DNA of 64,000 nt from Zygnema circumcarinatum SAG 698-1b (Eukaryota; Plantae; Zygnematophyceae), in assembly GCA_037447605.1 (NCBI GenBank), contig CM074804.1, forward strand, positions 7,231,909 to 7,295,908, in the 5' to 3' direction. Under the pieces are notes generated by a model. It saw only the letters and a list, made by a program, of their open reading frames with translations. It had not been told where the DNA came from and did no database searches. The position numbers were made by a program, and so were the translations under genes. Below, piece after piece: positions 1 through 64,000 of the stretch (within the stretch, counting starts at the first letter, position 1; each line of letters begins with the position of its first letter).

Positions 1-2108
1 TACATTAGTGCTGCAAGACGCTGATACTCCTATCACTGGAAAAGCAGCGAACGTCATAGCGGCTGCTAATACTGCGGCTGAAGTGGCTATTCGGCTGGTC
101 AGACCGGGCAAGAAGGTGCAGATTTCTGCTTTTCCAACCATCTACTCCCATCTTATGGGGCGCCTTTCAAACTCTTTTTTGGTCATATCTGGATACTGCG
201 GTACTCGTTAGGTCTTCCTTCTTTGTCCCGCTCCTTATAGGAACAGCCTGTTTCTCTGCATTTCTATTCAAGTCTGAACACTTCGTCGAACTTTACAAGA
301 ATCTAGGCACGTGAAAGCGCGCTGAGGACTGAGGCTCATCACATATTCATTTTTTTTCTTTTTTAGTCAAATATTCTGTAGTAATTCTTGCTATCTCCTA
401 CAAGGCTTTCGGAATGATGGAGGTGTTTCGATTCTCTCTTGCGTTGGTAGGCACGTTATTGATTGTTAACTGTTTTTAACTTTTGGTGCAGAATAAGGAG
501 GTGACAGAAGCACTACAAAAGGTGGCGGCAGCTTACGATTGCAAAGTAGTGGAAGCTGTTCTTAGCCACCAGATGAAGCAGTTTGTTATCGATGGAAACA
601 AGGTGGTTCTAAACGTTTCCAATGCAGACACACGGGTGGACGACTTTGAGTTTGAAGAGAATGAAGTTTATGCCATTGACGTGGTTATGAGCACAGGGGA
701 AGGCAAGGTGGGATATACAGGCCTTCTTCTTCCTGACTTTTTCCCTGTTGCAGTTTGCATTCTACTAATATATCAGGTAGGGATGGAGATTAGCGCACTT
801 AGAGCTTGGGCCTAGCTATGACATCACTTGATACCTTTGCATACTTAGGTTTGATTCTGTGCTGAGTAAATGCTTCTAGCGGTATCCTAGCTTACAGAAA
901 GTAGTCTTGTTCTTTGTACGTTTCCTTCCATGAATTGTGGGAACCTCCTACCTAGCAGTTGTGTTTAATGTTGCTTCATTGCTGTCGAGGCTCGAATTCA
1001 ATTGAGCTAACCGACCGACATGACGTTTCTTAATAACAGCCAAAATTGCTAGACGAAAGGGAGACGACTATTTACAAGCGAGCGATTGACAGGAGTTACT
1101 CGTTGAAGATGAAGGCATCACGAGCCATCTTCAGTGAGATCAACACAAAATTTGCTGTTATGCCATTCACAGCAAGGTGAGATATTTTTTCTTGCACTGT
1201 CCCACTGGAGTTGAAGTTATCGGTTGCCGATAGGTTTCTATCCATCACTCAATAGGAACACTAACTCGAACAACTGTACAATAATAAGCTTCTTGAACAT
1301 GTTAGTGCTTACGGTCTCTTTCTTCTGATTCTCAGGTACTTGGAGGAAAAGCGAGGTGCCCGATTGGGATTAGTTGAGTGTGTGAACCATGAGCTGCTTC
1401 AACCTTACCCTGTATTGCATGAAAGGCAAGGTAGGGCTTCCGAGGAAACCCGTGGTTCAACGCATGGTTCACTTGAATATTATAAAATAGGAACTTAATA
1501 GACATAATGATCTATTTGTATGGTGCTTTTGTAATAGCACGATTTCAGCCATGCATGACGTAGCAATGATTCTTACATGGAAGTCGTGACATCATTCTCC
1601 TTCTGGAACAGGTGACCTGGTTGCACAGTTCAAATTTACCGTTCTCCTCATGCCAAACGGTTCAGACAGAGTCACGGGCGCTCCCGTCCAAGCCTTGCAA
1701 CCCTCGAAAACCATTGAGGATCCTGACATTAAAACATATTTGGCACTCGGACTCAAGTCCAAGAAAAAGGGAGGAGGCAAAAGGAAGAACAAAGGTACTT
1801 GTCGCCAGCTTCTCACCCGGATCAACTTGCAAGTGCCTGTTGTGCTTTCTGAGCATATGATGCAGCTGAAGGAAACAACCGAAGGAACTCAATCTGTATA
1901 GAGTGACGTCAGAAGTGTACGGGAGTTAACGTGTTGACTTCTTTGGTGGATCTCACAGTAAATGCTGGTTGATGTGGTCTCCTCTTCAGGTTTACGAGGG
2001 TTTGGTCAGTTCTTCAGTTATATTGGAAACTGATCGGTGGCTTGTTGAGTGTGTGCAGGCAAGGATGGAGAGGGAGTAGAGACTGGAGATGCAGCAGATG
2101 CCAGCTAG
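1..2108 (+). CDS. EBP1: ErbB3-binding protein 1 / proliferation-associated 2G4 (M24 fold), 3' part; 5' end lies outside the window
   Basis: Phase-consistent GT-AG exons <1-115, 492-707, 1040-1176, 1336-1430 and 1612-1794, with a probable last exon 2059-2108. They give [125 protein letters not shown], which matches plant EBP1. The last exon is tentative. Confidence 0.93.
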
Positions 2109-3853
2109 CACGGCCCTAGTGAGGGGCTCAGACCCATGCTGAGGTGATCCCTTTTTTGCAGCGCACAAACAATAGAGAGAGGTAGCTTTATGTTGCACAG
2201 AATGCTTTTGTTCCCCAGTGCGAGAAAGAGGGGTATATTTGGCGGTAGAATCCTTTTCCTTCCAGGGGTGGGCGAGGCGGAGCTTTCTCTTCATGGCGGC
2301 AGGGAAAGCCGGCCGCCAATGTCGGATGCTGAATGTGGTGCTGACCTGGTTACTTGGAATGTTCCATTCAAATGAATGTTCCTTTGGCGTCATTGCTTCG
2401 ACTTCTTTTGCACCTGTACTTGTGCTCCCTTGCTGCTTGTTTGCGTTTCAGGGTGTGCATGCCCCGCATTCAGCAAAGGGATCAGCCATTATTTTGCCTT
2501 CTTCGGACAATTTTCAGTTAACGAAGAGCATGTGAGATATGTGCGGTTGCACTGTTCTCGTAGATGGAGATACAAAACTGGCAGACAGAATGTTGCGCGG
2601 TCTGATGTCCAACGCTTATCACTTGCAGCATCATGTTGGAAAAAGAGAAGGGGCGAAACGTCTTCAAGGGATTGAATCGAAGAGACGTTGCTTCAGCCGT
2701 TGTTTTCTGTCTGCCAAGGGAGCAGTGTGTCCCTGCCACGCTTTTGCTCAACCTAAGCAAAGTTCGACAAGCAAGGAGGTCTGCGATATGCAAGAGAAAG
2801 AGACCAAGAGAAAGCATGCGCATGTGCGTGTGCTTTTGCACTGCAGTAGTTAAGCTCTGGAAACAACCAAGTTCAACTCCTCTCTAGCAGCATTCGGTCC
2901 TCGGTCAGTCGCGTGGTCGGCCCACACAATCCACATTTCCTCTCGACAACCTCGTGACCGTCCGCAGACGCACAGACTCGAACAACAGTTTGAAGTGTTC
3001 TGCTAAAACAAGACATGGCATGACCAGGTTTCCTGAGCAAGAAAACAGCCTTTCCAGGAATAATCCTGAGGAGGAAAGTAGATCGAACTGACTACCGGGA
3101 ATGGCTACAAAGAGATAACTTCTAACGTCTATTGGCATGGTCACAATCTGCCCTTTGCCTGAACTGCGGGTCAGTCCTCCATTGGAAACAACTATGCTAG
3201 CGTTGAAGGCATTTCCCGACGCCCTTTCATCGCGTAGCTTTATGTCTACTGTAAAGGGGTCCCCAGCACCGACAAGAAGTCGTCACTAGACGCGAGACCA
3301 TCAGACAAAACTTGGGGCAAACGACTGAACTCGAATGTCTACTAAGGAATAGTACTTCGAGCAATGCACAGCCCGCTCTCTCGTCACAACTCAGTGCGCG
3401 TCTCAACGAGCCCTCCCAAAGAAGTCGATGCTGCAATTGTATGCAGAGACAGACTTTGAAACGGAAGACCATTTTTATACTCTGCAAATTTTTCCAAAAA
3501 CCTAGTGAATCGAGCTCAGGACTATCTTTGCTGTAAGTGCTTCCTGCGAAAAAGAACGTTACCGGCAGGAAGGAATTGGGAAGCAAAGCTTGCAGGAACA
3601 AGTCCCGCTTCAGCAGATCTGGAAGCTCGCCTTTCCAGACTTTATTCCTCGGGTCATCTTTCGAAAAGTTGGCCAGTCGGAGACCAATTATGGATGTCAG
3701 ATCCACCTTGATCGAATCCCATACGGAAGCAATCCTTCCAAAAACTTCATGAGGAGGTCATGACCACTGCATCTGCAATAGAGAAAAAACGAATCCTATC
3801 AAATCGGCCCCACAACTCCCAGCTTTTGTGCCCTTCTGTCAAAGTCAGCCATC

Positions 3854-4960
3854 TCATTGAACCGCAGGTATAGACTCTCCAACATTCTCCTTCACCGCTG
3901 CCACGTCTCCCGTCTCCTGCGCAGGTGGCTGTGCTGCCTTCTGTGAGCCGGTCGCCTTTGCCAACATCACGAATGTCGAACCTCCAATTAGATTATTGGC
4001 AGCTCTGATGAGGAAGGAAAATACCCGAAATAAATTGGGACTAAAAATTGGGATCACAACTTGATCGAGGCCATTGAGACACTGGTATCGCAGGTTGCTG
4101 CTCAACCCCATATGCAACGCCCAGGTTGTCGCATTCAAGAAGGGGGGAGGGGGACTGTTCTGGAGGATAAAACTGGGCTGCAACAATCTGCGCACCCCGA
4201 GCAGCAAAGTTGAAATCGCTGTTCCTGTGAGGCCGGCCAAGAACCCCACGCCGGCAAACTGCGCGCCCTTGTAGGCGAAAGTTCCCACTCTCGAGAGCAG
4301 AGAATAGGCTCCGCCTTCAAACATATGTCCGGGAGGGCAGCTGGAGAAGATGGAAGGAAGGCTGCGAGCAAGCGCTCCCGGGGCGCTTGTCGGGGCGAGG
4401 AGGTACATGAGGGCAAAGTTGACGATAGAACCGACAACCAGCGTGCAGAACACGAAGTCTAACTCATTCAGACCAAAATTAGGCCTCGTCGCCATATCTC
4501 CAAGGACGCAGGCAGTCACTCCAATGATCTGCTCGGTCAGAACTTTGAAAACAAACTGCGGATCTGCATCAACCCTTTCCGACCAGCCTTTAGCCAACAT
4601 TGCCAATATATTTCCACCTTCACTGCCATTGCTGTCGGCAGAATTTCCACCGTCGCTATTCCAGTCACCACTGCCGCCGCTTCCAGACCCTCCTGCTCCC
4701 GCACCTCCCCCTCCCCCTCCCCCCAGAGATATCGCCGCGTCAATATTTTCAGATCCCCCTGCTAAACTCTGCGAGGAAGCAGCCGCCTTTGCGCATATAC
4801 TCTGGCTTCCTCGGATCGATCTGAGAGACGATCCGCGCGCAGAGTGCGAGCTCGCCCGGCGGGGGAGGGAGGCGGGCCCCCTACGCTCAGGGCCTGCCCT
4901 CAGGGCTCCCACGCGGCGGCTGCAGACCGCCGGTAGGGCACACGTCATGGCGGCGGCCAT
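3854..4960 (-). CDS. RER3: RETICULATA-RELATED (DUF3411) plastid envelope protein, RER2/RER3-like, intronless
   Basis: ORF from ATG 4960 (MAAAMTCALP; Arg/Ser/Ala-rich transit peptide), followed by a Gly-rich linker. The core WSERVDADPQFVFKVLTEQIIGVTACVLGDMATRPNFGLNELDFVFCTLVVGSIVNFALMYLLAPT and NATTWALHMGLSSNLRYQ is typical of RER2/3. Confidence 0.92.
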   Translation of the reverse strand: MAAAMTCALPAVCSRRVGALRAGPERRGPASLPRRASSHSARGSSLRSIRGSQSICAKAAASSQSLAGGSENIDAAISLGGGGGGGAGAGGSGSGGSGDWNSDGGNSADSNGSEGGNILAMLAKGWSERVDADPQFVFKVLTEQIIGVTACVLGDMATRPNFGLNELDFVFCTLVVGSIVNFALMYLLAPTSAPGALARSLPSIFSSCPPGHMFEGGAYSLLSRVGTFAYKGAQFAGVGFLAGLTGTAISTLLLGVRRLLQPSFILQNSPPPPFLNATTWALHMGLSSNLRYQCLNGLDQVVIPIFSPNLFRVFSFLIRAANNLIGGSTFVMLAKATGSQKAAQPPAQETGDVAAVKENVGESIPAVQ

Positions 4961-6132
4961 AGTTCTGCGACAGTGGAGGTGGCGCAGAGGGAGAGAGAGA
5001 GAAAGAGAGTGAGAGAGAGGGAGAGAGAGAGGGAGAGAGAGAAAAAGAGAGGATGAGACAGGAGAGAGGGGGACGCAGGGCTCATGCAAAGCGAGGGTTC
5101 AGAGCGTCCGTACGATGCCACGTGGAAAGCAGACAGAACCAGCGCGATATTCTTGTAGGGAATGAGAGTTCGCCACGTGGCAAACAAAATTGGCGTTCAA
5201 AATAAAAGCGGCCAATGGGAGCGGAGCAAGGGATCCGCCGAGGCCGCGTCCGTACAGGGCACGGGGGAAGCGTACGGCGCCAATGGTTGGCTGACAGCAG
5301 ACCTCGACAAATAAGGGAATTCCCTTAATAATGTATGTAAACGTTTTTTAAGGCAAGATATTTGAGATTTTTCTATGGGATTTTAAGGGATATGTGAGCA
5401 AGGATCTCTTAGCCCCCACTGCCCTTGCCCCCCCTGCCTGCCCTTGCCCTTTTTGCCCCTGCCCCCACATTTTCTCTAATTAATTCAATCGCTTTCATGC
5501 ATATGTCCATTTAACTCTAAAGCAAAGGATGAAAGAATCACAAGGTAAAAATGCAGAAAAGAAAAAATATATGAAACCTTTTAGATATTCTAGGACATGC
5601 TCATCCAAGGACTGCAAGAAAGCACCAGCTTCAATCAGTCACCTGCAATGAAGTGAAGCACCAACGTACAAGCTATACTTATATGACCTTTTTGTTCAAC
5701 TAAGAGCACACCCCAATCGCTTAATATCAATCTAAACTGACACTACCACCAAACTTCGGATCTCCGACAACCCTTGATTCGTCCCTTAACAAAACTATAT
5801 ACGGGACAGACAATAATCTTTTTATGGGATTTAAAGGATTTCGTACAGAGATTCCCTTAATTGTAGACGCCTGGCTAACAGTTCAGCAAGTGTACGGTAA
5901 ATGGGGAAATGGTTTACGGCACGCGTACGGATGGTTCGAAGACGGACGGACGGACGGATGGTTGTACTTTTTAACTGACGTAGAATTTTGCAGGCGAACG
6001 GACGTTCAAAGAGTGAGGATTTTAGGGTTTGAGAGGGAGAAGGTATGCGAGGTGAAAGGAGAACTGAAGGCCAGTCTGCGCTCTGTTTGCGGTGCAGGAA
6101 ACAGGTAAAAGGCAGCATTTCGTTCCTTGAGG

Positions 6133-8001
6133 ATGGCAGCTGCAGCTCCCTCTAAGGATGCACAGAATCTGGAAAGAAAAACGGTCCCGGATACGGGGCA
6201 GGGTTTGTCGTATGGAAACCCTAAGTGGAAGCAGAGGGGGGCGGCAAAGGAGGTGCGGAAGGAGGGGATTGGATCACTGGAAGCTCGGCTGCAGGCCTGC
6301 GGAGCCATCGATGGCACCTTCTGCGGCACAGCTGTGCTCGCAGAAGCGTGGTCTGACCAGGCAGACCTACTCGAGCGAGCTGGCTATGGCCGCCTCATAC
6401 CCGGGCATGTTCCCGCCTCACTGCTTCCGTTGTGTTCTGACCCTGGAGGAACTGCTCCTTCACGAGGTAGAGTGATCGTTTTAGTTCAAAATCTCGGAGC
6501 TTTGATTGTGAATGTTGAAGTAGCAGACTTCTAGGCTCACTCCTTTCATATAATATTTTGTTGAATACCTCTGAGAGGTATCTTGGAGGAGCATGATTGG
6601 CCTGCATTTATGCAGATGGCATTTTGGAAGAACCAGTCTATTCTTGGAGCATCTCGGCCCCCTTTTAACCATTTACATACGATTGAACGTTTGTGATCGT
6701 GCTTGACACTCTTTTCAGTTCTTCAAACAGTATTTATGTTGCACTTTGATCAACTTACTACGCCAAAACCTCAGGTTCTGGTCTGATGTTTACCCCACCT
6801 TTGCCGATATACATGAATGCAGATTGAGAAGAATGCCTGTAGCTGATTGGCGATTGGCAAATTTTTCCCATTCCATCGCCAATTGGTGATCAATGTGACA
6901 TACAGCTCACTGAGCGCGCCTTCCCTTGTCGGCGAAGGTGGTTGCAGCGCGAGACAAGAGACTGGAGGTGTACAGGAAACTGTTGTGTACCAGTTCTCAT
7001 TAGAAGAAGCTTTCTTCCTCTGCCATGGACTTGGCTGCCTACGGGTGCATGCCCCCGACCAGGTAATCATAACAAATGTTCTCATTGCACAAATGGGCTC
7101 GACAGCCGTAGCGAGATATGATTTTTGACGCCTAATTTCAGGAATTTGCAGAATGGCGCTCTGGAGCATGAATCGCTATGGCGCCTTTGCCAAAGGAGTC
7201 AAGAAGGCTTTGTCGAGGCCTACGTGGCCTATGCACATCTGCGCAGCAAGCGATGGGTGGTACGGCCGGGGCTGCAGTATGGTGCAGATCTCGCAGCCTA
7301 TCGCCATCACCCATCATTTGTCCATTCAGAGTACGCCTCCTGCCGCCGATTCCAGTTTTGCCTTCACCTTCTCGCTGGATATTGTTGCAGATAAGAATGG
7401 ATGAGCGCACATTTCATAGCGCAGATAGTCCCCCTGCTCGATCGAAAACATTAGAGGTGATTTCTGTACTGTATGTTGGACGGATTGTCTCCGAGAATGG
7501 TCGGGGATTTGCGAGAGAGGATGTTGGGGGTTGATGCGTTGCCAATTAGAGCGGACTGGGCTGCATCTGGTAGCAGCTGATAGAGAAGAACTGAGACCTG
7601 TTTGAGCGGGTGTGGTGAAACAGCTTTGCAGCTCTCGTTGTAAGGGCAGACGATGCCTCTCCTCGATTGGCATCGTGGACTGACGTGCATGCCATGACCC
7701 GACTTTGTGGGACGGTCTGCAAGGTGGGCTAGTAGGTTGACTCGCCGTAAAAATCAGATGCAGGCACGACTGCTGAAAGCTGTCGCAGTAGTGATCATCT
7801 GAAGGTCATGCTCATGACTGCGGGAGCACTTTCATGATCACTTTCTGTTTGGGGTGGGAGCAGACCTTGCTGCTTCTTCATGTCCTCCAAGACGGCGGCA
7901 GCACGCCCACCGAGTCCTTGCAGTGCTTGGGGGAATTTTCGGTGGAAAGTTCTGCTGTCAGGCGCTGGTTGCCGGAAAAGAACCGTGGCAGTCTCAAGTG
8001 A
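6133..8001 (+). CDS. SEN2: tRNA-splicing endonuclease catalytic subunit SEN2
   Basis: Exons 6133-6466, ~6900-7062, 7152-7330, 7624-7723 and 7864-8001. They encode PKWKQRG, FSLEEAFFLCHGLGCL, YVAYAHLRSKRWVVRPGLQYGADLAAYRHHPSFVHS (catalytic Tyr/His), WTDVHAMTRLCGTVCK|TLLLLHV (catalytic Lys) and RRWLPE. The 5' boundary of exon 2 is unresolved. Confidence 0.9.
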
Positions 8002-9183
8002 CAGACAGGCAGGCTGTATGGGCCAGCGCGGCTGTGTCGCAAGTGTGGGAAAGTGTGTTTTTTCACGTTGGCACTCGCTTGTATGTCGATAGGAATGTGT
8101 CAAGCTTTGTGTGCGCTTGTTTTGAGACTGCATTTTGTCCTCGTACTTGCACAACCATTTATGGACTTTTCTTTTCCTCCCCCCCCCTTTTTTTTTAATA
8201 ATGGAAATTGGCCCTGTATTCTCCTTGTCATCGTCAGCATGTCCACAATTTGTTGCATTCAGAATTGTAATCAGAACGTGCAGAACCCAGTAGTCTTGCT
8301 GTATTGGGACCATAGTATGTTGAACTAAGGAAATTGCTCGTGAATCATCCATTTTGTATATCTACATACACTAGTTGAGTGTTCGTAACTGTGCAGCAAA
8401 GGCAAGCCTTGTCATTATTGACACTACTTTATTGTCGCCTGTTTCATGGAAAAACAACTCTTCTAGCTTCGTCGCATTAGAATGCAAGTATGTAAATCGC
8501 AACATCAACAGCTCGTGAACGCTGCTGCTTGTTCAGTGGCATGACCATTGTGGACACATCATAACTCAGAAATCTTAAAGCCTATCTCTCCCGGTTGTAC
8601 AACTGTACAGGAGTATGTCAAGTCGTCATTCAGCGAGTGGCGCAGCTGGGTCAGCTTCACTCAGTCTTCGCTTGATTGACCAAGGACGCCCTACATCCAT
8701 ACAAATCAATTCCGACCAACCAGCATTCTCGTGAGACAAGTAACAGATAGCAAGTCGCCTACTCATTGGCACATAATTATAACTTTTGCCTTTCTTTTCC
8801 GTACAAAAATGCCATTCTCATTGCCCCTATTTGATGTTTTACAAGTACACCTATCTTATTTTATCATATCCACGTTCTTCCTTGACACACAGTCACAGCC
8901 TGCATCACCATACGTGAGATGATTCCGCAGATTCACAGCGGCCCGCACAAAAATAGCCAACTTCTACTACCTATTTGGTGCACAAGTTCAGCAGACATTC
9001 CAAGAGTAGATGTGAACTTCCGTCATCCAACTGCAACCTCCTGTCACACCTTGCCAACCTTGGGACAAGACACTACATCCCGGAAACATATTTACAACCA
9101 ACATTTGCATTCACAAGTTTCACCACCGCCCGATGTCCCGGGATTGTGTCCCAATACGTTTCAGGCACAGGTCGTTTTCCTCT

Positions 9184-9933
9184 TCATGACTGGACATACC
9201 CTTCCCTTCCATGCACTGCTGGTGCTAACCCCTTTTCCTCCGCGTCATTGTCCCGAAATCGGTGAAGAAAGGGCTGATCAGCTTCTGCTCGGGCTTGTTG
9301 CTCTGTGATGGTTGAGCCATCCACGCCATGCCACTTAGTCACACACAGGTCGGCAATCATCAGTACTGCTGTGACTAATGTTGCGGCCATTGTCACGATA
9401 GTCCCCGGCAAGGCGCGCTCTGAGGTCATAATGTCGAGCAGGGAGGAAACAGACCAAAGGACCACGAGTATGATCGTAGCAATCCAAAAGCCGGTGCGGA
9501 ATAGGATAAACTTCGGGCCGCCACGACTTCTAGCTACGCTAGCTCCAACTGCCAGGAGCAAATATCCAATCAATTCGACTTGCTCGATGATCGCCAAGAT
9601 GACCAGATTGGTTCCCATATCTTTACTGGAAATCAGTTCTATGATCCCTGAAATTGTGAGAAAGACCGCTACAGTCGTCCCCGTCAACCACCAGGAACCT
9701 TCCAACCACATGTGAACGGCGGAGCCATGTCGTGAAAGACAGGCAGCAAAGATAGCGAGCAGCAAAAAAGTGAAGACCATTATCTGCCGAACAACAATAA
9801 GCAGCGTGACATCTGCTCCACCGACTCCTCTTCCCATAAGGGTGTTCACGAGCCCCATTCCTGTTTCATTAACAACGATCCAACCACAAGAAATGCAGGC
9901 AGAAATCAAAACACGCATCCAGTCTCTGAGCAA
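9184..9933 (-). CDS. Uncharacterised polytopic membrane protein (5-6 predicted TM helices)
   Basis: 249-codon open frame with regularly spaced hydrophobic segments and a charged C-terminal tail. An acceptor-like ttgctcag lies near 9926, so the true start may be the MRVLIS ATG. No family recognised. Confidence 0.55.
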   Translation of the reverse strand: MLRDWMRVLISACISCGWIVVNETGMGLVNTLMGRGVGGADVTLLIVVRQIMVFTFLLLAIFAACLSRHGSAVHMWLEGSWWLTGTTVAVFLTISGIIELISSKDMGTNLVILAIIEQVELIGYLLLAVGASVARSRGGPKFILFRTGFWIATIILVVLWSVSSLLDIMTSERALPGTIVTMAATLVTAVLMIADLCVTKWHGVDGSTITEQQARAEADQPFLHRFRDNDAEEKGLAPAVHGREGYVQS

Positions 9934-10981
9934 GCAGGACGATTTATTTCAAATCCTTAACATATCTTCTTAGAAACTTGCAGACCAGGACTCCAAGATA
10001 CCTCTACCGTTTCCAAGCATTTCCTGAATATAAAAAAAGCTCCTGTTGGTTGGCAGCATGGAGCTAAGGCACCGTACCGGAATCCGCCCCCTCCATGATG
10101 CAAGACTTTCTGCTCCTTCGCAAACTTCTCGTTCCAAGACCTCCCTTCCTCCTGCTCCTTCCAAGACCTTCCAAGCCCTCTCCTCCTCTTCCAGTTCCAG
10201 CAGGCGGCGCACTGGGCCCATTCAGCAGGCGGCGGCGCCTTTTGAGGCCGCCGCGAGGCCCTCCCTGCAGGGCGCCCCGAGACCCTGCCACGTGGCGCCA
10301 GGACGGGGCTCCACCGCGACCAAGCTCGGAGGCGTCCACCACGTGGCGGGCGCAGGTGCCAGGAGGCCACGTGGCAGCAACCGCTCGTCCCACGTGTCCG
10401 CACCTCTCCGGCCGCGTCCGTACAGCAGCGGGTCCTTTTCAGCACGATCCATTTTGGACGGCAGCGGGAAAATATCCGTACTTAACGTACAAACGCAGCC
10501 CACGTGTGCCATGTGGCGGGCGACCGCCACGCTGTATGGAGATGGGTCGCCAAGCGCCGTCCGATCTGCCACGGCCCGAGAAAGCAAAGCTGCAGGGATT
10601 CAGAATGGCACACGTGGCGGGCATGCACTTGACGAAGGGAGTTTTTCTAAAAACAGTGCAAAAGCTACCTGGCAAGGCGCAGGGCCTCTCCCGTGTCACC
10701 ACGTGTTGAAAAGTCCGTACCGTACGGCGCAATCTCCCTCTGCCCCTCTCTATTCTTTTGATGAATTGTTAGCAATACAAGGAAATGCTATTTACACACC
10801 TCTTTGTCTAGATATACTCCTTTTTTGTCTAGATACACAGCTTTCATCGCCGGTCAGATTTTATTGCAGGGTTTTCAGGGTTTTAGGTCTATAGACAAAA
10901 GAGGTGCGTAAATACTAATTCTCAAAATATAAATGAGAAAAAGAAAATCAAAATTATGCATATGTATGTTATACAGACTAA

Positions 10982-11416
10982 GGGTCAGTTTCCATCAGCC
11001 CGTTTCGTAACGAGCTCATTACGGTCCACGTAGGACGCCGTTTTGCAGATAAAAAGACGAGTTCCATCAAAACGCCGTTTCCAATCAGCGATCGCCACGT
11101 GCACGATTTGCAGCGTCCGCCGTGGCCCACTGCGGTTACCGTACGCGCGTCGCTGCCGACAGTTTTTTAGGGTTTGCAGGAGGTTTCCAGCCAACGTGGC
11201 AGTCGCACGCTGGCGTATCTTTGGTAGCCACGTGGCGGCACGCGAATGGTCGTAATGGCGTTACACCCCCTTCTTCGGACCGTCCTGGGGAACGGTGCCT
11301 CGTTACCACGTGGCAGCCACGTCGACGCCACGTTGGTGGAAACGGCCTGATGGAACCCATGGGTCGTCGTCCATTACGACGCCACGTCGGAATAACGGGC
11401 TGATGGAAACTGACCC
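10982..11416. mobile_element. PIF/Harbinger (Tourist-like) MITE A, 435 bp
   Basis: Perfect 23-bp TIR GGGTCAGTTTCCATCAGCCCGTT (10982-11004 and 11394-11416). TAA on both sides (10979-10981, 11417-11419). No coding capacity. Confidence 0.9.
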
Positions 11417-11419
11417 TAA

Positions 11420-11745
11420 GGGTGGGGGTCCATCAGCGTTTGCCTGTACCGCCACATCGGATCATGAATGATGAAGGGAGAATTGCGGGTTCCATGAGAG
11501 GTCGCGCGAGCCGTACTGAGCCGTACCCCCGTGGCATCTCGAACGGATCTTCAACGCCACGCGGCGGCGCACGATTGGAAAACTCAGGCGTAATTCCCCA
11601 GAACTCACCTCAAGAGGTGAGTTCTGGGGAACTACGCCTGTACCTCCACGTCGGTCCTAGTCGGCGCCACGACGGCGCCACATCATCCTCCAAAACTACG
11701 CCTGTACCTCCACGTCGGCGAAAAAACGCTGATGGACCCCCACCC
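11420..11745. mobile_element. PIF/Harbinger (Tourist-like) MITE B, 326 bp
   Basis: Perfect 22-bp TIR GGGTGGGGGTCCATCAGCGTTT (11420-11441 and 11724-11745), flanked by TAA (11417-11419, 11746-11748). Internal 25-bp direct repeat (11630-11654, 11694-11718) and a 15-bp-stem hairpin (11596-11629). Confidence 0.9.
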
Positions 11746-12260
11746 TAAGATTGCGCCAATAAAAGCAAACCATAAACGAAGAAAGGCATACAAGTTATCA
11801 CTCTACCAAACTTACAGCCAGGATAGGGAGGGAGCAGCTTCGCCCTGAGGCCCTGCCCCATCCCCTCGCAATGGAAGCACAAGCTCCCTATCACAAGGAC
11901 GGGCAACCCAGAACTTCCTTTCCATAGCGAACTAGGGAAACCTTTCTATACGTTTCTAAGGCAGACCGAGACTTGAGAAGGCGCTTCGAAGTGCCCCCCA
12001 TCTTTTACCCCTATTACTACAAAAGATTTTTCCATAAACACCATCCTGATTTTGGGAGCTAGCTGATCCCATCGGCATATGTGTAAGGAACGGATTCCTG
12101 CCCGTCCCAACGAGCAGAGAGATCAGGGAGGGTTTTGCTCCTCCAACATATTTCTTCACCTAATCTTATACAGTGTTCTCCTTCCAGCAAAATTGAACAG
12201 CATGGTGAGCTCATGCAGAGCCTGCTGGACAGCTCTAGCGGAAGTTCTAACGATTAACAC

Positions 12261-15200
12261 TCAGCCGGTGTTGCGCATGTTGCTGGCAATGGCTTTGATG
12301 GTCCGCAGCAATGGCTTCTCCCAGAGATCCAATGTCTCTGGCAATGCTTGCGGATCTCTCCTTCTCCCCAAAAGGATTACCTGAAGCAGTTTTAAGACGC
12401 AGCAGGGTCAGAGATCACCTTCCGTGATTCCCAGCTCAAGCTCAGGTGCAAGTCTGAAGATTGGATGTGAGTGGTACTTAGGGCCAAGCACATGTTTGCT
12501 CGATGTTTGGAAGGCACACAGCATATGAATGACAACAGTATGTTGAAGTCCGAGCAGAATGGGCTGAGCACCTGAATATGGTTCAGTGGATCAAGGTAGT
12601 CGCGCCGTTTTTCAAACGATTGCTTCAGTGTGGTGTTATCCTCTTGGAGAGTATTCAACTGGGCGACCATGAGGATCTGCAGGCGGCGTCTCAGGCGCAC
12701 CGTAAATGGTACAAACTCAAACTCCATTTTTCAAAAGCAGGAAACCGTATAGTCAATCTCTTTTTCAAAAGGGCATCCACCCCTCAGCTGGTACACCATT
12801 TCCAAAAGGAGCTCAGGAGAGGCATACCTGTGACTTGGTCAGCTCATACTCTCTGGCAACAACGTCATATACTAAACTCTGTGTGATGCGGTTCCTGCAC
12901 TCAAGCACAACCGAGATGCATACTGCAATCGTCACCAGGAAATGCAGGCAAACAACACCGAAGCATTCCCTCAAAACTATAATTTGTCATTGTGCGCCCA
13001 AACTCCCACATATCTTCTTTCATCCACAAAACTTCTCTTACAAACAATAGCCACCGAAAGAGGAACGTCCTAACTTACTGGCAGAGGCGCGAATATTCAT
13101 GCGCGATTTCCATGGATGCTTTGAACAACGACATCTGTTGCCCTCACTCAGAGAGTCAGCACAGGAAGAGGAACAAAAGAGCTTCCACACCAACTTTTTG
13201 CCAAGTGCAGCAGCTATTCACCTGCCTTCAAACCAATCCTGACCTCCCTCTAGACGCAAGAGATGAATAGATTTAAAAGCAACCATTGAGAAAAGGAGAG
13301 TTTTTCTGGATTCCAATATTGACCTGCACATTGGAGAGAAAGGTCCGGAAGAAGGGCCAGTCGCGGTACATTCGTTGCAGCTCTTGGATACGTTCTATGC
13401 GGTTTCCAGTGTATGCAAGTATACCAGAGCCCACTCCATACCAGCCAGGTATTGTGTGACGTGACTGCAGCAGCCCTCCCACAACACAAACTGTTAAGCT
13501 TATTTCAAACATTGGATGATCTGTTGCCGAAGAGAAACGGATAAGTTTTTGCCCACCTGAGACCAGCCGAAGACCCAAGGAATGGCTCTCAAGCTCGACT
13601 TGTCACGCACACCAGCTTTGCGGCGAGCAGGTCTGCTTCCAATGTTCATCAGTCCAATTTCATTCACAACTGTTGCTTCATAGAAATAGTCGTAAAATCC
13701 CTCTGTCTCCTCCGTCAGCTCACGGTATGCTTTCTCCGCTCCTTCCAGCACCACCTTCATCACGTCAGAGTCCTGACAGCAACGCAGAAGCTGGGGTAAG
13801 CAGACTGCTGAAGTTTAAGGATAGAGACGAGCATACCCACATGATTGCGATGCTTTTTGGATGCGGCAACTAATAAAAGCTCACTCTAATCTCCACATAA
13901 ACAGCATTCAGATTGGAAGTAGAGGTTTGACCTCAAGAGATAGAATTGGTTCTACACAATTTGAAGCTTCGTTTCTGTTCCAAAAACATTTGTCAACCGG
14001 CAGCCCGCAGGTGTATAAAATGAGTCCAAGCGGGACATTACTATGGTCTACACCAAACTCTTTCTTCTTCGTTCCACAATTTCGTACTCTCCTGTTGTAG
14101 CTCTCTCACCTCTGGACGGATGTTCTGCTGCAGCTCTGTCGCCGGATGGCTCGCTTTCATGACAGCAGTTACACCGACCTGCAGCTCTCCCAACCCACCA
14201 GTATTTGGCTATTGTGGAAATAACATAGACGCTGTTACTCTCCTGTACGCTCCCTCCCACAACATAACCTGCGAACTTGACCACATAACCATAATCACGA
14301 CCAAAGAGTTACGTTGTACCCACCGTGAGCTCATATGCTGCTGTTTCACTGTTTCCATATCGATATGTGATCACCTCCCCTTGCTCTGTAAACTTGATCT
14401 GCCCATTTACTGAACCTGATGGCTGCAAAATTCCAGCAACAACTTCCGCTCGTTACTCGTAGCTACCCCATTTCTACGCCTTCCACAATCTGCAAGCTGA
14501 ATGATTGAAGTTGCCCTACCTTTAACGTCACGAACTCAAGGGCAATCAAAAGTAAGCAGTAACCTTTTACGCCTCTCTATGATGAGCTACCTCCCCCCCC
14601 CCCCCCCCNNNNNNNNNNCCCCCCCCCCCCCCCCCCCCTTACCTGGGAGAGCACACTCTCGTGAGTGGGCCCTGCTCCCCGACCGACCGTTCCCCCCCGA
14701 CCGTGGAAGATGCGGGCACGCACTCCCGCAGCACTGGTCGTGTTTTTAATGACTTCCTGCGCCTTGTAGAGGTTGAAGGCACTTGCAGTAATGCCCCCAT
14801 CCTTGCACGAGTCCGAGTAGCCGAGCATCACTTCCTGCCAGAAACTCCACTGGTAAGTATCCTCTCGCCTACTTGCATTCAAAAGCTAGAGATTAACACC
14901 CTGCCTCTGATCGTTTTAGGGCTCAGCTTCTATTGAGAAACCAAAGAGAACTACCGTTGGAGTAAAGAGTTAGTATCCAAAGTTTTGAGGACGGGTAGAG
15001 AATGCGGAGCACACCTGCATGCCTCCGGAGGCAGTTAAGATGTCTTTGTAAGTTGCACATTCCATGAGCTGCTGTAACGCTGCTGGCATGCCCTGTTCAT
15101 GACATGGCATTTTTCTCGTTTCTTAATGGGAATACTTAGCATTTATGAGTGCCCTAGCATTTACAAAATTCAGTTTTGAGGAGCAAGAATTGGTATTTAA

Positions 15201-18200
15201 ATTACTTGAGCATTTGTGATCCTCACATGCACCAGTGCGCAACCATATGCAAACTAGTACTACCTCTTCTCCATCTACACTTCTCTCCATTATCCCTGAT
15301 CCCAATAGCCACGACGAAGTTCACACTAAATAGCAGCCGACTCCGATTGCGCCAGCTACTAAAATTTATTCAGTGCTAATATAATATTTGATGTACTCCA
15401 GAATTTTGAATCAAGGTCAACAGACTATCAATCTAAGTTAAAAAGTTGAACTTGCATCGTTTTTCCCGAAATCCAGTCTTGAAGTGAAAGGAAAGCTGTA
15501 GTCAAGCCTTGGCGAGGGAAACAGAAGGTGCATTTGAATGAACGAACCTCTAAATCAGGAATGGTCTCAAAGAGAGGAGCCACTACAAGTCGTGCATACC
15601 ACTCCCCATTTTCTCGCCTTCCGACCAGACCCCGGTTGACAAGCCATCCCAGAAATAGCACCTGCATCAGCCCGGCTCAACATGAGCAGCCATCCATGGC
15701 AGTTTCAACAACAATTCACAAGAACAGCCGGTTTGAGCCGGTTTGGTTTGGTATTCCGCACGCCACGGAGAGAGATTATATTTGCCAGAATTTCATTTTG
15801 GCTGGCCAACCCTCTACGTTGTTTGCCGGGAAGGAGAGTAGCAGCGAGAAAGGGCTTACCTCAAGCACGTGGGAGGACTGACGAGTCATTGAAATGACGT
15901 ATGAAGCAATCGCTTTTTCGGATATGTTGGCCTTGATGTTGGCAACTGCATCCAAAACCTTCACTACCTGTCGGGTGCTTTCTGTCATGCGTTCCATCAG
16001 CTCCTGCAGTCAGCAAGCAGCACAGCTCATCAAACACAGTAAAAAGGAACCTCAAGGAGCCGAAAATTGCCAACAAGAAGTTAAGGGAGCATCGGTGCCT
16101 TTATTGGCATGCATATGTAAGCAAGAAAAGGCCCAGAGCGATCACAAAAGGATTTCTTTAGTTCATTCAATTCCAGAAAAAAAGGAGGCAAGAGCTAACA
16201 TTAATCGCGGGTGGAGGAGATTTCAAGTATCGTTCCAACAGTTCCATGCGGCCCATATTGTCGAGTGCATTGTAGTCGTCCTCGCAACCCAACAGACGAA
16301 GACACTCCTCCACCGCCTGCGGCAGAACGCTGCTCATTAGTCATAAGTAAGCCAGAAATACGAACCAGAATAATAGTTAACTCTTCTGCATCGCCCATTC
16401 CTTTTAGTCTGTGCCCAGTTATGCGAAGTGTAATTCTCACCGCGGTATGCACTACTGACTCTTGCCGTACATCCAGGGCACAGAGATAAAGGCCGAAAGT
16501 CTCCGCCAGTCGCAAGAGATCCTTCAGCTTAGAATCAGCCAATCGTGCATCTCCATTTTCTCGTAGAGAAGCCTACACATGCAAGAAGACAGCTCTGCAT
16601 CATACGACCAACCTCTTATCTTACGAAGGTTTATGCAGCCCATGACAAAGAAGTCAAAGTGTGAGGGATCATCATCCACTTACATCAATGAGTTTGAGAT
16701 CTGCGAGAAACTCCTCTTCTGAAGGATACGAGTCCACTTCAGGCGCAAGCCCGGGAATGTCATCCAAACTGAACTCCAAGTCAATGAGCCATGGAGCATC
16801 CTGCCTCCGACAAATCGTTCCAACTTTCTTTGGTTGAGCTCATACATTTCGGGCAAACCCCCAGTGCATGCTTCAAATGCTCGAAGCGTTTCTATGCATG
16901 ACCGGCATTCCTGAGGCTGACCTTCCACACAGAGGCTGTTCTTAAATAACTGGCCATGAAGCATATACAAAGACAGACCCATAAGCAGCCTTAAATTCCT
17001 ACAACATTTCGTGAAGGATACATAAGCTTGACATTCACAAACAACCAGCATTTTGACAGCTGCTGATTTCACTAACCTCGAGTGCAAGATTGCTGAACTT
17101 GCGGAGCAAAGCATTCACTTTACGAATGTTCTGCTCTAACCGATGCCTCATTACTCGCAGTTTCAGTCTGTAAGGTTCCTGTGCTCAGGCCACAACCCAA
17201 CTGTCATCAGCCGGAAAATCTCTATCATTGGTGGTGACAAGAGGTGCCAATAAGTCAAATTATTCTTTTACGTGGAACACCGCCTGATGTGCTTGCAGAC
17301 AAGAAACATCTTGCAGGATTTCACAAGGGAATTCATGCCAAGTTCTGATTCTTCCCCTTTTCTCTCAAGATTTGAGCTGAAAGTCCCAAGAAAAATCAAT
17401 GGACTTCTCTTTACATGTTCAAATCGAGTGAGATCGTTTCGAATCGACGGGACATTAGCCAGCCGTTCTCGATCTCCTTCTAGAGACCCAAGCAGAGCAG
17501 GGCTGACATTGCAGATTCGCAGGGAGTGGGTAAGTGCTTCCTGCCATTAGAGCGAAACAAACAAGAATTTCAAATAACTAAAAACAAGCCGAGCCGTGCT
17601 ATTGTCAAGAGCATTGTCTACCTCGCCTGCTTACTGCTTACTGCTCACCATCATCTTGGACTATGTTGCTACACACAACAGATCCTTGACCCAGGATTGT
17701 ATACCTTCTAGGTATGCCTACTTGCGTATGTAGTTTAAGCTCAATCCAACAACCATCTCGTACCTGGCAGCTTTTGCAGCGTTTGATATATTCTGCAAGA
17801 ATAAGGCGGCTTGAAAGCAAGGCGGCAACCTCCGTCGTCTCAGGAAGCACTGCTTGCTCAGCGTGTAGAAGTCATGGAACGATTCCCACATACAAATTCC
17901 ATCCATACGTGAGAGGGATCCTTTGGCTACTTTGGACTAGCCAAAGAATTACTAGAAATCTAGAAATCTAAAAGCTAGAAATCTGATAGCTGCGGCCACT
18001 GTGAACCCGAAAAACTGCAACTCACCAAAAGGGTTGCCATCTCTGTCTCCACCAATCCACGATCCGAACTTGATGAAGCTTGGGAGCTTCAGACCTGCGT
18101 TTGGGTACACATGCTGCAAGGAGAAAGCATTGCCAACTGCCAATGAGTTTCACAAACACTGTCGAACATTCGATCAATGGGAGGCTCAGAAGCTCTGTTC

Positions 18201-21200
18201 TTCCTTAAGGTTCAATCTTTTCTGCTTTTCCTTTTCTCTGATTAGTAACATCCACTACCACTCTCGCTAAAACTTAAAGAGAACTCACTCCAAGCGAGTT
18301 TTCAGCATAACGGTAGGTGGTGCAGACTGCGTCAAATAGGGAGAGTCGGAAATAATCGAGGCCTGTTAGGACCTCTTCCAGTACGGAAGGTTTGCGTGAT
18401 CGCATTTCATCTGTCCGCCAGAGGACCTCAATCTGCATCACCCATACTTCACATCAGCAGTCTGTACAGCCCCAAATATGAGCAACTTGAATATAACTTG
18501 TAACCAGGCGTAAAACTATTATGATGAGATAGTCAAAGCACTTCATCACAAATTCAATAGGGTTTCAACGACGAGTGGAAAATTTCAAGTGCGTGAAGTC
18601 GCTAACCTCTGCTTCAACTTCTTCGTTGAGCTGTGAGAGCTGTGCAGGGCTTAAACGTGGATCCTGCATTGCAACATCATCACCACCTTTGAGAAAGCTA
18701 AATCCTCCACATGCGGTTTGGCACATAGCCTGCCATCACGTTAGCTATACAGTCAGTGTATCGTATGGTGCCAATGCAAATGCATAATACTAATGAGGTT
18801 ATACTGTTGTAGGGTTGTGTGAAATCACGTTCACGACAATTACAGTAGGACAAGGGCTATGTACGCCGTGTACAAAATGCGTTTTAGTTTGTGCCAGAGT
18901 GGCGATATAGCTTAAGAGATGAGTCCCACATAATGGCGTCGGTGAAACAAGATATCGATTAAGAGGTTGTTCAAGTTCGAGGATATAAGTCCCACAGGGA
19001 AGACTCACTCGACAAGATCATGGCGATCCAAAAGATTTCAGACTTCTTCTCGCTACAAACAAAGATTGTCTATTAAACTCGAAAGGCTTTTACAGTAAAA
19101 CACCTCTAAAGTTGTTTCCTTCGGACCAGCCCCTCATGATAACTCAAAGAGGATAAAACTTGGCATGGCATGGCATGGCATGGGCATGCATGCATGTTAC
19201 TGTAGGGTTGGATTCCTTCAGTCATATAGTATTGCAACAAGATAGGACAGCAGTTCAATGTTAAAGTTAATACAGCGGAAGGGGGAAGTTGTGCCTAGGA
19301 GCAGAGTCCTTCTATATCGTATGTACAACCTAGAAGCGGCCTTCCCCTGCATAAAGTGCCTACCTCGCGAGCTGTGCAAAGGCCAAAAATTCGATGCAAG
19401 CACTTGAGCACCTCCCGCCTTCGCGCCTCGGTGGGGTGTGCAGTAAACACTGGATTGTACTGCAGACCAGAAAGAAAGACCACTTACTAAATGCAGAGCG
19501 GAAGGGGCCCTTAAATCCAAATACCGCATCTGGTTGTCAGCATTCGAAATGGGCAAAAGAAGGATAAGCTTAAACCAATCAAGCAAATGGTTTGAGTCGG
19601 TTCAAGCGCAAACTTCGAGGAAAATCATGGCTAGAGATGCGCACCTCAATCTTATTTAACAGCTGTTGGAGCTCCTTTGGGCCCACATCTGCTTTGCGGA
19701 ACTGTCGGAATGTGTGGTCGAATGAAGCATACCAGAGCGGTGTGGCGCTGCGGGAGACCCATACCTCCTCTCTTCGCTTGCGATGAGCATGTGCTTCATC
19801 TACTATGTTGAGAAGAGACGAGTACAAGTAGTAGAGCCGGGTTACTCCCGTAACCTGCACCCAGTCAAGTTGGAATCGAGGTCCTCGTCAGAACTTCTCC
19901 TCACACGACAGTGCCCGCCATTTGATGTCTGAACCGTTTTGAGGAAAGTACATTTGAAAAGCTACTCTATGAAAGCTATGGTTTATGCTTCTGTCCTCAC
20001 AGTGGCAGCATCCATTTTGTCGATGTAGCGCAGCAATTCAGCTCGCTTGCGTGGGTCTTCTTGGTATCTGAGTAATTTGAAGCCCTTCTGCAGGAACTTG
20101 CCCTGCGAAAGATCAAGACGACACCCGTCCGGTCAGTAACAATCACCTCGAGTGAACTCGTCACTCTTAAGAACGTAGCAAATTCGACTAATGGTTGCAA
20201 GAAAAGCAGGAGTAGCATATGGGGCCAGTTACCCAACAAGCAAACCGGTAAGAATTTCCATGACGACACGGAGAACAGACTAAGGAATGGGCCATAAAAG
20301 GGTCACTCACAGCTTCCAAAATGCCAATGTCGCCGTAAGAGGCGACAACCTTCTCCAAGCACGCTGAAAGGAAAGCTTCCTGAAGCGATGATTGGTTCAC
20401 ATACAAAGACCAAGTGGAATCAGACATAGCCTTCAAGATCACAACGAAAAGGCCCACGACAGAGGGGCTCTACACTCCATGAACATGCAGCACTAATAGC
20501 ATCTGTTCAAGCTTCAAGTTGGCCCAATGCATCCTATTCATTGCCATCAAGAATGCAGTTTAAAAGTGGCACATGCTGCTTTTCTATTTGCTGTCAAAAC
20601 GCGCTGGAGTGGTACGTAAACTCTAAGAGTCCGTAGGCAGGCGGCCGATAGGGTGCGCCGTAAAATAAGCGAAAGGAGGTCCTACAGAACTGGATTGGGG
20701 ATGGCTGAGCTTTACTCGTCGGCGTAACATAATAACTCCTAAGTCCTTAATAGGCTCAACTGAAGGTAGGGTTTCCCTTGCCTTGCTGACCACTTCAAAG
20801 GACACAAATTGTGATAAATTCCTAAATATGATAGCAGAAGTAAACAACCTCTGGACGATAAGAATATAAGAGCGCTTCATCAGGGCATCGTAACATGTCA
20901 ACAAGGTCGTGTGCAGTCTAAAGTGATCGAAGAAGTCCAGAAGTCTACCATTACACTTAAAATGGCGATAGGCATTGCCATTAATGCAATGGCAAATGCC
21001 AACAAACCCAACTCGACTAAATGAAGCAGCAGATAAGTCGCACACATTCGTCTAGTTAACACGTAAACTGAACATATTAAAAACTAGTCCTGATTAAGGT
21101 GACTCATTTGACTTAAATGTATCCATGTATAAAGACTTTGAAATTTAGGTTATATTGAAAAAACTGATTGAATTCACCTTGCATCTCTATAATCGGTAAT

Positions 21201-23592
21201 CGTATACTGGATACAGAACGCTAAGGAGATAATTCGAAGATAGATTGCGCAATTCAACTCAGTGTGAACCCAATTGATCAAAGCTTCGGGACTCCAATGG
21301 AGGCGCCATAGAAGACGACTGCGTATTCCCAAGATGTGAAGATGCTAAGTTCAGTATTTGAGCAAAGAAGATACCTCCTCTTATATCAATCTAGTGCATT
21401 TGCTTGCTAGTATTTTTAATTTAGTTTTGCCCCTTCTGACATTGTTTGAAGAGCTGTTATTGCGTATTTACGCTGCTTTTATGATGGCTTGCCATGCTGG
21501 ATTAGTCAGTGGCTTGCCTATCTACCATACGGGAAGATAGCCTTCTGGCTAGCACACCACGGTTTAAAAAAAAAAAATGGTGAATTATCTACCCCAATGC
21601 AGCCAATACGGCTACGAGGTGAAGTAGCCAAATTCGTTGGTAGTGTTGTAACGCAAAGCGGCAGTCAGGAAAGAAATTGGCTTTGATCTTGCTTCCTTTT
21701 TAAGCGTAGTTAGCCATCACTCATTCTCTCCCTCCTTGGAAAGTGCATCATGCTCTGATAACCTAGTGAGGCATGCCTAATGCTGGCGGTATATGTATAT
21801 GTATATGTATATTCCTTGTCCACGAACGTCAAACGCTGACTTGACAGCTAGGCTGAACCGCATTAAGCTACCGCGTTAATGGTTATTTTTGAAGTGTTCA
21901 AAAGCTGGAGCTTGCTAACCTGCTCTGCCAATTGAGGATCCTCCTTTGACATTTGGATGCGCTTTCTCTGAGCGAGCTTTTTGAGAATGGCTGTTTGCAT
22001 TTCCTTCGAGCGCTCCATCGAGACTGCTCCCTGCGTGTCCGCATCGAGAACGACAAAGATATCCAGGACACGTTGCTGCTGTGTCATGATACGCGCCTCC
22101 TGTACACTGCTCACCAAAAAGACGAGTTTTCGTCATATAAAAGTTTGCTATGCCTAAGAGACAGTAATCCTCACAACGGAAAAAGAACAATGAACGGGGT
22201 TTACCTCTTCATTCCCTTAACAGAAGTACAAGGCAAGTCCTCAGCACTCGTAACATAGGACATCATGTCGGAAACAGTCAAAATTAAAACGCAAGCACGG
22301 GCTGTCTGTTGCAGAAAATCTATACAACACATCATTTGATGACACTTTAATAAATGCCAGAATACAATTTTAACGTTAGGCCAACTATGACATAAAGTTA
22401 TCCTGGGGCATCGGAGTTGTAAACTACTTCCTCCATAAACAATTCATAAATAGCCTGTAACACAATTCAGAAGTTACCTCCGTATGCCCACTTGCTTGAA
22501 ATAGAGATGGCAAAAGCAAAATTACGTTGACTTCATCAAAAGTTACTGCGAAAATAATTCTCTTGCTGCTTAGCGAGGGATGATTAGACATGCCTGAGAT
22601 TAAAGCTGCTAAAGACAGTTGTAACGTCCACCAGCAGGTCTTCCTGATGCACTCCCTGCAACTCCACTACCGTGGCTCCAGGACTGCTCTCATTGTCAAC
22701 TCGAACTGAAAAGTCCAATTCTACATCCGAAAGCGATGATGCGCCATTCCCGTTTGAGCCGTTTGCTGCGATTCCCAGAGCTGGCGCAGAGCCATCCAGG
22801 GAAGAAGCAGCTGGTTCCACCGAGCCACCCACATTGGCGGTGCACTCTGTTGCTCTGACTTTCCGCGAGCTGAGATCTCCTTGAAGCCCGTTAAAAAACA
22901 ATTGCTGTCAGTAATACAGTCCCACCTTTGAAAGAGCTCAGAAGTTATAGGAAATAAGGAAAAAATGGGCGTACATCACCTGTGCTATCACACCGTAACT
23001 GTAAAGGACGCGAAAAAGGAGGAAAAACAGAAATACAGGAAAATGCAATCCGAATTTAGGAGGAAAACAAAAACAGGTGGTAAATTAGACTCTTATATGA
23101 AGCTCATTTATGAATTCGATCCACGAAAAGTCATCACCTGGAAGCTCCCGGCAATGAACTGAGTCCATGATTGTGCACTTTCAGAGGTTCTCCAAAGAGC
23201 CAAGTGCTTCCAGTCGGCTTGATCTGCTGTCCCCAAGCAGGAGAGCAAGATTCAGGCAGCAAAAACACTTCAGCTGCAGCGTTTGCGAGACGTTTGCTTT
23301 CCTGGCCTCGCAAACGTTTGTCGGTTGCAGAAAGTGTGCCTCACCTGCTTAGGCGAAAGATGGCTGGAAATATCTGATCCAGATGAAAAGAAGCACCTGC
23401 AATGCAGAGAACAACAACATTCCGCAATGCATTTCCAATGTCATTTCACGGATACGATTTGCCCATTATGGCATGCAAAAGGAAAGAGAGGCAGACGCGA
23501 ATCTATTCGCTACTGGAAAAAAAAAGAACAATCGAGCTGCACAGTCCGCACCCCGGCAGAGTGAGCGTCCTGCACGCCATCCTGGCCGCCAT
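12261..23592 (-). CDS. PPC: Phosphoenolpyruvate carboxylase with N-terminal transit peptide and ACT domain; about 30 exons
   Basis: All PEPC motifs occur in order: [11 protein letters not shown] (exon 19459-19364), [116 protein letters not shown] and C-terminal MRNTG* (stop 12263-12261). 5' exons 23592-23552, 23396-23345, 23223-23138, 22869-22594, 22106-21920, 20379-20311 and 20102-20001 splice in phase. The first three of these are less certain. Confidence 0.95.
14593..14637. other. Poly-C tract with assembly gap (N) inside a PEPC intron
   Basis: C-run interrupted by n characters, directly after the donor of the GRGG exon. Confidence 0.95.
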
Positions 23593-23959
23593 GGCCTGCT
23601 CCTGCACCTGCTCCTGCTCCTGCTCCTGCTTCCACACTGCTTGCGTTCGCTGCCGCTCTTGCCCTCCGCTAGCCGACAGTGCTTCCGTATTCCGTGCACA
23701 CACGCTCGTACGGTGCCGTATGACCCCAAGCAGGCCGCGGCGCAGGGCCGCCGACTGGCCGGGCGGGGGAGCTCCCTGCCACGTGGCGCCATGCACTGCC
23801 CGCCGAAAGATACACCGCCGATATTTTCGGATCATGACGTCATGTGGCGCGGTGCCATTGGCGAGTTTAGTCACCTGCGATTCAGGAGCGGACAGGCGGG
23901 CAGAATGGCCTCGTGAATTCGGACTGGCGGACGGTACGGCAAGGGGGTACAGTACAGTA

Positions 23960-24437
23960 CAGTGGGGGGTCCTCGTATTTACCACCCCAAGGAGTGCGTC
24001 CTCAATATTTTCGCCCCGATTTTGCCGAAACCACCTTTTTGTACAGTAACTTGTGTTAGCCGTACTATTCGTACTGTTCGTACTTTCCGTACTGTCCGTA
24101 CTATCTGTACTAGCCGTTACGGGCTTACGCAAAACTCACCTAATCTCCCCGCTCGTGCCGCCGTAAGAGGCGCTCGCTCTTCTCCACGTCGTCTTGACTT
24201 CGATACGATACGATACGAAACTCCCCGATACGGTACTATCCGTACTAGCCTACGAGCCGTAGTATCCGATACAGTACAATACGGTACGATATGATACGGT
24301 ACGATACGTACGGTCCAACATGAACTCTAACATAATACCGCCCGTCTATTCGTAACACGAACCTTATATATGCAAAATTAATATTTTCGCCTCATATTGG
24401 CCGGAACCAGGGTGGAAAATACGAGGACCCCCTACTG
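23960..24437. mobile_element. Tc1/mariner-type MITE, 478 bp
   Basis: TIR CAGT(G/A)GGGGGTCCTCGTATTT(A/T)CCACCC, 26 of 28 positions matching, with TA on both sides (23958-23959, 24438-24439). The interior has CGTACT and TACGA short repeats. Confidence 0.8.
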
Positions 24438-24647
24438 TACTGTACAGTATGGTACTGTTTTGAGTGGCGCGATCCGCGATTGGGGAATTTAGTCCCCTTT
24501 TGTAATAAATAATTCTCAAGCGTGCTGGTTGTTGGTGGCCTAACGCTGCTCCCTCCCTCCCTCCCTCCGCGCGATGTGATGCGATGTGGTCGTGCAAATG
24601 GGTGAGCCGAGGCGTAGCGTTCCGCCCCTAGCTTTCATAAATTTGTG

Positions 24648-24744
24648 CTTAGGTCCTTTGCGGCCAGTTCCTCGTGACTCCCCATGCTGACTTTGTCCAT
24701 GTACATTTGATGGCATCATCGCCATCGTGAGATCAATGCCACTT
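24648..24744 (+). repeat. 97-bp dispersed repeat, copy 1
   Basis: Ungapped match to 48924-49020, 87/97 identical by manual alignment. Confidence 0.9.
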
Positions 24745-25579
24745 TCTCTTACAACCATTGGCTCGTTACCCAGGTAAAAAACATTGCCAATGACATGGTT
24801 GCAACCAACGATTGCTAATGGATTCAATGTTTGCAACCATTCGCTGGTGACCAACCCAACCATCGCCAATTTGCAACCATTGAATCAAATTAGCGCCCTC
24901 CTGGAACCCGGCAACGCGTCGCAGACGACGGCGGAACGGTCCATGGAACCCCCGCCGCTCCCCCCCCCCCCCCCACACCGGTCGCGTTGCAGGCGGCGCG
25001 CCTCCCCCCGCGGGCGCCACCATCAGCCATGGCCCGCCGATTAGGGCTGGCTCTGGGGGGCTGAGCTCGCAGCCTCTGCCTGTCAGACTCAGCAGCAGCA
25101 GCAGCAGTCTTCTGGCCCTGCCGTCGCGCCGCTGCGTGTTGGCTGGCTGGATGGCTCCCGGAAGGAAGGGGGGAGGATGAGAGCAAGGAGGACAAAGGTC
25201 CTGCAAGGTGTGGCGGCAAAGCGGCTGAGGAGGATTGCTCAACTGCTAGCGCCTAGGGCTGCTGCTTCTGCTGAACGCACAGAAAGAAATCCCTTTTTGC
25301 TGGCAAAGGGGGCTCTATCGACAGCTCGAATTCCATTGCAATAGCCGCTGAGCGCGCTATCTTGCTACACGAAACCTTGACATACGACAGCAATTGCAAA
25401 CTTATGGCAGCCGTCCTGGATCAAAAAAAAAATGAATCAAATGTTGCGCTATCGTTACGAAAGGATTGGACGGGAAAAGGGAAAAAAGACTCCAAATCTA
25501 GGTGACCCTTTGTGAGCTAGCTAATTCTACTTGCGTTGTCAATCTACTAAAAGAATAATGAGCATTTTGTTCGTGTCTC

Positions 25580-27320
25580 TCAATGAGGGCTTTCCTTGGA
25601 CTGTTTTTGCAGCTGAAATAAAGAGTTGAACCACAGCTTCCAAGGAGCATCCTCTTCGTACTTGAGCCACGACAGCCATGAGCTATCGAGCAGACACACA
25701 GCATTCACAAACAGGAGCTGGTGCTGCACAGGGATGAAGCGGAAGTTGGCGACTTGAACTGCTGGCCAGATCGCACCCTCTGTGACGAGAGCAGGTACAA
25801 AGTCACGCACAACGCCCTGCTTTACTTGGTCCCAGGAGTGGCCTGCAACAAGGCCAGTCCATGTGAAGAAGGCCACAAGGTGGATTGGCCCAAAAAGAAC
25901 CGTATCGCAGAACACCTTCACTGCAATAAAGGGCACCGAGTTCGGGCGCAGAAACAGGCGATTGCGGACGAAGTATTCCAGACCTTGATACCTGAAACCA
26001 GGAGAGAGAGCACAGGCAGGTCACAGCTCTATGATTTGACAGCAGTAGCTTGTAGAGGGAATCAGCAATGTCGGTGTCCATGTCCATACTATGACGATAA
26101 AATGTCGGTCGATCACTAAGACCAGCTCTGTCACAGAACCCGACCAAGTCCAACTCGATTATTTCACTGACAATTAAGTATCCCTAACTCCTCGTTGAAA
26201 TTATGGCCCTGTATGGGTTGTGGTGCGAAGAATTTAAGAAATGACTACTGCTTGTGAAATCACGATTTCTCTTCATACTATTTTGCCACGCAGCCTGGTT
26301 TATGATGGTCATCGCGATAATATCCATAACCTTGGCATGCGTTTATCATTTGCTTCATAATTACCACTAGTTCAGACAACCACGTCCCAAGCCAGCGATC
26401 TCACGATATCTTACTGAATGAAAATGCAAGCACTTTAATTAAGACCAGTCACCATATTTTGCGTTATGTTTCTGTTCCCAGCCTATCAGCAGTTATCCGG
26501 AAACAATCAGAAGTGAAAATTGAGGTGCCTTACCAATAATGGCCTATGGGTCCAACAAAACAGAAACCGAAGAGACCAGTCGCTAATGCACGCCTTTTAT
26601 CTAGCCGGAATTCGGCATCCTCGTCCCTTCGATGAAGCTGCTGCGGCTGCTTGTTGCGTTCACTTCCTGCCTGTGACACAAGAGCACCCGCCCTCTCACC
26701 TCTGAAAAATGACTGCCAAGAATGGACGGAAAATGCACCCTATAATGAACCCTAAAAAATTGCCTACGAGTTCCTATTCCCCAGCTATTTTTTTAAGTAT
26801 CTGAATGCAAGTTTGCAGCAAATGCTTTCCTGCCAGAATGGCGCTAATTTCTACAAAACCTTTGACTCAATTTCCCAATTCCAACGTATAAGCGACAATC
26901 CGTTCAAGTACTGAAGCGAGCGTGTAGCTGGGGGTCACATCGCTATCAAGCACAGTCTATGGTTTCCCTGACAACGCAAATAACTCAGAACAACACCACT
27001 TTCGCCATAATGACGATTGGCTTCTTTGCATCTCAACCGAAACACGGTTGAGCGACGAGCGAGAAGGCTGCTACAGAGTCAGAAGCGCTTACACGTCCTG
27101 CATCAGGATGGACATGCGCCGGATCATTGCGAATAATGGTGGAGTCCTGCAAGGTGAGGGAGCGCTGTTTCCTTCGCCGCACTGTGAAGTCAACGGCTTG
27201 TGCCATGCAGTCTCCTGCTGCCCACAACAGGCCTGAGGAAAGAACCTGTGTGCGAAGAGGCCGGCGGCTGAGCTGCTGCTGGTACCATCCCCAAGCGCCC
27301 TTCGCTGCTGCGAGCGCCAT
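25580..27320 (-). CDS. Mpv17/PMP22 family membrane protein (SYM1-like), 258 aa
   Basis: Exons 27320-27093, 26670-26534 and 25991-25580 splice in phase. They give WGWYQQQLSRRPLRTQVLSSGLLWAAGDCMAQ, RRALATGLFGFCFVGPIGHYWYQGLE, KVFCDTVLFGP and WPAVQVANFRFIPVQHQLLFVN. Confidence 0.92.
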
Positions 27321-27574
27321 GGCTGCCAAGTCCCAACAGTAGCCCCTCGCGTTGCCTCCTGCAGCAGCTCGTACTAAGTATTGAGTACCGCACTCTTCTC
27401 CTGCACTCCTCCTCACTCAGCGCCGGCGAGCCGCTATGCTGTGCTGTGCCTGCAGCAGCCGCTGGCGGTGGGCCTCCCGCGCCTTTCAGGGCTCCATCCT
27501 TCCCCGCGTGCAGCGCGCATCCATGTCTCTCCCCCCTCTCCGTGCGCTCTTCTTCTCCTTCCCTCCACTCAGCG

Positions 27575-28036
27575 CAGGCAGGCAGGCGGGCAGGCAGGCG
27601 GGCAGGCAGGCGGGCAGGCAGCAGGCAGGCGGTTGCTTTCAGCGCTGTGGTGGCGGGCGGGCGGGCCTAAACGGGGCCGCGCCTCGCTCGCTCGCTTCGC
27701 AGTGCAAAGTCGGCCGTCACTACCTCACTGCACCGCCGTACTGCACTGCATGGCATGGCATGGCATGGTAGCATGGCATGGCATGATATGGAATGATATG
27801 GAATGGAATGGCATGGCATGGTGGCATGGCATGGCGCTCCCTCCCACGCACGCACGCACGCACTCACTGCCTCGGGCCATGTCATGGGGTCGTTCACGGC
27901 TGGGGCGGGCCAGAAACGATGTGAAGCGGCTCCACACCCTGCGAGAAGGAGAGAGTGGGGAGAGAGGGGAAAGAGGCGAGAAGAGGCTGAGGCACGCGAG
28001 GGAGGGAGGGGTCAGAGGGGTAGAGGACACGCTCGG

Positions 28037-28070
<34 letters not shown>
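27575..28070. repeat. Microsatellite cluster upstream of the MPV17-like gene: (GCAG)n, (CATGG)n, (GCAC)n, (CTG)n
   Basis: Directly visible simple repeats at about 27575-27630, 27748-27835, 27847-27862 and 28037-28070. Confidence 0.85.
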
Positions 28071-28071
<1 letters not shown>

Positions 28072-29058
28072 GAGGCACGGCTGGCTGCCTACCAGTCATT
28101 GCAACGCCTCAGAGTTACAGACTGCGGCGGAAACTAGTAGCACGGCAAAACGTTGGGTGGAGCTGGTTATGGCAACGAATCCAGGGTGGTTCATTGGATT
28201 GACAACTGCTGCAGGGCTTTTGGCCATTTTTTACATGGACTAACCAAGTTTTCTTCATTGCCGTTGTCATTCGTGCTTGTCAGAGTACAAGGTTTGTAGC
28301 CTAAGTTCGACCATGCATGGTATGATACTTGGAAGTCTTAGGGTTAGTTGACAAAGGTTAGATAGGACAGCCTGAAGACAAAGCCAATTCGCGACATTCA
28401 CTCTCAAATGTCACGTTTACTTTCCATTCCATTCCATAAAAACTCAAGAACACAGAGCCACCTACAATTGCATCCAACTCGAACAACCCATCCCTCCATG
28501 GCGTACATACGGTAGCCATAAGGACATTAGCCCAATCCCCAGCCTTCCAAATTAACAGCTTTGCCTATCAGATACGAAGCAACGCAGGAGCCACAGATAT
28601 TTCATCTTGTTTCAATATGAGAACACAAATTCCCTTACACGCTATCTGAGACAGATGTCCCTAAACAAATTAAAGGCGTTGGGCTGATCATTCTACTTCG
28701 GTACCTTCTGAATGTCTTATTCCGAACCCAGTGACAAAGATACCGTCAACTATTCCCTGGTGAGTAATCCACCACCCCCAACAAAGGAATCTACTCAACT
28801 ACGCAAAAAATCCCAACTTCCCACTGGAGGTTCCCTGGAGTCAAGTTCTCTGAGTTCTTTTCTCTGATCTTTAAGCAATTGGGCGATTGCTACCACGTCA
28901 AATCGTTTCGTATTGACAAGGAAATCGAAGCCCTAAGGTTCCTCCACAAAGAGAATGACCCTCAGATGGAATGTTTCTGCTCTCGGGAGGCATCGCGAGC
29001 TTATCAATCCTGGCGGTGTCTCTAATATTGAAGGAAGGCCTCCCCTCGAGGACCATTG

Positions 29059-31093
29059 CTACATCTTTAGCGTTGCACCACACACCATAGCCAGCTGTTG
29101 AAACTCCTTTTCATCCAGCGCGCCATCACCATCTTGGTCATATGCATCAACGAGCATCTGCGCCATCTGCAGAGGAGGACGGAGACACCTTTTAGAAACC
29201 AAAGTGATCAGCGCTTACCCTACAGAAGATCGCCCATCATTGAGGACTCTCCCAGCGTTGCCTTACACAATGAAAGAGTATGGTCGCAACGATGCTTCAG
29301 CTTTGTGATCAGATCAACAAAATTGTGGGGATTCAGACGACATGGTTATAAGCATTCTGTGCGTTCATCGCTGCAAAAAGGAATGCCTGATCCAGTGCAT
29401 TGTCTAGGTAAAAACTTCATATTTCCCTTTCAGCATGGCTCAAGGTACCGGAGATACCTCTTGCACCTGCTGCTCATTGAACGAGTCACCTGCCGACATC
29501 CGCATCAGATCCACGAGCTCTTTTCTTGACAACTTTCCGTCGTGGTCGACATCATGTATTCTCAACAGCACTGCACACATGGACTCCACTTTCTGTGAAC
29601 CATGAGACTGACCACAATGGTGCCAGAGAAACGTTACAACTGAAACGACCCCCAAAAGCACTGGTATAGCAGCGCATCTTGATTGAGAAATGTCAATCTC
29701 TATGTTATGTTTTCTACGTTCTCAATCACAAGACTTCACCCAAGGTGCACAATGAAGAGAAATTCCAAGATGAGGTACTTCAGCCTTCGTCTCGCCCAGG
29801 ATATATGGAAGACAGGTGAAAGTGAGGGTTCTTGAGACTCTCACTTTGGAACTTGCCGTCAGCTGTTTTCTGAAATGTTTTGTACATCGAAATCCCCAAG
29901 CAGAATTCCAGAAACGTGATGAAACCATCACTGTCGCTGTCCATGAGTTTAAATAGTCGTGCAATGTAGAGGTTGCCCGCTGGCAAACCGTCCCAGAACC
30001 CATCACGCATTTGAAGGTGCCCCTGAAACAGCAAAAGGGGGCCTTGAACTGCTAGCCTAGCAACAATTCTACAGCTCAACCTCTAGAGCCAATCGTGGAA
30101 GGTATACGACGGCAGTGACATCAGCTTCATCAAAGACTTGGCCTACTCATAGCTGATGCCTCTCCTAAACACTTCATTATCTGATGCAGTCTTCTTACTG
30201 AATTTTAAGACGAGATATCGACTCAATTCCTTTGTAAGGAGGAAACATTTATTGAAACACTCTGTCTAGTTGAGAGTACATAAAAACGTGGAAGGTCAAC
30301 AAATTCGCTCATTCCGACTAGAATCCGCAAATGTGCGTGATGGCAAGCTCATCCGACAGAGAGACCGCTCACCAAATTCCGGCATTGCGCTCAATTGCTG
30401 AATACTTGCTTCAGATCTGTCCCCAACGAGCCGCTGAAATCGTCGTCGCAATCGTTGTAACTCTTTCTCATCTACTGTGAAGACAAAGAAAATAAAAACC
30501 AAAGACCAAAGGCTCAGAATAGTCACTGTCATAATTTAAGTTGGCCGACTGTTCGCCACCCGGACAGACCCAAAGTCATCCTTAACTGTTCGGACCATTT
30601 CTCGTTAAGACCAAACAATCAATGGTGCCAGATTACATTACGAAAGGTGCGATGGTTTACAGTTCAGACAAAAAGGTGAAACTTCGGAAAACACATGCTG
30701 GTCTGCCGGACATTGGAAGACCGAAGATACCATTAAGTACGAACTGTGCTGTCTAAAGTGACCAAGGAATCAAAAGCAGGTTAAATAATGATCAGGAGAA
30801 GCTAATAATGCAATCGACTCCTAACCATCCTAAGGAAATGATTTAGAGATAATATACAGATGGTGATGATGCTGCAGCAAAATGTGCAGCAAGTGCACCT
30901 GACCTGAATCAAGCCAGCCGTATTCATTTGCAAGCAACATTCAGCTCAGGTGGGAAAACAATGCCTCTTATGTAACATCTTATTCTTCTTTTGTCCTCTT
31001 TCTCAAGCTTCAGGCAAGATGAAAGGCCGCACATTGTGTGCGGGCTTTTGCTTCTTCCACAGCGGAAGACGAAATGCTGCCATTGTTGCCCAT
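29059..31093 (-). CDS. Calcineurin B / CHP-like myristoylated EF-hand Ca2+ sensor, 172 aa
   Basis: Exons 31093-31033, 30474-30373, 29979-29845, 29570-29458 and 29166-29059 splice in phase. Start MGNNGS; EF loops DSDSDGFITFLE, DVDHDGKLSRKE and DQDGDGALDEKE; ELQRLRRRFQRL..MPEFAGNLYIARLF resembles CNB. Confidence 0.88.
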
Positions 31094-31560
31094 TGTCAGG
31101 CACGAGCTTGCTGTAGTCACCGCTCATCTCCACCAAAGCAAATAGAAAAGTTGGAATGCATTGCGGATAAGCAGTTACAATAACGGAAAAACCTGAAGGA
31201 TAACAAGAGTCTAGCAAAGAAATAGCCTGTGACTGCCGCCTTCAAGGACCTGCAGAAACTCTAGATGACTTATAAGAAATGAACCGCTTGCTGAAATGCA
31301 GCGGGTATTCCTACTTGGGGGTGTCAGACTCCACGAAATCTTACGAACAAGAAAGTTTCGGTAAGTACTCCGCCGCAGCAAAACCGCGGTTTCACCGAAG
31401 CTTGTGTTCTGGTCTCAAACTTACGAACAACTTTTAAGTCTGACAGCCCCTACTATATGGGTGAAAGTGGAACGTCACACTCACTGCTTTAGTACAAATG
31501 AACACTGAAAACGTACGTATTTATTGCATTACTTTCATTCTACAGTGAGTAGCCGTTGAG

Positions 31561-31605
31561 TTAGGGTTGACTTTAGAACTGAATTAGGGTTACGAAGTTA
31601 GGGTT
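31561..31605. promoter_or_regulatory. Three telo-box-like TTAGGGTT motifs in the shared promoter of the CNB-like and O-methyltransferase genes
   Basis: TTAGGGTT at 31561, 31584 and 31598 within a 566-bp head-to-head interval. Plant telo-boxes are AAACCCTA. Confidence 0.45.
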
Positions 31606-31659
31606 AAGGCTACAGTTTAAGCAGTGTCTTATTTTCATTTCTTTAAAAAACATAGCGAG

Positions 31660-34600
31660 ATGGCAGCAATCTCAACGGCATATCCTTTTCCTTCTACAGC
31701 CGCAGTGCCAGCATGCCTCCCGAATGGGCCTTCTCACTCGGGACGTCTCACAGCTCGCGCATTGCAAAGTTCGCCAAGGAAGTCAACAGCTTTGATGTTT
31801 TCCACTGTAAACCGAGGAAACTTCATCAAATCAAATAGAGGGAAAGATTTTTTTCTCCCATGCAGCTGCTCAGGCAGCATCAAGAACGAGAACTCTGATG
31901 CTACGACAAGCAGAGAGGGAGCAGAGGCTGAAAAGTATGAGAAGAAAGTTTTGAATGGACAGCCGGCAATGCCCTCGGCAGCAGAGTCTCCTCGCATTCG
32001 TCCTCTCTCAGATGACGAGCGAGAGAAGAGAAGGCGCATGGAGGACGAGCTGAAGGACTCACGCACATTTATAGATTATCTCGCTCCGAGGCCCTTAAGA
32101 AGGTGTGCCTCCCTTTTATCCAATCTTGCTTTCTGTCAACAAGTGCTCGAGAGGTAGCCATCTTCAGAATATCCACGATTTACTCATACTTTATTGCACT
32201 GCTCCCGTAATCTCCCTTCATAACATGGACCAAATGGTGCCACTATGCTTATGGTCTCTAGGAATGCTCTTTGACCATTTGAGCTGATAGCATCTTGACA
32301 GAAAATCTGCCTTTTCATTTTAAAATGCAGGATATATTTTGCATCTGGTGCTGTGTCTTGCACTGTGGCCTTTGTCGTTTCCTTGACCAAAGTTGTGACT
32401 GAGCCAAGTCTTCAGGTGAGTAGCTTCCATAAAGGGACAGAAGCCAAAGCTGAAGCGCAAGCTGTGAAAGTTGCAGTCATCTTTACTCGTCATTTACGAT
32501 GCTGATTATGTCTCTGAGTTGTGATTGTGAAAGACTGTAATGATTAAGTGGCTTAAATAAGTGAATTTGACGCACAAATGCACGCACTTGCAATCGCAAT
32601 GAGAACCCATATGCTTTGGGACTTGTTCCCAAACTAAGCCATGACTTTCCCTGTGATTTGATCAGCTGGCTGAAGGCGGGATTGCCAATGTTGGAATAAA
32701 TCTGGCCGGTGCAGTGCTGTTTGGTGCTCTCTTTATCTGGGAGGGAAAGCAAGTAAGTTCTGAATTGTTTGGGTAAACCACCAACCACCTGCTTCTAGTG
32801 CTCCCGGCTCTTTAGATTTGTACCCCTTCGCTGCCTTTCTAAGTGTCAGCAACAATTGTCATGGCCTGATTCTGTTCCTTTCCGTCTTACCTTACTGGTC
32901 ATCCTCTTTCCTTTTCCCTCACGCAAATCGCACTTGCTATCACTAAATAATAATGGCCGCACTGAGGTCAAACAAGACGGCATCTCCCGAGACGTCTAGT
33001 AGAGCAATAATACATCACTGACAACTTCATGTTGCGGAGCATTCTGCCTATGTGCCGGTGGGTTCAACAGAAGGAGGAGCGAGTTATTCAAAGAAAGGAA
33101 ATCAGGGAGGCTCAAATCAGACTTGGTGACAGGTGGGCTCTTTTTGTAACTTCCATTCGACATGCCACTTTGTGGGGATGGAGACCTGCTGGTTACTAGA
33201 GTACCTTGTGCCATACGTTGTGTAAGCTTGCAGATGGTAAGACTGTAGGATTCTTCTCCTGATGAGCTCATATTCACTGTGACAGAGAAGTGTTTGTGAC
33301 CCCGGAGGGTGAGAAAATGTCTCGATTGAAGCCGGTGGATGACGAGTGGATCATACGCAGACTTGACAGATGGGGGAAGCAGGACCTGCTGCCTCAAGTT
33401 GGGCCTAAGGCAGGTGTTCTCACGCTCCACCTGTCAATGCATTTGAAAATAACAGTGGTGGCTTTGTCCTTTGACAGGAAGCTAGGAACGGATTTCTTCA
33501 AAGAGCCCTCACGCTGGACTCTATTTTTTGGAGAAAATCCTGCAGAAAGGCGCGATTCTACAGAAGCTGGTGCGGGAGAGGCAGCCTCAGCTCATTGTTG
33601 AGGTCGGCCATCAATGCCTTCTCAGAGCCGTTCAGTGAGCGGCTGTCTGAGATAATGTGAGGGAGAGTGAGTGACTTCAACTTATGTTGTTGTCTACGTA
33701 GTTGTTTGATTGAATCTATAGAAGTACAAATGTTCTGACTGTGGACGCAACCTAAAAACCGTTAAGGCCCATAAAACCATAAAATATTAAGGCCCCGAAA
33801 ACTTTAAGAACTCTTAAGACCCTAAGAGATAGCCCTCTTTCATGGGGGTTAGGTCGGCAGCTTCACAGGGTACTCCGCGATCAAGATGGCCCAAGCAATG
33901 CCGAGAGGTAGTCGCGTCATTTCGTTCGAGTTAGATTTCAAGTGGCTTCTAGTGGCCAAGAGGTACTTTCTCTCTTTCCCGCTCTTCACCTCGCTCTCAT
34001 CAACCTCCCCTTCCTCCCCCTCCTCCCTCCCTCTCCCCCCCCCACCTTACGCCACCACACCCTGCCTCTCCACCTCACCCTCCACCCTGCCTGTCCACCT
34101 CACCCTCCACCCTGCCTCTCCACCTCACCCTCCACCCCAGCCTCTCTCTCCTCGCTCCCTCTCCACCCCAGCCTCACTCTCCTCGCTCCCACTCCACCCC
34201 AACCTCCCTCTCCTCCCTCTCCCTCCACCCCGCCTTCTCACCTCACCTCCCTCTCCTCCCTTTCCTCCCTCTCCACCCCGCTCTCACTCACCTCCTCCAT
34301 CTCTCTCTCCCCGCTTTTCGCGAAAGAAAAAAAAACTAATAGAAATGTGAAGGACTTTGGCAGGTTTGTGTGGCAGGCCAAGATGGCGGACCGAGTTGAT
34401 GTGCAGTGGGGCGACGCGACAAAAGCTCTGCCCTCAGTGGATGCCCCCATCGACTTCCTGTTTTTGGACGCCAAGCCGTGGGAGTACCTCAGCTACCTCA
34501 AGGCGGCAGAGCCCCTCCTCTCTCCGGGAGCAATTGTCGTGGCAGACAACGCAGGTCAGCTCCTCTCCCATGTGATTATTCTATTGTACAAAAGGTGAAG

Positions 34601-35030
34601 CTTAGAGGTCTACATTTCACTTTCACCCTAAAAGCCATAAAATTTTAAAAAGGAAGAACTGGTATTGGTAAACTGGCGTTAATGGCGACGCCATCAAACG
34701 CATATGGAGAAAGGTACATGTCGAACCTATACGAACCAGTCACAACTGACCTAAAAGGAAAAAGGAAGGCCGTGAGCGGAACGCTGTTTCTAGGCCTGAC
34801 GAGGCTCTAAAACATTTAACTCTGTAGTGTAGTTAATCTTCTTCTTTCTAAGCTCAGATTATACTTTTCGCCTTGTGTGCACAGGTGTGTTTAGCAAGTC
34901 CCTCGACGCCTATCTGGAATATGTTCGGACCTCTCCCCTCTACCATAGTGACTACGTGGAGTCCACTCTCGAATACAGGGATGACGTGCCGGATGGCTTA
35001 GAAATCAGCGTGTACAAAGGCTCCTCCTGA
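31660..35030 (+). CDS. Plastid-targeted membrane-anchored SAM-dependent O-methyltransferase (catechol-OMT-like), 434 aa
   Basis: Nine in-phase exons: 31660-32102, 32331-32415, 32666-32752, 33071-33132, 33286-33409, 33546-33602, 33853-33962, 34364-34554 and 34885-35030. Ser/Ala-rich transit peptide, two hydrophobic helices, then VGPKKGAIL..QPQLIVEVGSFTGYSA, IDFLFLDA, PGAIVVADN and YLEYVR..EY..DGLEISVY. Confidence 0.85.
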
Positions 35031-35208
35031 CTGCGATTCAGCGCTTGTTCTGAATGCGAACAGTTGTTGAACTCGAACTTGTTGCGAATGAAGCATGCCA
35101 TCATTCAATGGAACCTCAAGCTCGATGTAGGTACTTTGACATGCATTAAGGTTCCTCTCTTTTGAAATCTTAATCAATAGTCATTTGCCTGCGAGTACCT
35201 TGAGTCGC

Positions 35209-39074
<3,866 letters not shown>

Positions 39075-39719
39075 AACAGCTTCAACTTGCTCTTTTCTCA
39101 GCTGAAAAAAGAAACTACTTTTACTTACTTACTTACTTTTAAAGAACTTTTACTTCTACACGCACTTATGGCAGCTCAATACTCAGGAACACCTTCTTAA
39201 GCATCATCCAAGCGAGCCATACTTTTTTGCTTCAGCATTTGCTTCTTTACTCTCTCCTCTGCCATCTATTATTGCTATGAGGGGCCGCAGGGAGCAGCAG
39301 GGATCCACTGAATTGACACTTTTCAAGTGAGCTCTCCTTATTAGAGCGAGCTGAGTCCCCAATTCAAGCTGCCAGATGGACGCTCCACGTGGTCTGGAGG
39401 ACGCCTTCGGACGCAAATGTACCCCAAGGACGGACGCTTTCCCCTTTCAACGAACACCCCCCCCCCTTTGACACTGACGACTCTCCCCTCCGGCAGTTAT
39501 CCATAAAGCATTGCGAGTGCTCATCTCACTGCATTTCACCTTTTGGAAAGCCGAAAAGCAGTAAGATCTTCTGCCTTGGAAAGAGCAATTCAATCTGCAG
39601 GCTGTGTTATTCTCTCTTTTCTGCTGACGTATATACGCGTTATCTTGCCTTATCCTTTTTTCCTGCCGTTTGAAGCCTTTGATCAAGAGCGTCCTGCAGA
39701 GCTGCGCGGGTGTACGTCC

Positions 39720-42673
<2,954 letters not shown>

Positions 42674-43627
42674 GTCCACCTGTTGTCTGCCGCTGCTGTC
42701 ACGCCCCTTTCTGTACTTCCATGGGTCCGTTTGTGCAGGTGCATTGGCTAATTTGCCGATAGGAAGCGAGCCCCCTCTAGCACGCGTGGTACGGACTTTA
42801 GAATTTCATGTTAGTTTGTCATTCTATGTTTCATGTCCATAAACTGTCGTCAATTGAGCAGAGGCTTGAACTCTTCCAATTCCATTCTTTTCAATGGTGA
42901 TGGCATTGAGGATGATCTGCTTCATTCTCTTTCTATGCCTGCTCCGTAAAGCGCTTCAAACAAAAAAAAACTGAACGACTGGGAAGCTTCGCATTGATTG
43001 GCGCTTTTGTACAACTTTTATGGCACAGACCTATGAACACAGACCTATTCTAGTCGAACAACAGTTGAAGCAGTCCAACGCTACCCTTCTAGGCAGTTGA
43101 AGGATGCACTTGATTGGACATAACATACTGTGAATATACCCTGTATACTCGCCTACATTTTTCACGTAACAGAGCACACGTCCTGACTATAGAAGTCAGG
43201 GATATGTATTACTACAACCAGTGACCTTGCACCTTCGTAGAGAAGGATAACGGCACAGGAAATCATGACACTAAAAAACGTATTGAATCTCCTGTGCATT
43301 TTCCTGATGACGATCAAAAAAATTCGCCCTGAAAGCAGGCCAACCTTTGCTGATTCTCGAATGAGGACAACTAGGTGCATAAGCGTTTATGCCCTGTCCC
43401 ACCATTTTCTTTACCATCACAGTAAGCTAGTATGCCACTGCTCTCTTGTCAATACAAATGCCTGTCCACAAGATAGGAAGCATTCAGTGAGGGGGCACAG
43501 GCGCTTTGAGGCTCCTTTATGCCTTGAAGCTGAAAAGGTCGAGAAAAGCTCAGTCTATAACTAAGGAACGATAAAATTGTAAGTGATCGTTCCCGTAAGT
43601 ATAAATTGAAGTTGCGGAAGGCACACG

Positions 43628-44179
43628 TCAGTCCGGGCAGCCGTTCATAAAATTTTTCCTGTGTTCTTGATATTCTTCCTCCCAGCCGCGCAACAGCTCC
43701 GCACACTGCTCTCGCCAAAGTCTGCAGGTCATCCAAACCTCCCCACAAAATGGGTCTTCAAAGACCTGAACTAATTTTCATAGACCTAGTGAAGCAATTG
43801 CTGGCAAGTTTCTGGCCGCATAGGGATCAAACCTGCGCATAATAATACTGAATTCCTAAGGGATTGGCTAGCTCCTTCCCCATGTCGTGAACACATTAAT
43901 CAACATGATAGCCGGTCGAACGACTCCCTAGAAGCTGCGCTGTTGGTCCAAAACATAATGCTGCTCATATCTTTAATCCCACGCTGCCTCTCGGCGTTTC
44001 AAAGCTCACCTGCACACTAAGGAGCACTGGATCAAGTCATGATAGTCCAGCTGAGCAAAATAACACCTTGCCACCAGTGCAGGTACTTCCAGCACCGGGC
44101 ACCGCGCACTCTTCTCTACAAACCGCCTCTTTACTGCGGCAAACATCTCCTCGGAGCAGATGCATGTCGTCTGCTCCAT
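43628..44179 (-). CDS. Small F-box-only protein, 87 aa
   Basis: Exons 44179-44010 and 43721-43628 splice in phase: MEQTTCICSEEMFAAVKRRFVEKSARCPVLEVPALVARCYFAQLDYHDLIQCSLVCRLWREQCAELLRGWEEEYQEHRKNFMNGCPD. The F-box-like core is LD..DL..CSLVCR.W. Confidence 0.7.
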
Positions 44180-44881
44180 TCCCCCTCCCTGCACGTCTGC
44201 AGCCTCCCCCTCCCTCAAAAAGTGGCCCCCGGCCCCTTTATAGAGCGCGGCAGATAGTTTCGGAAGCCGAGTCAGCTCTCCGCTTTTTGCAGCCCGTTCT
44301 TTGCCCGCTACCCGCAACATCATCCAGTGCCGTTCCACAGATTTACGGTTTTTCTAACAGTGCCACATCGGTCAGCGTTATTTCCATGCATAATGATCAC
44401 CATACATCCGGGAGACCGGTCCCGTTCGTACGTGTGTTTTAAAAGTACAGTACGACCGGGTCGCCCCTCCGATTGGGCCGCCGCTCCGGGCTAAATCACG
44501 TCCGCGCGCTCTGCGCGCCTTGTCGTGGCCGTCTGTACGGCTCAACGCATGGAACCGTACGAATTCGTACGAAAACGGTTCCAGTTCTTTGAATTAAAGG
44601 GCCGACAGAGCATGGAGCGGCGTGACGTGCCGGCGGTGAGGGGCTTCCATGAAGGCCTTGGCCCTGGCCGGGGCCTGTGGGCGGAAAGAAGCCTCCAGGC
44701 CAGTTCCAGGGCGTGCCGGGGCAGACATGGCGAGCTGGAGCGCAGTTGCCTGCCTGCCTGCCTGGCGCCAGGCGCGGCATATGACTACTGGCTGAGCACT
44801 GGGAGGGGTGGGTAGTTGCAAGGAGAAGAGTAGGTGGAGCGTGGCAGGAGGCAGAAGGTTGGGAGAGGGGAATTTGTGAGG

Positions 44882-47800
44882 ATGACTACCGTAGGGTCGT
44901 ATGCGTCGCCGGTTGAGCAGCGGAAGGTGGGCGGCATGGCAGGGAGTAAGAGTAGCAGTGGCGGCTGTTGTGTGAACGGCGTGTGTAGCTCGGCAAGTAA
45001 GAGCCCGCCTGCCCCTGTGAAAGCGCCCACCAATCCGGTGGGTATATCCAATGTTAGCTCAGCTAACAATGGCGACTGTTGCGTGAATGGTGTTTGTAGC
45101 TCGCCAAGTAAGAGTCCTCCAGGTCCTGCCCGAGCTCCCATGAAGCCGGCAGCTAGCAATGGTGGCTGTTGTGCGAATGGTGTTTGCAGCTCAGCAAACA
45201 TGAGCTCCCCTACACCTGCACGAGCTCCTACTAAGCCGGCCAGCGTGGCTGGCAGTGGTGGTTGTTGCGCAAACGGCGTTTGTAGCACGCCAAGCAAGAG
45301 CCCTCCAGTGCGGACTCCCAGCACCCCAGCCGGAAGTGGTTGCTGTTCAGGTGGAGTGTGCAGCGCTGGAAGCAAGAGTTCAGGACATACTGTCGTGGAC
45401 GATTCAGCCGAGCTGAAGAAGGCGCTCCTCAGCTTGAACGCAGACGAGGTGAAAGACGCAGGGAACGCGTATTACAAAAAGGGGAAGTTTGCAGAAGCCT
45501 TGCAACTCTATGACCGGGCCATATTTTTGTCTCCCGATAAAGCTCCTTATCGAGCAAACCGAGCAGCTGCGCTTGCCGGTCTTGGAAGGTTACAGGAAGC
45601 TATAACCGAATGCCAGCAGGCTGTAAACATTGATTTGAGTTACACCCGTGCACACCAGCGACTGGTAGGGCTTTACATGAGAATAGGGCGGTTCGACGAA
45701 GCTCGAATGAAAATAAAGTTTGCTCCAGAGGGGGAGCTAAAGGACGAGGCGATCAAAATTGACCGTGTTGAGGGACTTGTGGTGAAGGCCGAAGAGGCGT
45801 GTAAAGTGGCGGATTGGGAGGCGGTCCTCAGAGAGTCAGACGCGGTTATCGCCCTCGGCGTCGACTCTGATCCAAAGGTAATTCGGCTTGTGAATGGTGT
45901 GCTGATTTTGAGAACATACACTAAACGCTTTTTTCGAATTTTTCATTCCTTATCTTCCATCATTAGCATAGCGTTGACGGTGATTCAGCTCATGCATGTC
46001 CAAGAGATTGAATCAGGAAGATCTGGATGAAACTAATTCAACTTCCTCTTGCTGGACTCTCAAGTTTGACCTCAAACAATGGCACCGGTCTATTGAAGGA
46101 ATGCGGTCGGTCGCTTCCCATCAAGCATAGTGTCCATTTGACGAGGTCTCCTGCAACTGTACGTTCTCAGATCATGGCGGCAACTAATTTGACTTTGAAT
46201 ATCACTCATGTTTCTCCAGGTTTGGTGCTGGAAAGCAGAGGCGCTTGTAAATTTACACAAATTGGACGAGGCAGACGCAGCGCTGCAGGCAGGACTCCTT
46301 TGCCTCCAGGGAAGTGAGGATGCTGGAAGGTTTGGTCCAGAGCAGGGAAGCTTGCGGTTCTTGCGAGCAAAGGTTGATCTTGCTTTGGGAAGGTAAGTCA
46401 ACAGCTCATGAATTCTGCACTTTCACATGAACCTAGAACTAATAAAATGTAGATCGTTTGGCAGGGCGCTGTAGAGAAGAATCCTTCAAATAAAGTGTTT
46501 TCCTGATACATCCATCCAAACTCATATTGTATCGTCGCATGGAATCACTCCTTTTTTTCTCCTTTCTTTCATTTGTTTGATTAAGCGCTATTGTTGAACT
46601 TTTTAACCCACTCATTGACGTTTAATGCTTTGGCGTGCTTGATGCACTGTGCTTGAAGATTTTAGCTTCTATGGCTCCTCGTTGTCTTTGATTTAACAAG
46701 GCAGTTCATTGGCCTTCTGTGGATGATGATGACATTCTTCTGAAGCATTATGCTGTTACCCTTGGAAAACTTAGGTGTTGAATTTTGTCAATCAGAAGTT
46801 TGTCACAGCTCATGTGCAAGTCCTGTGGCAGGTTCGAATCATCGATTGCAACAGCGGAAGCTGCTCTTAAATTGGATCCAGACAATGCGGAGCTTGTCTC
46901 GATAGTTAAGAAGGCTCGTGCTCTTGGCCGTGCAAGGAACAAGGGGAACGAACTTTTCAAGGCGGGGGATTTTAAAGGAGCAGCGGCAGCTTATGGAGAC
47001 GGCTTGGAAGCCGACTCGACCAATGCAGTCCTGTTGTGCAACCGGGCAGCATGTTTTTCGAAGCTCACAAAATGGGACGATTCGCTGAAAGACTGTAATG
47101 CAGCACTGAAGAGTCATCCACATTATCCAAAGGCGTTACTTCGACGAGCCTATTGTTATACCAAGGTGAGCACTAGCTCTTGGGTACGGTGAACCTCGGG
47201 TTAGTATTCTTTTTGGCGGCAAAGTGCAAAATGTTGGCCGCTTACTTTGAGTGGGATTTCGGGACAGATGAGCAAGTGGTCAGAAGCAGTGCGGGAGTAC
47301 GAGCTGCTTCAGAAGGAGCTGCCCAACGATCCAGAAATTGTTAGACTTCTTACTGAAGCTCGAGCAGGCCTGCATAAGAGCACTACGAATGATGACCCCT
47401 CAGCACCAAGAAGCAGTGTTGCAGAGGGTGGGCAGGTTGTCGAAGTCATGAGCATTGAGCAGTTTCAGGAGGCAGTGAACTCTTCAGGTGAGACCGGGTT
47501 GGTTTTTCCTCGTTGACAGTCTCCGTCAGTCATAAAGCTGGCGGAGGAGCTCTAAGATGATTCTGCATAACTTGAGGGAAATGTCATGGCAGTTGGTGGT
47601 GGTGCACGTTCTTGTCTTCAAACGTCTGCTAACGAAAGAGCCCTTCACATGCTGGCAGGAGCGGTGGTGGTGGATTTTTCTGCGAGCTGGTGCGGTCCCT
47701 GCCGGCAGATTGCGCCTCTTGTGACGAAGTTGTGCAAGCAGTTCAAAGGAGCGAAGTTCCTTCAGGTGAGTCAATGTTGTATAAAGGGTGACTGCTCCCA

Positions 47801-48055
47801 CTAAGTTTCTTTAACACCTTTTGTTTTCCATCATGTTCCATCATCTTTTTGATTCGAAGAAATTGTACATGAACTTTTTGGCAGGTTGACATCGACAAGA
47901 ACCGTGAATTAGCTACAAGAGAGGGAATTCAGTCTGTTCCGACATTCAAAATATACAAGAATGGGAAGAAAGTGAAGGAGATTTTGGGGGCAAACGCGTC
48001 GGAGCTTGAATCGTCTGTTCAGCAGCATTGCAAGGCTCTTCGTGTCGAGTTTTAG
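44882..48055 (+). CDS. TTL: TETRATRICOPEPTIDE THIOREDOXIN-LIKE (TTL) protein
   Basis: Exons 44882-45877, 46220-46392, 46832-47165, 47268-47487, 47659-47765 and 47885-48055. TPR motifs [38 protein letters not shown] and [38 protein letters not shown] are followed by a C-terminal thioredoxin fold [32 protein letters not shown]. This is the TTL architecture. Confidence 0.92.
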
Positions 48056-48923
48056 TGTCTTAGTGGCAGGCAATCCTGCCAAGATTTAGCGCGCGAGTCT
48101 GAGTTAGCGTTGAACAAGGTTGAAGCGCGGATGGTCCGGCATGACTGGGACCATCGCAGGGGCGTTTCTCTTCTTGGCGGCAGCCTTACTTCTGTGCGAC
48201 AACCATCAAGTGGGAGGTGTGGTGAAGGGTGCTAGTACAGGGGTAGTATGGGAGGGATTCGTTGGTGTTTCAGAGGTTGATTAGCTGTTTGTTAGTAGTA
48301 TCAATAAACAACAGGAGTTCGTTGCCAAGGCAAAGACGGTATGCAGGGTTGCTTTGAAAACTGTCCTGGTGTGGTGTGATCATTCAGATGCTCTTGTGAC
48401 TTCCTTGAGTTCTGTAAGTCTTTTAAGTCTGGAAGGGTGTTTTAACATAGCATGTTGCGGTTAGGTAGTGTGAATGGGCTGTCATGAGAATTGCGCTGTG
48501 ACGAATGAATTTCCGTGAACATGTCTGTCCTCGCGAAATTGCAGGGCCCTCCGGATGTAGGCGGCGAAGTCAGTGATGTGATCTGCGTCTGTAAATCTTG
48601 AAAAGCCCATGTACTGTCATCTGGCTCCCAGTTGCCTCCGTCCTGTATGTGATTCCCATGGCCAGTTGCAAATGGACATTTCCCATTATAGACACAGATG
48701 GGAGGCCCTTCAGTGACGAACGAAAGATAACCACAGATATCCGAACAAAAGATTTTCAAGAGGTGTTTCCCTTGGCCAGAACACTTTTTGCTCACGGTCT
48801 GCGTCCTTCTGTCACGTGGTACCTCTGCCACCGTGGGGGGTGGCTTAGCTCTAATTGAACCTGCCTTCTGCCCTCTGCCGCTCGTCCTATCAGCAAACCC
48901 CACAAGCAGTCCTTGTCCTTGTC

Positions 48924-49020
48924 CTTGGGTCCTTTGCGATGAGTTCCTCGTGGTTCCCCATGCTGATTTTGTACATGGACATTTGATGGCATCATCGCCA
49001 TCGTGAGATCATTGCCACTT
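48924..49020 (+). repeat. 97-bp dispersed repeat, copy 2
   Basis: 87/97 ungapped identity to 24648-24744. Confidence 0.9.
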
Positions 49021-49615
49021 CCCTTTCCACATCCACCATCGCAGTGTGAATTTATCCAGTCCCTGTCTCAGCATCAGCATCAGCATCAGCATCAGCATCG
49101 CAGCACGGTTCCTTGCCACAGCTTCAGTCTCTCAGTGCAGTTCCAGGCAGTCCCTCCCTCGGCGCGAATCAGCGCGGGCCCCGCTTCCCGGCCCCGCCTC
49201 CTCGCCCTCGCCGCTGATTGGCTCCCGCGCCTCGTGTCCGCCTCTCACCCAGTCAGCACACGCCACGTGCCTACCTGGCCCCACCTCGATACTTCCCAAC
49301 GAGTGGCGCTGCGGCGGCGCCACGTGGCGCCCTCCGCTTTGCGGGCAGGCGCGACCCGCAGCGCCACGTCGCGCTGCGCCGTTTGCGTGACGCGCAGGCC
49401 GCCACGTCACTTCCGCCCCCCCCCCCCCACCTATTTTTAGGGCCTGGCCGGGCCTTTGTTCCCTTTCCCCTCCCCTCCGGATCCAGACCGCCCTGGCCGG
49501 AAAAGTCGACGCTTATCCTCTGCCATCCGCTTCCCTACTCCCGGCTCTGCGTTGCGCGAGGAGGGAAGGAGGGAGGGAGGGAGGGAGGGAGGGAGGGAGG
49601 GAGGCTGCAGGTGCC

Positions 49616-52179
49616 ATGCGGCAGCACTGGGAAAGCAGTCAGTTGGCGGCGCTACCGTCGTCGCACGTGCGGGATGCCATGCAGATGTGGCCTCGACAGA
49701 GCCTGGCTCTGCCGCGGCCTGCCAAACCCGGGTCTGAGCTCGGACCGAGTCTGTCCAGCAGCTGTACAGGGACTTTCAAGGAGGCTCGACTAGGGTTGCG
49801 GCTAGGGCATAGCGACTTAGGGCGTTGCTCTGAGGGTCATGACGGTCCTGCAGGGGGCGAGGTCTCTGAGGCTTCCAGGGAGAGTTGTGAACAGGCGTCT
49901 CCTTCTGCTTTGGAAGGGAGGGGCGAGGGAGGCAGCCATGGCCTTTTGCAAGGAGAGTTTCTGCTGGAAGGGCCGTCTGTGCTTCTGGAGGAGAGTCATT
50001 TGCGGAAAAGGAACGAGAAGAAGCGAAGCTTTTTGAATATTGGAAGGAAAGTGAAGCTTCGGAATGAGAGTAAAGTGGAAAGTGGGGAGAAGAAACGGGG
50101 GGGTGTCGTGGAGCAGCTTATGTCTGGTGCATTTGCAGGAGTTATTTCTCGGACAGCGGTCGCACCAATAGACTTGGTCAAGGTAAGCTATATTACTATT
50201 TCGTGTGTTTACATTCAGGCAGCTAGAGAGGTGAAAGCCTGCTTAAGGGATTGATAGTGGGGAGGGAGTGTGTATAGTGCTGAACTTATTCCATGCGGAT
50301 GGGATACAAATGTCATGGCAGACGCATTTGATCACAGCACATGGCAGTGCGCATGCCCGAAAAACTGCTACAGATATTTGCGCAACGATTCTTAAACGCG
50401 ATGGATGGAGGGGCCTTTTCCGAGGTAGCTCCACCACCCCTTCTGTTCGTACTATGCTTTCAAACATGTCAGGTGTAGGGGTGCGATTGAGCGATTCAAC
50501 TTTCGGAACGGAGGAATAGGCAGACGCAGAAGCAGGGAGAGGACCTTGCAAGCATGTCGGAGCTCATTCTTGGCCATTTTTTTGACGTATTTCTCTCGTC
50601 TTCGTCCTCTCGTGCTTGTTTTCTACCGTCACTTTCCTTTACCTCTCCTCCTACCGCTCCTCCCCCTCCCTCCTGCCTCCCACACCTGCATATTTCCTGT
50701 CACTCCCGCTCGTATCGGTTGTATCTGAGCTAGTAGGGTCGCAATCATGGCAGATAACGACACATAATTTGTGAAAGCGTTTGGTTTCGCTTTTCAACGG
50801 GCCCCAGGACGACTCGTTGATCAACCTTTCCATTGAACTCGTTTCAGCTGCACTTCCTGATCGGGGGGGGGACGATGTGATGCAGGAAATGGCATAAACT
50901 GTATCAGGGTGGCGCCTTGCAAAGCCATAGAACTGTGCGTTTTTGAAACCCTAAAACGGACTCTTTGTGTAGAGGGTCACCCTCTCCAGCAGTTTGCAGC
51001 TCCTCTTTCAGGAGGTGCTGCCGGCATGGCTGGCACTATTGCGACCTATCCGCTGGAACTTGTTCGAACTCGTATTTCTGTGCAGGTACGAGTAGTCTAA
51101 GACGCTAACATTCTGCAAGTGAAGGGGCGGGTATTGAAGTGGGGGAAGGCACAACATTTTTAAAAGCAAAATGCTTGGGGCTAGATGACTCAGCCTTCTC
51201 ACTTCGCTTTTTTTTGGTGCAGCCGCACTTGTATCGCGGGCTTCGAGCAACGGTAGATAAGATCCTGAAGGAAGAGGTAAGTTGACTCAAGCTTGTTTGA
51301 ATTCAATCGTATGTTTATTGCGTTGTGACTTTTCTCTTATCAGGTTGAATGAGGTGGTCGTCTGTCAGCTGCTGTGAATAACATAGATTTACGGTTTGAT
51401 ATGTTTCCAGGGGGCGGGGGCGCTGTACCGTGGCCTGACGCCCTCGTTACTTGGCGTATTCCCATATGCTGCCACAAACTATTTCGTATATGACGCATTA
51501 CGAGGCGCATACAGGCGAGCTACAGGAGAGGAAAATGTGCCTCCCCTGCCCACTCTCGCATTCGGGGCTATCGCTGCCGCAGCATCAAGTGCTGCCACCT
51601 TCCCGCTGGAGGTAAGATGGTGTTGTGGTGGAGGTCTGACTGGGAGGGACGGGAGGACGGGGACTGAGAGCAGGAGTGAGAGTGGGGCTAGTGAAGAGAA
51701 TATTGCAGTACCTTTTCCGCCCCCTGCCCCCTCCCTGGTTCGTCTTCTCCCTTCATCTAACTCTCTTTGGCCCTCCTTTCTTCTCCCCTCCCTCTCCTTC
51801 CCTTGAACTTTCTCAGGTTGCTCGCCGGCAGCTCCAGCTCGGCGGCCATGGAGTGCAGCTGTCTCCCATGGGCATCATTTCCAACATCTACAAGCAGGAG
51901 GGTTTTCTGGCCATATACCGTGGTTTGGGCACCACATGGCTGAAGCTGGTGCCTGCAGCTGGCATCTCCTTTGTCTGCTATGAAGCAGCCCGAGTGGCGC
52001 TGAGAGTGGATGATGCATCTTATGCCAACGCTAGGAGGGAAAAGTTGGAGAGGAGGAAGAGAGCGGCCCTTCTGGAGAGAGCAGTGGCAGTGCGGGACGG
52101 GAGGTTGATGGTTGGGAGGGAGGAGAGAGAGGCGCTGGAAGAGGCTCTTGCAGGCCTGGCTATGGGAGACGAAGTATGA
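49616..52179 (+). CDS. BT1: Mitochondrial carrier family adenine nucleotide transporter, BRITTLE1/SHS1-like
   Basis: Three carrier repeats: SGAFAGVISRTAVAPIDLVKTHL, GWRGLFRGNGINCIRVAPCKAIELCVFE, TYPLELVRTR, LYRGLTPSLLGVFPYAATNYFVYDALR, ATFPLEVARRQLQ and YRGLG..LKLVPAAGISFVCYEA. Long N-terminal extension; the start codon is uncertain. Confidence 0.9.
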
Positions 52180-53547
52180 GCAGGGGTGGAGGAGGGATGG
52201 GGGTCATGGCGGGTGAGGGGGCCGTCGAGCGGAACAGCACATAGCACAGCATGTGAATTGGGGTTTGCTCAAAATCAGTTTTTTTTCTGTCCAAATTTGT
52301 TAAATTGTGAAGTATTCAGAGATAGACAAGTTAGACTGCGACGCAGCTTCAATGAAATGGTAGTGCCGATCCGAGAAGGGTGAATGTGGGAAAGGATGGA
52401 GACGGCTGGCACCAGTTCTGCTACCGCCCTTCAACGGTGAGATGCGGTGCATGGAGGGGGTTTGAGGCCTGCTTTTGCCTTTTGTTCTCTATAGTTCTGT
52501 GAAATGTGAATTTGAGAGACTGATGGCTTATTCTGATTCGGAGAGGGAAGGGATCGGCAGATTGATAGCAAAAAGTGCCGCAGCCAAGGGTGAACGTGGA
52601 GGTGGAGGCTTCATGCGCTTAGTATTCCTCCTTTTTCCGGTCGACACTATTGCCCTAATTTTTTTCATAACGGTGTGCGGAATAATGCTCACATAGGTCA
52701 GCTGGTCGCCAGCTGAGGAGAGTTGTGTTATCTAATAGATAAAGGATTGCGAAGAATCAACTGGCTCTTCTTCCATTATAAAATACCTTTCTTATTCTTT
52801 GTTTCAGAGTAAAGAGGAATTTGAGATCAATCAGCGAAGTGGCACTTCGGTAATATTGAAAGGCCTGTCATCCTTTTTCTTTCTTTTTAGTTAATTGATC
52901 CATTTTGTTCCGAAGGAACTGGATCGGAGAAAGAGCTATTTGCCACGTACATAATTGAAGATGTGTGAGTTTGAAATTTCCGTTCGTGTTTTTCTAGTAC
53001 CACCGCTGTGATTGAAATGTCTGTCCCTAATTTCTGAAGTCCAAGTTATGCGGAATGCTTGTATGGCGTGTTCTACCATTGGCTCAGTGGGAGAGCTGAG
53101 CAGGCCACACAGAAAGCCTGCAAATGCCAAGGGCTCCCCCACAGCTCCCCTTCATTCAAACCACAGACCATAAACTTCTTTACACGGCAGGGAGCCTCCT
53201 ACAGCTTTGCAAAGCATCGGTCTGGAATGCCTTCACAGAATGCGCCATTGTGAGACCAATGCCACATCCTTTGCACTCTTACTGCACATAATCTGTTGTC
53301 AAACAATATTCGACATATATATCGGAATGTCAATATATCGCGAATATCGATAATATCGGGATAGCGTACGGCGGCTGCATGGGGACGCCGTCCAGTTAAC
53401 TCCTGTTGCGGCGGACAGTGGGAGGGGAGGCAGGCAGGGCGCCTCCCTCGGCAGGCTCGTGTTGGCAGGCAGGCAGGACAGTGGTATACAAATAAAATGT
53501 ACATTCAGCGAAGGATTGAGGCGTGAGAGGCACGGTGGGAAGGGAGG

Positions 53548-56529
53548 ATGAAATTCAGGGCGCTCCTCACCGATCAGGGCGTTAATCTCTTGGAAAGAAG
53601 TGTGTTCTGCACTTATTTAGACCTTTCGTTTTAGAGCAGTGTGTTGCTGAAGCGGTTAAATTCGGTCATTTCACCAGTCTGCAAAGGAATGCAACGAAAA
53701 CTGATCGTTTTGAGATCATTGCTGAAAGTGAAATTCTTCTGCACATAAAAGAAAGAATGAAAGTTTGAAACACGGATACGCACTGGTTTGCAGGATTTGT
53801 ACCAGCATTTGAAAAAATTGGCAAAACTTGCCACGTATATCTCACACGAGATGCACTTGTCCTGTTACATAATGTTCTTACAACGAATGGAGTGCAGGCT
53901 ATTGCTGAACTTCCAAAGGTATAACAACGATTTGAAAGGAGCAACTGCTCATCGATTAAATTTAGTATAGCTTAACGTTTTCCCATTCCCTGTATAGGCA
54001 TTCTTACATTGATGCCTCTCCTTTCTCTGGTCATGTGTACGAACTTCTTGAGTATTTTTATGATCGATTCTTATTCGGCAAGCTTTCCAGTAATACAGGC
54101 AACCAAACAAACTTAATGCGAGTAGTTTGTGGAATTTGAACTCTATGCATCTACAATGTTGCAGTCCGTTCTTTCGTTTATGTTGCAAATTTCATGGCTT
54201 CACAACATTTAACCACTGCAATAACAATGCTAATGAGGAATAGCTGACCTCGATTTGATGGCTAATGCGGGTGGTTAGGATGTCCTTTTTGATGATTACC
54301 GAATAGCGAGTCAGAATGACAATCGCATCGCCTTCACTTTGGACTTAAGCCTGTTGGCACGAGCTCTACGAAGCAGCCATAGCATGGATGGAGAGCGGTT
54401 GCAAATGAAGCTTGTCAAAAAAGCGCCCTCTCCAACAGAGAAGGCGCTTCCCTTCCTCACTTTTGAGAGTAAAGTGAGTCAGGCTTTAGCTGAATGTAAC
54501 TCGTTCTGGGACTTAGCTCGCTTGGCTATTTAGGTATGAAGACATAGGCACTCCACACTTCCATCGCTGGTCACCGTTAAACTGACCTGCTTTCGATACC
54601 TAGTCGGTGATACATATAGTATGTATCCTTAATGTGTTCCTCGTAACATGTTGATGTTTGCAGCCAAAACTGAGTACTTTGCTCCTTGGATTTGTTTGAG
54701 CTTCATATGCCAATGGTCATGTATGCAAGGGTCGACCATGGACGGTGTTGCAGGGGCAAAGATCAGCAGTTGTGCAAGACGTGCCTATCTCCCAACCACT
54801 GACGCGTGCTGAAGTGCACGATCTTCAGGAGGCTGTGGACCTTGTGCAGGAGCTGCCTCGGGTATTGCGCTGTGCTTTTTCGTTCAGCTATAATTATGTT
54901 CCTTTTGATAGAATGCGAATCAGACCTTCGGTATTGGCGTGCATTGTTTGCACTTCTTTCTACTTGACGTTGCACTTTGTGTCCATGTAGCAGATTTTGA
55001 GAAGCAGAAGTGGATTTGAGGATTGCTCATCATCGCAATTCTTCGTCTTGGTGGGAGTGACGAGCAGACCTTAGTGCAATTACCGGAGCTTGTTCAACTA
55101 CAGGCTCTTGTGGAGCGGCTGAAGAATTTGGGGGAGGTGCTCGAGGTTGGCGTCGCTCAGTATGGCGACCTTACTCTGCGCATGGCAGCAACTACAGTCT
55201 CCATCGGCACGCAGTACCGGCAATTGCGCATCTGGGGCGTGCGAGGTCATTGTTACCTTCTTGATAATTTTTGCAGAATGAGTAGCATCTCGTCTCGTGG
55301 CTTAAAGGGAACGATGGATAATAACCGTATCCCTTGGTTTATTAGGGTCCAAAGGATCAGAGGAGCAGGGCGTAGTGGCATTGCTCGTACAGATATGCAC
55401 ATGTTTCCTGACCCAGTAGACTTGTCAAGGGGAGTTTTGCTATCAACCAACTGCCTACAGAAAGGGAACATCTCCAAGTAATACAGGCTGAGCTCCAAAG
55501 GTGTCAGTTGGGGGACAACAATGATTCTTGTCATTCCCATTTACTGGTGACCGGGTCAGTACTGAGATGTTACCGGAGAGAGGGGCCTTCCAGCGGATCT
55601 TGAACCTGCTGACGCAGCTTTGAGTTCTTCTGCGCGCCTTCAGCAGGCATTGAGTCGAGGTCACGCCTCTGCTGTGGTATTTCCTAATAACACGCAGTCG
55701 AGCCTCCTGATAGAAATACATCCGAAAATATGGCTGAAGGGGCAATATTTGATTTCAACTTCTGATCGCAACTCACTTTCGCTATCGTCTCACTGTCCCA
55801 TCGGGGCATTCTTTCATTTTGGAAAATAAGTAGCTTCTGTTTGTGGTGTCTTATAGTGAGGAATTTACATCACCTTACCTTGGTCTCTTGAACAATTTCG
55901 TCTTCCCGATGTTGTGAAGTAGTTCTGGGTCATCCTGTGAAGCCACTCTGAAATTAGGTTACGCTTACTTTCAATTACTCTTAAAATCGTTGCCAGTGGC
56001 GGCTTTCAATGTATCTGATGCATGTGCTCGTGGGCCGGCCATATGTTGCAGAAAGTAAACATGAGACACTTCTCTCAGAGTCTGAATTGCCACCTCACTA
56101 GACCTGATGCCTCATATTGCGGTAGGCCTATCTTCACCAAACTCTTCTTCTCTTTTACTGCTGCAGTTGACCCTGGGCACCTTTTCCTGTGCTCTTATCT
56201 AGAATCAGAAGTAACTGCACATTTGGTGCAGTTTTGCTATCTTGCCATGCACCATTCACCTGGCCATCGATGGAATCCTCTTTACCATCATCCTGCCAGG
56301 CCAAACAAGGAATTACTGCGAAGGAAATTAAGGAAGCAACGAATGTGTCCTTTTTGCGTTGATAAAGATTTCAGCAACAGTATGGTACACTAATGCAGCG
56401 ATTGGAATTGCTTTGAGCTTGGCTGCAGGTGTCGTCGCCCAGGGCTCCTGTCTGCTGATGATGTTCCAATACGCCGAGAGCTCCATCAGTTTGCAGTATC
56501 GCCTGCCCGTGCTGGACACTGGCGACTGA
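53548..56529 (+). CDS. HUS1: Checkpoint clamp (9-1-1) subunit HUS1
   Basis: Spliced exons give MKFRALLTDQGVNLLERRFVPAFEKIGKTCH, DVLFDDYRIASQNDNRIAF, KLVKK..LPFLTFESKG..VVQDVPISQPL, RHFSQSLNCHLTRPD and SISLQYRLPVLDTG*, which match plant HUS1. Confidence 0.93.
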
Positions 56530-59366
56530 TGTCTGCCGCCTCTTTCTCTCTCCAAAACTTTCCCAGCCAGCCGATTAGGACTTCTCGATCGCTTCATACG
56601 TACGAGGAGAGCAAAGGAATGTGGAAACAAGCGGAGAAGGCACCGCTCTCAGGTCTTTGGATCGCAACAATTTGCGTAACGGCATGGCATGTGCCTCAGA
56701 GACTTGCCAGGCCAAGTTGTGGAGCGCGGATGTGCCAAATGTCTGTCACGTTTTCAGTCATCTGGGAGCTTTGTCATTTTATCCGGATTCACAATAATAA
56801 AAACCAAATCTCTTCTCTTAAAGCAAACCATATGAAATGAGCCGTTGTGCTGAGCTGGTGTCATGAATCCCATGGCGTTGTTGGCCTGCTGCTGGCCGTG
56901 TGCTGTTGTGCAAAGGTTGTGCGTTGGTTGTCGTGAGATGACTGGCGAGGACTTCACAAATTCCGATACGCACAGTTCCAAGGCCACGACAGAAGTCAGC
57001 TCAACAACTGTCGACCCGTGTTTGGCAAACATTTGCATTTGGACAATCGAAGCAACCATATCCTCATGTTGTGGACAGGTCCTCGAACAACACCAGTCTA
57101 TGCCCGACTTCATCTCGTGTGAAGAGATTGTTGTAGAATGCTGGAAAAACTAAGGGATGCTTATTGTTATTTGCAAGAGCCATGCGCTCCGTTGTTGCAC
57201 AGCTTGTTGTTGTTGTTGTTGTCGGTGGGGTCCTATAGCACGGCCCTCGTGGTTTGTTGGCGCACATTGTTCGCATGACATGTTGTTGGGGAGGATGGCG
57301 GCGGCCCTCCCCCTCACGCCCAAGGGCCTCCACTGCGGACAGCTTCAGCCCAGGCCTGTCACGCGGCCGCTGGGAGAGCGAGAGCCCTGCTCGTGCTGCC
57401 GCCTTGCGCCTCTCCTTCTCCTTCTCCCTCTCCCTCTCCCTCTCCCTCTCCCTCCCGCTCTCTCTCTTGGCTTGATTATGCAGCAATTGATACCCCCAAG
57501 AAGCAGTCCATGGTGGGGTGCACCGCAGGCGGGGGAGCATTCCGCAGGGTGAGAATTTCTGTTGAGCGGAATTAGGGGATCAGCGTCTGCATTTCGCAGA
57601 GCTCAGCTGCAATTTCGGCAATTGGTGGAGATGGAGAGTTTCAGCTTCACGTGGTGAGTGAGAATTGGGACATTGAGGGAAGGGCTTGATGGAAAGGCAG
57701 GGGCTGTTGAGGGAATGCGGTTCTGAAGAATGAGGGGTTTCAATTGCACTTAAGATGTAGCCCAGCTTACGTGAATTGGCAATAAAGGCTTTTGGCTCGA
57801 GCGAGCGGGCTCAAAGAGTGAGCAGAATTCGAAAGACAGGGCTGCAATTTGTGCACCAACAGCGGGAAATTGCATCAAGAAAGCAAATTGAACCTGAGTT
57901 GAATGGAATTGCGAGAGATCCAGTGGCTGCAGGCTCTGCAGCCTCACCATCAAACTAACTGCTACTCTAATTGTGACGAGAGACAAGGGATACCTCGGTG
58001 TTCATCTTGCTGAAGCTGAATTCTAGAGGGACTTTTCTGCTGAACAGAGCGCAATCAAGGAAACGTCGAATGAATGTTTTGCCTCTACTGTCAGACAGAC
58101 ACGCAATTAGGCCGAATCCCTTTTGATTACGGAAAGGGTTTTGTCGATTCTCTAATCGAGTTTGTGTCACCTCGGAACTTCAGAATGCAGAATTGTGTGG
58201 CTTATTCAGGAAGTAGTGATTTCCCAAATTCATTTCAGTAGATGCCGAAATAAGTAATCATACTTCGGTGGTCGCGTGAAACCCCTTAGATTATGATTTC
58301 TGTCTTACTCTTTGTGAACTGAACTACGTCTTTGTTGTCAAGAGTAACATGGAGAGAACACTCGTCTCCTTTCACGTGGAGAGATCGAATTCATTGATTG
58401 CTTTGGCAGACGATCCGTCAATTTTCCACATGGACGAGCTGAAGTGCTTAATAACGATGAGATCGATAACGCAAAAGTTCAATACCCATTTCTGTTGCTA
58501 ATTACAAATTTAATGTATTTACTGGAACTGAACATTCCAGAGGCGATCCACTCAGTGAGTACTTGTAGCAGAATTGAAGTCTTCTGATTGGCTACAGCGG
58601 TTGGTGGCAAACAGTTGGAAGTGTCCAGTCAGGCGGGAAGCACGCATCCCCCTCAGTTAATCATGTAGCAAAAAACTTGGCTGTGTTTGAGCGGTACTAT
58701 TGACGAGTGCACTTGCTAATTGATGGCTGCCTCGCACACCAGAAAATAGAATTATTTGTCTCATTGCATTCCCAATGATGTTGCATGAAAGAAGGTGCTT
58801 CTGTTGCTTCATTCCTATTATGCTTCTGCAAAATTACGATGTTTTTCCGACAGGGAGTGCGCATCAGCCTCGCATCTGAGTTCGTTTGCAAAGACTTATA
58901 TCAAAGTAGTCGTTCTGTCTCCTGATTACATTACTGACACTTGCATGTATGGCCCTTGTGGTCCTGTGTGTGCAGGCGCTTATCTTATAAGTCAGTCTGT
59001 ATGGTGTCATATTGAAACATTTCCTCTTCCTTTCCGCACTTAGGCTGGTCATTTATCAATCCACCGAAACTGCTTCTGGAGCAATTCTGTTTCCACGCAC
59101 GTCTCATTTCGGGCACAGATAGTGACTTATGAGTCCATGTACCAGATTGATACGCAATTTTTTTAGTGAGCTACAGGCTTTTTTATGTGCTGAAATGGTC
59201 TATAGATGATTAGATCAGACCCGGAAAAAGCGATATGTGACCTGTGAGGAGGCATTTGGAGGCAAGTCGTGGTTTGTCAGCAGCCGCAGACCTTCATTTT
59301 GGGCTGCTTAGGGGGTAGCAAAAAGAAGATTCTTAGATCCCAAGATACTGTTCGCTAAAACCCGGG

Positions 59367-60634
59367 ATGTCGAATGGTGAACCACGAGTGGCTCGCACTG
59401 GACGGAATCATCAGCGTTATGAAAATGGGTATCGCCTAGTGGCTGGGTGAGTACTACTTTTTGAAGGAAGAATCCTTTGAACTGCGTTTCCGTGTTCGGT
59501 TTTCACCACTGGCGGTTTCCTTGTTTCACTACATGTACTACTTTTGAAGAGGTGAGAGGGATAGTGGGAGGGAAAGTGACTATATGAGCTACTGAATGAT
59601 GTCTGAGGTGGTTTCTGAGCTTCTGAAATGAATCAACTTGTCAGATGCATTCCGTATCGGGTGGGGAGGGACCTCTCCAATGGCCCCCTCCGGTTGAGCA
59701 ATTCCGTGGCGATGAAAGATGTGGAAGTGATGATGATCTCCTCTCAGCACGGGGAGGGCCTTCTCTTTCCAAAGGTGGTAGCTTTCCACCCTCCTTTAGC
59801 ACGTTCTTTCGTATTCAAACCTTGAACGAAATACTCCTTTGCTAAGTAATGGAGGGCCACTGACCCTGCTGTTGGAGGGTGACGCAGGGTGGGTGGGAGA
59901 CGGACGAGACTGCAGAAGAAGCAGCGGAGAGAGAAGCCATGGAGGAGGCAGGGGTTCTGGGGAAGCTTCAGGTGAGCTCGCTGTGGTGACACGTGGATGC
60001 ATTCTGCAAGGAGTGATGTTTTGCCGACACGAGCGAGTTGCTGAGGGAGCTTTCCTTTGAGTTTTTCTTTTCAAAAGTTGACGTGGTCAGAGGCGGCGCA
60101 TGCAGGAGCTTGTCGGAGTTTTCGAGTTCAAAAGCAAGCGGCAGAGCAGCGCTTTTTGCAAAGATGGAAATTGTCGAGCACACATATTTGTACTTGCCGT
60201 TACGGAGCAGCTCGAGGAGTGGCCGGAGAAGGAGACTCGCCGGAGGCAATGGGTGAGCGAGCAGTCAGCTGTGCACCTCCTTCCCTTCTTCTTCCTCCAC
60301 TTGCCTGCAGGAATGATTTCCATGTCTGTCTGTCTGCTACTTGTGGCTCGGCGGGGAATGACCTCTAAACAATTGCAGAGAGTACGCGTTAAAGTCTCTA
60401 TTGGGTCACTCGTATTCCCTACAGGAGCTGATGAGGGGTCGTGCGGGTTCGTTCTCCATTAGCGTGTTGTATTGCAGCTACTTGTGAGCCCTATGAATGC
60501 CTTCTCATGCTTGAGCTGCCTGCCTGCCTGCCTGCGTGCAGCTCTCTGTGGAGGAGGCCCTTGAGCAGTGCCGCCATGAGTGGATGCAGCGCGCCTTGCG
60601 GAAGTGGAGGAAGACTTGGAAGTCGGCGCAGTGA
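59367..60634 (+). CDS. Nudix hydrolase, DIPP-like plant clade (NUDT12/13/16-18 type)
   Basis: Exons 59367-59446, 59645-59774, 59888-59971, 60106-60252 and 60542-60634. They give ARTGRNHQRY..RLVAGCIPYR, FPKGGWETDETAEEAAEREAMEEAG (Nudix box), WPEKETRRRQW and CRHEWMQRAL. Confidence 0.93.
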
Positions 60635-60649
60635 AGTGGAGCAGCGTTC

Positions 60650-61475
60650 GGGAGGGAGGGAGGGAGGGAGGGAGGGAGGGAGGGAGGGAGGGAGGGGTCT
60701 CTCTCTTTCTCTCTGTCCCTCTGCCTCCTCTCTGTGTAGAGTTGCGTCGGAGTTAGCATAGCATGCATGCCGCACATCGCCTGCAGCTGCTCATTAGGGT
60801 AGACGACAGGCCACTGCGCATCCTTGAGCTCCTTCAGTCTGTTTCCTCCTCCACCTCCTGTGTTGTCGCCTGTCGTCGAATCACAAGGGATTCAATTCAG
60901 CATTTGCAAAGAGAAGCCCCCCTCCCTCCCTCCCTCCACTCCCTCCCTCCCTCCTCCCTCCCTCCTCCCTCCCTCCCTCCCTCCCTCCCTCCCTCCCACT
61001 CCCTCCCTCCCTCCCTCCCTCCCTCCCTCCCTCCCTCCTCCCTCCCTCCCTCCTCCTCCTCCCTCCCTCCCTCCCTCCTCCCTCCCTCCCTCCCTCCCTC
61101 CCTCGCTCGCACAGGCTGGCCGGCGGTGGCATGCGCGGGCCCCCCTCCTCCCGGGGACCTGTCCGATGGAGAATTCCGACTCCAAAAGACCCACAATTTG
61201 GTTCGCAGCGAAACGCTTCGCATCGGGCGGGAGAGGGAGAGGGAGAGGGAGAGGGAGAGGGAGAGGGAGAGGGAGAGGGAGAGGGAGAGGGAGAGGGAGA
61301 GGGAGAGGGAGAGGGAGAGGAGAGGGAGAGGAGAGGGAGAGGGAGAGGGAGAGGGAGAGGGAGAGGGAGAGGGAGAGGGAGAGGGAGAGGGAGAGGGAGA
61401 GGGAGAGGGAGAGGGAGAGGGAGAGGGAGACGGAGAGGGAGAGGGAGAGGGAGAGGGAGAGGGAGAGGGAGAGGG
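60650..61475. repeat. Polypurine/polypyrimidine block: (GGGA)n, (CCCT)n and (GAGAGG)n
   Basis: (GGGA)n ~60650-60695, (CCCT)n ~60918-61103 and (GAGAGG)n ~61229-61475 (~40 units). Confidence 0.95.
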
Positions 61476-61970
61476 ACCCCCCCCGTCAGAAAATTCTCAT
61501 TTTTAGTTTCAGTTGTGTGCGGACTGCGGGGGAGCCAGTGAGAGAAATTGGGAGGACCACAGATACGACACGATACGGTTCAATACGATACTCATTTGAC
61601 AGCTGTTTTGCGTGGCCGTACGGTACGACTATCCACAACGCCACGTCAGCAATCATGCTCACACCCCATTGGTCCAGCTAGACTGCCACGCGTACAAACT
61701 GCCACGCGCACAAACTGCCACGTGGTACGTTTGCCTCGCGCGAAGCAGAGTCCGGCCTGCGTGCCTTTGCCCCTTTGCGGCCCGAAAATGGCCTCCGATT
61801 TATTAGCACGAGGAGGACGAGGAGGCCAGCCATGGCGCCCTATGTTCTGAAACCGTAAAGAGCACCCGAAATGCCCTAAGACCTCTGAAAACCCTAAAAT
61901 TTTGAATGGGCTGAGGAGCACAGAAGGAGAAGAAGGAGGCGGTCGCTTTGATTTGGCTGTAGATGCGGCA

Positions 61971-63733
61971 ATGGCGAAGCTGAGTGTGGGCTCGAAGGTG
62001 GAGGTGGCGTGCGAGGACGACGGCTATCTCGGCTCGTGGTTCGATGCCACCATTATCGGGCATGAGGGAAATAAGTTCACCATCGAGTACGAGAACCTGC
62101 TGGAGGAAGACATGCGCAGCCCCTGCAAGGAGCGAGTGAAGATGAGCCAAGTTCGGCCTCGTCCTCCGCAGCTTCCTGAAGACGATCCTGGCAGGTGGCT
62201 GCCGGGCCATGCGGTGGAGGCTCATTGGCATGACGGGTGGTGGCAGGGAGTCATTGACAAGCGCCTCGCAAAGGATTCCTTTCAAGTGTACTTTCAGAAT
62301 ACTTCTGAGCGTTTGACCTTTTCTGCAAAGAATATTAGGACTCGAATGGACTGGGGCGAAGGCGGATGGGTCGTCGTAACCGCGGTACACTTCATTCTCT
62401 GCTTGGGCCGAAGCTCTGATCGGGTGGAGCTGTGGGACCGAGCAGGAGGGGCAATGGAAAGTCCTTTCTGATAGGCTGAGCTGCTAGATTGGCATCGGTC
62501 AGCAGAATTTCTCCATTCATGTGGTTTTTTCTCTGTTTGCTTCAAGAATGCAGTAGTTATTCTGCTTTGTTGTGTAGATGATGGCATCGTCAGTGGAGCA
62601 CTTGTAAACCTGTGCTAACTTCTTTGATCGATTGGTGCTACTGATGAATTTTTTTGCCTGATTGGGATATTGTAATTAGTGCCACTAACTGCAACACACA
62701 CTGTTGGTGTTGGTCTCATCAGCGATTTTTATTGTTGGTCCTGAGTGCTGCGAGGATTGCATTTCTCCAGTGGTTTCCAGTTTTGCCAGATTGTGGTTGG
62801 CTTGGGCTGTTTCGTCATCGTTACTATCTGTCGTGACTGCAGGATGGACTGGCAATACAAGCAAATTGGAAACGTAAGTGGTTTACCGGTCGGCTACTTG
62901 ATAATGAATACTTTTCTCTTTTGTAGAGACTTTTTTAACCTTTGCCAGAAGTGATTGTTTCATGTCTGACTGACACATCTCGTTGCTTTGTGAACGTGCA
63001 TCAGGCGAGCTTTTCCCCGCGCGCCCACTCCACATTTGCAGCTACGAGCACTGTGACGGGGTTCACTAAGAGTCGCCCTCCTGCTGCCAATTGTGGACGG
63101 CGAAGTGAAGAAACTCCCAAGGGTCGCAGTCCTGGAAGAGACAGGATGGGGAGATATGCAGGTAACACACCGCCCGTCGGAGCAGAAGACAGTCCTAACG
63201 GGCCACTCACCAACTCTTTGTATTCAATAAGGTCAGCAGTTACGCCTGCACAGCCAGAAAGCAACGGTTGGATGAACCAGGAGAAGAGAGACCTTGCAGA
63301 CACCTTTCGGCAGGCAGCGGGCTCACCGCTTGATGATTTTTTTCAGCCATGGACGCCTCAAGGCGAGGTCGAGCCACCCGCAAAGCGCCATCACTACGTG
63401 ACTGGTGGGCTCCATGACCAAGGAAATGCTGCAAGTCCTCCGGGAATGAATGAACAGTGGACAAAGGAACAGACTCCTGTGCATCGAATTCTGAACAGAG
63501 AAACTAGGGCTGCAGCGCTGCATGGATATCGGGCCGTAGTCAAGGCCTTTCACCAGCAGCAATTCATCGACTATGACAAGTCAAAAATAATGGCTGACCT
63601 ACGGCTAGCTCTTGGCATATCCAACAATTACCATGTGAATCTTCTTCGACACCTCGCAGCTAGTCCAACCGCAGCTTGTTGCACTGAGGCAGAAAGTTTG
63701 ATCAATGAAATCTCTCATGATCAATCGGCCTGA
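61971..63733 (+). CDS. Tandem Agenet/Tudor plus C-terminal ENT (EMSY N-terminal) domain chromatin reader
   Basis: Exon 61971-62384 carries GSKVEV..GYLGSWFDATI..VRPRPP and VEAHWHDGWWQGVI..VYF..R.R.DW..G.W (two Agenet repeats). Exon 63005-63733 ends in LHGYRAVVKAF..MADLRLALGISNNYHVNLLRHL (ENT-like). Confidence 0.85.
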
Positions 63734-64000
63734 GTTTCTAGGTCAGATTCTGGCAGGCTGTGGTGTACAGTTACAGGAGGTTCGAGAATTTGGCCGCCGG
63801 CCATTTGAAGCTTGCTTAGGATACATGACGTCGAAAGTAAGAAAGCAGTAGTCTGTAAATACGCATGGCAGCTAGTAGAGGTGACTGCAAAAGCCGTTAG
63901 GCTCGTTTTTCTAGCTAGCTCATCATTAGCTTGGCAGGAAGAGAAGAGAGGACCTAGAAGGTTCTACACCGAAGGTATATCCACCGTCTTTACTTGTTAG

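Follow-up and report, generated by a model that had tools for sequence, protein, structure and literature searches.

The window, a stretch of 64,000 nucleotides from Zygnema circumcarinatum SAG 698-1b, carries a multi-exon PEP carboxylase (PEPC) gene on its minus strand, the core of which extends from 20379 to 12261. With a probability of about 0.82, this core represents a third PEPC class, here called ACT-PEPC, beside the plant-type (PTPC) and bacterial-type (BTPC) classes of plants, which is old in the green lineage and was acquired by a single ancient transfer from bacteria. PEPC converts PEP and bicarbonate into oxaloacetate and phosphate, and the gene product is predicted to be a catalytically intact enzyme of this kind.

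The core range is comprised of 25 exons separated by introns that are all of the GT-AG type, as established by junction optimisation against the orthologue P0158. With two exons of the ACT domain and probably three short 5' exons upstream, the whole gene has about 30 exons and 29 introns, in agreement with the number of introns originally predicted; the orthologue genes have 31 exons. The modelled part contains 26 spliceosomal introns, 25 GT-AG and one GC-AG. Seven exon pieces match Pfam PEPcase with E-values of 1e-6 to 1e-31, and profile searches gave matches to the PEPcase family and the NCBIfam equivalog. All the peptides quoted in the original prediction are present in the minus-strand sequence. 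The features are listed below; "optimised" denotes junction optimisation against P0158, and joints are those seen in RNA.

23509..23580, minus: probable first exon, short and with the start codon (opening with a 12-residue peptide), suggested by a weak tblastn match (37%) to the P0158 N-terminus; a 38-nt exon opens the orthologue genes
22594..22784, minus: first ACT-domain exon, 3' part; tblastn to P0158, P0293 and P0009; the ORF reaches 22901, a GC donor stands at 22594, and the intron has the column and phase found in moss and liverwort
21920..22106, minus: second exon of the ACT domain, 187 nt, which is also the length of exon 5 in Ceratodon and Marchantia; the orthologues match GlnD-type ACT models here
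20311..20379, minus: core exon 1, 69 nt; optimised; size and intron positions agree with the moss gene; the intron on its 3' side matches a PTPC intron in position (one of two that do)
20001..20102, minus: core exon 2, 102 nt, with a 20-residue peptide; optimised; intron positions
19645..19854, minus: core exon 3, 210 nt, with a 28-residue peptide; optimised; corresponds to two moss exons (90 + 120 nt), one intron fewer here
19364..19459, minus: core exon 4, 96 nt, TAHPTE catalytic histidine motif within a 19-residue peptide; optimised
18607..18663, minus: core exon 5, 57 nt; optimised; the other intron that matches a PTPC intron in position lies on its 3' side
18289..18432, minus: core exon 6, 144 nt, WRTDEMR; optimised
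18026..18113, minus: core exon 7, 88 nt, with a 15-residue peptide, then a phase-1 intron; optimised; the match of RNA contigs stops at 18113 and continues as unmatched sequence, as expected of a joint
17764..17849, minus: core exon 8, 86 nt; optimised; RNA depth present
17415..17540, minus: core exon 9, 126 nt; optimised; RNA
17077..17178, minus: core exon 10, 102 nt, with a 14-residue peptide; optimised; joint 16800|17077
16684..16800, minus: core exon 11, 117 nt; optimised; joints 16572|16684 and 16800|17077
16441..16572, minus: core exon 12, 132 nt, LDVRQES; optimised; RNA joints
16200..16316, minus: core exon 13, 117 nt; joints 16003|16200 and 16316|16441
15860..16003, minus: core exon 14, 144 nt, YVISMTR; optimised; RNA joints
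15548..15661, minus: core exon 15, 114 nt, with a 10-residue peptide (metal-binding Glu); joints 15092|15548 and 15661|15860
15015..15092, minus: core exon 16, 78 nt; optimised; joints 14834|15015 and 15092|15548
14643..14834, minus: core exon 17, 192 nt, with peptides of 14 and 22 residues and the 10-residue signature discussed below; Pfam E 9e-31; joints 14422|14643 and 14834|15015
14423..14642, minus: intron with an assembly gap (N 14609-14618) inside a poly-G tract, seen in the sequence; spliced out in transcripts
14324..14422, minus: core exon 18, 99 nt, with a 17-residue peptide; optimised; RNA joints; YELT is joined to a 10-residue peptide by splicing across 14324|14178
14110..14178, minus: core exon 19, 69 nt; joints 13772|14110 and 14178|14324
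13557..13772, minus: core exon 20, 216 nt, GSRPARR to a 12-residue peptide; Pfam E 2e-25; RNA joints
13324..13464, minus: core exon 21, 141 nt; joints 13134|13324 and 13464|13557
13079..13134, minus: core exon 22, 56 nt, then a phase-2 intron; RNA joints; intron positions
12828..12894, minus: core exon 23, 67 nt; RNA joints
12572..12676, minus: core exon 24, 105 nt; RNA joints
12261..12380, minus: last exon, 117 nt plus stop, ending in a 20-residue peptide; optimised; joint 12380|12572

The gene is expressed. Transcript contigs of 3.9-4.1 kb from four runs of three studies carry the 14422|14643 joint across the assembly gap, together with at least 14 other predicted joints and no mismatches. 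The exons on either side of the gap intron join in phase 0 (..LSQ|PSGS..), and the length of the poly-C/G tract at this intron varies among low-depth reads.

The catalytic and aspartate-site residues are conserved in the alignment: equivalents of E. coli H138, R396, E506, D543, H579, R581, R587, R699, R713, K773, R832 and N881 are all kept. The 10-residue signature of core exon 17 is found in 20 of the 21 eukaryotic members of the ACT-PEPC clade, in 86 of the 98 gammaproteobacterial proteins retrieved by a word search with the moss orthologue P0009 and in 18 of the 22 closest genome loci (L002-L023), and in none of the 119 sequences of the PTPC-type group. As judged from these sequences, it would be common only to ACT-PEPC and its gammaproteobacterial relatives. 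A Synechococcus PEPC reads GYSDSNKDSG at this site, so that the contrast with plant-type and cyanobacterial enzymes drawn in the original prediction holds.

The main tree was calculated with IQ-TREE by maximum likelihood under a site-heterogeneous model (LG+C20+F+G4 PMSF). The Zygnema protein falls inside a eukaryote-only clade (100/100) of prasinophytes, Chlorokybus, Mesostigma, zygnematophytes, mosses, liverworts and a lycophyte, which is nested, again with 100/100, among gammaproteobacterial PEPCs (Thiohalomonas, Halochromatium, Ectothiorhodospiraceae, Thiotrichales and Methylophaga). Green PTPC (100/100) lies elsewhere, in a separate E. coli-type group (100/100). In a tree to which six BTPCs were added, BTPC (100) is the sister of the eukaryotic PTPC-like clade and stands well apart from ACT-PEPC; for this tree a 'quick' search was used, with SH-aLRT as the only support measure, and its BTPC rows are metagenome contigs recognised by their features rather than annotated plant records. 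The protein nests in neither plant class, in line with the possible third PEPC type in green plants that had been proposed. The AU tests of plant monophyly rejected the union of ACT-PEPC with green PTPC (p 5.4e-42) as well as that with BTPC (p 1.3e-6). The word search with P0009 returned 16 other plant and algal clusters and then, directly, gammaproteobacteria at 47-50% identity, and neither PTPC nor BTPC was among its best 120 matches. The nesting of the clade suggests the ancient horizontal transfer that had been predicted. A Chromatiales- or Thiotrichales-like donor had also been proposed, and the nearest named bacteria agree with it; the exact bacterial sister of the clade, however, is a polytomy in the main tree, and therefore no donor lineage can be named.

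Intron positions were compared among the classes. Those of the Zygnema gene coincide with the moss and liverwort orthologues (Ceratodon, Marchantia) at 25 of 26 positions, with BTPC at none of 19, and with land-plant PTPC at two of nine, where both column and phase agree exactly. Three further PTPC introns fall 3-6 codons away from one in the Zygnema gene, and permutation gave P 0.009 and 0.013-0.015 for the PTPC comparison. With BTPC, three introns are offset by a single codon. The two exact PTPC coincidences exceed chance (P about 0.009) and, with the near ones, favour a history in which a single eukaryotic gene that already had introns gave rise to ACT-PEPC, PTPC and BTPC, and both bacterial groups received theirs from eukaryotes. 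Shared intron ancestry, if true, would contradict an independent bacterial origin. However, no introns are common to PTPC and BTPC, although these are sister eukaryotic clades, or to land-plant PTPC and the chlorophyte PTPC-like gene, and therefore intron positions turn over in the PEPC family. Parallel gain consequently explains the two coincidences more easily than shared descent does. Moreover, neither AU test admits a union of the plant clades, each of which is surrounded by diverse bacteria, and an ancient eukaryotic paralogue appears improbable.

Slightly less improbable, but still unlikely, is an older origin followed by losses, with entry in the ancestor of Archaeplastida, or with an early endosymbiont or a bacterial associate as the source, and with later disappearance from red algae, glaucophytes and euphyllophytes. 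ACT-PEPC would then still be a third class, but without a transfer specific to the green lineage. Two basal members, P0164 (MMETSP) and P0171 (ENA), branch outside the identified green groups, and the red algae and glaucophytes in the tree are those returned by the searches. On the other hand, all members with an identified taxon are green algae or land plants, and the recovered red algal PEPCs are all PTPC-like. A divergent orthologue of BTPC (AtPPC4-like) would account for the RNTG end, the missing N-terminal phosphoserine motif of PTPC and the wealth of introns, but this very improbable reading was rejected on the tree, the AU test, the intron positions and the BTPC insert, which is absent here, GGDRDGNP and D[IV]RQE being 186 aa apart, compared with 293-311 aa in BTPC. 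Spirogloea, Marchantia and Anthoceros, moreover, each have genes of both types. A bacterial contaminant in the assembly, or a recent transfer into this alga alone, has next to no likelihood: the closest non-plant matches are bacterial, but the spliceosomal introns, the spliced transcripts in four runs, the 25 positions shared with moss and liverwort and the orthologues across green plants in species-tree order refute it. The original prediction had already ruled out contamination on the number of exons.

Branching within the ACT-PEPC clade tracks the species tree and the intron-exon structure is nearly identical in alga and bryophytes; therefore vertical inheritance of the gene goes back at least as far as the ancestor that chlorophytes and streptophytes share. 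The most economical history would be one ancient transfer from a bacterium into an early green alga, after which spliceosomal introns, an N-terminal leader and the ACT domain would have been gained, and a later loss of the gene in euphyllophytes. The direction and date of the transfer and this loss are inferred, as are the cellular location of the protein and the role of its ACT domain. No fern or seed-plant ACT-PEPC was among the matches in the ranked lists; Azolla Azfi_s0006.g010453 in the PeerJ table is ambiguous. PTPC, BTPC-type (PRK00009 from residue 19) and the ACT-PEPC kind (domain from about residue 360) coexist in Spirogloea, and each of the three kinds is also represented in Marchantia polymorpha and the hornwort Anthoceros (domain table, PMC8784020 supplement). 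The Spirogloea genes SM000126S26288 and SM000312S11989 are P0160 and P0161 in the tree.

The plant PEPC literature examined describes two plant classes and no third. PTPC belongs to the same enzyme family and has the same catalytic residues and two of the same intron positions, but it shows about 31-32% identity, reads GYSDSGKDAG and AHPTQ, ends in QNTG instead of RNTG and has 10 exons, compared with about 30 here. BTPC (AtPPC4, castor RcPPC4; features according to PMC5854131) resembles ACT-PEPC in its (R/K)NTG C-terminus, many exons, 'bacterial-like' sequence and lack of the phosphoserine motif. It differs in its N-terminus and in a disordered insert of about 140 aa, and its best-segment identity to the Zygnema gene is 35-38%, compared with 46-48% between BTPC and PTPC or E. 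coli. Nearest to the core, at 46-49% identity, are the gammaproteobacterial PEPCs (Thiohalomonas denitrificans, Thiohalobacter, Halochromatium, Ectothiorhodospiraceae, Methylophaga, Thiotrichales), which share the 10-residue signature, the AHPTE motif, the RNTG end and the domain order. Their genes lack introns, N-terminal leader and ACT domain, and the GGDRDGNP-to-DIRQE segment is about 20 aa shorter. Sulfur oxidisers and methylotrophs make up most of these bacteria (Thiohalomonadaceae, Chromatiaceae, Ectothiorhodospiraceae, Thiotrichales, Methylophaga).

One moss sequence, Physcomitrella A9SLH0, was already named a candidate for inter-kingdom transfer by Peng et al. 2012 and reported to cluster within bacterial branches (PMC3521007). 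It is very probably the moss orthologue Pp3c12_10250, by elimination, because the six other moss PEPCs of that paper match the six PTPC loci. There it was a single odd sequence, without the conserved class, ACT fusion, intron structure or nearest bacteria. Identifiers of ACT-PEPC orthologues were not found in the main text of the searchable literature. The uncharacterised green-plant orthologues, Physcomitrium XP_024391121 (Pp3c12_10250), Ceratodon KC19_4G171700, Marchantia paleacea Mapa_013050, Diphasiastrum O6H91_05G059400 and Spirogloea SM000126S26288, share with the Zygnema gene the clade, the N-terminal ACT region, the RNTG end and the intron positions. The Zygnema gene, which lacks one intron of the bryophyte orthologues (in exon 19854-19645), adds a copy of ACT-PEPC from a new species. 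Its identity, taken over the whole alignment, is 64-72% to P0009 and P0158, and in the tree columns it is 81% to the algal transcript P0293.

The gene on the minus strand of the window is a new member of a third class of green-lineage PEPC, a class that is not recognised in the literature searched. It is here called ACT-PEPC and is set beside the plant-type (PTPC) and bacterial-type (BTPC) enzymes. A gammaproteobacterial affinity of the class and its vertical inheritance since before the chlorophyte/streptophyte split are supported, and the class has apparently been lost in euphyllophytes. The original prediction had described a multi-exon PEPC core, which is confirmed, and had interpreted it as an old, domesticated gene of non-plant bacterial affinity and a possible third type, for which the trees, the AU tests and the introns provide support.

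The DNA of the window is eukaryotic and rich in introns, with 44-59% G+C. The peptide segments originally quoted all lie in minus-strand open frames between 20379 and 12261, and seven exon pieces match PF00311, the Pfam PEPcase family, with E values from 1e-6 to 1e-31. The gene model was guided by the two nearest full-length relatives, P0009 from the moss Ceratodon and P0158 from a streptophyte transcriptome, and its junctions were optimised on reading frame, GT/GC-AG ends and similarity to the guides. E. coli PEPC, also tried as a guide, was dropped because it is too distant for the small exons. The model has 27 exons, of which 25 form the PEPC core in the range 20379-12261 and are separated exclusively by GT-AG introns. 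The orthologue-guided N-terminal part of the model contains the following features:

22784-22594, minus strand, ACT-region exon
22106-21920, minus strand, ACT-region exon
23580, minus strand, probable start codon (a candidate; a leader-like region is also seen)

In both Ceratodon and Marchantia paleacea the orthologue has 31 exons, and one of the introns present there is absent from the window gene. The predicted number of about 29 introns is right for the whole gene if three short 5' exons, deduced from the orthologues, are conserved. The 210-nt exon 19645-19854 corresponds to two bryophyte exons of 90 and 120 nt, a split that reflects either intron loss in the alga or intron gain in embryophytes. 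The intron between the ACT exons (22594/22106) has an apparent GC donor, TCTCAG/gcatgt, and its position and phase are those found in the moss and liverwort genes.

A run of N at 14609-14618 lies within the poly-G tract of intron 14423-14642. The exon upstream of the gap ends in LSQ and is followed by gtaagg; the downstream exon is preceded by ttttgcag and begins with PSGSVNGQ, in phase 0 and continuous with every homologue. Contigs from four public RNA runs, belonging to three studies and one organism, contain about one third of the words of the stretch, which equals its exonic share. Aligned over 12200-18199, individual contigs of 3.9-4.1 kb span the joint 14422/14643 together with at least 14 others, each at the predicted place, with CT..AC ends on the plus strand and 0 mismatches. 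Over 12200-18199 the transcripts match the gene model in their splicing, and the assembly gap leaves the coding sequence untouched. The gap falls in a long G homopolymer (C on the plus strand) at window positions 14590-14640, for which low-depth unspliced contigs give many differing run lengths; the length of the tract is therefore uncertain or variable.

The orthologues score above the 815-bit cut-off of the full NCBIfam PEPC equivalog model NF000584 (P0009, 832 bits; P0158, 819 bits). The equivalents of E. coli H138, R396, E506, D543, H579, R581, R587, R699 and R713, which we take from the E. coli and maize structures to be the catalytic and metal-binding residues, are kept in the window protein and its orthologues, and the window protein also keeps the equivalents of the E. 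coli aspartate-site residues. Upstream of the core, GlnD-type ACT models match the orthologues; these profile matches belong to the orthologues, and the window exons 22784-22594 and 22106-21920 are placed by collinearity with that region. The window gene is thus predicted to encode an N-terminal ACT domain upstream of its core, as is characteristic of the class.

An exhaustive HMMER search with the most conserved exon yielded one full-length close relative, P0009 (1180 aa). In a word search with the core of P0009, 16 other eukaryotic clusters rank first, drawn from Ceratodon, Physcomitrium, Sphagnum, Diphasiastrum, three liverworts, Spirogloea, Mesotaenium, Chlorokybus, Mesostigma, Pterosperma and algal transcripts. 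Gammaproteobacterial PEPCs follow with 47-50% identity (Thiohalobacter, Sulfurivermis, Thiohalomonadaceae, Acidiferrobacterales), and neither PTPC nor BTPC is among the best 120 matches of this search. A protein-cluster search gave generic bacterial PEPC clusters only. Further bacterial neighbours were named by scanning a single genome for each bacterial species: Thiohalomonas denitrificans, Halochromatium, Thiohalocapsa, Ectothiorhodospiraceae, Methylophaga, Cocleimonas, Thiomargarita, Competibacter, Thiodiazotropha and Thiobacillus, which is the Chromatiales/Thiotrichales-like group of the original prediction. Sequence identity of the window protein is 72% with P0158, 64% with the moss protein, 48% with Thiohalobacter and only 31-32% with either PTPC or E. 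coli PEPC.

For the comparison with PTPC, PTPC-type sequences were collected by a search seeded with a red algal PEPC, and a careful IQ-TREE analysis (LG+C20+F+G4 by PMSF, 70 rows, 938 columns) was evaluated by ultrafast bootstrap and SH-aLRT. The eukaryotic ACT-PEPC clade has a support of 100/100 and a stem of 0.64. It is nested within a 100/100 clade, the remaining members of which are the named gammaproteobacteria, without a resolved order. Its internal order is that of the species tree: the prasinophyte group is followed by Chlorokybus and Mesostigma and then by zygnematophytes and embryophytes, and the zygnematophyte group containing the window protein (100/97) is sister to the embryophytes (100/100). 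Green PTPC (100/100) belongs to a separate 100/100 clade together with red algae, a chytrid, Euglena, a dictyostelid and E. coli-type bacteria. A tree in which all green-plant PEPCs are forced together is 488 log-likelihood units worse (AU p 5.4e-42), and the window protein is not nested inside PTPC.

Two proteins, P0164 (MMETSP, 1215 aa) and P0171 (ENA, 1006 aa), branch at the base of the ACT-PEPC clade, and the organisms behind them would tell whether the class reaches beyond green algae. Another PEPC, P0093 (964 aa), contains long low-complexity inserts of Ala, Gly and Ser, as is typical of nuclear genes of green algae. Its place is with PEPCs of alpha/beta-proteobacterial type, outside PTPC, BTPC and ACT-PEPC, and it may represent a further independent eukaryotic PEPC lineage. 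P0093 was rejected as a seed for algal BTPC on account of this grouping and of the different location of its insert.

BTPC is not found among the best 150 matches of the exon search or the best 120 of two word searches. BTPC rows were obtained by running a degenerate DNA pattern for the BTPC motif PTQINRRTLQYK, used as a lead only, on metagenome contigs, and were accepted on features of their own: the start, the RNTG end, the insert (some 140 aa long) and a gene of 20 exons. Ten pattern matches are full ORFs of 1059-1077 aa, which start with MTDT(T/V)DDIAEEISFQ, end with AAGMRNTG and read GYSDSGKDAG or GYSDSGKDSG as well as AHPTQ. The distance from GGDRDGNP to DLRQE in them is 293-311 aa, which indicates that the insert of about 140 aa by which PMC5854131 defines BTPC is present. 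These ORFs are 46-48% identical to PTPC and E. coli PEPC, as against 35-38% to ACT-PEPC. The BTPC gene on the genomic contig L129 was modelled with 20 exons, in agreement with the published structure of about 20 exons. Five metagenome contigs of 12-22 kb (L112, L114, L118, L127 and L131) carry an uninterrupted BTPC ORF of 1066-1068 aa with about 49% G+C; in L112, the one inspected, the ORF is flanked by AT-rich DNA without long ORFs. This has the appearance of a BTPC copy without introns in a plant-like genome, in contrast to the 20 exons of the angiosperm-like L129.

In a tree of 47 rows, BTPC (100) forms the sister group (94) of the eukaryotic PTPC-like clade within the E. coli-type group (100), and ACT-PEPC stays with its gammaproteobacteria (100). 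A tree that forces ACT-PEPC to join BTPC is 510 log-likelihood units worse (AU p 1.3e-6). With BTPC represented by metagenome ORFs recognised on their features, the window protein is in a separate clade and is not nested inside BTPC.

Within ACT-PEPC, 25 of the 26 mapped window introns agree in alignment column and phase with introns of the Ceratodon and Marchantia paleacea genes, and the 26th is three columns off. None of the 19 introns of the L129 BTPC gene coincides with an ACT-PEPC intron. Eight of them lie within six codons of an ACT-PEPC intron of the same phase (4.3 expected, P 0.037), three of these being one codon off. Two of the nine introns of the land-plant PTPC gene L084 coincide exactly with window introns (20311/20102 and 18607/18432), both of phase 0 and in well-aligned sequence, and three more lie 3-6 codons from window-gene introns (P 0.009 and 0.013-0.015). 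These coincidences, only partly explained, are the chief argument against an entirely separate history for ACT-PEPC. They are read as parallel gains at favoured sites, because PTPC and BTPC, the true eukaryotic sister clades, have no intron position in common; the land-plant PTPC and a chlorophyte PTPC-like gene likewise have none.

According to PMC5854131, the Isoetes genome preprint and PMC4196954, the plant PEPC family consists of PTPC and BTPC, two clades in all. In the literature searched, no conserved third class is described, nor its distribution, intron structure or fusion to an ACT domain, and there is nothing relevant on the orthologue identifiers, on an ACT domain with PEPC or on a third PEPC clade. 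Members of the class have been tabulated, which lends independent support. The supplement of PMC8784020, a genome-wide survey of plant PEPC genes, lists for Spirogloea three PRK00009-type genes (about 1126 aa), three PTPC genes and three genes with a domain start at about residue 370, two of which are P0160 and P0161 of our tree. Each of the three kinds is represented by a single gene in Marchantia polymorpha and likewise in Anthoceros, and Physcomitrella has six PTPC loci and Pp3c12_10250 (domain 361-1179). The 'PEPcase superfamily' genes of supplement S1, which start at about residue 360 and were left out of the analysis of that paper, are the third class; Azolla Azfi_s0006.g010453 (domain 205-932; PMC8784020 S1) may be a fern member or a fragment. 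Peng et al. 2012 placed Physcomitrella A9SLH0 (1.5-Mb scaffold) among non-bacterial sequences inside bacterial branches (PMC3521007). By elimination against the six moss PTPC loci, A9SLH0 is probably the moss member of the ACT-PEPC clade.

In the boldest reading, to which we give a probability of roughly 0.55, green plants started out with three PEPC classes instead of two. For the transfer, its direction, date and donor lineage are inferences, as are the protein location and the role of the ACT domain. The third PEPC would have been acquired from a gammaproteobacterium of sulfur-oxidising type before chlorophytes and streptophytes diverged, and would subsequently have gained an organelle leader, an ACT domain that senses amino acids and about 30 introns. 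In algae, bryophytes and lycophytes it would still serve as an anaplerotic enzyme under separate regulation, possibly located in plastids, and it would have been lost in the common ancestor of ferns and seed plants. A conserved third class, expressed in this alga, alters the reading of PEPC gene counts in algae and bryophytes. It also changes the account of how carbon-nitrogen anaplerosis evolved in plants, since it adds a clean, datable example of an ancient transfer from bacterium to alga with full domestication afterwards. The location of the enzyme, the ligand of the ACT domain and the reason why euphyllophytes could lose the enzyme are directly testable, and Marchantia and Physcomitrium are tractable models for these questions.

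BTPC is defined by a C-terminal (R/K)NTG and the lack of the N-terminal phosphoserine motif (PMC5854131, criteria i and ii), and the window protein agrees with BTPC in both, with its RNTG end and no such motif; SIDAQ is absent from the window gene model and from the orthologues. It differs from BTPC in lacking the disordered insert of about 10 kDa (castor residues 325-467), and its spacing from GGDRDGNP to D[IV]RQE is 186 aa, compared with 165 in a gammaproteobacterial relative and 163 in PTPC. PTPC ends in QNTG, whereas the window protein ends in MRNTG; and where PTPC has the N-terminal phosphorylation motif acid-base-XX-S-IDAQLR, the window protein is predicted to begin with an ACT domain behind a leader.

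Follow-up and report, generated by a model that had tools for sequence, protein, structure and literature searches.

Phosphoenolpyruvate carboxylase (PEPC) provides carbon skeletons for nitrogen assimilation. The enzyme is a tetramer whose N-terminal region governs sensitivity to feedback inhibitors; in plants, this N-terminus carries a phosphorylation site that tunes the response to malate, and plant PEPC is regarded as being controlled by phosphorylation, by ubiquitination and by metabolites that act on the core. Activation of algal PEPCs by glutamine has been reported for decades, and we know of no identified sensor for it. Green-algal PEPCs are described as glutamine-activated (PMC7046716), and the PEPCs of green plants have been described as plant-type or bacterial-type only (PMC8566536; PMC4196954), the bacterial-type plant enzymes (BTPCs) being recognized by a (R/K)NTG C-terminus and the absence of the phosphorylation motif (PMC4196954).

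In GlnD, ACR and plant bHLH proteins, the ACT-like fold is marked by its ββαββα order of strands and helices, and a 2023 survey found ACT-like domains in these three protein contexts only (PMC10175843). According to the same work, the ACT domains of GlnD are described as small-molecule sensors and ACT-like domains of Chlamydomonas homodimerize (PMC10175843). The papers searched contain no description of a PEPC and an ACT domain in one protein, in line with what the first-pass annotation of the present locus had supposed.

Here we describe such a combination in a 64,000 nt-long stretch of intron-rich eukaryotic DNA from Zygnema circumcarinatum SAG 698-1b (the window, which hereafter denotes this whole stretch). 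A gene on its minus strand encodes a single predicted polypeptide of ~1100 residues, composed, in this order, of a presequence, one ACT-like domain, a ~12-residue basic linker and PEPC (Table 1). The two ACT-encoding exons of the first-pass annotation (22869-22594 and 22106-21920, here exons A and B) and their translations hold on re-reading of the sequence; for the following exon (exon C), the proposed start at 20379 stands, while its end lies at 20311 rather than 20310. Our assembly of the coding sequence is approximate, with ~27 exons from exon A onward and uncertain junctions between exons 12/13, 15/16 and 21/22. From exon A onward, the assembled protein comprises 1092 residues and is free of stops and frameshifts.

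Table 1. Features of the ACT/PEPC gene, in positions of the window and in the order of transcription.
Feature	Position	Strand	Remarks
Candidate first coding exon	23552..23592	-	ATG at 23592; 41 coding bases, phase 2 end, donor GG/GTGCGG; predicted
Exon A	22594..22869	-	Ser/Ala/Gly-rich presequence of ~52 residues and first half of ACT-like domain
Exon A, domain part (β1, β2, α1)	22594-22712	-	VRVDN begins at 22706
A/B intron	22107..22593	-	GC-AG type (AG/GCATGT ... GAGCAG/T); splits a Ser codon inside the ACT-like domain
Exon B, first part (β3, β4, α2; ...ILKKL)	21975..22106	-	Second half of ACT-like domain
Exon B, last part (basic linker and DPQLAEQ)	21920..21974	-	DPQLAEQ at 21940-21920; fusion junction within one exon; GT donor
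B/C intron	20380..21919	-	GT-AG, phase 0, 1540 nt; CAG acceptor
Exon C (rest of PEPC helix 1)	20311..20379	-	Phase 0 start after B/C intron
Rest of PEPC core, ~24 exons	12261..20102	-	Ends ...ASNMRNTG and TGA (stop 12263-12261)

Since the open frame of exon A, from its acceptor (22870/22869) to 22594, is without an in-frame ATG, at least one upstream exon is needed. The candidate at 23592-23552 has a counterpart in exon 1 of a relative (species X; positions 45-85 of RNA contig L001), which is supported by RNA and agrees with the candidate in phase and in its 41 nt of coding sequence; the phase of the candidate is compatible with the acceptor of exon A. A similarity search confined to the N-termini returned only noise, with no protein similarity between the species X presequence and the window. 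An ATG at 23166 provides an alternative start for the window gene. The candidate N-terminus of the window protein counts five basic residues and a single acidic one among its first 30, and in species X the N-terminus supported by RNA is rich in Ser and Thr. Judged by composition alone, the presequence suggests an organellar, probably plastid, location, where the enzyme would sit beside GS/GOGAT. Inside the B/C intron of the window lie a (GTATAT)4 microsatellite (21789-21812) and, in frame, an ATG at 20427, and an assembly gap, a run of N at 14609-14618, falls inside one intron of the gene.

Taken singly, exon A matched the Pfam family ACT_ACR9_3rd weakly (17 bits, E 0.005) and exon B had no Pfam match, a pattern that recurred when the homologous exons of relatives were searched one at a time. 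When the two exons were spliced together (89 residues), ACT_ACR9_3rd (PF24931; cut-off 27) matched with 32.0 bits, over positions 1-82 of the 98 in its profile, and bHLH-TF_ACT-like_plant (PF22754; cut-off 27.6) with 30.7 bits. The rise from 17 to 32 bits upon splicing indicates that exon B supplies the second half of the domain in register. The domain of the relative reached 28.2 bits with a Pfam ACT-like profile, and the RNA-derived ortholog from species X (protein P0026) reached 25.6-26.1 bits, slightly below cut-off. Among the NCBIfam models, eight GlnD models matched the window domain, all of them at their last ~85 positions, i.e. the C-terminal ACT domain (E 2e-13 to 3e-4); the best of these (E 2e-13, 49 bits) covered residues 3-88 of the spliced domain, and the RNA-derived ortholog matched GlnD with an E-value of 8e-12. 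With 49 bits, the cut-offs of the full-length GlnD models (519-1567) are not reached, and the homology is one of the domain only. In a pairwise BLASTP comparison, the second ACT domain of E. coli GlnD (ACT2) and the window domain were 31% identical over 71 residues. A PDB sequence search with the spliced domain gave chance matches to calmodulin only (E 0.15); the EF-hand look of one segment was rejected, since its loop positions misfit and are not conserved in relatives.

Structure prediction was performed on the ortholog (residues 14-122 of P0026) rather than on the window protein, using an alignment of exon pieces from seven organisms. The resulting AlphaFold model (mean pLDDT 78.7, pTM 0.71) showed ββαββα topology, with strands at 9-14, 22-28, 47-57 and 60-69 and helices at 34-44 and 78-101. 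Foldseek ranked the ACT-like crystal structures of maize R and GL3 at the top (PDB 9c7o, 9c7n; probability 1.0), followed by the ACT domains of SerA, homoserine dehydrogenase and large glutamate dehydrogenase, and the ACT domain of aspartokinase was also among the structural matches (Foldseek/VIA-align). VIA-align assigned Z scores of 8.2 to GL3 and 7.9 to R, over 79 of 79 residues, and of 7-9 to other ACT domains. Given that this order of elements is the one by which the literature defines the ACT-like fold, the label 'GlnD/ACR-type' that had been attached to the domain at first reading is correct, with Pfam, the NCBIfam GlnD models and the fold of the ortholog all in agreement. Thus, exons A and B encode one GlnD/ACR-type ACT-like domain.

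The β2-α1 loop of this domain reads HQEDLL in the window and mostly DQENLL, also DQDNLL or DQEKLL, in relatives. The DRPGLL-type putative ligand motif is absent, with D and LL kept in relatives and R, P and G replaced; the loop of E. coli GlnD ACT2 is DQPGLL, and that of GlnD ACT1 is without the Gly. ACT and ACT-like domains work in pairs. The reading we favor, which in our judgment stands an even chance of being right, is that of an added allosteric module that would pair between subunits and answer a nitrogen-status metabolite. The fused ACT-like domains would most likely pair between PEPC subunits; binding of the metabolite to the conserved β2-α1 loop, the putative site, would make PEPC switch between states that differ in activity or in sensitivity to inhibitors. 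By analogy with GlnD, glutamine would be the leading candidate ligand. An amino-acid sensor that couples anaplerosis to nitrogen status, as initially proposed for this locus, is a plausible candidate function. Among the points against the favored reading are the loop, in which DQENLL (HQEDLL in the window) has taken the place of DRPGLL and the Gly is lost, and the closest solved structures, those of R and GL3, which are dimerization modules with no known ligand.

The same observations lend themselves to an alternative that we consider possible, if doubtful, namely that the domain is a ligand-free module which stabilizes PEPC dimers or tetramers or recruits a partner such as an ACR protein or another PEPC subunit, in the manner of the ACT-like domains in plant bHLH factors. 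Indeed, R and GL3 are its top structural matches, its second above-cut-off Pfam family is bHLH-TF_ACT-like_plant, and the loss of DRPGLL is shared with most bHLH subfamilies, which act by dimerization (PMC10175843). However, in sequence comparisons the domain resembles GlnD ACT2 (E 2e-13) more than any bHLH model, strong conservation of the DQENLL loop within the family suggests a functional site, and the Gly is missing from GlnD ACT1, too.

In a BLASTP comparison of the assembled protein with bacterial PEPCs, homology sets in with the first residue of DPQLAEQ, seven residues short of where exon B ends. This heptapeptide aligns with bacterial DKELRARV, six residues past the bacterial start codon (MIDQPRDKELRARVRLLG...). 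As DPQLAEQ already belongs to PEPC helix 1, exon B itself joins the ACT-like domain to PEPC, which refines the in-frame splice into this helix that the first-pass annotation had recognized between exons B and C. On the contigs behind the exon B matches described below, PEPC exons come next after exon B, without a change of strand, in at least eight organisms, the window included; in six of these, exon A also lies upstream of exon B in the same order, homologs of exon A being present in five organisms besides the window. The A/B intron occupies an identical position and phase in all seven organisms in which the junction is visible, with a GC donor in the window, L007, L010 and L096 and a GT donor in L002, L006 and L097. 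Across organisms, the ACT exons differ by 0.16-0.40 non-synonymous changes per site versus 0.70-0.89 (saturated) synonymous ones, arguing that exons A and B are constrained coding sequence.

When exon B was searched against 1.84 billion representatives, several family members came to lie right at the E-value limit; the search returned seven short ORF fragments, all reading ...DPxLxEQ followed by a GT-derived Val, and a later profile search raised the exon B family to at least 16 distinct sequences. A metagenome scan with a four-sequence alignment retrieved species X again and nothing else, and a word-index search with the open frame of exon A yielded no matches. Within these exon A and exon B searches, no RNA with exons A/B from the window's own organism was found.

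RNA evidence comes from species X. Relative to genomic scaffold L002, RNA contig L001 falls into six blocks, with five introns removed; it contains the ATG, three short 5′ exons, exon A, the A/B intron left in place, and exon B, to which exons C and D are spliced. In L098, the contig encoding P0026, the A/B intron is removed exactly at the predicted junction (...SEMGI-S-VESARLQ...), and the sequence continues through exons C to F with the B/C intron alone retained. Between them, L001 and L098 account for all junctions that separate the start codon from the beginning of the PEPC core and for those just inside it; a message spliced throughout was not seen, with the A/B intron retained in one contig and the B/C intron in the other. 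Species X is also present on other JGI metagenome contigs (Ga0116227, Ga0116228), presumably from peat-moss samples, and its versions differ by 2-4% between samples. In Sphagnum teres tissue metagenomes, its contigs reach up to 230 kb (PMC9584203), an occurrence from which species X is probably the moss host itself, Sphagnum.

These data bear on the possibility, improbable in our view, that in Z. circumcarinatum the PEPC message lacks the ACT exons, always or at times, because translation starts without them at the ATG at 20427 or because exons A and B form a separate short gene that terminates by read-through past 21920. This ATG is in frame and precedes exon C by 16 codons, within the B/C intron, which is far longer in the window than in relatives (1540 nt vs 85-240 nt); moreover, the open frame runs on for 18 codons beyond the exon B donor at 21920, and the RNA search found no transcript of this organism. 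In opposition to this, PEPC helix 1 begins inside exon B, splice sites and phases are intact and conserved, exons A and B are under purifying selection, and the exons are joined in species X RNA; as for the start at 20427, a by-eye check of the intron in species X found the ATG not to be conserved. Through the junction inside exon B, the conserved layout and the spliced RNA of species X, the ACT-like domain belongs to the PEPC gene and not to a separate one, just as the first-pass annotation had assigned it.

The remainder of the protein was compared with known PEPCs. Single exons matched Pfam PEPcase (PF00311; E 2.8e-25 and 1.8e-30), so that profile searches, suggested earlier as a check on the fusion, recover both partners, PEPcase from single exons and the ACT-like domain above two Pfam cut-offs once spliced. 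Over ~945 residues, the protein can be aligned with bacterial PEPCs from one end to the other. Of 15 positions compared with E. coli Ppc, the 12 named catalytic and aspartate-site ones are all conserved (equivalents of H138, R396, E506, D543, H579 and R581, as well as R587, R699, R713, K773, R832 and N881; E. coli Ppc numbering). At the position of K620, the window protein has Arg. The genes of the window and of species X run colinearly as far as ...ASNMRNTG, and the two proteins are 64% identical over their full length. Judging from the sequence, the PEPC core looks intact. It is very unlikely that the gene is a decaying or non-functional copy with the ACT-like region as a relic, for although there is an N run (14609-14618) in one intron, the window loop HQEDLL deviates from the family's DQENLL and three core junctions lack confident placement, the 1092-codon assembly has neither stop nor frameshift, all named catalytic residues are kept and full-length identity to species X is as high as stated above. 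Because the core still has its inhibitor site for aspartate/malate, the ACT-like domain of the favored reading would add a second input beside this site, not replace it.

With respect to class, the plant-type N-terminal phosphorylation motif [E/D][R/K]xxSIDAQ is absent from the window protein, in which no SIDAQ-like motif had been seen at first reading either, and the C-terminus is RNTG, not the QNTG of plant-type PEPC. The window enzyme thereby has both features, the (R/K)NTG end and the missing phosphorylation motif, that mark bacterial-type plant PEPCs. Plant BTPCs bear a ~10 kDa disordered insert. Compared with the bacterial PEPC nearest to it, the window protein has a single large extra piece, its N-terminal ~145 residues, and its largest internal insert measures 11 residues, which speaks against a BTPC-type insert in the window PEPC.

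In a bacterial search that covered one genome per species, the nearest cores belonged to Thiotrichales, Chromatiales, Halothiobacillus and Thiobacillaceae (42-47% identity over ~935 residues), compared with 31% identity between E. coli Ppc and the window core. No N-terminal ACT domain was present in the bacterial PEPC relatives compared. A quickly built maximum-likelihood tree united the window and species X in a clade inside a fully supported group of sulfur-oxidizer PEPCs, with the E. coli, cyanobacterial and acidobacterial enzymes outside that group; the sequence set of the tree was retrieved with a motif and contains no plant PEPCs, so the tree does not separate a third class from a divergent BTPC. 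One conserved PEPC exon was equally distant from the plant and E. coli enzymes, and a PDB search with two N-terminal PEPC exons gave no matches.

Tentatively, and with more doubt than confidence, we propose a third class of PEPC in streptophyte algae and at least one moss lineage. Its core would stem from sulfur-oxidizing Gammaproteobacteria and would later have acquired an organellar presequence and, from the host, an ACT-like domain of the GlnD/ACR type. The enzyme would integrate carbon and nitrogen within one protein, with plastid anaplerotic CO2 fixation under the direct control of a nitrogen-status metabolite, glutamine or another, that the enzyme itself binds. If true, a PEPC with its own GlnD-type sensor would constitute a directly testable molecular link from nitrogen status to anaplerotic carbon fixation, and there would be a PEPC class beyond the plant-type/bacterial-type dichotomy in the lineage ancestral to land plants. 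Since the contexts found in the 2023 survey were GlnD, ACR and bHLH proteins, PEPC would be the fourth protein context for the ACT-like fold. The ACT-like domain could also serve as a portable regulatory module for the engineering of carbon fixation.

Among known systems, GlnD resembles the window protein by domain homology at its last ~85 residues; with E. coli GlnD ACT2, the alignment stays in register from the strand across the loop and the helix and on through two more strands. GlnD, however, has two C-terminal ACT domains together with a nucleotidyltransferase and an HD domain, whereas the window protein has one ACT-like domain and neither of the others; its loop is DQPGLL or DRPGLL as opposed to the DQENLL of the present family, and while GlnD modifies PII, the fused output here is PEPC. 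With plant ACR and bHLH proteins (maize R, GL3), the window domain shares Pfam families above cut-off and the ββαββα topology, but it is single and placed at the N-terminus of a metabolic enzyme instead.

On the PEPC side, BTPCs (AtPPC4, RcPPC4) have the RNTG C-terminus and the lack of an N-terminal Ser phosphorylation motif in common with the window PEPC, which, like them, is more bacterial-like than plant-type. Unlike the window PEPC, they are not known to carry an ACT domain, and neither is rice Osppc4, a chloroplast plant-type PEPC tied to ammonium assimilation. The closest full-length sequences found, the PEPCs of sulfur-oxidizing Gamma- and Betaproteobacteria (Chromatiales, Thiotrichales, Thiobacillaceae), are without an ACT domain and start six residues before the fusion junction; the eukaryotic genes consist of ~27 exons. 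Finally, the ACT domains of SerA, aspartokinase and similar proteins differ from the window domain in their βαββαβ topology and reside in enzymes of amino-acid biosynthesis, yet these proteins follow the same logic, in which a small ACT module is fused to a branch-point enzyme.

In the RNA of species X, a relative with the same fusion gene that is probably a Sphagnum, each contig keeps one of the two introns flanking exon B, the second exon of the ACT-like domain, with all other introns spliced out. These retained introns could reflect incomplete processing or regulated intron retention. The PEPC genes of the window and of species X also differ in the presence of introns, each having one that the other is without. 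The intron between exon B and exon C, which encodes the remainder of the first PEPC helix, measures 1540 nt in the window versus 85-240 nt in relatives, and carries a (GTATAT)4 microsatellite; it may contain an insertion. Further downstream, ten Ns in a row mark an assembly gap, flanked by long poly-C tracts that read as poly-G on the gene strand; the gap lies in an intron, about 25 bases past the exon 19 donor, and leaves the coding sequence unaffected.

Position of the features compared in the window gene (minus strand) and in species X
Feature	Sequence	Position
Retained A/B intron	species X RNA, L001; also protein P0022	633-827
Retained B/C intron	species X RNA, L098	about 495-608
Intron splitting ...RREE/VWASR...	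species X only, window without	compared: window 19645-19854, 15548-16003; genomic scaffold L002 10904-11304, 14312-14569
Intron splitting ...SHVLE/VLFLGW...	window only, species X without	compared: as for the preceding row
B/C intron	window	20380-21919
(GTATAT)4 microsatellite	window	21789-21812
N run	window	14609-14618
Exon B part with the EF-hand-like stretch	window (-)	21975-22106
Region upstream of ACT-like domain	window (-)	22594-23592
PEPC core	window (-)	12261-20379

Exon B also recurs as a fragment of the ACT-PEPC family in JGI data (P0031, 27 contigs), where a metagenome pipeline labels it 'UTP:GlnB (protein PII) uridylyltransferase'; an automatic annotation has thus already picked up the GlnD-like character of this exon, though not its link to PEPC. 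A 16-residue EF-hand loop considered within the same exon is a superficial likeness, its pattern not being kept in relatives and matches of the stretch to calmodulin being at chance level (E 0.15).

Upstream of the ACT-like domain, the window gene encodes a region rich in Ser, Ala and Gly whose candidate N-terminus carries basic residues, and by composition this region appears to resemble an organellar presequence. The species X counterpart comprises about 170 presequence-like residues, encoded by three short 5' exons together with the first part of exon A.

As for the affinity of the enzyme itself (window core and loci L016-L095 compared), a quick tree, built from a sequence set without plant PEPCs, nested the window PEPC core in a fully supported group of PEPCs from sulfur-oxidising Gamma- and Betaproteobacteria. 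Identity of the core to PEPCs of these bacteria reaches 42-47%, and that to E. coli Ppc only 31%.

Follow-up and report, generated by a model that had tools for sequence, protein, structure and literature searches.

A probable algal member of the TTL lineage whose thioredoxin domain retains an intact WCGPC active site

The TTL proteins are defined (Rosado 2006, Lakhssassi 2012, Kesten 2022) by a thioredoxin-like (TRXL) domain without the catalytic Cys pair. They act as scaffolds for brassinosteroid signalling and for the protection of cellulose synthase under salt and osmotic stress (Kesten 2022), roles that are known only from Arabidopsis experiments, and Prasad 2010 is cited as predicting that they are carboxylate-clamp co-chaperones. 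Kesten 2022 presents the origin of the TTLs as an adaptation to life on land, with land-plant TTLs arising in embryophytes, and its supplementary analysis already notes chlorophyte TPR+TRX proteins that retain Cys residues. The DNAJC7/TPR2-type co-chaperones have a homologous multi-TPR region, which includes the TTL-linker segment, and end in a J domain at the position where the protein described here has a thioredoxin domain. In AtTDX an active WCGPC thioredoxin is joined to a TPR module, and an interaction with Hsp70 has been proposed for it. With about 380 aa, this protein carries just three TPRs besides its HIP-like N-terminal domain.

The window, by which we mean the whole 64,000-nucleotide stretch of DNA analysed, carries a gene for a TPR-thioredoxin protein. 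The order of its parts is a Ser/Gly/Pro/Ala-rich N-terminus, two TPR triads with a helical linker between them and a C-terminal classical thioredoxin domain. The features of the gene are the following.

44882..48055, plus strand: TPR-thioredoxin gene, probably of the TTL lineage, whole coding region, 6 exons, 666 aa
44882..45877, plus strand: exon 1, N-terminal low-complexity region (aa 1-175), then TPR triad 1 (aa ~185-300)
44960..45364, plus strand: five CCxxGVCS repeats, with CC at aa 29, 66, 96, 128 and 154
46220..46392, plus strand: exon 2, helical linker joining the TPR triads (gene model and spliced contigs)
46832..47165, plus strand: exon 3, TPR triad 2 with the carboxylate-clamp-type residues R425, N429, N460, K490 and R494
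47268..47487, plus strand: exon 4, end of the TPR region, spacer and start of the thioredoxin domain (gene model and spliced contigs)
47659..47765, plus strand: exon 5, thioredoxin active-site exon, 107 nt (translation, Pfam)
47673-47675, plus strand: codon of D580, the buried Asp equivalent (direct reading)
47688-47702, plus strand: codons of W585-C586-G587-P588-C589, the WCGPC motif (direct reading)
47885..48055, plus strand: exon 6, C-terminal half of the thioredoxin fold with the cis-Pro loop S-V-P629-T, and stop codon
47939-47941, plus strand: codon of the cis-Pro P629 (direct reading)

All five GT..AG introns were spliced out in assembled contigs from 4 runs of 4 studies, which means that the gene is expressed. 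Contig X20 record 6 covers all five exon junctions, and the transcript contigs extend from ~44629 to past 48300. The borders of exon 5 (acceptor AG/GAG, donor CAG/GTGAGT) make 47659-47765 exactly one exon. The initial annotation had placed an intact WCGPC site in this interval, and direct translation, exon borders, splicing and the Pfam match all bear it out. Translation of 47661-47765 in the plus frame gave 35 residues, which include the peptide of the initial annotation; the exon 5 peptide also contains a stretch of 19 residues read in the same way (letters not shown).

Exon 5 alone (35 residues) matched the Pfam Thioredoxin model PF00085 with E=6e-11 and 42.7 bits, and exon 6 matched the C-terminal half of the same model with E=5e-9 and 36.4 bits (cut-off 23.5 for both). 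Since both exons match PF00085, the thioredoxin match of exon 5 is not a chance hit. The catalytic hallmarks of a classical thioredoxin, which are the buried Asp, the WCGPC motif and the cis-Pro loop, are all present in the window gene. Judged from these residues, the thioredoxin domain is apparently functional and would be redox-active.

Both TPR modules were analysed in the same manner. Exon 1 gave Pfam matches to TPR_1, TPR_2 and TPR_11 at aa 190-250, and exon 3 matched TPR_1 with E=3e-11. The top PDB matches of exon 3 were Hsp70/Hsp90-binding TPR domains, namely those of SPAG1, RPAP3, STIP1/Sti1 and SGTA. The clamp-type spacing K/N/N/K/R, with positions expected by analogy with Hop TPR1, is filled by K191/N195/N226/R256/R260 and by R425/N429/N460/K490/R494. 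Both three-repeat modules would accordingly be of the Hsp70/Hsp90-peptide-binding (carboxylate-clamp) type and may bind chaperones. The TPRs had earlier been described as not of the HIP type, and this agrees with the two triads and with the absence of any non-TPR Pfam domain from exon 1. In the Pfam search of the window protein neither a HIP-type N-terminal domain nor a J domain (DnaJ) was found. The window protein differs from AtTDX in its six TPRs, its long linker and the absence of a HIP-type match.

The land-plant TTLs (Arabidopsis TTL1-4 and those of Marchantia, Selaginella, Amborella and Brassica) have the same part order as the window protein. The six TPRs (3+3 with a linker) are collinear with those of known TTLs in single BLASTP alignments that run from TPR1 to the C-terminus, and both triads are 37-55% identical to them, depending on the region. 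The land-plant proteins differ in having an inactive TRXL domain from which the buried Asp was lost, and their genes carry one extra phase-2 intron compared with the window gene. In a search of 1.84 billion representatives the window protein itself was absent, and the best identity of 51-53% was to fragments only. The best full-length matches were land-plant TTLs, among them proteins named as Selaginella "TTL1", Amborella "TTL1" and Brassica rapa "TTL4", with 41-46% identity over about 480-540 residues and 390-440 bits. These alignments extend from TPR1 to the C-terminus of the thioredoxin domain.

Further proteins resemble the window protein. Proteins P0052 and P0151-P0153 of Closterium spp. 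(Zygnematophyceae), which are unannotated in databases, have the 3+3 TPRs and an AWCGPC-bearing thioredoxin domain, and their genes match the window gene in the six-exon structure and in the phases. These proteins are about 38% identical to the window protein overall and differ in a shorter N-terminus with at most one CC motif. The compact marine TPR-thioredoxins (P0158 family, 370-400 aa, from Tara and other metagenomes) also have two TPR triads and a canonical thioredoxin domain. They are encoded by single-ORF genes on compact eukaryote-like contigs, lack the N-terminal low-complexity region and miss most of the inter-triad linker. This family is probably the one noted as chlorophyte TPR+TRX proteins in Kesten 2022. 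In the alignment, the TPR-DnaJ protein P0256 covers 111 of the ~120 TTL-linker columns; its TPR regions are only 23-34% identical and its branch in the tree is very long.

All five introns occupy the same alignment column with the same phase in the window gene, in an algal ortholog from run SRR9302961 (L001), in Closterium, in Marchantia (P0028) and in Brassica rapa TTL4 (P0041), and the active-site exon is exactly 107 nt long in each of them. The phase-1 intron after exon 4 is common to all compared TTL genes. The linker of exon 2 can be aligned with every streptophyte TTL-type row over ~119 columns; in the compact marine proteins most of it is absent. Together with the best full-length matches and the tree described below, the introns held in common with Marchantia and Brassica rapa TTL4 uphold the relationship to TTLs that the initial annotation had claimed. 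The window thioredoxin domain is 46-49% identical to the bryophyte TRXL domains and 36-41% identical to the marine canonical thioredoxin domains. Since it is closer to the former, a recent swap-in of an ordinary thioredoxin is argued against.

In the maximum likelihood (ML) tree, the window gene groups with Closterium and the land plants and lies outside the embryophyte clade. Support was 92/98 for the window gene with L001 and 82/100 for the land plants. A tree of TTL, TDX and DNAJC7/TPR2 had been proposed in the initial annotation; the TTL grouping was recovered, with UFboot 53 and SH-aLRT 91 at the node that joins the algal genes to the land-plant TTLs (the streptophyte group), in a tree from which TDX and true DNAJC7 were left out and whose outgroup was the single long-branched TPR-DnaJ protein P0256. 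The Carpediemonas TPR protein P0258 and P0240 were dropped as long branches after the first tree. The first AU constraint was equivalent to Closterium being sister to the land plants and is uninformative about membership. Trees with the root elsewhere were not rejected by the AU test (p=0.33), and the basal rooting of the TTL-lineage tree is weak.

We weighed a reading in which the gene is part of a separate and more ancient family of active TPR-thioredoxins, either compact chlorophyte/marine or TDX-like. The gene would then be only a paralog or sister of the TTLs, and the land-plant TTLs would have an independent origin within embryophytes, which is the conclusion of Kesten 2022. The marine family shares with the window protein the WCGPC motif and a near-identical stretch which starts with V[LV]VDF[TS] and continues for 12 more residues. 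The AU test did not reject the window gene and L001 grouped with the marine clade (p=0.27), and the bootstrap of the streptophyte group is just 53. However, the gene has all five introns in common with the Marchantia and Brassica TTL genes, down to the active-site exon of 107 nt, and its protein possesses a low-complexity N-terminus and an inter-triad linker of ~120 residues, both lacking in the compact marine proteins. The window protein scores about 400-440 bits against TTLs and 151 bits against the marine proteins, its thioredoxin domain is nearer to bryophyte TRXL than to marine thioredoxin, and the HIP-type and J domains are lacking. We regard this origin of the gene as quite unlikely. 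Moreover, it may be that the marine proteins are the TTL orthologs of chlorophytes, in which case this reading merges with membership in the TTL lineage.

To follow the active site across the family, we compared sampled rows. WCGPC was found in 13/13 non-embryophyte relatives (the window gene, L001, Closterium and the compact marine TPR-thioredoxins), while CxxC or WCGPC was found in 0/33 land-plant TTLs. The land-plant sample is not exhaustive, and a land-plant TTL with CxxC may exist outside it; 29 of its rows were taken from the 150 top-scoring cluster representatives and four from a word search. The initial annotation had stated that land-plant TTLs lack the catalytic dithiol and that the family had been described as land-plant-specific, and the literature agrees on both points. 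It had also suggested mapping the loss of WCGPC, and the pattern amounts to a single change on the tree. Since three streptophyte-algal lineages and the outgroup TPR-Trx clade carry WCGPC and one change is sufficient, the motif would be the ancestral state that was later lost. The earlier interpretation of the locus is supported in this respect. Orthologs from other streptophyte algae, such as Klebsormidium, Chara, Zygnema and Mesotaenium, were not among the matches listed; the word searches, capped at 8000 candidates, were dominated by TPR words and yielded few algal relatives, and this has no bearing on whether such orthologs exist.

The motif replacing WCGPC varies among land plants. Most of the sampled non-flowering plants have W-S-x-x-C at the active site, as in bryophytes, lycophytes and ferns, where the form W-S-x-R-C occurs. 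Gymnosperms and Amborella have a lone Cys, and many angiosperms have no Cys at all. On a tentative reading, the retention of the resolving Cys for hundreds of millions of years may point to an intermediate redox-sensing or substrate-trapping role and not to simple decay.

The intact motif could also be a secondary regain of this alga, introduced from the gene of an ordinary h-type thioredoxin through gene conversion or replacement of the exon. The top PDB matches of exon 6 are eukaryotic cytosolic and h-type thioredoxins, and a 13-residue active-site stretch resembles plant h-type thioredoxins. Such a regain would require several changes, against one under loss, given WCGPC in three streptophyte-algal lineages and the outgroup. 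At 107 nt, the active-site exon keeps the length that is invariant in the family, with unchanged phases, and TTL-type signatures (21 residues, letters not shown) occur in the remainder of the domain, which is 46-49% identical to bryophyte TRXL. This makes a secondary regain highly improbable, and we hold to an ancestral WCGPC.

The buried Asp, position 580 in the window protein, is retained in the window, L001 and marine rows and lost in the land-plant TTLs. In the Closterium orthologs there is Ala at this position, so that the catalytic features are not all conserved across the algae. This loss would fit a reading in which the domain is non-catalytic in spite of its intact motif and acts only in structure or stability, the role reported for the TRXL domain of TTL3 in Arabidopsis. 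According to that literature the Arabidopsis TRXL domain contributes to protein stability and not to catalysis. On the other hand, the window protein and L001 both retain WCGPC, the Asp and the cis-Pro although they are only 45-46% identical overall, and WCGPC is kept in every one of the 13 non-embryophyte rows. This retention is the pattern expected from purifying selection on catalysis. A purely structural role of the domain is unlikely in our view.

We consider it very probable, as judged by the gene's sequence features, that the window gene is an expressed streptophyte-algal member of the TTL lineage, with the thioredoxin domain in its state before inactivation and a tethered-thioredoxin mechanism. 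With WCGPC intact, the window protein falls outside the TTLs as strictly defined in the literature, where an inactive TRXL is required; it is a TPR-thioredoxin of the TTL-lineage ancestor type. In the mechanism that we find most probable, the TPR modules would dock the protein onto its partners, which may be chaperone C-termini or different clients. Disulfides or other oxidised thiols in the bound partner would then be reduced by the tethered thioredoxin domain, which a cellular thioredoxin reductase would recycle. In the stem of the land plants, WCGPC would have become W-S-x-x-C through replacement of the nucleophilic Cys, and the buried Asp would have been lost. These two losses would have produced the pseudo-enzyme TRXL of the modern TTL scaffolds.

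As this gene shows, streptophyte algae already had the entire architecture, with a disordered N-terminus, six TPRs and a thioredoxin domain, together with a complete catalytic site. This means that the change at terrestrialisation would be the inactivation of an enzyme and not the birth of a gene. On these comparisons the TTL family would predate the land plants, which contradicts the published embryophyte start of TTL orthologs. In a more specific scenario, the scaffold family started out in streptophyte algae as a client-tethered, active thioredoxin and became a pseudo-enzyme precisely when land plants arose, with Cys to Ser, loss of the buried Asp and gain of one intron; we put it forward tentatively, as possible and rather doubtful in this exact form. 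The family offers a testable case of an enzyme converted into a pseudoenzyme at a major evolutionary transition. Its active and inactive members form natural pairs that could be compared in complementation and redox assays, and one may ask what thiol substrates were served by the ancestral protein. For specialists this would be a useful correction and an experimental handle and not a shock, since chlorophyte TPR+TRX proteins with the Cys pair had been noted before.

Finally, we looked at the N-terminal region. Residues S/P/A/G/T/N make up 67% of aa 1-175 and I/L/M/F/W/Y only 3%, with 15 Cys, and the Pfam search gave zero domain matches in aa 1-185. By composition and Pfam this part of the protein is predicted to be an intrinsically disordered region, as in TTLs. 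The CCxxGVCS repeats were not found in the sampled land-plant TTLs. Two similar CC repeats are present in the algal ortholog L001. The N-terminal CC repeats are possibly sites of lipidation or metal/redox sites, and in algae they may be the portion of the original system that anchored it to a membrane or served as its redox substrate.

The exon that the initial annotation placed at 47659-47765 is correct to the base. It is flanked by an AG acceptor and a GT donor, the frame from 47661 is open for 35 residues while the two remaining frames are closed or meaningless, and its junctions are confirmed by spliced contigs. It is the fifth exon of a six-exon gene on the + strand, in which every intron is GT..AG, the spliced coding length of 2001 nt gives 666 aa and an in-frame stop lies 21 codons 5' of the ATG.

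Exons of the TPR-thioredoxin gene (gene model; all five exon-exon junctions confirmed by spliced contigs)
44882-45877, + strand, exon 1
46220-46392, + strand, exon 2
46832-47165, + strand, exon 3
47268-47487, + strand, exon 4
47659-47765, + strand, exon 5 (active-site exon)
47885-48055, + strand, exon 6, last exon

Contigs of four sequencing runs from four studies skip exactly the five introns of the model, with an exon depth of several hundred, and a single contig runs through all six exons. Pieces that retain introns have a depth 10-50 times lower. Since deep spliced contigs were found in four studies, the gene is real and transcribed.

Exon 5 indeed encodes the claimed WCGPC (W585-C-G-P-C589) and alone matches Pfam Thioredoxin with E=6e-11, while exon 6 supplies the rest of the model (E=5e-9); both are over the curated cut-off. 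The C-terminal ~105 residues form a classical thioredoxin with a buried Asp (D580), the WCGPC site and the cis-Pro loop S-V-P629-T, and among solved structures this domain is nearest to eukaryotic cytosolic and h-type thioredoxins. Pfam places two TPR triads at aa ~185-300 and ~421-540, with a helical linker of ~120 residues between them. The best solved matches of the second triad are Hsp70/Hsp90-binding TPR domains (SPAG1, RPAP3, STIP1/Sti1 and SGTA), and K191/N195/N226/R256/R260 and R425/N429/N460/K490/R494 match Hop-type spacing, giving one putative carboxylate clamp per triad. Residues 1-175, which have no Pfam domain match, are 67% Ser/Pro/Ala/Gly/Thr/Asn and contain 15 Cys, arranged in repeats read from the sequence:

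44960-45364, + strand, five CCxxGVCS repeats in the N-terminal low-complexity region (CC at aa 29, 66, 96, 128 and 154)

Two similar repeats are present in the ortholog on L001, the contig of a second alga, and one CC in Closterium NIES-68. None were found in the sampled land-plant TTLs, Lithospermum having one isolated CC only. Several angiosperm TTLs carry GCG near residue 10. Speculatively, the CCxxGVCS repeats may undergo S-acylation, bind metal or act in redox chemistry.

Relatives were collected by searching exon 1 exhaustively with HMMER against 1.84 billion cluster representatives and then the full spliced protein by local BLASTP. The best full-length matches (41-46% identity over 480-540 residues, collinear from the first TPR to the end of the thioredoxin domain) came, by cluster look-ups, from bryophytes (Sphagnum, Marchantia), lycophytes (Selaginella, "TPR repeat-containing thioredoxin TTL1"; Diphasiastrum), ferns (Adiantum, Ceratopteris, Psilotum), the gymnosperm Welwitschia and angiosperms (Amborella "TTL1", Brassica rapa "TTL4" and others). 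A profile word search added four proteins of Closterium (Zygnematophyceae), unnamed or unannotated in NCBI. In two of them, P0052 (NIES-65) and P0153 (NIES-64), 18 additional residues, AFLDSRAMLLCSSATFAG, stand precisely where exons 4 and 5 meet. P0151 and P0152 do not have them, and the deposited annotation probably miscalls a splice site here. L001, a 9-kb Logan contig of run SRR9302961, was reached via a 250-aa fragment (51% identity, similar CC repeats) and encodes a 567-aa ortholog in full. The ENA metagenome scaffold L002 (2484 nt) holds a partial gene, without the thioredoxin part, whose two TPR triads share 53-56% identity with the window protein, more than those of any named genome; it therefore represents a near relative of this alga in an environmental sample. 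Compact TPR-thioredoxins of 370-400 aa were found in Tara and other aquatic metagenomes. Their contigs (L006-L009) are gene-dense, intron-poor, eukaryote-like and up to 1 Mb long, with a DegP-type protease, gyrase A, a DnaJ protein, UDP-galactopyranose mutase and an ATG17-like gene as conserved neighbours, which points to a marine picoeukaryote that is abundant and may be a prasinophyte; picoplanktonic green algae are the suspected source.

Active-site states were read from a 47-row alignment with 33 land-plant rows, 29 from the best 150 cluster representatives and four from the word search. WCGPC is present in 13 algal or compact rows (the window protein, L001, both Closterium rows and all nine compact TPR-thioredoxins), whereas CxxC occurs in none of the 33 sampled land-plant rows, in agreement with the dithiol absence claimed for land-plant TTLs. 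Mapped as the initial annotation had proposed, the loss is one change on the tree.

Active-site column in land-plant TTLs
Marchantia: RWSQRC
Sphagnum: RWSDRC or RWSEGC
Selaginella: RWSERC or RWSDRC
Ferns, mostly: [RK]WS[ED]RC
Welwitschia: KSNEQC
Amborella: KSDERC
Brassica TTL4: SSSNRQS
Several eudicots: deletions

The literature on land-plant TTLs usually states only that the cysteines are 'lacking'. The nucleophilic Cys is replaced in every sampled land plant and the resolving Cys is kept in most non-angiosperms. It takes the form W-S-x-R-C in bryophytes, lycophytes and ferns and stands alone in Welwitschia, Amborella and some eudicots; the land-plant rows concerned include P0028, P0019, P0012, P0017, P0026 and P0037. 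A function may still attach to this conserved residue. The compact family, like the window protein and L001, keeps the buried Asp; Closterium has Ala at this position, and land plants have Q/L/H/E/Y.

Exon chains of Marchantia P0028, Closterium P0152 and Brassica rapa TTL4 (P0041) were derived from genomic loci and their introns mapped onto the alignment. All five window introns have identical columns and phases (0, 2, 0, 1, 0) in L001, Closterium, Marchantia and Brassica, and the active-site exon is 107 nt long in 5/5 genes. Marchantia and Brassica rapa (L003, L005) have one additional intron in common, of phase 2 and at window residue 267 (about 45680), which none of the three algal genes (window, L001, Closterium) has; beside the Cys loss, it is a second candidate change on the embryophyte stem.

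The maximum-likelihood tree (LG+C20+F+G4) covered land-plant TTLs, the window gene, L001, Closterium and the compact family, and its sole outgroup was a TPR-DnaJ protein on a very long branch. It supports the compact clade (97/93), window plus L001 (92/98) and land plants (82/100), and groups Closterium, window plus L001 and land plants with an SH-aLRT of 91 and an ultrafast bootstrap of only 53. AU tests rejected neither Closterium as sister to land plants (p=0.33) nor window plus L001 joined to the compact clade (p=0.27), therefore sequence phylogeny alone does not fix the base of the tree. The TTL lineage is favoured by the N-terminal low-complexity region, by the full inter-triad linker, of which compact proteins cover 13-26 of about 120 columns, and by the thioredoxin domain, 46-49% identical to bryophyte TRXL versus 36-41% to compact canonical thioredoxins. 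This greater likeness to TRXL also argues against a recent swap of the domain for an ordinary thioredoxin.

The published TTL definition requires an inactive TRXL, so the window protein is not a strict TTL; ancestor-type, TTL-lineage TPR-thioredoxin is the name that fits it best. TDX has a HIP-type domain and three TPRs. The window protein has no HIP-type domain match and six TPRs and is not TDX-like, and unlike DNAJC7 it lacks a J domain. The interpretation in the initial annotation is supported: the TTL relationship by the introns and by TTLs as best full-length matches, and WCGPC as the ancestral state by the one-change CxxC pattern.

TTLs are described as land-plant-specific, as the initial annotation had stated, and as absent from algae. 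The PSI-BLAST survey of Kesten et al. reports chlorophyte TPR and TRX proteins with the catalytic Cys kept, charophyte hits in Chara braunii only, and the IDR, TPR and TRXL combination in none of these algal hits. Active TPR-TRX proteins in green algae were thus, by that supplementary account, already known. Literature searches combining TTL with streptophyte algae found no paper on algal orthologs, and a streptophyte-algal gene with the whole TTL architecture, gene structure and intact WCGPC appears undescribed. The gene revises how the TTL family is dated and places the apparent loss of catalysis on the stem of the embryophytes.

Two chaperone-type TPR modules and a thioredoxin with all catalytic hallmarks are found in one expressed protein, and the combination is conserved across algae of only 38-46% overall identity. 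The TPR modules would recruit Hsp70/Hsp90 C-termini or other clients, and the tethered thioredoxin, recycled by a thioredoxin reductase, would reduce their disulfides or other oxidised thiols. On this reading, the land-plant lineage turned the domain into a pseudo-enzyme and kept the protein as a scaffold only.

A class III alcohol dehydrogenase/GSNOR-type gene (...VVIHM*) ends directly upstream on the same strand, at about 42000-42672; its position next to a thiol-redox gene is probably coincidental. Downstream lies a (CAGCAT)n microsatellite of five units (49075-49104). With 5.2 copies of the G-box/ABRE-like heptamer GCCACGT expected, the window has 31, a count reached in 0/100 shuffles, with clusters at 49262-49407, just downstream of the TPR-thioredoxin gene, 10287-11387 and 5117-5181 in GC-rich, apparently intergenic or promoter sequence.
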